From: Methylotuvimicrobium sp. KM2
GTDB lineage: Bacteria; Pseudomonadota; Gammaproteobacteria; Methylococcales; Methylomonadaceae
Length of the DNA stretch: 32,000 bases
Assembly (NCBI RefSeq): GCF_038051925.1
Contig: NZ_CP150634.1
Location: forward strand, 2,518,300-2,550,299
Reading direction: 5' to 3'
Position 1 is the first letter of the stretch; the number at the start of each line of letters is the position of its first letter. The position numbers and the translations under genes are program-made. Of this stretch, positions 1 through 32,000 are shown in pieces. The notes under the pieces are model-generated. The model had not been told where the DNA came from and did no database searches. It saw only the letters and a program-made list of their open reading frames with translations.

Positions 1-456
1 TAGCGACATCCGAGAATTTGGCGCGTTTTCCGGGTCGTGATAAATCACTTCATTTGATTCAGAGTCTATACCAATAACAACTGAAACATGAGCGCCCGGA
101 GCCCACCATGACATCATTAAAGGTCCATATTCCTTAAGCATTTTTGCAAGCTGCCAATTTTTCCATTTTTTATCAGCCGGCTCAGGGATTTCTTCTAATC
201 CTTCATTCTGCATCATTTTTAGTTCAGCATCACCACCAATAGGAAAATGTCCGACATCTGTACCGTGTTTAAGTTTGTCTAGAGGGCGTTTAAATAATTC
301 CGGGTTACCTAACCGAGGGCCTGCTTCAAAATAAAAACCAACCATGCACAGACTGGCATACCAGCATCCAGTTGGATCATCTCTTCCGTGGTGTTTACCG
401 ATTTCTGCTCCAATACCAAGTTGTGTGACAAATGGAACATTTAGATAAAAAGACAT
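1..456 (-). CDS. Papain-like cysteine peptidase (C39/C70-like arrangement), 5' part only, continues past the window edge; candidate T6SS cargo effector
   Basis: Not in the supplied ORF track because there is no stop in the window. Hand translation of the minus strand from the ATG at 456-454 gives 152 codons without a stop: MSFYLNVPFVTQLGIGAEIGKHHGRDDPTGCWYASLCMVGFYF...WWAPGAHVSVVIGIDSESNEVIYHDPEN. The order VPxxxQ, then GCWYAS (putative nucleophile Cys), then H-V-S-V-V-I-G and H-D matches the Gln/Cys/His/Asp order of papain-fold peptidases. No obvious signal peptide. It starts 70 nt downstream of the clpV stop on the same strand. Confidence 0.55.
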   Translation of the reverse strand, partial: MSFYLNVPFVTQLGIGAEIGKHHGRDDPTGCWYASLCMVGFYFEAGPRLGNPELFKRPLDKLKHGTDVGHFPIGGDAELKMMQNEGLEEIPEPADKKWKNWQLAKMLKEYGPLMMSWWAPGAHVSVVIGIDSESNEVIYHDPENAPNSRMSL

Positions 457-526
457 AAGATACGCCCCTGTGTATTATTTGCATTAACGACTTTAAGAAA
501 CGAGCATTCTCAATAAGTAATTTGAT

Positions 527-3244
527 TCAAAACTCATAAACAAACTCTCCATCCGCCACACCGACATGCACCCTTTCAACTGTCTTCCCTTCCATCATCC
601 GCGTTAAAAACTCGGAGCTGATACTGGGCAAAACTGTATTGGTCAATATCGCGTCGATCATGCGCCCGCCGCTTTCGACTTCGGTACAGCGTTCGGCTAT
701 CAACTTGATGACATCCTCATCATAGGTAAACGGTACTTTATGACTTTCAACAATACGTTTTTCGATACGTTTTAACTGCAATTTCGCGATTGCGGCGATC
801 ATCTCGTCGCTTAACGGGTAATAGGGAATAACGACCAGACGGCCCAACAATGCCGGCGGAAAGACTTTTAGCAACGGTTCCCTCAAGGCTTTGGCAATGC
901 CTTCAGGCTCCGGCATTAAATCCGGGTCTTTACAGAGATTGGCGATCAGCTCGGTACCGGCATTGGTGGTCAAAAGAATCAGCGTATTTTTGAAATCGAT
1001 GACCCGGCCTTCGCCGTCTTCCATCCAGCCTTTATCGAAAACCTGGAAGAAAATTTCATGAACGTCCGGATGCGCTTTTTCGACTTCATCGAGCAATACA
1101 ACAGAATAAGGCCTGCGCCGGACCGCCTCGGTCAACACACCGCCTTCGCCGTATCCGACATAACCCGGAGGCGCACCTTTCAGCGTCGATACGGTATGGG
1201 CTTCCTGGTATTCGCTCATGTTGATTGTGATGACGTTCTGCTCGCCGCCGTACAAGGCTTCGGCCAAGGCTAGAGCGGTTTCGGTCTTGCCGACTCCCGA
1301 CGTGCCGGCCAACATGAACACGCCGATCGGTTTGTTCGGATTATCGAGACCCGCTCGCGAGGTTTGAATTCGCCGCGCTATCATATCCAACGCATGTCGT
1401 TGTCCGATGATTCGTTGCTCGATAGTATCGGCCAGATGAATAATGGTCTCGATTTCATTCTTGACCATTCGCCCGACTGGAATTCCGGTCCAATCGCCGA
1501 CGACGGAAGCCACGGTTTGAGCATCGACGCTCGGTAAAATCAAGGGTGATTCGCCTTGCAAATCATGCAATTGAGATAGCAAGTTTTTTAAATCCTCAAG
1601 CAGTCCATCGCGTGTATTCGATTCGGAATCGACTCCCGCAACTTCTTCAACCGCTTTTTCGAGTTTGCTTTCGGTCCCCTCGACTTTACCGCCTTGCTCT
1701 CGCAGTTTTTGACGAATATCTAAAATGTTTTTGACGAGTTCACGTTCGTTATTCCAGCGCTCTTCCAGCAATGCCAAACGATCTTTTTCGGCTTTCAGTT
1801 TTTCAAGAACAATCGTTTCGCGGTCTTTGATATCGACGCCGACCGACTTTTCTCTGCCGATGATCGCCAATTCGGTATCGAATCCGTTAATCCGTTTTCG
1901 GCAATCATCGACCGCGGCAGGAACGGCATGCTGACTGATGGCTACGCGTGCCGATGCGGTATCGAGCAAACTGACCGATTTATCGGGCAACTGTCTGGCG
2001 GGAATATATCGGTGAGACAACTTTACGGCAGCTTCTAGAGCCTCATCGAGTATTTGAACCTGATGGTGTTTTTCCATGACCGATGCGACACCTCGCATCA
2101 TCAAAATCGCTTTTTCTTCGCTGGGCTCCAGCACTTGCACGACTTGGAAGCGCCGCGTCAATGCCGGATCTTTTTCGATATGTTTCTTATATTCGGCCCA
2201 GGTCGTGGCCGCGACGGTTCTGAGCGTACCGCGCGCCAGCGCCGGTTTCAAAAGGTTCGCGGCATCGCCGGTGCCGGCTGCGCCGCCGGCGCCGACCAAG
2301 GTATGCGCTTCGTCGATGAACAAAATGATAGGTTTTTCGGATGATTGCACTTCCTCGATCACTTGACGCAAGCGGTTCTCGAATTCGCCTTTCATACTAG
2401 CGCCTGCCTGCAGCAAACCGACATCAAGCGTACGCAACGTGACATCCAGCAAGGACGGCGGCACGTCGCCGGCGACGATTTTCTGCGCGAAGCCTTCAAC
2501 GACGGCAGTTTTGCCGACGCCGGCCTCGCCAGTCAGTATCGGATTATTTTGACGGCGACGCATCAAGATGTCGATCACTTGACGTATTTCTTCATCGCGT
2601 CCGACGATCGGGTCCATCTTGCCTTGGCGCGCCTGCTCGGTTAAATCGACCGTGAATTGTTTCAAGGCTTCTTGTTTACCCATCTGAGCCGGCGACATCG
2701 CGCCGCTGGCTTCGCCCGGAACAGCACCTCCCCCGACTTGAAAACCGTCGCTTGAATGCAGCCCTTCTTCAGGCGAGCCGCTGACAATCTCCGCGAAACG
2801 TTCGGTTAAGGTATCCGGCTTGACTTTTCCGAATTCGTTGGAAATTTCCAGCAAGGCATGATTCAAACCCTTTGTTTTAAGAATACCGACAACCAAATGT
2901 CCCGAACGTACCTGCGATTCACCAAACATTAGGGTTCCGTATACCCATCCTCTCTCGACGGCTTCTTCGACATGCGACGATAAATCCGAAATCGATGTGG
3001 AGCCTCTTGGGAGGCGATCCAAAGATTCGGTAAAGTCGCGCGCCAATTTCGACGGGTCGAGATTGAATTGACGAATGATTTTATGGAGATCCGAGTCTTG
3101 CAACTGAAGAATCTGATGCAACCAATGCGTCAGTTCCACGTAAGGATTACCTCGCATTTTACAAAACACGGTCGCCCCCTCAATGGATTTGTAGCACACT
3201 TTATTCAGCTTACCGAATAATGCGACACGGCTGATATCGCCCAT
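527..3244 (-). CDS. tssH: T6SS AAA+ ATPase ClpV (TssH)
   Basis: 905 aa. ClpV-type N-domain (MGDISRVALFGKLNKVCYKSIEGATVFCKMRGNPYVELTHWLHQIL). Two AAA+ modules with Walker A GEAGVGKTA and GTSGVGKTE, Walker B ILFIDEAH and VVLLDEVEKAH. SD-like AGGAG upstream of the ATG. Sits after tssG as in canonical clusters. Confidence 0.95.
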   Translation of the reverse strand: MGDISRVALFGKLNKVCYKSIEGATVFCKMRGNPYVELTHWLHQILQLQDSDLHKIIRQFNLDPSKLARDFTESLDRLPRGSTSISDLSSHVEEAVERGWVYGTLMFGESQVRSGHLVVGILKTKGLNHALLEISNEFGKVKPDTLTERFAEIVSGSPEEGLHSSDGFQVGGGAVPGEASGAMSPAQMGKQEALKQFTVDLTEQARQGKMDPIVGRDEEIRQVIDILMRRRQNNPILTGEAGVGKTAVVEGFAQKIVAGDVPPSLLDVTLRTLDVGLLQAGASMKGEFENRLRQVIEEVQSSEKPIILFIDEAHTLVGAGGAAGTGDAANLLKPALARGTLRTVAATTWAEYKKHIEKDPALTRRFQVVQVLEPSEEKAILMMRGVASVMEKHHQVQILDEALEAAVKLSHRYIPARQLPDKSVSLLDTASARVAISQHAVPAAVDDCRKRINGFDTELAIIGREKSVGVDIKDRETIVLEKLKAEKDRLALLEERWNNERELVKNILDIRQKLREQGGKVEGTESKLEKAVEEVAGVDSESNTRDGLLEDLKNLLSQLHDLQGESPLILPSVDAQTVASVVGDWTGIPVGRMVKNEIETIIHLADTIEQRIIGQRHALDMIARRIQTSRAGLDNPNKPIGVFMLAGTSGVGKTETALALAEALYGGEQNVITINMSEYQEAHTVSTLKGAPPGYVGYGEGGVLTEAVRRRPYSVVLLDEVEKAHPDVHEIFFQVFDKGWMEDGEGRVIDFKNTLILLTTNAGTELIANLCKDPDLMPEPEGIAKALREPLLKVFPPALLGRLVVIPYYPLSDEMIAAIAKLQLKRIEKRIVESHKVPFTYDEDVIKLIAERCTEVESGGRMIDAILTNTVLPSISSEFLTRMMEGKTVERVHVGVADGEFVYEF

Positions 3245-3282
3245 AACTCACTCCTAAAATAATTGTCAAAATGTCCCGTATA

Positions 3283-3442
3283 TATACCTTTCGCACTTCA
3301 AATTTCGGCAGTGCCTGAGGAGGCGCCTGGGTGTCTGATAAAGGCTTTGCCAGCATGGAGCTGGCATAGAGCCTGCATGGACGTATTCACGGCGTCCTTT
3401 AGCAGACACCCAGGGGCCGAATTTTGATCTGCGATGGGTATA
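3283..3442. repeat. Family-2 long palindromic element (TATACC...GGTATA termini), inverted orientation relative to the copies at 7776 and 22882
   Basis: tatacctttcgcacttcaaatttcggcagtgcctgaggaggcgcc ... cccaggggccgaattttgatctgcgatgggtata. The termini are reverse complements of the termini of the 22882-23016 copy. The core agcctgcatggacgtattcacggcgtcc (3370-3397) is the reverse complement of the shared core. Lies between the tssG stop and the clpV start. Confidence 0.85.
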
Positions 3443-3470
3443 CATTCACACTTCAAATTTCGCCAATGCC
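3443..3470. repeat. Solo extra terminal arm of the family-2 element
   Basis: cattcacacttcaaatttcgccaatgcc matches ctttcgcacttcaaatttcggcagtgcc (3289-3316) at about 24 of 28 positions and directly abuts the full copy. Confidence 0.6.
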
Positions 3471-3528
3471 AAGACGCTAATTCCGCTCACGACTTACTGC
3501 TCACTACTCACAAATTTAGATCAACGCA

Positions 3529-4545
3529 TTACCGTATCGGATTCAGCAACAGATCGTTCGCATCTTCGGTGCTGCGCCGCTCACCAAGCCAGCTTGTCCA
3601 ACCCAGTCGCGTGCCGCCGTCCAATTGGCTCATCGGTACCTCGTCATTTTTCAAGATTAGATTGACATCCCAATCAAACTCAAAGCCGCTGTAGTTTCGT
3701 ACGATCGCAATCAGTTTTTCCAGTCGCTGACCTGAAGGCAGCAAACTGTCATACTCTGTTAGGGTCAAAGGGCCGAACAGAATTCGGAATTTATGCTGAC
3801 AACTCCAAACTCGGGAGCCCAATACGACAGACTCGCCTAATCTACCGGTTTGGGTCGATTCACCTAATCGGGTCAAATCCTCGGTTTCAATGTGTAACCA
3901 TTCACCGATGAACTCATTGAGTCGCACCGGTAATTTATAGAAATCGGCCAGGATAGCGATTAGCCCGTCGGCATTTTTTGCCTGATTCGCTAAATGACCT
4001 ATGTAATGAAACTTGGCCAGATCCGGCATCGCATCGCGATCTTGAAACTCCTTATCACCGATCCCGGCTAACGCTCCTAAATAATCGCCGAACCGGTCTT
4101 CATCGGGCCGGTCGAAACTGTAGGCAGGTTCGGCATCCGCTTTGGCGCGATAGAACAATGCAACCATCCGGTGGTGAAAAATATCGCCAAAACGGGCCAA
4201 AGTATGATCATGAAAATTATGCTCCCGGCTTCGCACATATTCGGTCAGATGCAAAGGCATCGGACCGTTGGGTCCGAACAGTCCTAAAAAACGCTGAGTC
4301 AATCGGGCCGGCTTCCCATCGTGAGCTGCTATAAATTGACTCAATGTCGACGACTCAAATGCCATGGAGACTTCTTGACCAAACCTTACCGCGTCGTCTA
4401 CGGGTCGACTGGATTGTCCTATCAGAGGTTTATTGTCATGGCTACATTCAATCAACCGTAAGGCATGAAAAAAATCGTATTGATGCGGCTGTTCGAGTAA
4501 ACCTTCGATTAAATCGTTTTTCTTCGACCTATTCTCGCCGGCCAT
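3529..4545 (-). CDS. tssG: T6SS baseplate subunit TssG
   Basis: 338 aa. N-terminal HQYDFFHALRLIE motif typical of TssG. Overlaps the tssF stop by 37 nt and follows tssF in the canonical tssE-F-G order. Confidence 0.9.
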   Translation of the reverse strand: MAGENRSKKNDLIEGLLEQPHQYDFFHALRLIECSHDNKPLIGQSSRPVDDAVRFGQEVSMAFESSTLSQFIAAHDGKPARLTQRFLGLFGPNGPMPLHLTEYVRSREHNFHDHTLARFGDIFHHRMVALFYRAKADAEPAYSFDRPDEDRFGDYLGALAGIGDKEFQDRDAMPDLAKFHYIGHLANQAKNADGLIAILADFYKLPVRLNEFIGEWLHIETEDLTRLGESTQTGRLGESVVLGSRVWSCQHKFRILFGPLTLTEYDSLLPSGQRLEKLIAIVRNYSGFEFDWDVNLILKNDEVPMSQLDGGTRLGWTSWLGERRSTEDANDLLLNPIR

Positions 4546-6389
4546 CTGATGATTTCTCCACGATCCGTGGACTTGACCACGGTTTCGGTAAACGAGTTAA
4601 TTGAAACATAGCGGGCTAAAAAATTTTCCAGCACTGCTCCCATCAAGAAGACCCCGCTGCCTTCAAAAGCGGACTCTTCGAAGTTCAAGGTTATTTCTAA
4701 GCCGCGCCCAAAAACGATGGGACCGGCCGTATTGATCCGCCTAACGATATCTTTCGCTTGAATCGACAACAATCCCTCGATCTGATTAGTAATAGCGGCG
4801 ACATTGTATTCGCTATATAACCTCAATAAACTTCTCAGAGCGACGGCACCTTCTTTGTCATTACGGTCGATTATACTTAAATAGTTCATCGACAAATGAT
4901 TGATTAAACTCCAATTGACATTGCCATAGGCGGTCGATGCCCGAGGTTTAGTAGGGCCTGAAAGGCAACGAATGCTTTGGACCGGCGCGCCCTTCTGCAT
5001 CGTGAAATCGGTTTTTCCGCCGCCCAGCGGCATCAGCAACGGTAAATCTCGATTACTACAAAGCGCCTTGATTGATAGCTGTTTAAGGTCTTTACCGTAA
5101 GGTGCCGATTGCCCGTCGACCAGCGAAATAAACGTCTCATTGCCGATATAACTCGATCTCGGCCCTTGACGTTTTTGTTTCGACGAAGCTATCCGTTGTT
5201 GCCGATGTAACGAATAATAAGCGGGCCGGACGTCATGACTTCGTTCGTCGCTGTATCGATAAAACGGCTGAAATTCCTTTTTTTCATTGACGCCCCCGCT
5301 CCCAATGCCAATGACTTCTTTGACTTGGCAAATTTCAAAGTCCATAGGTCTGGAGCGGTCCGGAATGATATGAAATTCGGACGACTTATGATCGATATAA
5401 ATAGGGTCCGCATGCTTGGGAAACAAATTGATAGCCGGTGTACAAAACAACGCAAATTGAGATCTATCGACGGCATTAATAAGTTTTGCGTGACTTCGTT
5501 TTAGTAGAACGATTAAATCCATCTCTTCGGCGTCGCACTGATTCAACGCTTGATCGAAACCTGTGAATTCCGCAAACATAAAGCGTTCCGGAAAGGCAAA
5601 GTATTCTTGCAGAAGACGGTACCCCTGGAAAGATCGAGGCGAATAATTGAACAAGGCTTCTTCATCGGAAAAGCCGATTCGGTTTATCGCATTATCTTTG
5701 ACTAAATGTTGCCAGCGATAAGGTTTTTCTGTCGGCTGCATGCAAACGGCTAACGAATCGCCAATCAATTGTTCATACAAGTGCATCGGCAATTCGCCAT
5801 GCCCTCGTAAAAAAACGGGTAAGGAATCCAGCTTTAACTCATTGAATTTCAAACCTGCCGTGGTTTTCAGCCGGATGCGAATCGCGGCTTTCACCCCGCT
5901 CAGATTATGTGAGCAGAGGTTTGCCACGGCACCAAGATTGGGCAGATATTCCGCCTCGTGGATTTGCAAAGGCCAGAGTTTTATTTCGTGCGCGGTGCGA
6001 TATTCGCAGGGAGTTTGTTCGCCTTTAGTCGTCTGGCTGCGTAGGGCGGTTGCTCTTTCTATCGTAAAACCTTCATTTAACGAACCTTCCGTTAAATCGG
6101 GTTGAAATTGCACGACGGCCACCGACGGAGTCGGCTCGAGATAATTCGGGTATATCATTTCCAGCAAATGCTGGGTAAATCGCGGAAACTCGGCATCGAG
6201 CTTCAATTGGACGCGTGCCGCTAAAAAGGCAAAACCTTCCAATAATCTTTCGACATAAGGATCTGCGCATTCAAAGCTATCCATGCCCAAGCGCGCTGCA
6301 ATCTTGGGAAATTCGACGGCAAATTCGCCGCCCATTTCCCTCAAATGGTGCAGCTCCGTGTTGTAATAGCGCAATAATTTCGGGTCCAT
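4509..6389 (-). CDS. tssF: T6SS baseplate subunit TssF
   Basis: 626 aa. N-terminus MDPKLLRYYNTELHHLREMGGEFAVEFPKIAARLG is the characteristic TssF start. Position between tssE and tssG. Confidence 0.93.
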   Translation of the reverse strand: MDPKLLRYYNTELHHLREMGGEFAVEFPKIAARLGMDSFECADPYVERLLEGFAFLAARVQLKLDAEFPRFTQHLLEMIYPNYLEPTPSVAVVQFQPDLTEGSLNEGFTIERATALRSQTTKGEQTPCEYRTAHEIKLWPLQIHEAEYLPNLGAVANLCSHNLSGVKAAIRIRLKTTAGLKFNELKLDSLPVFLRGHGELPMHLYEQLIGDSLAVCMQPTEKPYRWQHLVKDNAINRIGFSDEEALFNYSPRSFQGYRLLQEYFAFPERFMFAEFTGFDQALNQCDAEEMDLIVLLKRSHAKLINAVDRSQFALFCTPAINLFPKHADPIYIDHKSSEFHIIPDRSRPMDFEICQVKEVIGIGSGGVNEKKEFQPFYRYSDERSHDVRPAYYSLHRQQRIASSKQKRQGPRSSYIGNETFISLVDGQSAPYGKDLKQLSIKALCSNRDLPLLMPLGGGKTDFTMQKGAPVQSIRCLSGPTKPRASTAYGNVNWSLINHLSMNYLSIIDRNDKEGAVALRSLLRLYSEYNVAAITNQIEGLLSIQAKDIVRRINTAGPIVFGRGLEITLNFEESAFEGSGVFLMGAVLENFLARYVSINSFTETVVKSTDRGEIIRWPARIGRRKTI

Positions 6390-6392
6390 GCC

Positions 6393-6893
6393 TTAGCCGC
6401 CCATGTCACGTAGATTCACGTCGCCGGTCAATACATCGATCTCAGTCCGTAAATAAAGATGTATCGGAAGGGGCTGCGCCCAAAGATTGGCTTCGATGTC
6501 GAAGCTGATAGCTTGCTGATTCATGACATCCGCCGACAATACTTTGACTGTCAAACTATGAGGTAAAATACGCGGCTCAAAGACGGTAATGGCTTGCTTA
6601 AGTTTTTTTTCGATATCGGTTAAATCCGCGCCGACTACGGAAGTCCCCGCCAGATTTTGTATGCCGAAATTGATAACCGACTGAGCGACTTCCGGATAAT
6701 CCGTTAAATCGGCAACGGACTCGAACGAATCGGCATTCAATAGCCAGGAAACGTCGCGCAGAACCGACTGCCTCAATTTCTGCATCGATAACACCCGCTT
6801 ATCTCTGGATTCAACCTGAGTGTTCGGCTCATCATCCGTCAATCGATCGAGTAACGAGGGTTGGAGGCGTTCTTTTTGGGTTAGTTCGGCCAT
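6393..6893 (-). CDS. tssE: T6SS baseplate subunit TssE (gp25/GPW-like)
   Basis: 166 aa. LQPSLLDRLTDDEP and SVLRDVSWLLN motifs typical of gp25-like TssE. The stop lies 3 nt upstream of the tssF start. Confidence 0.9.
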   Translation of the reverse strand: MAELTQKERLQPSLLDRLTDDEPNTQVESRDKRVLSMQKLRQSVLRDVSWLLNADSFESVADLTDYPEVAQSVINFGIQNLAGTSVVGADLTDIEKKLKQAITVFEPRILPHSLTVKVLSADVMNQQAISFDIEANLWAQPLPIHLYLRTEIDVLTGDVNLRDMGG

Positions 6894-6896
6894 GAC

Positions 6897-7700
6897 TTAT
6901 GTGTTATCAGTGCCATCAAAACTAATTTCACGGACATCCATCAAGGCATAATCATTGTGATTAGTGCTTAATAAGCGCTGTCCCAGACCGATGAACAGCC
7001 CTTCATGCGGCTCTTGCCATTCAGTCTTGCGCGCCAGTTGAATAGCCGCATCCGGATTAGTTTCGGAGTTGACATAACGTGTCGGAATAAATCCGACCGC
7101 TTCGCCGCCATTTTGCCAAGCAAAATGCACAGGCATCCAAACTAAATCACGCAGGTCTTCGGGCAATTCTATTTGGATAGTTTTGATATGCTGAAAGGGA
7201 ACCCAATAATATTGTCCATTGATGATGGCTTCGAGCATGGGGCCGAGCCGGACATCGGCATCCGCCAACCAGTCAAAACGCTCGCCGTCAATCGAACCGG
7301 CAGTTGCCGGAGCACTGTCGAAGGCTTGATTGCGCAGGTTTTGAGCTTCCTGGTATTTTTCTTGCGCTGTGAGGTTAAGGGCTTGCAACAACAAAGCCAT
7401 CCATTGTTGAGGCTCGCCGAAAATCAACGGTGTTTTTAAGCCTAAGAAAACTTCTTTACGCAATACTTCGCAACGAAGCGCCTCACGATAGGTTTGTACC
7501 ATCGCCAGAGTTGCAGCATCCATTTCAGCCAAGACATTGAGTTGGGTCAACGCTCTTTCCCATTGACCTAAAACCGATAATAACTGAAAGAGGAAAATTC
7601 TATTTTTGATATTGGCCGGATCTTTTCTTAGGGCCTGTTGAATATCGGCCAATGCTTGTTCCAGATTGCCGTCTTTCAATGCTTGTTCACTGTTTAACAT
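6897..7700 (-). CDS. tagJ: T6SS accessory protein TagJ (ImpE family, TPR-like N-domain)
   Basis: The track ORF runs 6897-7793, but its first 31 codons run into and partly overlap the repeat at 7776-8002. The ATG at 7700-7698 gives MLNSEQALKDGNLEQALADIQQALRKDPANIKNRIFLFQLLSVLGQWERA, an ImpE-like N-terminus. Position between hcp and tssE as in H1-type clusters. Confidence 0.8.
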   Translation of the reverse strand: MLNSEQALKDGNLEQALADIQQALRKDPANIKNRIFLFQLLSVLGQWERALTQLNVLAEMDAATLAMVQTYREALRCEVLRKEVFLGLKTPLIFGEPQQWMALLLQALNLTAQEKYQEAQNLRNQAFDSAPATAGSIDGERFDWLADADVRLGPMLEAIINGQYYWVPFQHIKTIQIELPEDLRDLVWMPVHFAWQNGGEAVGFIPTRYVNSETNPDAAIQLARKTEWQEPHEGLFIGLGQRLLSTNHNDYALMDVREISFDGTDNT

Positions 7701-7775
7701 GTATCGGTCCTCGGCTAGCGTCAATCCGTATCGATAAAAAATGGGCGGCATAAACCGCCCATTCGAAAGGATGAG

Positions 7776-8002
7776 ATACCCTTCGTAGATCAAAATTCGG
7801 CGCCAGGGTGCCCGTCAAAGGACGCCGTAAACCCAGCCCTAAATTATCCAAGTTAGCTAACCATAGTCAGTGAGCTATGGAATTTAGGTGCTGGGTAAAT
7901 ACATCCATGTAGGCTCTATGCCAGCTCCATGCTGGCAAAGCCTTTGACGAGCACCCTGGCGCCTCCTTAGGCATTACCGAAATTTGAGGTGCGAAAGGTA
8001 TA
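7776..8002. repeat. Family-2 long palindromic element carrying a nested ~66-nt palindromic insertion
   Basis: The termini atacccttcgtagatcaaaattcggc ... gccgaaatttgaggtgcgaaaggtata can pair with each other. The shared core is split: ggacgccgt | aaacccagccctaaatt...aatttaggtgctgggt | aaatacatccatgtaggct. Lies between the hcp stop and the tagJ start. Confidence 0.85.
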
Positions 8003-8076
8003 ACTCCTTTAATTCATTCGCCTAGCTGAACGTTCAAAAAACACTACAACCACTATTCAGCCAGAACGGGGAGTTA

Positions 8077-8568
8077 TCAGATTTTATTTTTGGCTTTATT
8101 GGTTTTTAAATCATAACCTTTAGCTTCACCTTTTTTGACAGTGCCGCCTTCTTCGAATTGGTTATATTGTAATGTGATACCAACATAGTTGATGGAAAAG
8201 GATTCATTCGGCCTTTCACCTCCACTGCTCATGCTATAGCTGCTGATCAGCGGTTTTTCTAAAATAATTTCCACAAACTCTTGTCCGGAAACGTCTTTTC
8301 CGCCTGTTTGAATAAAATGAAAAGTGGCTTTATCCAGTGTTTTACCGCATGCCGCTTCCTGCATTAATTGAGCAGAGGCAATATCCATACTTTTAGTGCA
8401 TGTAACTTCGGAAAAGGATGGGTTACTGGTGTCACGGTCGGCGCCGGTTCCGCTAGAGCTAACGGCGCGCCCGGTCCCCCATTGCACTGAGTCTATGGTT
8501 ATCCAACCATCATGCTTATCGACTTTGGAATCGCCTTTCAATTCAGGTTCAAATTTTAATAAGATCAT
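8077..8568 (-). CDS. hcp: T6SS tube protein Hcp (TssD)
   Basis: 163 aa. ILLKFEPELKGDSKVDKHDGWITIDSVQWG matches the Hcp N-terminal signature (KGES/D...H...I...S..WG). Immediately downstream of tssBC. Confidence 0.9.
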   Translation of the reverse strand: MILLKFEPELKGDSKVDKHDGWITIDSVQWGTGRAVSSSGTGADRDTSNPSFSEVTCTKSMDIASAQLMQEAACGKTLDKATFHFIQTGGKDVSGQEFVEIILEKPLISSYSMSSGGERPNESFSINYVGITLQYNQFEEGGTVKKGEAKGYDLKTNKAKNKI

Positions 8569-8684
8569 TGTTTATCCTCATAATTTACAGAAATAAAATT
8601 ACAAACTGCTGATGAATAATTTCAAAGGGGATTTAACTATTTTCCAAGAGAGTTTATCTATCGCTTAACCCCCTCTTACAATCA

Positions 8685-10184
8685 TCAACCGCCTTTTTGT
8701 GAAGGCAATTTGGAAGTGAGTCGTAAGGAAACAGTCAAGCCTTCCAACTGATAATGCGGTCTCAAATAAAATTTAGACGCATAGTACCCAGGATTACCTT
8801 CGACTTCTTCAACGACCACCTCTGCGGCAGACAAAGGACGAATGGCTTTATCCTCTTCCGTCGCCAATGCCGGATTGGTCAAAACGTAATTACTGATCCA
8901 GCTATTGAGCCATCTTTCCATATCGGCACGCTCTTTGAACGACCCGATTTTATCCCTAACGATACATTTCAAATAATGCGCGAATCGGCAAGTTGCGAAC
9001 AAATACGGCAATCTGGCAGCCAGGTTAGCATTTGCCGTTGCATCGGGATCGTCATATTCGGCCGGTTTATGCAGCGACTGCGCACCGATAAATGCGGCGA
9101 AATCCGAATTCTTCTTGTGAATCAATGGCATGAATCCTGATTTAGCCAATTCCGCTTCGCGGCGGTCGCTAATCGCGATCTCGGTCGGACACTTCATATC
9201 GACGCCGCCGTCATCGGTTGGGAAGGTATGGACAGGCAAACCTTCTACCGCACCGCCGGACTCTATGCCGCGAATTCTTGAGCACCAGCCATACAGTTTA
9301 AATGAGCGGTTAATGTTGGTCGCCATCGCATAGGCAGCGTTAGACCAAGTATAATTGGCGCTGTTGGCCGCTTCGGTATTTTCTTCGAAATCGAATTCCT
9401 CAACCGGATCGGTTTTTGCTCCATAAGGTAGACGGGACAAAAATCTCGGCATCGCCATTCCCAAATATTTGGAATCGTCGGAATCTCGTAACGATCGCCA
9501 AGCCGCATACTCGGGGGTGGAAAAGATTTTGGTCAAATCTCTAGGGTTAGCTAATTCACCCCATGAGTCCATTTGCAATGTAGTCGGCGACAAACCGGTA
9601 ATAAACGGCGCATGCGATGCGGCGGAAATTTTCGCAATTTGATTCAATAATTCGACGTCGGGTGGTGAATGATCGAAATAATAGTCTCCCATTAAACAGC
9701 CGAAGGGTTCGCCGCCGAACTGACCATATTCTTCTTCATACAATTTTTTGAACATGGGACTCTGATCCCAAGCAGTCCCTTTGAACTTCTTGAGAGTCTT
9801 ACCCAGCTCATTCTTTGAGATGTTCATCACCCGAATTTTAAGCATCTCGTCGGTTTCGGTATTATTGACCAGATAATGCAGTCCTCGCCAAGTGCCTTCT
9901 AGTTTTTTAAAGTCTTCATGATGAAGTATTTTGTTGATTTGTTCGGTCAATTTACTGTCGATTTGCGCGATGATAGACTCAATCGAAGCTATCGCGTCAT
10001 CGGATACCAACGAAGTATCCTTTAAAACAAATTCGGCAAGCGTTTGAACCGCGCTTTCAACTTCTTCTTTCGCTCGGTCGGATTTCGGTTTAAATTCCTT
10101 GGTCAATAATGCCGAAAAATCACTGACTTCGGCAACCTCTCCAGTCGTGACTTCTGCTTCTGTTGCTTGTTCTGCTTCAGCCAT
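8685..10184 (-). CDS. tssC: T6SS contractile sheath large subunit TssC (VipB)
   Basis: 499 aa, typical TssC length and sequence (LEGTWRGLHYLV, GGEPFG, AKISAASHAPFI, PRFLSRLPYG). Strong SD (AGGAGGAG) before the ATG. Starts 4 nt after the tssB stop. Confidence 0.95.
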   Translation of the reverse strand: MAEAEQATEAEVTTGEVAEVSDFSALLTKEFKPKSDRAKEEVESAVQTLAEFVLKDTSLVSDDAIASIESIIAQIDSKLTEQINKILHHEDFKKLEGTWRGLHYLVNNTETDEMLKIRVMNISKNELGKTLKKFKGTAWDQSPMFKKLYEEEYGQFGGEPFGCLMGDYYFDHSPPDVELLNQIAKISAASHAPFITGLSPTTLQMDSWGELANPRDLTKIFSTPEYAAWRSLRDSDDSKYLGMAMPRFLSRLPYGAKTDPVEEFDFEENTEAANSANYTWSNAAYAMATNINRSFKLYGWCSRIRGIESGGAVEGLPVHTFPTDDGGVDMKCPTEIAISDRREAELAKSGFMPLIHKKNSDFAAFIGAQSLHKPAEYDDPDATANANLAARLPYLFATCRFAHYLKCIVRDKIGSFKERADMERWLNSWISNYVLTNPALATEEDKAIRPLSAAEVVVEEVEGNPGYYASKFYLRPHYQLEGLTVSLRLTSKLPSQKGG

Positions 10185-10187
10185 GGT

Positions 10188-10718
10188 TTACTCTCCTCCT
10201 TCCTCGGTTTTTGCTTCGGCTGTATCGGTCGGCTTAGGCGCTGCAGTCAGCGACTGCAATAAAGCCGGATCATTGATAACCTTCGCTATCAATTCTTCGG
10301 CACCGCCTTTTCCGTCCATGTATGTGACCAAATTGGCCAATTGCGTTCTCGCTTCCAGCAATTTATTCAGTCCGTCTACTTTTCTTGCCACGGCCGCCGG
10401 CGAAAAGTCATCCATGTTTTCGAAAGTAAGATCGACATTCAAATTGCCTTCACCCGTCAAGGTGTTGGGCACCGTAAATGCGACCCGAGGTTTCATTGCC
10501 TTCAATCGATCATTGAAGTTGTCCACATCGATTTCGAGCATTTTTCGGTCCGCGACAGGCGCCAATGGATCGGCGGGTTTTCCCGATAGATCAGCGAGTA
10601 CCCCCATCACGAAAGGCAGTTGAACTTTTTTCTCCGCACCATAGAGTTCGACATCGTATTCGATCTGTACCCTCGGCGCACGATTACGCGCGATAAACTT
10701 TTGACTGCTTTCAGCCAT
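10188..10718 (-). CDS. tssB: T6SS contractile sheath small subunit TssB (VipA)
   Basis: 176 aa. RVQIEYDVELYGAEKKVQLPFVMGVLADLSG is the conserved TssB core. SD GGAGGTG upstream. Confidence 0.95.
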   Translation of the reverse strand: MAESSQKFIARNRAPRVQIEYDVELYGAEKKVQLPFVMGVLADLSGKPADPLAPVADRKMLEIDVDNFNDRLKAMKPRVAFTVPNTLTGEGNLNVDLTFENMDDFSPAAVARKVDGLNKLLEARTQLANLVTYMDGKGGAEELIAKVINDPALLQSLTAAPKPTDTAEAKTEEGGE

Positions 10719-10765
10719 TTAACACCTCCTCGATAGAAAATTGTAACGGAAATTCCGAGCCTAAT

Positions 10766-11818
10766 TTATTCATCTTCATTCTTAGCCCCCATGATGATAC
10801 TGGCTTGGCTGACGCCGTCCGGCGCAATATCCATGAGAGCATCCATGAAACTTTTTCCGACTAGCCGCTGCGCTCGCTCAAGAAGCAAAGGCACAGGACT
10901 CGATGGTTCGTTTTTTTTGTAATAGTCGCAAATTAACTTGAGCGCATTTATGACGTCTTGACTATTGTTTATCGCACCTGAGATCGATTTTTTCGTGGCT
11001 TGCGGTTTGCCTGTTATCTCGTCCAGGCTTTCTAGATCGACTTGTGGTGCATCGATGTCATCGACCCCGCGAGACTCCAGCCAGCTCGATACCAAATGCT
11101 CGAATTCCTTCAACAAGTGCCTAAGCGCCTCGAAGTTAGGAGCATTGTTGATGCCTACTTGCTGAGTAACGAAGTTTTCCAAACTATTCAGGCTTTCGGC
11201 ACTTCCCGCGATCGATGCCAAATTACTTTGTAATGCAGCAACATCACTATCCTGGACAGCGGCTTCGATAGTCCCTAATTTCGGGGCATTATCATCTTCG
11301 GAAACCGTCATTTTCTCGGTGGCAATCATGACATCGCGAAAACAAAAACGGCCTAATGCTTTCGACTCGACTAAAGCGACAAGCTGCAAAGGACGCAACA
11401 TCGTTTCATGGTCGCATAAAGCCATCAAAATATTGACGCGTTCAGTAGGGTCGTTGTCGTCATCGGGGTCGAGCTTAGGATACAAAGCGTCCCAGTGTTT
11501 TGCGACCAATGTGTCGATTAACTTTAATCCTTCGGTAAGACCGGTAAGTCCTTCTAGTGCAATCAAGGAGCGCAAGTAATAAACCAGAACTCTTAAATCG
11601 CGAGTCCGGTCCAGAAGGGCTTCAGCGGATTTTTTAATTTCCCTCCAGTCCGGCGGTTCCGCTTCTTGAATGGTGTCGCCGATTTGCTGTTCCGGCTTGC
11701 CGATTATGTCCTGCTCCAACGCGATAAAAGCGGGATCATATTCCAGATCGTCGCCGCAAACATTATCAGGATCGATGTCCTGTAAATATTTTTCGATATC
11801 GATACTCAATGCACTCAC
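10766..11818 (-). CDS. tssA: T6SS protein TssA (ImpA N-terminal domain, short ~350 aa class)
   Basis: ImpA_N-like N-terminus: DPDNVCGDDLEYDPAFIALEQ ... WREIKKSAEALLDRTRDLRVLVYYLRSL. The start is ambiguous. The track start is GTG at 11818-11816, directly abutting AAGGAG. The TTG at 11809-11807 has better SD spacing. Confidence 0.85.
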   Translation of the reverse strand: MSALSIDIEKYLQDIDPDNVCGDDLEYDPAFIALEQDIIGKPEQQIGDTIQEAEPPDWREIKKSAEALLDRTRDLRVLVYYLRSLIALEGLTGLTEGLKLIDTLVAKHWDALYPKLDPDDDNDPTERVNILMALCDHETMLRPLQLVALVESKALGRFCFRDVMIATEKMTVSEDDNAPKLGTIEAAVQDSDVAALQSNLASIAGSAESLNSLENFVTQQVGINNAPNFEALRHLLKEFEHLVSSWLESRGVDDIDAPQVDLESLDEITGKPQATKKSISGAINNSQDVINALKLICDYYKKNEPSSPVPLLLERAQRLVGKSFMDALMDIAPDGVSQASIIMGAKNEDE

Positions 11819-11845
11819 TCCTTAAACGACAATTGTCTTCAAATC

Positions 11846-13444
11846 TTATTTTTCAACAGAATTGCCGTTGGTACTGACGACAATTACACTGACATTGTCT
11901 CTAGCGCCTCTATCAAGAGCGAGGTCGAGCAATGCCTTAGCACTCGTCTTCAAACTTTGATTAAGTAGTATAGACTCAATTTCATTAAAGCTTAGCTCTT
12001 TATCCAAACCGTCGCTACTTAACAAAAACAAATCCCCGAGACGCACGTCGGAGTAGCCGCAATCCAGCTCCAATTCGTCATCGGCTCCGACGGCGCGAGT
12101 GATAACATTCGACTGTTTGACCGCCCAACCTGCCGAAGAAACGGATTGTTCCGGGGCAATTTCATTTTCAGCGCAATGATCACGGGTCAGTTGCTTCAAT
12201 TTATTATCCCTTAGCCGATATAAGCGACTGTCTCCCGCCCATAAAAAAGCGCAACGATTTGAATTACCGATCAAGACCAGGACGGTACTGCCAACAATCG
12301 AATCGTTATAGCTGTTACTGGAAAGCTCCCGTAATTCCTTGTTGACATTAACGATACAGGCATAAACATCTTTGCAATATGCTTCTAAATCAGAACGCGG
12401 CAATATTTTATGCAATCTATCGACAATTAGTTGGCTAGCCACATCTCCCGCCTGATGTCCGCCCATTCCGTCGGCAACCGCCCAAAGACCTGCTTCAGGC
12501 CTGTCGAGTATCGAATCTTCATTGAATTTACGGCGTTTGCCGGTATCGGTGAGAGCCCAAGATTGCCAGTGCACTTCACGCTGAACCGGCAAGGTTTCAG
12601 TCGTCATATAGAGCGGTACGGTGTCGTGCTCATTTTCAATATTCTGAGTCTTCGCGACGAAAATCTCAGGCGTACTAGCCGGTTGCCGTAATTTATCGAG
12701 GTTTTCCGGAACCGTACCTTTTTCAATATCCCATCCTCTTTCCGTAATAAGTCCATTTAAAAATCCGGAGAAGGCAGCGATCGGCGGTAAACCTTCGCAA
12801 GCCAACAATGCCGGAGTTTGATCCTCGGAGCCGCCGGTAGACCAAAGCGTAAAGCCGGGAACAAACCGGTTCATTAACGATGCACTCAATCCGACAAAGG
12901 CATCGGCAATCGATTCAGGACGCGCCATCGACAGATAAAATGCATTTTTTCCGGCATTTTTGCGCATATCCCGAACGTTGATTGAAACCTCGGAAGCCGA
13001 TAACGGCGCGGCGGGAATATTTTTGATCAATCGATCGAATACTTCAGGATCGAGCCCGTCTTCCAGACCGCTCAATGCGGTTTCTTCGAGATGCTCAAAC
13101 CACTGTTCGGCCGAAGACATCAAATAAGCCAAGCAATTACCGCTGTCGATGCTCGCCGCAACCGTCAACGGAAAATAACGTCCGACCTTATCGACGCTGG
13201 GCATTAATATTCCGGCCCATGCGGAATTTCCGCAAACTCCGGGGCTCAACGCAAAACGCCAAATCGGACTACTTAAATAACTATTTAGCCAAGCATCCCC
13301 CAACTCTTCCTTGCTGGCGGCAATCGAGCTTTGCAGCCAACTATCCCAGGGACTCAGAAAGTCACGCGGCAAACGTCGGGTAACAAAGTCGCCCAATATC
13401 GGCAGTTTGCCGTAAAACCCGGGTTCCGAATGAGGCAAAGTCAT
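11846..13444 (-). CDS. TagF (DUF2094) :: PppA (PP2C Ser/Thr phosphatase) fusion protein
   Basis: 532 aa. N-terminal GFYGKLPILGDFVTRRLP...W is the TagF signature. The C-terminal ~250 aa carry PP2C motifs NEDS, ADGMGGH, GSTVLVL, WAGDSRLY, LSSDGL, GARDNVSVIVV. The ATG overlaps the tssM stop by 1 nt (TAATG). Confidence 0.85.
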   Translation of the reverse strand: MTLPHSEPGFYGKLPILGDFVTRRLPRDFLSPWDSWLQSSIAASKEELGDAWLNSYLSSPIWRFALSPGVCGNSAWAGILMPSVDKVGRYFPLTVAASIDSGNCLAYLMSSAEQWFEHLEETALSGLEDGLDPEVFDRLIKNIPAAPLSASEVSINVRDMRKNAGKNAFYLSMARPESIADAFVGLSASLMNRFVPGFTLWSTGGSEDQTPALLACEGLPPIAAFSGFLNGLITERGWDIEKGTVPENLDKLRQPASTPEIFVAKTQNIENEHDTVPLYMTTETLPVQREVHWQSWALTDTGKRRKFNEDSILDRPEAGLWAVADGMGGHQAGDVASQLIVDRLHKILPRSDLEAYCKDVYACIVNVNKELRELSSNSYNDSIVGSTVLVLIGNSNRCAFLWAGDSRLYRLRDNKLKQLTRDHCAENEIAPEQSVSSAGWAVKQSNVITRAVGADDELELDCGYSDVRLGDLFLLSSDGLDKELSFNEIESILLNQSLKTSAKALLDLALDRGARDNVSVIVVSTNGNSVEK

Positions 13445-16400
13445 TACAAGCTCGTTGGAAATTGAAAATTTTGCAGTTCTTTGAGCGCAAAAGGATTATC
13501 GACGCTGGTCGCGCTCAATTCATAACGCGCTTCCAAGTTGTCGATTGCAAATGTCAGCATGAACCTGTCTTGCGAGGTAATTTGAATTCGAGCTTTATCA
13601 AGCAATCTAAACCATGCCCAAGCGCCTTCCTCGGAACGGCTGACTTGCCGACCGTCTAAGGTATCGAAACCGTAACGCACAGAACCGCTTCCGTCCGTTC
13701 CAGGCCACTGCATTTGTGTACTTCGCGCCGGACCGTGCCGGTAATCCAATTGCTGACCTTCCAAATTCAGCCAAAACCGTGAAGCTTTGGCATCAAGCGA
13801 TACCGGTCTAAGATTGAATCGAACCGAGGGTAATTGACTACCGCCTTGAAAAAATACTTCACGGATTTTTGCCGCATACTGAAACTGCATCAGCACCGAT
13901 CGCGAAATACCGATCGATTGATTATTTTGAGTGATCAATCGCCAGGTTCGGCCGCTAGTATCGACAAAGGGCTTGAGATTGGCATTGAAAAACTGATCCA
14001 AAATCCCGTTCGGTGCAAAAAAGCGGCTAAAATCCTGCAACGTAATATCGCGACTGGCGCGCCTGGACAATGGATAACGTCCTTCGAGCCCCGATTTATA
14101 AAGCGGCATCACCTCGCTCTGCCAAAGCTTATTGAGCTGCGCCTTGCTCGACCCCATGATCAGATTCAAATTGCCGCTGGAAAGCTTCTCGGTCATGCTT
14201 TTCAAGGGCTCGGGCAAACGCGCCGATTCCATTTTCATGCGCGACATGACATCGCCTCCGCCGCCCCCTTCGCTGCGCTGTGCGGCGATCCTTATCGCCG
14301 CCCCGCCGCTATCTGAAGTACTGCCCAAATCGATCATGAAGCCGTACAACTGACCGAGCAAATTGATGGTCTGGTCGAATGGCGCACCGGCGCCGCCGAC
14401 GCTCCTGACTAATGAGGCTAGCGGTTGAAAATGGCGCTCGACGACGGTGCCCGGCGGATCGGTTGGCGCTTGCACGACACCTTCGGCTTGTGCTGCTTGC
14501 AACAGTTTTTGCGTTCGCGAATCGACCGTCTTTTCCGCGCCTTCCTTGACTGCCGCCAAAGCATCCAAAGGACTCGGCGGTTTACGTGTCAAGGAAGTTT
14601 CCTTGTCGATGGTCTCCAATAAAAGCCGAATCGGCGAGTTGGGTGCCGAGGCGAATTCGAGTAATTCGATCGACTGCTGAATATTGCCGACGCTTCGGAT
14701 TTTTAGATTGCCCAGCATATTACTCCAATACTGGATGAAATCCTTGTCGTAATAGGTCTGAACGTCTTGCTGCAAGCGTTCGGGATCGGGCGCGCGGGCT
14801 CTACCGACATCGCCCAACACCCAATTATCCTCGACCGTCTCTTTCGCCAAAGCTTGGTTTTGTTTTAGAAACACTTGATAAAAACCGTCGTGCGTGAACA
14901 AATAAGGGATGGTTTGCTGTTCGAATTTTCCGGACGCGACCGTAAAAACCCGAGACGCATTCGGCCCTAGCGCATCCGACAAACGGAGATCGCGGCTGCC
15001 ATCCTGCATCGCCTCGCTCTTGATGCGCATATAGACTTGCTGCGCAACAGGAATGCGGTTTAACACTTGCCGCGTTGCGGCGACTAAACGTTGGTCGAGC
15101 GGCTGGGGCTCTATTTTTAGCTCGAGCAAATTATCGAGATGACCGAGCAAGCCGACTTGAACATCGTCGGCATAATTTTTTTTCCAATCGATAGCAACCC
15201 AAGCCCGCACCAAGCCGGGCTCGAGCCGTTTGGGCTCGCCGAACATCAAATAGACTTTTAAGAGTTCATAGAGAATTTCGGGGTTATTCGCCTCTTCGCC
15301 TCGGATACGTTGTTCTAGCCTTGTCTTGATCAATGGTAAAAATTGCTTCAATAAAACTTGATCATAGGTATCGTTAATGACCGGTTGCACTTTGTTGCCT
15401 TGAAACAAGCCGAAACGCATCGACAAGGGCTTTTCGTCGCCATAAACTCGTTGAATGTCTTGTATCGCATTCATGCGTTTCAATAAGTCGGAAAAGTCCG
15501 ATCGATTCGGATAATTCGCCGCGGTTTGTTCGTATTGTTCAATCTTTTGACTCAGCTCGTTCAATGCCGACTGATTTCGGGTGAAACTAAAAGTCCATAA
15601 GGCCGTCATTAATAATGTCACAGCCAGTGCCGAACCGTATGCAACCTGACGCAGCAATGCATAACGACGCTCTACGCGTTTGTTCAAACCGACGATCAGG
15701 GCTTCGTCGAAAATGACCTCCTTCAGCAAACGGGTAATGAAAAAACTCTTTCCCTTGCCGCTGAACATCGGCACCGAAAAACGATCGAGCTTGAAAGTGC
15801 TCGCCAAAATTCCCATCAGACGGTCGATCGGCGTGCCTTCTTGCGTTCCGCTGGTAAAATAAACGCCTCTGAGATAAGGGGCTTGTTGATATCGGTTCGC
15901 GCCGTAACACTCTTTGAGAAATTCCAACAAACTCTCTTTCAGCAAGGCCATGCGTTGAGGAAAGCCGAAAATCGAATGACGGCGCTGCAAGTCGCGCTCT
16001 TCTTGAAGTCTTTTCGGCAAACGCGCATTCAAACGATCCAACAGTCCATCAAAGTCATCGCCGACCCGACCAACAGCATCGACAGGGTGATCTTGATCTT
16101 CTTCAGGAAAAGTAACACCCCAAACTTGGGCTCTTTCTTCTTTGCCTAGATCGGCAAAGAAGTCGTTGAAACCTGCAACCAGATCGCATTTGGTAAACAG
16201 CATATAGATCGGAAAGCGAATGCCGAAATGTTCGTGCAGTTCCTGAATACGCTGCCGAATTGCTTGTGCATGCTGAATTCGCTCTTCCTCGGTCTGCTTG
16301 ATTAAATCGGACAGGCTCATCGTGATCAGCACGCCGTTGACCGGCCTGCGCGGGCGATGTTTTTTCAGCAAATTCAAAAAACCGAGCCATGCCGCCTTAT

Positions 16401-17013
16401 CGACCGCCTCATGGCTGTCTTGTGTCGTATAGCGCCCTGCGGTATCCAACAGCACCGCTTGATCGGTAAACCACCAATCGCAATTGCGGGTCCCGCCGAC
16501 GCCTTTGACCGCGTTTTTGCCGAATTTGTCGGCCAGCGGAAATTCCAGTCCCGAATTGATCAATGCGGTGGTTTTTCCGGAACCCGGCGGCCCGATGATG
16601 ATATACCAGGGTAATTCATAGAGATACTGACGACCTTGGCCCGACTGGGTTTTGATTTGTTTTAGCGTGCGTAGCGCATCGTCGAAATGCTTGCCGAGTT
16701 CGCCGATTTCCTCTTCGCTGTCTTGCTCGACTTGACTAGGCCCGGTCTTTCCTTGCGCTCCATCGCCCCCGACCAGTTCATTGACCATTTGCGTATTGGC
16801 GCGATTAGCTTTGACCTGAATACGAAGATTATTCAATCCCCAGAGCAAGACGATCACTAAAATCGTAATAAGCCTGTAAACTTCGGATTCAAGAGGGGCA
16901 CGGCCTGCTATCGCGATGAGCGGCCCGAAAAACCAAATCAACAAGCAAACGGCAATAATGCCGATCAGTTGAATGACCCATTTATTTTTGAAGAAACCGA
17001 TGATTTTTTTCAC
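13444..17013 (-). CDS. tssM: T6SS membrane complex subunit TssM (IcmF)
   Basis: 1189 aa. N-terminal TM helices, Walker A GPPGSGKTT, long periplasmic C-terminal region. Overlaps the tssL stop by 4 nt. Confidence 0.95.
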   Translation of the reverse strand: MKKIIGFFKNKWVIQLIGIIAVCLLIWFFGPLIAIAGRAPLESEVYRLITILVIVLLWGLNNLRIQVKANRANTQMVNELVGGDGAQGKTGPSQVEQDSEEEIGELGKHFDDALRTLKQIKTQSGQGRQYLYELPWYIIIGPPGSGKTTALINSGLEFPLADKFGKNAVKGVGGTRNCDWWFTDQAVLLDTAGRYTTQDSHEAVDKAAWLGFLNLLKKHRPRRPVNGVLITMSLSDLIKQTEEERIQHAQAIRQRIQELHEHFGIRFPIYMLFTKCDLVAGFNDFFADLGKEERAQVWGVTFPEEDQDHPVDAVGRVGDDFDGLLDRLNARLPKRLQEERDLQRRHSIFGFPQRMALLKESLLEFLKECYGANRYQQAPYLRGVYFTSGTQEGTPIDRLMGILASTFKLDRFSVPMFSGKGKSFFITRLLKEVIFDEALIVGLNKRVERRYALLRQVAYGSALAVTLLMTALWTFSFTRNQSALNELSQKIEQYEQTAANYPNRSDFSDLLKRMNAIQDIQRVYGDEKPLSMRFGLFQGNKVQPVINDTYDQVLLKQFLPLIKTRLEQRIRGEEANNPEILYELLKVYLMFGEPKRLEPGLVRAWVAIDWKKNYADDVQVGLLGHLDNLLELKIEPQPLDQRLVAATRQVLNRIPVAQQVYMRIKSEAMQDGSRDLRLSDALGPNASRVFTVASGKFEQQTIPYLFTHDGFYQVFLKQNQALAKETVEDNWVLGDVGRARAPDPERLQQDVQTYYDKDFIQYWSNMLGNLKIRSVGNIQQSIELLEFASAPNSPIRLLLETIDKETSLTRKPPSPLDALAAVKEGAEKTVDSRTQKLLQAAQAEGVVQAPTDPPGTVVERHFQPLASLVRSVGGAGAPFDQTINLLGQLYGFMIDLGSTSDSGGAAIRIAAQRSEGGGGGDVMSRMKMESARLPEPLKSMTEKLSSGNLNLIMGSSKAQLNKLWQSEVMPLYKSGLEGRYPLSRRASRDITLQDFSRFFAPNGILDQFFNANLKPFVDTSGRTWRLITQNNQSIGISRSVLMQFQYAAKIREVFFQGGSQLPSVRFNLRPVSLDAKASRFWLNLEGQQLDYRHGPARSTQMQWPGTDGSGSVRYGFDTLDGRQVSRSEEGAWAWFRLLDKARIQITSQDRFMLTFAIDNLEARYELSATSVDNPFALKELQNFQFPTSL

Positions 17014-18398
17014 GTTTGTCCTTTTAATCCTGAAAAAATGATTTCGACACGACGGTTCATCGCTTTATGTTCGGCGCTATCATTCGGCACCAGCGGTTGC
17101 GTTTCCGCACGCCCTTCGGATGTAATGGTCGCAGCGATTCCCGGCTTACTTTTGAGCATATCGGCAACCGACTGCGCTCGGGCTCTCGATAAATCCCAAT
17201 TGGATGGAAATCTCGCCGAAAAAATCGGATCGCTGTCGGTATGACCGACAACTAGAATACTGCCGGTGACTTTGGTAAGCGCTTCGCCGATTCTATTCAT
17301 TAACGGGTAATATTTGGCGGTTATCGAGTCCCTTCCGGAAGCAAAGAACCCCTTGCCCATGATGCGTAACACGATTTTGTCGTTCTTGCGATCCAACACG
17401 ACTTCGCCGCGCGCAATTTCCGGCGCAAGAAAACCGCTGATATCGTCATACAATGAATAAGCGGGAGGCGCATCGGGCGGTTTAGGCGTTTCGGGTAACG
17501 GTTCGGCGACTGCGACTTGTAGCGGCTCAAGGCCGTCCTTGATCGCATAAAGTTTTGCCAGCAATGGATTGGACGCGGCATTAATTAAATAGAGATAGCC
17601 GAGATAGGCCAGCATTAGAACCATACCGACCACCGCGCCGATGACCCATAGCGGAACCAAGCGGGTCAACACATTCCGTCTGTCTTTGATGCCCTGCCAT
17701 TGTATCGACAGTTCCTTTTCAATATCGCCGCGCTGCCGCTGTATGATTTGATACAGATTTTCCCGAACCTCTTCGAGCCGGGTCATGCCGTGTTCCTGAA
17801 TGCGGTATTTTCCTTCGAAGCCGAGGCAAAGACAAAAATACAACAATTCCAGCAAATGCAGATGCGTGCCGGGCTGTTGCATGATATTTTTCAAAATTTG
17901 GAAAAACTTTTCTCCGCCCCAGGCTTCTTTATGAAAAGTGATCAACAGGCTATGTGTGCTCCACAAGCTGTTGCAACCCCAAGGCGTATTTAACACGGTC
18001 TCGTCGAGTAAGGTACAAAGACAATAACGCGCGGCCTGCACTTGATCGGGCGGGATGCCATGTCCCAGCGCTTTTGCTTCGAAGCGCTTGACTTCGTTGA
18101 TCACATTATCTCTCAGACCGGCAATGTCCGGATGCGATGCGGTATTGCGTAATTGCGCGACTAAAGATAACAAAGACAACGCACTAGCAGTCAACGGGTT
18201 ATCTTTCGAATAGACTATTCGTTCGTGTAGGCCTTCAGGAGGCATTGGCGCATTATCGGGCGCATGCGCCGGCATCGGCTCCTGCGGTTTGGGCTTTCTT
18301 CCGCCCGGCGTAGGCCTGAGGATGGTTTTATCGTCATCGATGTAATTACCGAATGGGTCGTCTTGATTCACTGTCGTTAACCGTTTTTGATTGCCCAA
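17010..18398 (-). CDS. tssL: T6SS membrane subunit TssL (DotU) with C-terminal OmpA/MotB-like peptidoglycan-binding domain
   Basis: 462 aa. DotU-type cytoplasmic domain, one TM helix (LVPLWVIGAVVGMVLMLAYLGYLYL), and a C-terminal OmpA-like domain (LVVGHTDSDPI...NWDLSRARAQSVADML...GRAETQPLVPNDSAEHKAMNRRVEIIF). Confidence 0.9.
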   Translation of the reverse strand: MGNQKRLTTVNQDDPFGNYIDDDKTILRPTPGGRKPKPQEPMPAHAPDNAPMPPEGLHERIVYSKDNPLTASALSLLSLVAQLRNTASHPDIAGLRDNVINEVKRFEAKALGHGIPPDQVQAARYCLCTLLDETVLNTPWGCNSLWSTHSLLITFHKEAWGGEKFFQILKNIMQQPGTHLHLLELLYFCLCLGFEGKYRIQEHGMTRLEEVRENLYQIIQRQRGDIEKELSIQWQGIKDRRNVLTRLVPLWVIGAVVGMVLMLAYLGYLYLINAASNPLLAKLYAIKDGLEPLQVAVAEPLPETPKPPDAPPAYSLYDDISGFLAPEIARGEVVLDRKNDKIVLRIMGKGFFASGRDSITAKYYPLMNRIGEALTKVTGSILVVGHTDSDPIFSARFPSNWDLSRARAQSVADMLKSKPGIAATITSEGRAETQPLVPNDSAEHKAMNRRVEIIFSGLKGQT

Positions 18399-19714
18399 AA
18401 TTCAAGTTCAAGCCCTGGAAACTCACCGGCGATATGAATCGCAAAACCGCCCGACTGAGCCATTTGCTTCCATAACTCGCTTTGTTTGTTGAGCTCGAAA
18501 TAAGCGAAACCCGCATGATAAGGAATCTGCCGTGGTGCGACCGGCAGCGCATGTATCGAAATACCGGGCAAGGCCGAACGAACCAATTGCTGAATCTGTT
18601 CGACCGGACCGATTTTGACTTGCGTCGGAAAACTGCTGCGCAATTGTTCCTTAGACACTTGCGCATTGGCGGCCAGCACGAATACCGCATCCTTGAGCAA
18701 ATTCGGATCCGGCACCTTCGCGCCGCGAATGCCGTACTTCGGTGCTGTCAACGGAATCGGAATCGCGTTTTGCTCCAATACCGCGCTCAATAATTGCCGC
18801 AACTCCTCCATGACATGCATGAAGGTCGTTTGTAAATCGTCGTGCTTATAAACCGGAAAACTCACCGGCCTTTTATTAGGCCTGCAAAATGTCGATAACT
18901 CGCCGGCCAATTGCACCGCAATTCGGTAAAAACTTTCCGGATGCAATGCGGGAATGGATTGCAAATGTTCGAATAGCGGCTCGACACGATTGACCATTTG
19001 CAATAGCATGTAATCGGAAATTTCGGCAACTCCGCCCCTGCCTGCTTCGGAAGCCCGTCCGCCGAGAGCTTCTCCGCGCGTATGCAATAAGCCGAATAAT
19101 TCTTTAATAAACCCGCTCAAGGTAGGCATAGCGTTGCAATCGAGCGAAGGCGGAATAAAACCCTGATCGAGAATCACGTTTTTATCGGCCCTCGATTCGA
19201 TGACTCTTGCCACCCCGATACAAACATGACCGGAAAGCTCTTGTCGCTCCAATAACAGTCTAGTATGAAGTTTGCCGACCAAGATAGCAGAGGTCGCATT
19301 CGATCCGGTATTATGGTCCCGAACTTCGCTTTCGAAGGCATGATAGCGTGCCAAATTGTGGCGGTTCTCGTCGGTATCGATTTCAATCGTACCCGGTTGG
19401 CGGACCGGCAACGATAGATAAACGATATTATTCTGCACGTCGCTTGGAATATCGACCGGCAAAGGCAAATCGTCGTCTTCGGGTAAATTAAACGGCGTTC
19501 CGTCCGGAAAGATCCCGCTACATTCGGCCAATGCAAATTTGCCCATGGCCAGCTGTCGCTGGTCTATAGCAATCTTTTTGACTCCCCAATCATAAGGCGT
19601 AAGGTTGCCGCACCGTTCCTTGACGAGAGTTTCGATATACCGGTCGTGTTGCTGAAAATGTTGGGGCCGCAAAAACATGCCTTCCGACCAAACCGTCCTG
19701 TTATTTTCCGCCAT
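18377..19714 (-). CDS. tssK: T6SS baseplate subunit TssK
   Basis: 445 aa. N-terminus VWSEGMFLRPQHFQQHDRY is the TssK signature. Overlaps the tssL start by 22 nt. Confidence 0.9.
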   Translation of the reverse strand: MAENNRTVWSEGMFLRPQHFQQHDRYIETLVKERCGNLTPYDWGVKKIAIDQRQLAMGKFALAECSGIFPDGTPFNLPEDDDLPLPVDIPSDVQNNIVYLSLPVRQPGTIEIDTDENRHNLARYHAFESEVRDHNTGSNATSAILVGKLHTRLLLERQELSGHVCIGVARVIESRADKNVILDQGFIPPSLDCNAMPTLSGFIKELFGLLHTRGEALGGRASEAGRGGVAEISDYMLLQMVNRVEPLFEHLQSIPALHPESFYRIAVQLAGELSTFCRPNKRPVSFPVYKHDDLQTTFMHVMEELRQLLSAVLEQNAIPIPLTAPKYGIRGAKVPDPNLLKDAVFVLAANAQVSKEQLRSSFPTQVKIGPVEQIQQLVRSALPGISIHALPVAPRQIPYHAGFAYFELNKQSELWKQMAQSGGFAIHIAGEFPGLELEFWAIKNG

Positions 19715-19797
19715 TATTCTTGTAACCTTTTACCCTGTGATATGAATTTTCAAGCTAACGTTGGTTTCATAGCTCGATCATTGTTTTTGCAGTTTTT

Positions 19798-20035
19798 CAA
19801 GCTCGGCTCTCATCGTTATACATAAGTCGAAAACTCCCTTTTTGCAATCTTAGCCAATGAGACCTCGATACCATTTTTTGTCACCCGACTTTCCCTCACC
19901 TAGCGTTAGGTGAGGGAAAGCCACTGATGTTCAATATCCCAAGATTTATCAAACAGCACCGTTTCCAGGTATACGATGACCTCTGCTTAGAAAGTTTACC
20001 GATACTTGTGTATAACGGCGAGAGCTCGGCTTGGG
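19798..20035. repeat. ~240-nt nested palindromic element between tagH and tssK (the expected tssJ slot)
   Basis: The outer imperfect inverted repeat is caagctcggctctcatcgttatacataagtcgaaaact (19798-19835) versus agtttaccgatacttgtgtataacggcgagagctcggcttg (about 19992-20032). At the centre is a perfect 14-bp-stem hairpin, ctttccctcaccta-gcgt-taggtgagggaaag (19889-19920). Confidence 0.7.
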
Positions 20036-20099
20036 AAGGAGCGAATTAGTCGATCTTTATTCAACTACATTGAGAACGGCTTTCTCAAACCTCCAATCA

Positions 20100-21569
20100 T
20101 CATAGTCCAAATTTTTCTTTTTTGTTCCGCGCTGCAGTTAGGGCTTTCATTTGTTCTTCATAAGCCTCTACGAAGGCATCGCCGAAAAAATTCTCGACGG
20201 CTTCTTCGGACTCAATGCGATAAGTGTCCTGATAACTGTCCCAACACTTGGCTTTTTTTTGTAACACGATGCCTTGCTCGAATTGTTTTTCGATCGTTTT
20301 AGGGTCGAATCGTTTCAACAAGTCGGCCAATGAGGCTTGAATCCCTGCTTGCATCGCGAGCTGATGATTCATGATGTCATTGAAGCCTTGCTCGATCGAT
20401 TCGACCGATTCGAGAAAACCACCCTCTTTGTTTTGAATCAATTGCTTCAAAACATCATTGGTCGACACGGCGAACTTCAACGGGTTATTGTCGACCGCTC
20501 TTATTACGGTCACATTGACGCGAAACAAACTCTTGAATTCGGCTCGGCTTCGTAAAACCGAAACAGTACCGGCAACTAATTGTCGGAACATTCTGCCAAT
20601 TCTTTGCATCGCCTCCAATTGATTTTTAGTTGCGCATTCATTTTGATCAAGGCCTGCACCATGCAAAAAAGCATCGAATAGACCGTTGTCGGAAATACTT
20701 TGCACGGGTTGTGCTTGCGGCGTTTCAGGGGAAGAACCGGACGGGTCGGCTAGAATGCTGTTTAAATTTGAAGCTTGCGGACTATCAGGGATGGCGACCG
20801 GCGGTGAAACTGGTTCTGAAGCCGATTCATCAGGCTCGACTAGGGGCGATTTAGGCGCGAAGCTCTCGTTAAGCAAATCCATGCTTGCCGCCCTCGAATC
20901 ATCCTCTATCTGTCTGTCGCCGGAGGGTGTATCGGAGTCGGCGAAAAGATCCTCGAAACTCAAGTTTTCAGGAATTTCCTCAAAAGGTTTCGGTGCTGCT
21001 TCTACCTGAGGAGCGATAAAGCTGTCGAAAAGCGGTGAAGCATGATCTTGTAAGTGGCTTTCAAATTCGGGCGTTTCGTTTTCTTTAGCGTCGATCAATT
21101 CTTCATGGCGTGGAAAGGGTGAACTGCTATCGCCCATCAGTCGATTGGCTTCCGTATCGACCGGCGTTGAAAACAACTCTTCGGGCTCTGTCGATTTTGA
21201 CGGCGAATCGGCAAAAATATCCGGAAAAGGAAAATCATCCCGGCTAGTGTCTTCAGTGATAATAGCTTCTATTTCATATTCGCCGACTTTTAAAAGGATG
21301 CCGTTATGGAGAGGTATCGAATCGTTATGCAGCGGATTAGCTTCGTTATCGATAAATACGCCAGCCAGACTTGAATCGGTCAGATAATATGTATTGTTTT
21401 CGTACTTGATCGATGCATGATGCCGCGATACAAATTTATCAGGATCAGGTAAAACCAGCGTATTATCATCGGAACGTCCTATCGTGCCTTCATCGTTTGG
21501 AAAGGCCACTAGTTTAGGTTCGGATAAAGGCTTGCCTTTGTACGTTGTGATCTTAAGAGATAAAGCCAT
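20100..21569 (-). CDS. tagH: T6SS-associated FHA-domain protein TagH (Fha)
   Basis: 489 aa. N-terminal FHA domain (GTIGRSDDNTLVLPDPDKFVSRHHASIKYENNTYYLTD). Acidic, Pro/Ser-rich low-complexity middle. Conserved TagH C-terminal domain (LFDAFLHGAGLD...). First gene of the cluster. Confidence 0.9.
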   Translation of the reverse strand: MALSLKITTYKGKPLSEPKLVAFPNDEGTIGRSDDNTLVLPDPDKFVSRHHASIKYENNTYYLTDSSLAGVFIDNEANPLHNDSIPLHNGILLKVGEYEIEAIITEDTSRDDFPFPDIFADSPSKSTEPEELFSTPVDTEANRLMGDSSSPFPRHEELIDAKENETPEFESHLQDHASPLFDSFIAPQVEAAPKPFEEIPENLSFEDLFADSDTPSGDRQIEDDSRAASMDLLNESFAPKSPLVEPDESASEPVSPPVAIPDSPQASNLNSILADPSGSSPETPQAQPVQSISDNGLFDAFLHGAGLDQNECATKNQLEAMQRIGRMFRQLVAGTVSVLRSRAEFKSLFRVNVTVIRAVDNNPLKFAVSTNDVLKQLIQNKEGGFLESVESIEQGFNDIMNHQLAMQAGIQASLADLLKRFDPKTIEKQFEQGIVLQKKAKCWDSYQDTYRIESEEAVENFFGDAFVEAYEEQMKALTAARNKKEKFGL

Positions 21570-21742
21570 TTCAACTACTCGATGAGAAATACAAAATCGT
21601 TATTTTCAAGCCAAATTTAAACAGGAAAATTTAGTTCTACTCACTTCTTGATAAAGATACGTTCGATCTGATTTTAATAAATTCTAGTCTCTGTTCGATG
21701 GTTCTTCAAATACGCATTAACTTCGGATTTACCGAATTTTAT

Positions 21743-21917
21743 ATAACTTATTGAAAGTAATTATTCACACCCCCTATCATTCCCACGCTCCGGCGTGGGA
21801 ATGAAGACCGAGACGCTCTAGCGTCTCATACCGCTGGAGCGGTACTCAGGCGTTCCCACGCAGAGCGTGGGAACGATAATTGACGGGGGACTGAATAGTT
21901 ACTATTGAAAAGCTTAT
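21743..21917. repeat. REP-like cluster: four consecutive hairpins inside an outer inverted repeat
   Basis: Hairpins: cattcccacgc-tccg-gcgtgggaatg (21778-21803); gagacgctctagcgtctc (21810-27, perfect palindrome); taccgc-tgga-gcggta (21829-44); cgttcccacgc-aga-gcgtgggaacg (21851-75). The outer arms ataacttattgaaagtaattattca and tgaatagttactattgaaaagcttat are imperfectly complementary. Confidence 0.8.
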
Positions 21918-22111
21918 AAACGAATCCTAAAAGTTGTCTTGAACCGTTGGGAATAATTCTTTGTACTAGCTTTAGCTCGTAATATAATCTTTTCAGAAGT
22001 ACGCTGGATACTTTGCCTGATGTCGGGATTCTATTGAAGCTTGACTCGACTTGGCAAAATGCAAAGCCTTAGGCATACTTTACCAATCAATCGAGTAGCG
22101 AGGAACAAATA

Positions 22112-22831
22112 ATGGACGAAAAGAAACCGGTCAGTGCCTTTATCGTAGGACTTTTTTTATTTTTAGGACTGTTCTCGCTAGGTTACTTACTGAGTCATGC
22201 CGCGATTAAATTCAAAGAATATGAACGTAGCGTCACTGTTAAAGGATTGTCGGAACGAGAATTTTCTGCTGATATCGTGATATGGCCGATCCAATTTACG
22301 GTTGCGGATAACGAGCTTAGCTTACTTTACGAGGCTCTTGAAAAAAACACGGAAACGATCAAAGCTTTTCTGAAAAAATCCGGTGTTGCCGAAGGTGAAG
22401 TCTCTGTCTCAACTCCCTCCATCACCGATAAGTCCGCGCAAAGTTATCAAAATAGCGGAAATGTCGAATTTAGATACAGCGCAATACAAACCGTCACAGT
22501 TTACTCCGCAAATGTGGATCAAGTTCGTTCCGCTATGAACGGCTTATTGGCATTGGGTAAAAAAGGCATTGTCTTTACGGCGCAGGATTACCAAAATCGA
22601 ACTGAATTCTTATTTACGCAACTCAATCAAATAAAACCTGAGATGATTGAAGAGGCGACTACCAAAGCCCGTGAAGTCGCAGAAAAATTTGCCGAAGACT
22701 CCAGCAGCAAACTCGGCAAGATTAAACGAGCGTCACAAGGACAATTTTCTATCGAACCTCGCGATACGAACAATCCGCATATAAAAAAAATACGAGTCGT
22801 TTCAACGATTGAATATTATTTATCGGACTAA
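22112..22831 (+). CDS. SIMPL (DUF541) domain-containing membrane-anchored protein
   Basis: 239 aa. N-terminal TM/signal anchor, then AIKFKEYERSVTVKGLSEREFSADIVIWPI ... KIKRASQGQFSI ... IKKIRVVSTIEYYLSD. I recognise this as the SIMPL/DUF541 family pattern from memory only. Confidence 0.65.
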   Translation: MDEKKPVSAFIVGLFLFLGLFSLGYLLSHAAIKFKEYERSVTVKGLSEREFSADIVIWPIQFTVADNELSLLYEALEKNTETIKAFLKKSGVAEGEVSVSTPSITDKSAQSYQNSGNVEFRYSAIQTVTVYSANVDQVRSAMNGLLALGKKGIVFTAQDYQNRTEFLFTQLNQIKPEMIEEATTKAREVAEKFAEDSSSKLGKIKRASQGQFSIEPRDTNNPHIKKIRVVSTIEYYLSD

Positions 22832-22881
22832 TTTTTTTTGCTTTATGCCTTCGCGCGATGATCAATAAATGACTCCTAACA

Positions 22882-23016
22882 ATACCCTTCGTAGATCAAA
22901 ATTCGGCACAGGGGGCCCGCCAAAGGACGCCGTGAATACGTCCATGTAGGCTCTTTGCCAGCCCCCCCCCCTGTGCCTCCTTAGGCACTGCCGAAATTTG
23001 AAGTGCGAAAGGTATA
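22882..23016. repeat. Family-2 long palindromic element (shortest, reference copy)
   Basis: atacccttcgtagatcaaaattcggcacagggggcccgccaaaggacgccgtgaatacgtccatgtaggctctttgccagcc(C10)tgtgcctccttaggcactgccgaaatttgaagtgcgaaaggtata. By hand pairing, about 19 of 23 positions of the terminal arms pair, counting one G-U. Confidence 0.85.
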
Positions 23017-23143
23017 ATCAAAGCCAGATGGATGCGTATTAAGGCATTTTCTAGCGTGTCGCGCCGAAGTTCGACTCAAAAAGGGTATGACCTTTCATCA
23101 TCGCCATAATATGGCGTCATCATCACTCACGGTAAATACAGGA

Positions 23144-23857
23144 ATGTTAAAAAAATATTATTTAGGTTTATCTAGTTTATTATTAGTATTCTGTTTCTTT
23201 CATGGCAATGATCTGATTGCCGGCCCTAAGGAAGATTTTCAAACTTGGGGCACTGTTACGGCTATTGGAAGCCTAGATGCAATCGATCCCGATCTTTCAA
23301 AGTACCGATATTGGCTGGAGGGCCAGGGTCGATTCGGCAACGACACGTCGCAAGTTTCGCAAGGCATGCTGCGAACCGGTTTAGGCTACGCCCTCAGTGA
23401 AACACTGACTATGTGGCTTGGTTATGCGTTTATACCGACAGAAGAGCCCTTTGTAAGTGATCCCTTCGATGAACATCGTATTTGGCAGCAACTGTTATGG
23501 AACCAACCGTTTTCTTTCGGAACATTCAGCAGTCGTAGTCGCTTAGAGCAACGGTTCATGCAAATCGGTAACGATGTCGGTTGGCGTTATCGTCAATTGT
23601 TTAAAATATCACTGCCTTTGGCTTTTGCACCAAACTTTAGCTTGGTCGGGACTAACGAAGTTTTTATCGACATTAATAAAACTGATTGGAAATCTGTGAA
23701 CGGTTTCGATCAAAACCGAGCCTTCGCCGGCATTGGGTATAATTTTGATGAGCACATCAGAACCGAAATCGGCTATATGAATCAATATATCTATAAAGCC
23801 ACTGCTCAAGATTTTATGAGTCACATCATTTCAATCAATTGGTATCTTAATTTCTAG
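23144..23857 (+). CDS. DUF2490-like outer-membrane beta-barrel protein
   Basis: The track ORF starts at 23087. The ATG at 23144 gives a plausible signal peptide (MLKKYYLGLSSLLLVFCFFHG). Alternating beta-strand pattern with aromatic ends (GLGYAL...WLGYAF, RIWQQL, RSRLEQRF, WRYRQLFKISLPL, FAGIGYNF, EIGYMNQY), ending in an aromatic residue (F). Confidence 0.6.
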   Translation: MLKKYYLGLSSLLLVFCFFHGNDLIAGPKEDFQTWGTVTAIGSLDAIDPDLSKYRYWLEGQGRFGNDTSQVSQGMLRTGLGYALSETLTMWLGYAFIPTEEPFVSDPFDEHRIWQQLLWNQPFSFGTFSSRSRLEQRFMQIGNDVGWRYRQLFKISLPLAFAPNFSLVGTNEVFIDINKTDWKSVNGFDQNRAFAGIGYNFDEHIRTEIGYMNQYIYKATAQDFMSHIISINWYLNF

Positions 23858-23941
23858 CTTGATACCGATATTAACGTATATATGAGGAGTTGGTGGTGCT
23901 GGATTTCTCGACGAACCTACTTCTCATCCTCTAAGGATCTC

Positions 23942-24128
23942 GTAACAAATAGCTTCCTTTAGCTATGTGCTTTGTAGCGGGTTCGGCAACTCGCTTGACA
24001 GGACGCCGTGAATACATTCCGTGTAGGCTTGACGGCGGCTTTCCCTGCCGCCGACACCTGTCAATCGAGCTACCGAACCTGCCTGCCCTATATTAAAAAT
24101 AGGGAAGTTATTTATAACCGAATCCTAA
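23942..24128. repeat. Family-1 nested palindromic element, intergenic copy
   Basis: The inner inverted repeats are ggttcggcaactcgcttgacagg (23980-24002) and cctgtcaatcgagctaccgaacc (ends at 24079). The outer arms acaaatagcttcctttag and tagggaagttatttat are imperfectly complementary. The core ggacgccgtgaatacattccgtgtaggct (24001-24029) is shared with family 2. Confidence 0.8.
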
Positions 24129-24172
24129 ATATGGGGAAGAATGCTCAAAATGGGTGGATTAACCAACTGGTA

Positions 24173-25501
24173 TCAATCGAAAAAAGTCAGTAGATTAGTA
24201 AAAATAGTGTTTTCTTGAGATGCCTGAGGAATTTCGACCATTTTACCGGGCTCCATAATTAGCGCAGTAATCGAAAATTCCGAAAGCAAGCGTTTTTTTA
24301 CCGAAACCGCATCTTGAGAGTTAGAGAAAGGCCCTGCAATCACCCTTGTAGCAAAGGCATGTGCCGGAATTGGAGGACCTTGATGATTCAGCATGGCCGC
24401 GAATTGTCGAGCCTCTTTCTCGTTTGGTAATGTTGCTACGCTCAGTTTCCATGCATCGACATCGATTTCTTTGGGAATCGGCCGTTTAAACTTGATCGAA
24501 GGACGCGATATGGTCAAATAAAAATCATCTATATGGCCTTTTAAAATAGGTGTTAAAACGCCATCGGAGCGCTCGATTGCCGCGTGAACTTTATCCCAAT
24601 CGATCGATCGACCGGATTCATGTTCAATTTTTTGCAAACGCGCCATCAAATCCTGAACAAGTCGATTGACTTGTTTCGGATCTTTATGGGTAGGCGGATA
24701 AGCTTGCAAAAAAAGCGTATCGCCATCCCATGCTGTTAAAAAAGGTTGATTGACAATCCTAACCTGTGAGCCGACAGCGACATGCCGAAATAGCTTTGCA
24801 ATGTCTTCAGGATAAAGCCGTACACAGCCATGACTGACTTCCATGCCGACGCCATAGGGTTTATTGGTGCCATGGATCAGATAACCGGGAAAACCTAAGC
24901 GTAAAGCATAGTCCCCAAGCGGATTGTTCGGGCCGGCGGGGACGACTCTAGGCAAAGGATCGCCTTTTTTAGCATGCTCGCGCCTGATCGACTCGGGAAC
25001 AGTCCAACTAGGTTTCGCAGTTTTCGCAGTAATTCGGGTCAAGCCTTGCGGCGTTTCCCATCCTTCCCGGCCTATACCAACCGGATAAGTAAATACTTTA
25101 TTAGCGTTTTTTTGGTCGTATAAAAAAAGCCGCTTAGCCGCTAAATTCAACACAACGCCTTTTCGAGGCGCTTCGGGGATAATGAATCGCAATGGCAAAC
25201 GAACTGTACTGCCCGGCTCCGGTAACCATGGGTCTAAGTTAGAATTGGCTCGGGTTATTTCGTCATAACCCAAACCGAAATGCCGACCGATTACCAACAA
25301 CGAGTCTTTTTCATCGGTTTCTATTTGCGCAGCAACACCAATAATTGATTGGCTATCGAATAAAGGAAATTCCCTAATCGGTGAAAATTCGACTGAGGAT
25401 ACAGTATCCGGTCCACGCAAAAGCTGACAAGAACACAATAAATAGAACGACATGCCTATAAAAAGGCGCTTGAATACATTAATGTTTATCGTCATATACA
25501 T
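24173..25501 (-). CDS. L,D-transpeptidase (YkuD catalytic domain) with LysM-like N-region and C-terminal SPOR-like domain
   Basis: 442 aa. YkuD active-site motif YLIHGTNKPYGVGMEVSHGCVRLYPEDI. LysM-like LLVIGRHFGLGYDEITRANSNLDPWLPEPGSTVRLP. C-terminal WKLSVATLPNEKEARQFAAML...IAGPFSNSQDAVSVKKRL resembles SPOR. N-terminal signal or lipoprotein-like sequence. Confidence 0.85.
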   Translation of the reverse strand: MYMTININVFKRLFIGMSFYLLCSCQLLRGPDTVSSVEFSPIREFPLFDSQSIIGVAAQIETDEKDSLLVIGRHFGLGYDEITRANSNLDPWLPEPGSTVRLPLRFIIPEAPRKGVVLNLAAKRLFLYDQKNANKVFTYPVGIGREGWETPQGLTRITAKTAKPSWTVPESIRREHAKKGDPLPRVVPAGPNNPLGDYALRLGFPGYLIHGTNKPYGVGMEVSHGCVRLYPEDIAKLFRHVAVGSQVRIVNQPFLTAWDGDTLFLQAYPPTHKDPKQVNRLVQDLMARLQKIEHESGRSIDWDKVHAAIERSDGVLTPILKGHIDDFYLTISRPSIKFKRPIPKEIDVDAWKLSVATLPNEKEARQFAAMLNHQGPPIPAHAFATRVIAGPFSNSQDAVSVKKRLLSEFSITALIMEPGKMVEIPQASQENTIFTNLLTFFD

Positions 25502-25516
25502 TTAGAAGCGGATGAA

Positions 25517-26365
25517 TCACCCTCTTTTTTGTAACTCGGCCACCGAAATACCGCTCATCCATTCTTTGATTCGATTAGAATCGCCAACCGGCGTCAATTG
25601 CCCCCATGAATTGAGTAATACAACGATCGTTGGTCTGTTATTTATCCAGGTTTGCATGACGAGGCACTTGCCGGACTCATTGATAAAACCGGTTTTCGAT
25701 AGACCGATTTTCCAATTAGGATTTTTAGTCAGAATGTTGGTATTGTTATATTTAAGCATTTGCTTACCGACTTTTTGAGTATGACTTTCTGTAGTCGTCA
25801 TCGTTCTAATCAATGGGTATTTAGTCGCGTAGGCGACAAGCTTGGCTAAATCCCTCGCTGTTGACTTATTCTCTGTATACAAACCGGTAGGATCGCGAAA
25901 ACGAGTATTTTTTAATCCGAGAGCCCGCGCCTTACGATTCATGGCCTTGACAAAAGCGGGTTTACCGCCGTGATAGGAGCGGGATAAAGCGGAAGCCGCA
26001 CGGTTGTCGGACGACATCAGCGCCAACCTCATCATTTCTCTTAGCGTTAATGTTGTTCCGACAGGTAAACGCGAACGGCTGTGACGCAATGTGTCGATAT
26101 CCTGTTTCGAAATTGTAATGGATTTATTTAAGTTAGGCTTGGAATCAAGCAACACCATTGCCGTCATCAATTTGGTAATGGAAGCGATAGGCATGACATT
26201 TTGCGATTTTTTCTCGTAAAGAATCATTCCCGTTTCTTGATCCATGACAATCGCTGCCGATGATTTTAGGGATAAGTTTTTTCCTGACGCGTTTACGGAA
26301 AATACCGTGAACATTAACGTAACAATGGCGATTACAGCGAAGGAATTTTTAAACATTTTTTTCAT
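25517..26365 (-). CDS. pbpG: D-alanyl-D-alanine endopeptidase, PBP7/PbpG-type (S11 family)
   Basis: 282 aa. Signal peptide. SxxK (ASITKLMTA), SxN (SSDNRAA) and KTG (SKTGF) motifs at the spacing typical of low-molecular-weight PBPs. Confidence 0.85.
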   Translation of the reverse strand: MKKMFKNSFAVIAIVTLMFTVFSVNASGKNLSLKSSAAIVMDQETGMILYEKKSQNVMPIASITKLMTAMVLLDSKPNLNKSITISKQDIDTLRHSRSRLPVGTTLTLREMMRLALMSSDNRAASALSRSYHGGKPAFVKAMNRKARALGLKNTRFRDPTGLYTENKSTARDLAKLVAYATKYPLIRTMTTTESHTQKVGKQMLKYNNTNILTKNPNWKIGLSKTGFINESGKCLVMQTWINNRPTIVVLLNSWGQLTPVGDSNRIKEWMSGISVAELQKRG

Positions 26366-26633
26366 GTGCAGCGATAATTAATCAGGAAAATAAATCGGTA
26401 CGATTCAATTATAGGTATTATTCGTAATGATTAAAGTCAATAAATTAATTTCTTAACTTTACCTTAACTATTACAATAATTTTAGAAGGGCCATTCTAAC
26501 GCTGTATCAAGCTCAGTTAAAGCCCGATTGCTAACGAAACAGATCTTTGCGGCTCTATGATCCTGGCTTATCGCTAGAAGGAATGTTGATTCCTTTACAA
26601 TTGTCCAAGGTAGAAGAAGCTAAAGCGCATTTT

Positions 26634-27656
26634 TCAATCAAAAACACAGCTGTTATTGACCTTGATGGCAAAGGCAGGATGCGTTCTCTGCCATCGGTCG
26701 CGGCTGATAATCAAATTGTCTTCGTATTCCTGTTTGATATGAATATGAGCATAAATTCGTTGGGCTTTTTTATAACGAGGCCTGATTAAAGCATTTAGGG
26801 TTTTGATTGCCAATTGTTTTTTAAAAGCCTCCGCTCTTATTTCGCTAGAAAAAACACCTAATGAAATATCTCCCTTAACTTCGCCTTTCCGGAACAGCCA
26901 ATAATCGGTAATTCCTTTTTGTTTCAAAAGTTCAACATTTTCCAATGATTGTTCATAAGTTTCACCGGCCGGCAAGTACACCATGTAATCGCTAATCTTT
27001 TGCTCTTCTCGGCGCACCGATTTGATCGAAGCGGAATTGATGCCCGTCTGTTTTCGCCAGCTGTAAAATTGCTGCATCGTATCGAACGGCCCGGCCTCAT
27101 AACACATACTGGACTCAACCTTGTTTTTTTTAGGCGCCATTTCTTGTTTTTTAACAATCGGGGCGTTTGCGGCGTCAATGTCGGTTCCGCCAAGTTCTTG
27201 TTTGGCACGACGATTGGTTTCATCCGAAATACTGGTTTTTGGGGGTGTTGGAGTTGCCTTAGTCAAGGCTATCGAAGCATCGTTGAAAGCAAGAATGGGG
27301 GGTGATTTTTTTGGCCGGGTTTGAGATATCTGATGTGAAACGAAATGCATATCGAGCCATTCGGCCAACAGCAAACTGGACCTGACCCCCGAAGAAGGCG
27401 CTAAACTATAATCTGAAACGAATATAGCACTGCGAATCGATTGCTCAATCGCCGTACCGGCGGCACACCATGATAACCCGGATTGCGCTTGCTTAAGGCT
27501 CGGTGAGTCGTTTAGTTCCGAAACCAGGATAATTTGCTCTCTTGTATCCGCTGAATTAATGAGAACATCACGCTCCAATGAAATAGTGCCTGAATGATAT
27601 TGCCATAAAAAAAAAGTGATATTGAGCATTATTAGCAATAAGGCCAAAAGTTTCAT
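26634..27656 (-). CDS. SPOR domain-containing membrane protein
   Basis: 340 aa. N-terminal TM helix (LLALLLIMLNITFFLW), a low-complexity linker and a C-terminal SPOR-like repeat (CYEAGPF...DYMVYLP...GDISLGVFSSEIRAEAFKKQL). Sits downstream of birA-coaX, an arrangement I recall from memory as common in gammaproteobacteria. Confidence 0.7.
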   Translation of the reverse strand: MKLLALLLIMLNITFFLWQYHSGTISLERDVLINSADTREQIILVSELNDSPSLKQAQSGLSWCAAGTAIEQSIRSAIFVSDYSLAPSSGVRSSLLLAEWLDMHFVSHQISQTRPKKSPPILAFNDASIALTKATPTPPKTSISDETNRRAKQELGGTDIDAANAPIVKKQEMAPKKNKVESSMCYEAGPFDTMQQFYSWRKQTGINSASIKSVRREEQKISDYMVYLPAGETYEQSLENVELLKQKGITDYWLFRKGEVKGDISLGVFSSEIRAEAFKKQLAIKTLNALIRPRYKKAQRIYAHIHIKQEYEDNLIISRDRWQRTHPAFAIKVNNSCVFD

Positions 27657-27659
27657 AGC

Positions 27660-28571
27660 TTATTCCGCGAGAATCAATGACAAGCCTTTTAAGACCAAGT
27701 CCGGTACAACACAAGATACATTATCAAGATGAGGGGCAATATCGCCCGCGTCTCCACCGGTTAAAACTAACTTAGGATTTCGTGATAAATAACGTCCTGG
27801 AACTATGAGTTTTTTTGAGGGTTCGGTAACTCGATTGACAGGGCGCCGTGAATACTTCCGTGTAGACTTGACGACGGCTTTCCCTGTTTCTGACACCTGC
27901 CGATCGAGCAAGCGATCTCTCTGTAAAATGGGTAAGTTATTTACGGCTAAATCCTTAACAGGCTTGTTTAAATCTGCTATCAAGCTCTTAATCATACCGA
28001 TGACGGCATAAAGGGCGCCATTATCAATAGCATCGCTCGTATTTCGAGCCAAGACCGGTAAACCGCTTTGTGCGGAAAGCTGTAAATTGGCCGTGCCATT
28101 TGACAGCGAATGCTTCATTAAGGTTAAACCCGGACAAATGAGCCCTCCCAAATGACAACCGTTGCGGTCCATTACATCAATGGTAATGGCGGTCCCGCAG
28201 TCGACGATACAGACCGGTTCCGACCAGTAATGCCTGGCCGCTATTAGACACAGCCAACGATCCACGCCCAGTTTTTCCGGAAATTCATAAGCATTCCGAA
28301 CACCATACGCTTCGGCTACGGAATGAGCTTGTATTATGGACATAGAAGGCCACAGGTCCAGAGCAATTGTCTTGACTTGATCTAATACGGCATTCGAAGC
28401 CACGCAGGAAATAGCCATACGCCGCGGCGATTTCGGCAAGGCTCGCCAAGTGGAAAACAACCGGGCTTCAAAATCACTATCTTGATGAATAACAGGCACT
28501 CCCGGTTCTAAACGAATATCGTTATATCCCCACTTTACACGAGAGTTACCGATATCGACCAATAAGTCCAT
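27660..28571 (-). CDS. coaX: Type III pantothenate kinase CoaX carrying an in-frame ~58-aa insertion derived from a palindromic repeat
   Basis: 303 aa. DIGNSRVKWG, GVDRW, VDCGTAITID and LTGGDA motifs of type III PanK. Residues about 206-263 (KDLAVNNLPILQRDRLLDRQVSETGKAVVKSTRKYSRRPVNRVTEPSKKLIVPGRYLS) are encoded by the family-1 repeat. Without them the protein is about 245 aa, close to the roughly 250 aa I recall as typical of type III PanK. Confidence 0.9.
   Translation of the reverse strand: MDLLVDIGNSRVKWGYNDIRLEPGVPVIHQDSDFEARLFSTWRALPKSPRRMAISCVASNAVLDQVKTIALDLWPSMSIIQAHSVAEAYGVRNAYEFPEKLGVDRWLCLIAARHYWSEPVCIVDCGTAITIDVMDRNGCHLGGLICPGLTLMKHSLSNGTANLQLSAQSGLPVLARNTSDAIDNGALYAVIGMIKSLIADLNKPVKDLAVNNLPILQRDRLLDRQVSETGKAVVKSTRKYSRRPVNRVTEPSKKLIVPGRYLSRNPKLVLTGGDAGDIAPHLDNVSCVVPDLVLKGLSLILAE
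27782..27957. repeat. Family-1 nested palindromic element, intragenic copy inside coaX
   Basis: gtgataaataacgtcctggaactatgag...gggttcggtaactcgattgacagggcgccgtgaatacttccgtgtagacttgacgacggctttccctgtttctgacacctgccgatcgagcaagcgatc...aaaatgggtaagttatttacggctaaatcc aligns base-for-base over most of its length with 23942-24128, in the same orientation on the plus strand. Confidence 0.8.
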
Positions 28572-28575
28572 TCGG

Positions 28576-29565
28576 TCAATTCTTGCTAAAACTTACTTCG
28601 CCGGATGCAAAACAACAGGCTTTGCCGTCGGCAATCATTAAACGAAACAGGCCATTATCGTCGATTCCTCCAGCATTGCCTGTTATTGCAGAATCGCCAT
28701 GATAGATAACGACAGGACGGCCTTCCAGGCAATCGTAAGATCGCCATTCATCTAAATAAGGTTTTAAGCCATGGTTTTCGTAATCGGCAAGTATCGGCAA
28801 TAATTCATTCAACAACGTTCCTGCTAAACGATTTCTCGAAATGGATATCCCTCCCATAATCCGAGTCAAATCGATCCAAGCTTGATCGATCATTGCCGCT
28901 TCACGATCCGGCATATAAATATTCAACCCGATACCGATCACAGCCGCGCAAGGCCCATGAGTCTCCCCGGTCACTTCGATTAATATCCCGCCTAATTTAT
29001 GTTCCTGCCAATAAATATCGTTCGGCCATTTTAAACCGATACCGGATAAACCTAAGGATGCCAAGGCCCTGATCACGGAAACGCCGACAGCAAGACTCAA
29101 GCCTGAAATAGCGGACGGGCCGTTGTGAAAGTGCCACAAGAGCGACAGGTAAATATTTGAACCGAACGGCGAGACCCAGGACCTACCTCGCCGGCCTTTA
29201 CCTGCAGTTTGAAACTCAGCTAAACAAACCGCCCCGGATCGGGCTGCGCATTTAGCTTGATTGATCAAATGGTTATTCGTTGAATCAAGCCGGTCATGGA
29301 TGTTTAAATCCGAAATGCTCAAGCGAACACTCTCCATCAACACGGATTCGATTTTTTCACTGCTTAAAAATTCGATCGGGCGTTCTAGGCGGTAACCCTT
29401 GCCGCTCACTGCGATGGGCTCCAAGCCTAGTTCGGTTAAACTGTGTAACTGTTTCCAAACCGCCGATCTGCTCACACCGAGAGTATCGGCTAAAATAGAA
29501 CCCGAATGAAATTCGCCGTCGGCAAGGATCCCCAGAATTTTTTTTTGTTGATCGGTAATTGTCAC
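28576..29565 (-). CDS. birA: Bifunctional biotin-[acetyl-CoA-carboxylase] ligase / biotin operon repressor BirA
   Basis: 329 aa. N-terminal winged-HTH (GEFHSGSILADTLGVSRSAVWKQLHSL) and the biotin-binding loop GKGRRGRSW. The stop lies 4 nt upstream of the coaX start. Confidence 0.9.
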   Translation of the reverse strand: MTITDQQKKILGILADGEFHSGSILADTLGVSRSAVWKQLHSLTELGLEPIAVSGKGYRLERPIEFLSSEKIESVLMESVRLSISDLNIHDRLDSTNNHLINQAKCAARSGAVCLAEFQTAGKGRRGRSWVSPFGSNIYLSLLWHFHNGPSAISGLSLAVGVSVIRALASLGLSGIGLKWPNDIYWQEHKLGGILIEVTGETHGPCAAVIGIGLNIYMPDREAAMIDQAWIDLTRIMGGISISRNRLAGTLLNELLPILADYENHGLKPYLDEWRSYDCLEGRPVVIYHGDSAITGNAGGIDDNGLFRLMIADGKACCFASGEVSFSKN

Positions 29566-29640
29566 TGCACAGTAAAAATAGAATTATCGTTTTATCCGCC
29601 AAAATAATTAAGGACTTCGTGAAAGCCCCTAAAGTCAACA

Positions 29641-30222
29641 CTACGGCTCTTTATTCTCGCGGAGTTTTTGCATTTGCCTTTTAACGACATGCCTAATCAA
29701 CAACTCCCGGTCTTGCTCCTTCATATTGATATAATCGACACCAATAATATGAGAATAAATGCCTTCAGGATTCTTTTTGGGCTTGCAATAAATAACTCTT
29801 CCATAAGTGACAATGACAGCCATACACGAAACCAATAGCATTTTAATTTCCAGATAATCACCAACTGCCAAGACCTCCGCACACTCGAAAGCCAATCCGG
29901 ATGCGCTTAAATTAGCGTTGCGAGTATCCTTCTCTTTAAAATCGGTGCCTTGCATCATTATCGCCTGAGCAATCAAATCAATTTTACTTTCAATTAATTT
30001 CAAATAATCGGCTACATCCGGCACAGTCCGATCGAGCCGATGCATCATGATACGGGATTCTTGTGAAATTAATTCCAAAGCGGCGGACAACGAACAGTTG
30101 CCCAGCACATTATCGCTCATATGACTAGCCGGCGAGGCGGTCGCTTCATCTACTTTTTTATAGTAAAGATTAACTTGATCATCAATGCGAAAAAAACGCC
30201 GTCTATCTTTATCCCGATTCAT
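29641..30222 (-). CDS. PilZ domain protein with a long insertion between the two c-di-GMP-binding motifs
   Basis: 193 aa. RRRFFRI (RxxxR) at residues 7-13 and NLSASGLAF (D/NxSxxG) at about residues 104-112. About 90 predicted-helical residues lie between them, followed by a beta-rich C-terminal half. 60 nt downstream of motB. Confidence 0.7.
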   Translation of the reverse strand: MNRDKDRRRFFRIDDQVNLYYKKVDEATASPASHMSDNVLGNCSLSAALELISQESRIMMHRLDRTVPDVADYLKLIESKIDLIAQAIMMQGTDFKEKDTRNANLSASGLAFECAEVLAVGDYLEIKMLLVSCMAVIVTYGRVIYCKPKKNPEGIYSHIIGVDYINMKEQDRELLIRHVVKRQMQKLRENKEP

Positions 30223-30282
30223 TTAAATTTCCTGGAAATGAAATATATTTTTTGGATGCATCGACTTCGCCACCCCCTAATA

Positions 30283-31113
30283 TTACTCGACAAACTCTTG
30301 ACCTGCTTCGTCGGCGCCTGGTTCTACTTGCACGATAACGATCTCGACTCTTCGATTAAGCGCCCGGTTTTCGGGGGAATCGTTAGGTACTAACGGTCGG
30401 GTATCGGCATAACCCTGGATGACGAGTCGTGACGGTTCGGTTCCTGGTTGATCCAGCATGAAATGAGAAACGGTTACGGCACGAGAGGCAGACAATTCCC
30501 AATTCGAGCGATACATCTGCGTTCTAATCGGTCTGTCGTCTGAATGACCCGACACCAGAACTTTTCCGGGCGATTCGTTAACCGATGCGGTAATTTTAGT
30601 CAATACGGGCTCAAATCCGGTATTGAGCACCGCACTACCGGATGGAAACGATCCTTTTTCGCTAATGCGAATAATGATTTTTAGATTTTCCGTTTCCACC
30701 GAAACCAAACCCATCTTGATTTCTTCTTTTAAATCCTCTCTGATTTTTTCTGCCTGCTCCTCAATTTCGGCCTGTGTCAATTCCATTAGCTGTTTTTTTG
30801 CCGCTTCCAAGTTCGGCGAATCCTGCATAGTCGTCTGCTTGACTTCCTCTAGCGGAGTGGGCTCGGTCGGTGCCGGCGAAAAATGCTGGGCGATAATACT
30901 GGTCCCCATTGGAATATCGTATGCCGGCACATCCTTCTGTACGCCAAAAGCATTGATCATCGAATCAGCCATTTTTTTAAACTTGATGGTATCCATGGTT
31001 GCAAATGATAACAACAACACAAAGAAACACATCAGCAACGACATTAAGTCGGCAAAGGTCGTCAACCATGCGGGTGCTCCGACCGGGGGGCATTTGGGGC
31101 ATTCATCAGCCAT
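30283..31113 (-). CDS. motB: Flagellar stator protein MotB/MotD family (OmpA-like C-domain)
   Basis: 276 aa. AWLTTFADLMSLLMCFFVLLL (TM helix with the conserved Asp) and a C-terminal OmpA-like domain (VSGHSDDRPI...NWELSASRAVTV...GYADTRPLVPNDSPENRALNRRVEIV). Confidence 0.85.
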   Translation of the reverse strand: MADECPKCPPVGAPAWLTTFADLMSLLMCFFVLLLSFATMDTIKFKKMADSMINAFGVQKDVPAYDIPMGTSIIAQHFSPAPTEPTPLEEVKQTTMQDSPNLEAAKKQLMELTQAEIEEQAEKIREDLKEEIKMGLVSVETENLKIIIRISEKGSFPSGSAVLNTGFEPVLTKITASVNESPGKVLVSGHSDDRPIRTQMYRSNWELSASRAVTVSHFMLDQPGTEPSRLVIQGYADTRPLVPNDSPENRALNRRVEIVIVQVEPGADEAGQEFVE

Positions 31114-31120
31114 TTTTCAC

Positions 31121-31879
31121 CTATTCATTGTCGGTTTTTCGCTTTTTATCGGAAATATAGGAATTCAACAAAGACTCTAGAACCTTAGGATTCATACCTT
31201 CTTGTATGCCGGAAATCGTTTCTAATATAAGTTCTTTATTGGTTTTTTCATAAAGCATCACCTTAGCTAGCTTGTCGACGATCGGGAGCGCGAAACAGTT
31301 TGCCACTAACGCACCGTAAAGTGTTGTCAGTAAAGCGACGGCCATCGCAGGACCGATACTCGACGGATCGGACATGTTTGCGAGCATCTGCACCAAACCA
31401 ACCAACGTTCCGATCATACCCATTGCCGGCGCTAAATCGCCGACTCCTTTCCACATATCTTGACCTACTTCATTGCGCGATATCATTTGGTTAATTTCTT
31501 GAGACAGCATTTTTTTTACAAAAGCAGGATCATGCCCATCGACACAAAGATTGATACCTTTTCTCATAAATTCGTTTTCAATAGTCTCATTTTCCAAGGC
31601 CAGTAGACCGTTTTTTCGAGCGACATCGGAAAGCCTTACGGCTTCTTCGATTAACACTGCGGGGTCTTCCCTTTTGTTTAGAAAAGCTTTTCCTAAAACA
31701 CCGAAAGACCTTAAAAAATCGGATATAGGAATACGCATCAACGATACGCCGAAAGTACCGCCTATGACGATTAATATGGAGGGTAGATTTACAAATAACA
31801 TAACATCGCCGCCGGTAGCAATGGCGGCTGTAATAATCCCTATGCCCAATAAAAAGCCGATTAACGACGCTATATCCAC
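31121..31879 (-). CDS. motA: Flagellar stator protein MotA/PomA/MotC family
   Basis: 252 aa. Four TM segments, MotA/ExbB-type C-terminal region (GDLAPAMGMIGTLVGLVQML...GPAMAVALLTTLYGALVAN). The stop lies 7 nt upstream of the motB start. Confidence 0.85.
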   Translation of the reverse strand: MDIASLIGFLLGIGIITAAIATGGDVMLFVNLPSILIVIGGTFGVSLMRIPISDFLRSFGVLGKAFLNKREDPAVLIEEAVRLSDVARKNGLLALENETIENEFMRKGINLCVDGHDPAFVKKMLSQEINQMISRNEVGQDMWKGVGDLAPAMGMIGTLVGLVQMLANMSDPSSIGPAMAVALLTTLYGALVANCFALPIVDKLAKVMLYEKTNKELILETISGIQEGMNPKVLESLLNSYISDKKRKTDNE

Positions 31880-31953
31880 ATTTAACCTCTTCGTAATAAT
31901 GGATAATCAATCAGAACATTGAACAAACTCATTTGAGTCGCCCCCCCTTTTTT

Positions 31954-32000
31954 ATACCCTCGCAGATCAAAATTCGTCGCTGAAGTAACCGCGAAAGTCA
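31954..32000. repeat. Family-2 palindromic element, left arm only (truncated by the window end)
   Basis: ataccctcgcagatcaaaattcgtcgc matches the left terminus atacccttcgtagatcaaaattcggc of the copies at 7776 and 22882. Confidence 0.6.

Follow-up and report, generated by a model that had tools for sequence, protein, structure and literature searches.

In-frame insertion of mobile repeats into bacterial protein genes was described for the Rickettsia palindromic elements (RPEs; Ogata et al. 2000, 2002, as summarised in PMC10969869). It has also been documented beyond Rickettsia, for intragenic ERIC, for QMITE1 of Coxiella and for the MITEs of Anabaena (review PMC10969869), the MITEs of Anabaena PCC 7120 and of other bacteria having been reported in in-frame fusions (PMC10969869, PMC5896051). 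A sequence-only reading of the 32,000-nt stretch of DNA analysed here (the window) had proposed that a palindromic repeat inside coaX behaves like the RPEs. This likeness was borne out, in that a mobile palindromic repeat with terminal inverted repeats (TIRs), a target-site duplication (TSD), dispersed copies and empty sites lies in frame in an intact coaX. The same reading had taken such behaviour to be undescribed both for elements of this kind and for coaX. For coaX this held, as the literature that we searched contained no report of such an insertion in that gene, nor any of MITEs in Methylotuvimicrobium or Methylomicrobium; for the kind of element it did not, ERIC, QMITE1 and the Anabaena MITEs being precedents.

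A MITE copy in coaX and its family

The gene, its neighbours and the two repeat copies compared here are as follows, in window coordinates.

28576..29565, minus strand: birA, the upstream gene of the coaX gene string (NCBIfam NF008847, 319 bits versus a cut-off of 293)
27660..28571, minus strand: coaX (type III pantothenate kinase), 303 aa, with the insertion at codons 206-266
26634..27656, minus strand: gene of 340 aa with no family match, starting 4 nt past the coaX stop
27772..27774, plus strand: left TSD, TTA (TAA on the coding strand), present as a single TAA/CAA in empty sites
27775..27954, plus strand: MITE copy in coaX, 180 nt (alignment of filled and empty sites; nhmmer match 27774-27955)
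27775..27793, plus strand: left TIR, GGATTTCGTGATAAATAAC, 19 nt (read from the sequence; conserved in the family)
27936..27954, plus strand: right TIR, GTTATTTACGGCTAAATCC, 19 nt (read from the sequence; conserved in the family)
27955..27957, plus strand: right TSD, TTA (sequence, empty-site alignment and family flanks)
23935..24125, plus strand: intergenic copy of the same MITE family, 191-nt subfamily (MAFFT, BLASTN)
23932-23934 and 24126-24128, plus strand: TAA duplications around the intergenic copy (sequence and family flanks)

In the ORF list the 303-aa coaX frame (27660-28571, minus strand) runs without interruption. Its product matched Pfam PF03309 Pan_kinase (E 1e-44) and NCBIfam TIGR00671 (118 bits versus a cut-off of 58), with a profile alignment that breaks near residue 200 and restarts near residue 265. 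At all 32 positions that are invariant among 121 aligned CoaX sequences the residue was retained (D6, G8, N9, K13, D104, G126, T130, G272 and G273 among them), and conserved catalytic/ASKHA motifs of CoaX were present on either side of the insert, confirming the earlier description of an unbroken frame with the motifs of a type III pantothenate kinase (PanK-III). The synteny with birA is kept in all related coaX loci, and the 340-aa downstream gene adjoins coaX in all of them.

The insertion comprises exactly 183 nt, that is, the 180-nt element plus a 3-nt TSD. The segment had previously been taken to begin at 27782, a position that we correct to 27772 for the TSD and 27775 for the element. 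Within the window copy, GGATTTCGTGATAAATAAC matches the reverse complement of GTTATTTACGGCTAAATCC at 15 of 19 positions. The inserted peptide spans residues 206-266 (KDLAV...SRNP), and a count from the sequence gave 15 K/R versus 5 D/E; the extra residues are thus basic, as had been noted, but number 61 rather than ~58. Without them CoaX would be 242 aa long, and its closest insert-free orthologues have 242-243 aa, in agreement with the earlier estimate that the insert-free length is close to that of an ordinary CoaX. Relative to the consensus of the 180-nt subfamily, the coaX copy carries 21 differences (row L001_10617, from a locus with a coaX identical to that of the window).

The coaX segment had also been described as a second copy of the intergenic repeat, and this was upheld by a column identity of 83% (MAFFT) and by a BLASTN match within the window (80.8% over 146 nt, E 8.7e-34). 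The earlier bounds of the intergenic copy (23942-24128) are corrected as well: the element occupies 23935-24125 with TAA flanks, and 24126-24128 is its right TSD. The two copies share their orientation on the plus strand, and coaX reads the element on the minus strand. Folded as ssDNA, the intergenic copy forms a strong, nested palindrome (z = -6.3); the coaX copy folds weakly (z = -2.55), its palindrome having decayed.

A 22-nt core of the element, GCTTTCCCTGCCGCCGACNCCTG, was matched exactly in 98 8-kb blocks of a species-representative genome collection, of which Methylotuvimicrobium sp. KM1 contributed 35, wino1 29, M. buryatense 5G 22, a single Methylomicrobium MAG 10 and two other MAGs one each (the split per genome being our own count from the locus list). 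Exact matches to the core were found only in Methylotuvimicrobium or Methylomicrobium and these three MAGs. An nhmmer profile built from five element copies gave 273 matches in the 921 kb of fetched loci. Identical TTA or TAA flanks bordered 38 of 39 clean, full-length, non-redundant copies, of which 23 were exactly 180 nt long (sizes were mostly 178-193 nt), and ATA and TAG flanks were seen in a few further copies. The ends of the element were conserved across family copies, and its sole open frame encodes a 61-aa peptide that has no domain match and leaves no capacity to code for a transposase. Because the element is small, has TIRs and a fixed 3-nt duplication, occurs in many dispersed copies and is polymorphic between filled and empty sites, the coaX segment is a non-autonomous DNA transposon (MITE), from a family abundant in Methylotuvimicrobium. 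It is not a known structured RNA, as no Rfam family was matched at gathering thresholds anywhere in the window.

The 921 kb sampled contained no TIR pair 400-4000 nt apart with a transposase between its ends. The scan gave two pairs, and inspection of the ORFs in one of them, L103, led us to reject it as an autonomous parent, because the pair consists of two separate MITEs flanking ordinary genes. BLASTN gave no match to an autonomous partner on plasmids, and a promoter/terminator scan of 27500-28700 found nothing inside the element. A search with the 61-aa consensus peptide turned up no further host gene, its nine matches all being hypothetical proteins of 70-103 aa; this is a weak negative, given that the known CoaX carriers were missed too. 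Intergenic MITE copies are annotated as 'hypothetical proteins' of 70-103 aa (P0121-P0129; NCBI, ENA, JGI), calls that arise because the element has an open frame; copies of the family have in this way been miscalled in public databases.

Among ~250 merged matches in 921 kb, only the coaX copy was truly intragenic, six other spanning ORFs having been inspected by translation (L022, L025, L026 and L057, of 109-124 codons, were left out). All six were rejected as intragenic insertions: the element lies upstream of the real start codon at L053 and L058, the ORFs at L075, L098 and L088 are composed of tandem partial elements, and L081 offers no recognisable host gene. The 180-nt copy at L053 6850-7030 (Methylomicrobium sp. 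wino1, CP024202.1 ~2046850-2047030) lies just upstream of the start of a gene (MDIYLIRHTQ...) that by eye resembles a histidine-phosphatase gene. This copy is open in the coaX frame, and a start codon upstream of it could give the gene an N-terminal extension.

Two other repeats were noted. Larger MITEs harbour a palindromic mini-element of 64-65 nt that has the ends CCCAGCACCTAAATT / AATTTAGGTGCTGGG, and a second repeat family in the window, with other ends (ATACCCTTCG... / ...CGAAAGGTAT), has a 28-nt core, GGACGCCGTGAATACGTCCATGTAGGCT, in common with the coaX-type element.

Window 7832-7895: copy of the mini-element, with flanks TAAA at 7828-7831 and 7896-7899
L007 12057-12121, L001 3676-3752 and many other loci: further copies of the mini-element
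Window 3283-3441: copy of the second repeat family
Window 7776-8003: copy of the second repeat family
Window 22882-23017: copy of the second repeat family
Window 31953-32000: copy of the second repeat family

There were 59 unique copies of the mini-element in 921 kb, nearly all of them at the same spot of a shared core, between GCCGT[G/A]AA and TAC, and the 4-nt duplication is either TGAA or TAAA, its two copies varying together. The occurrence of the mini-element in either orientation with respect to the core implies that it has inserted site-specifically at least twice, and one larger MITE has been inserted inside a mini-element (L069 4274-4464). The mini-element could represent an undescribed target-specific transposition system.

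Filled and empty sites and the age of the insertion

The empty site, ...AAGCCTGT TAA GTTAGTT..., is found in Methylomicrobium sp. wino1 (CP024202.1) and in two metagenomic lineages (L010, L012), with the triplet CAA instead of TAA in one metagenomic lineage. The filled sites are longer than the empty ones by exactly 183 nt, or the element plus one copy of the TSD, the TAA standing on both sides when the site is filled and once when it is empty. The same insertion with the same geometry is present in the coaX genes of M. buryatense 5G (L043) and strain KM1 (L047), and altogether we found six carrier haplotypes: those of the window, 5G, KM1, a MAG and two metagenomic contigs. An assembly artefact can be ruled out, because the insertion is carried, with co-diverging sequences, by the complete chromosome of KM1 (NZ_CP173170.1), a 5-Mb scaffold of 5G and at least six independent metagenome assemblies.

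In a neighbour-joining tree of 2722 gap-free, insert-free columns from birA, coaX and the downstream gene, the six carriers formed one clade (bootstrap 1.0) with the empty-site lineages outside it. The maximum distance inside the clade was 0.107, so several species share the insertion. The monophyly of the carriers, together with distances of up to 10.7% between them, speaks for a single old insertion, in an ancestor shared by the six carrier lineages. By parsimony, the 183-nt insert has accumulated at least 61 substitutions with zero stops and zero indels. An open insert had earlier been thought to mean that it was either 'selected to be translatable or very recent'. Neither branch was sustained, as the insertion appears old, judged by its six lineages and its substitutions, and its readability is intrinsic to the subfamily (see below).

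We also considered whether the segment might be an ancestral CoaX domain that was lost elsewhere, or a stretch that resembles the intergenic repeat by chance, a reading that has nothing in its favour beyond the open reading frame. In the 121-sequence alignment the linker between G192 and G272 measured 17-19 residues in 117 sequences and 79 in 4 carriers. The insert was absent from wino1, P0004, P0006 and 114 more distant Pan_kinase homologues (the named members of which belong to the Methylococcales or other Gammaproteobacteria), leaving a clean 61-aa gap in close and distant CoaX alike. Because 117 aligned homologues are without it, the segment is an insertion and not a lost ancestral domain; moreover, the carriers form a single shallow clade, and sister genomes have kept the exact empty site. 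Chance resemblance is contradicted by the TIRs and TSD, by dozens of matching intergenic copies and by the BLASTN match between the two window copies. Empty sites, family copies, tree and linker lengths together refute both versions of this reading, and we regard its probability as negligible.

The open frame and the fate of the insert

Because 180 + 3 nt make 61 codons, a canonical copy never shifts the frame of its host. The consensus of the 180-nt subfamily is open in the frame used by coaX (KDLVVNNFPILRRVRLLDWQVSAAGKAAVKPTRTYSRRPAKRVTEPSTKLIVPGRYLSRNP) and in none of the other five. Among the 33 non-coaX copies, that frame was open in 7, as compared with 0-1 of 33 for the other five frames. 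These empirical frame statistics replace, as the null expectation, the 6% chance that had been calculated for an open stretch of 58 codons. With one of six consensus frames open, ~1/6 of the insertions of a fresh copy into a coding TAA/TTA would spare the host ORF, and the real filter is the protein's tolerance of 61 extra residues. In the coaX phase the TAA duplications straddle codons (GTT AAG ... CCT AAG) and are therefore out of frame. An antisense ORF of 68 aa (27805-28011, plus strand) lies mostly inside the coaX copy; it is probably spurious, because the model-orientation frames of the element are closed in all 33 non-coaX copies.

An AF2 model of CoaX made from the 121-sequence alignment (mean pLDDT 85.7, pTM 0.80) placed the insert between the long helix 178-202 and the strand 267-271 (KLVLTGG), which leads into the nucleotide-binding GG/TGGDA motif. 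The pLDDT was >90 in the kinase core, with block means of 40-66 over residues ~203-264. The top Foldseek matches of the model were all PanK-III structures (target-normalised TM 0.78-0.86; 5b8h, 4o8k, 2f9t, 3djc), and the least conserved residues of the linker region were 199-205 and 267, which flank the insertion site. The 61-residue insert is thus predicted to be largely disordered, to lie in a sequence-variable linker and to leave the kinase core undisturbed.

The coaX copies have diverged further from the subfamily consensus than the intergenic ones (14-23 versus 4-14 differences). Among carriers, the insert had a mean omega of 0.63, as compared with 0.19 in the N-terminal kinase part, and its dN was ~three times as high (0.108 versus 0.039). 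Measured against their own consensus, the coaX copies had an omega of 0.75; as a control, non-coding members of the same subfamily translated in the coaX frame had a pseudo-omega of 0.88 (Fisher p = 0.75). Predicted RNA folding was weaker in the coaX copies (-60 versus -80 kcal/mol for the others), a difference that may reflect age or relaxed structure and is no proof of selection against hairpins, the six coaX copies not being independent. The last 37 codons of coaX had a dS of 0.025 among carriers, compared with 0.205 in the N-terminal part, and nucleotide diversity was 0.03-0.05 across the junction between coaX and the downstream gene. As far as these substitution patterns can tell, the insert peptide is shown to be a passenger of which only the open frame is maintained, presumably because the conserved C-terminal 37 residues must still be translated. 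There may be weak constraint on the peptide, in that its omega of 0.63-0.75 is somewhat below 1 over few sites.

The low diversity of 27592-27711, which covers the 3′ end of coaX and the start of the downstream gene, suggests constraint at the nucleotide level, e.g. through translational coupling or a signal that serves the downstream gene.

We consider it very probable that the coaX MITE is a tolerated selfish insertion, without a function of its own, in a functional and transcribed coaX. A transposase supplied in trans would have inserted a 180-nt copy into the TAA across coaX codons 205/206 (GT-TAA-G), duplicating the TAA (a mechanism deduced from the TIRs and TSD only). The event would predate the split of M. 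buryatense 5G, strain KM1, the window organism and three further uncultured lineages, having taken place in their common ancestor. The element entered in the sole orientation and phase in which its consensus is without a stop. The insert has since drifted as a passenger, with its amino acids changing about as freely as those of the non-coding copies and its palindrome decaying. Stops and frameshifts have been kept out, presumably since the essential C-terminal 37 residues need to be translated.

Retention of the insert could also be explained if a basic, disordered loop of 61 residues had acquired a role in CoaX, such as regulation, localisation, or the binding of nucleic acid or protein. Such a role would fit the absence of stops and indels after so many substitutions (the probability of zero stops under neutrality being 0.03-0.07), the omega nominally below 1, and a helix at 216-228 that is predicted with low confidence. 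We nevertheless hold exaptation to be improbable, because an open frame was already needed to translate the conserved C-terminal TGGDA strand, the omega of the insert cannot be told apart from the value for non-coding copies, and its dN is well above that of the N-terminal kinase part. In addition, the peptide matches no known domain and is the mere translation of the element consensus. If co-option were true, a transposon would have endowed an essential enzyme of the CoA pathway with a new disordered segment, specific to the lineage and serving in regulation or binding. Less probable still is that the carrier coaX is decaying or dispensable, having been inactivated by the insertion while another pantothenate kinase is active. 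The N-terminal omega is typical of a constrained gene, all of the invariant CoaX columns are retained, the C-terminal 37 codons are almost unchanged, and the ORF has stayed intact in six lineages that are up to 10.7% apart. Moreover, the carrier gene METBUDRAFT_0869 of M. buryatense 5GB1C is transcribed at the level of its neighbours (RNA-seq baseMean 2287-9443; PMC5652258 Table S1). In the metabolic-model supplements no gene is assigned to the PNTK reaction, and the literature search returned nothing on pantothenate kinase in M. buryatense.

If coaX is, as we prefer to read it, a working gene with a tolerated selfish insertion, its filled and empty sites document a selfish element that added 61 residues to an essential enzyme and persisted across species. 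The locus is then a natural experiment in how a protein tolerates an insertion and how coding sequence arises from a transposon. The carriers include M. buryatense 5G/5GB1, an engineered and genetically tractable model methanotroph, and the MITE insertion explains the odd 303-aa annotation of CoaX in carrier genomes.

Comparison with known in-frame repeats and transposons

The coaX element resembles the RPEs in being palindromic and ~150-180 nt long, in lying in frame in a housekeeping or metabolic gene, in adding a peptide that fits the fold of its host and in being kept across species. It differs from them in three respects. The frequent genic residence of RPEs is not seen here, where a single copy among the ~250 matches in 921 kb is truly intragenic; clear TIRs and a 3-nt TWA duplication mark the methanotroph family; and its host is a free-living gammaproteobacterial methanotroph, whereas Rickettsia is an obligate intracellular alphaproteobacterium. 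By its genic frequency, host and TIR/TSD architecture, the coaX element is therefore set apart and is probably not an RPE in the family sense.

Transposons of the IS5 / PIF-Harbinger type make a 3-nt target duplication of the form TNA/TWA. The 3-nt TTA/TAA duplication of the coaX element and its short TIRs beginning with GG presumably resemble those of some IS5-family subgroups, a likeness that we treat as a lead only. Unlike in transposons of that type, no transposase gene bounded by the TIRs of the coaX element was found in the 921 kb sampled or on plasmids.

The coaX element has much in common with ERIC, QMITE1 and the Anabaena MITEs, which are likewise non-autonomous, have a TIR/TSD architecture and are mostly intergenic, and whose fortuitous open frame occasionally extends or interrupts a host ORF in frame. 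It nonetheless belongs to a different family, seen only in Methylotuvimicrobium/Methylomicrobium and a few MAGs, and its host gene is coaX. The coaX case works in the same way as the in-frame repeats already documented, and is mechanistically ordinary.
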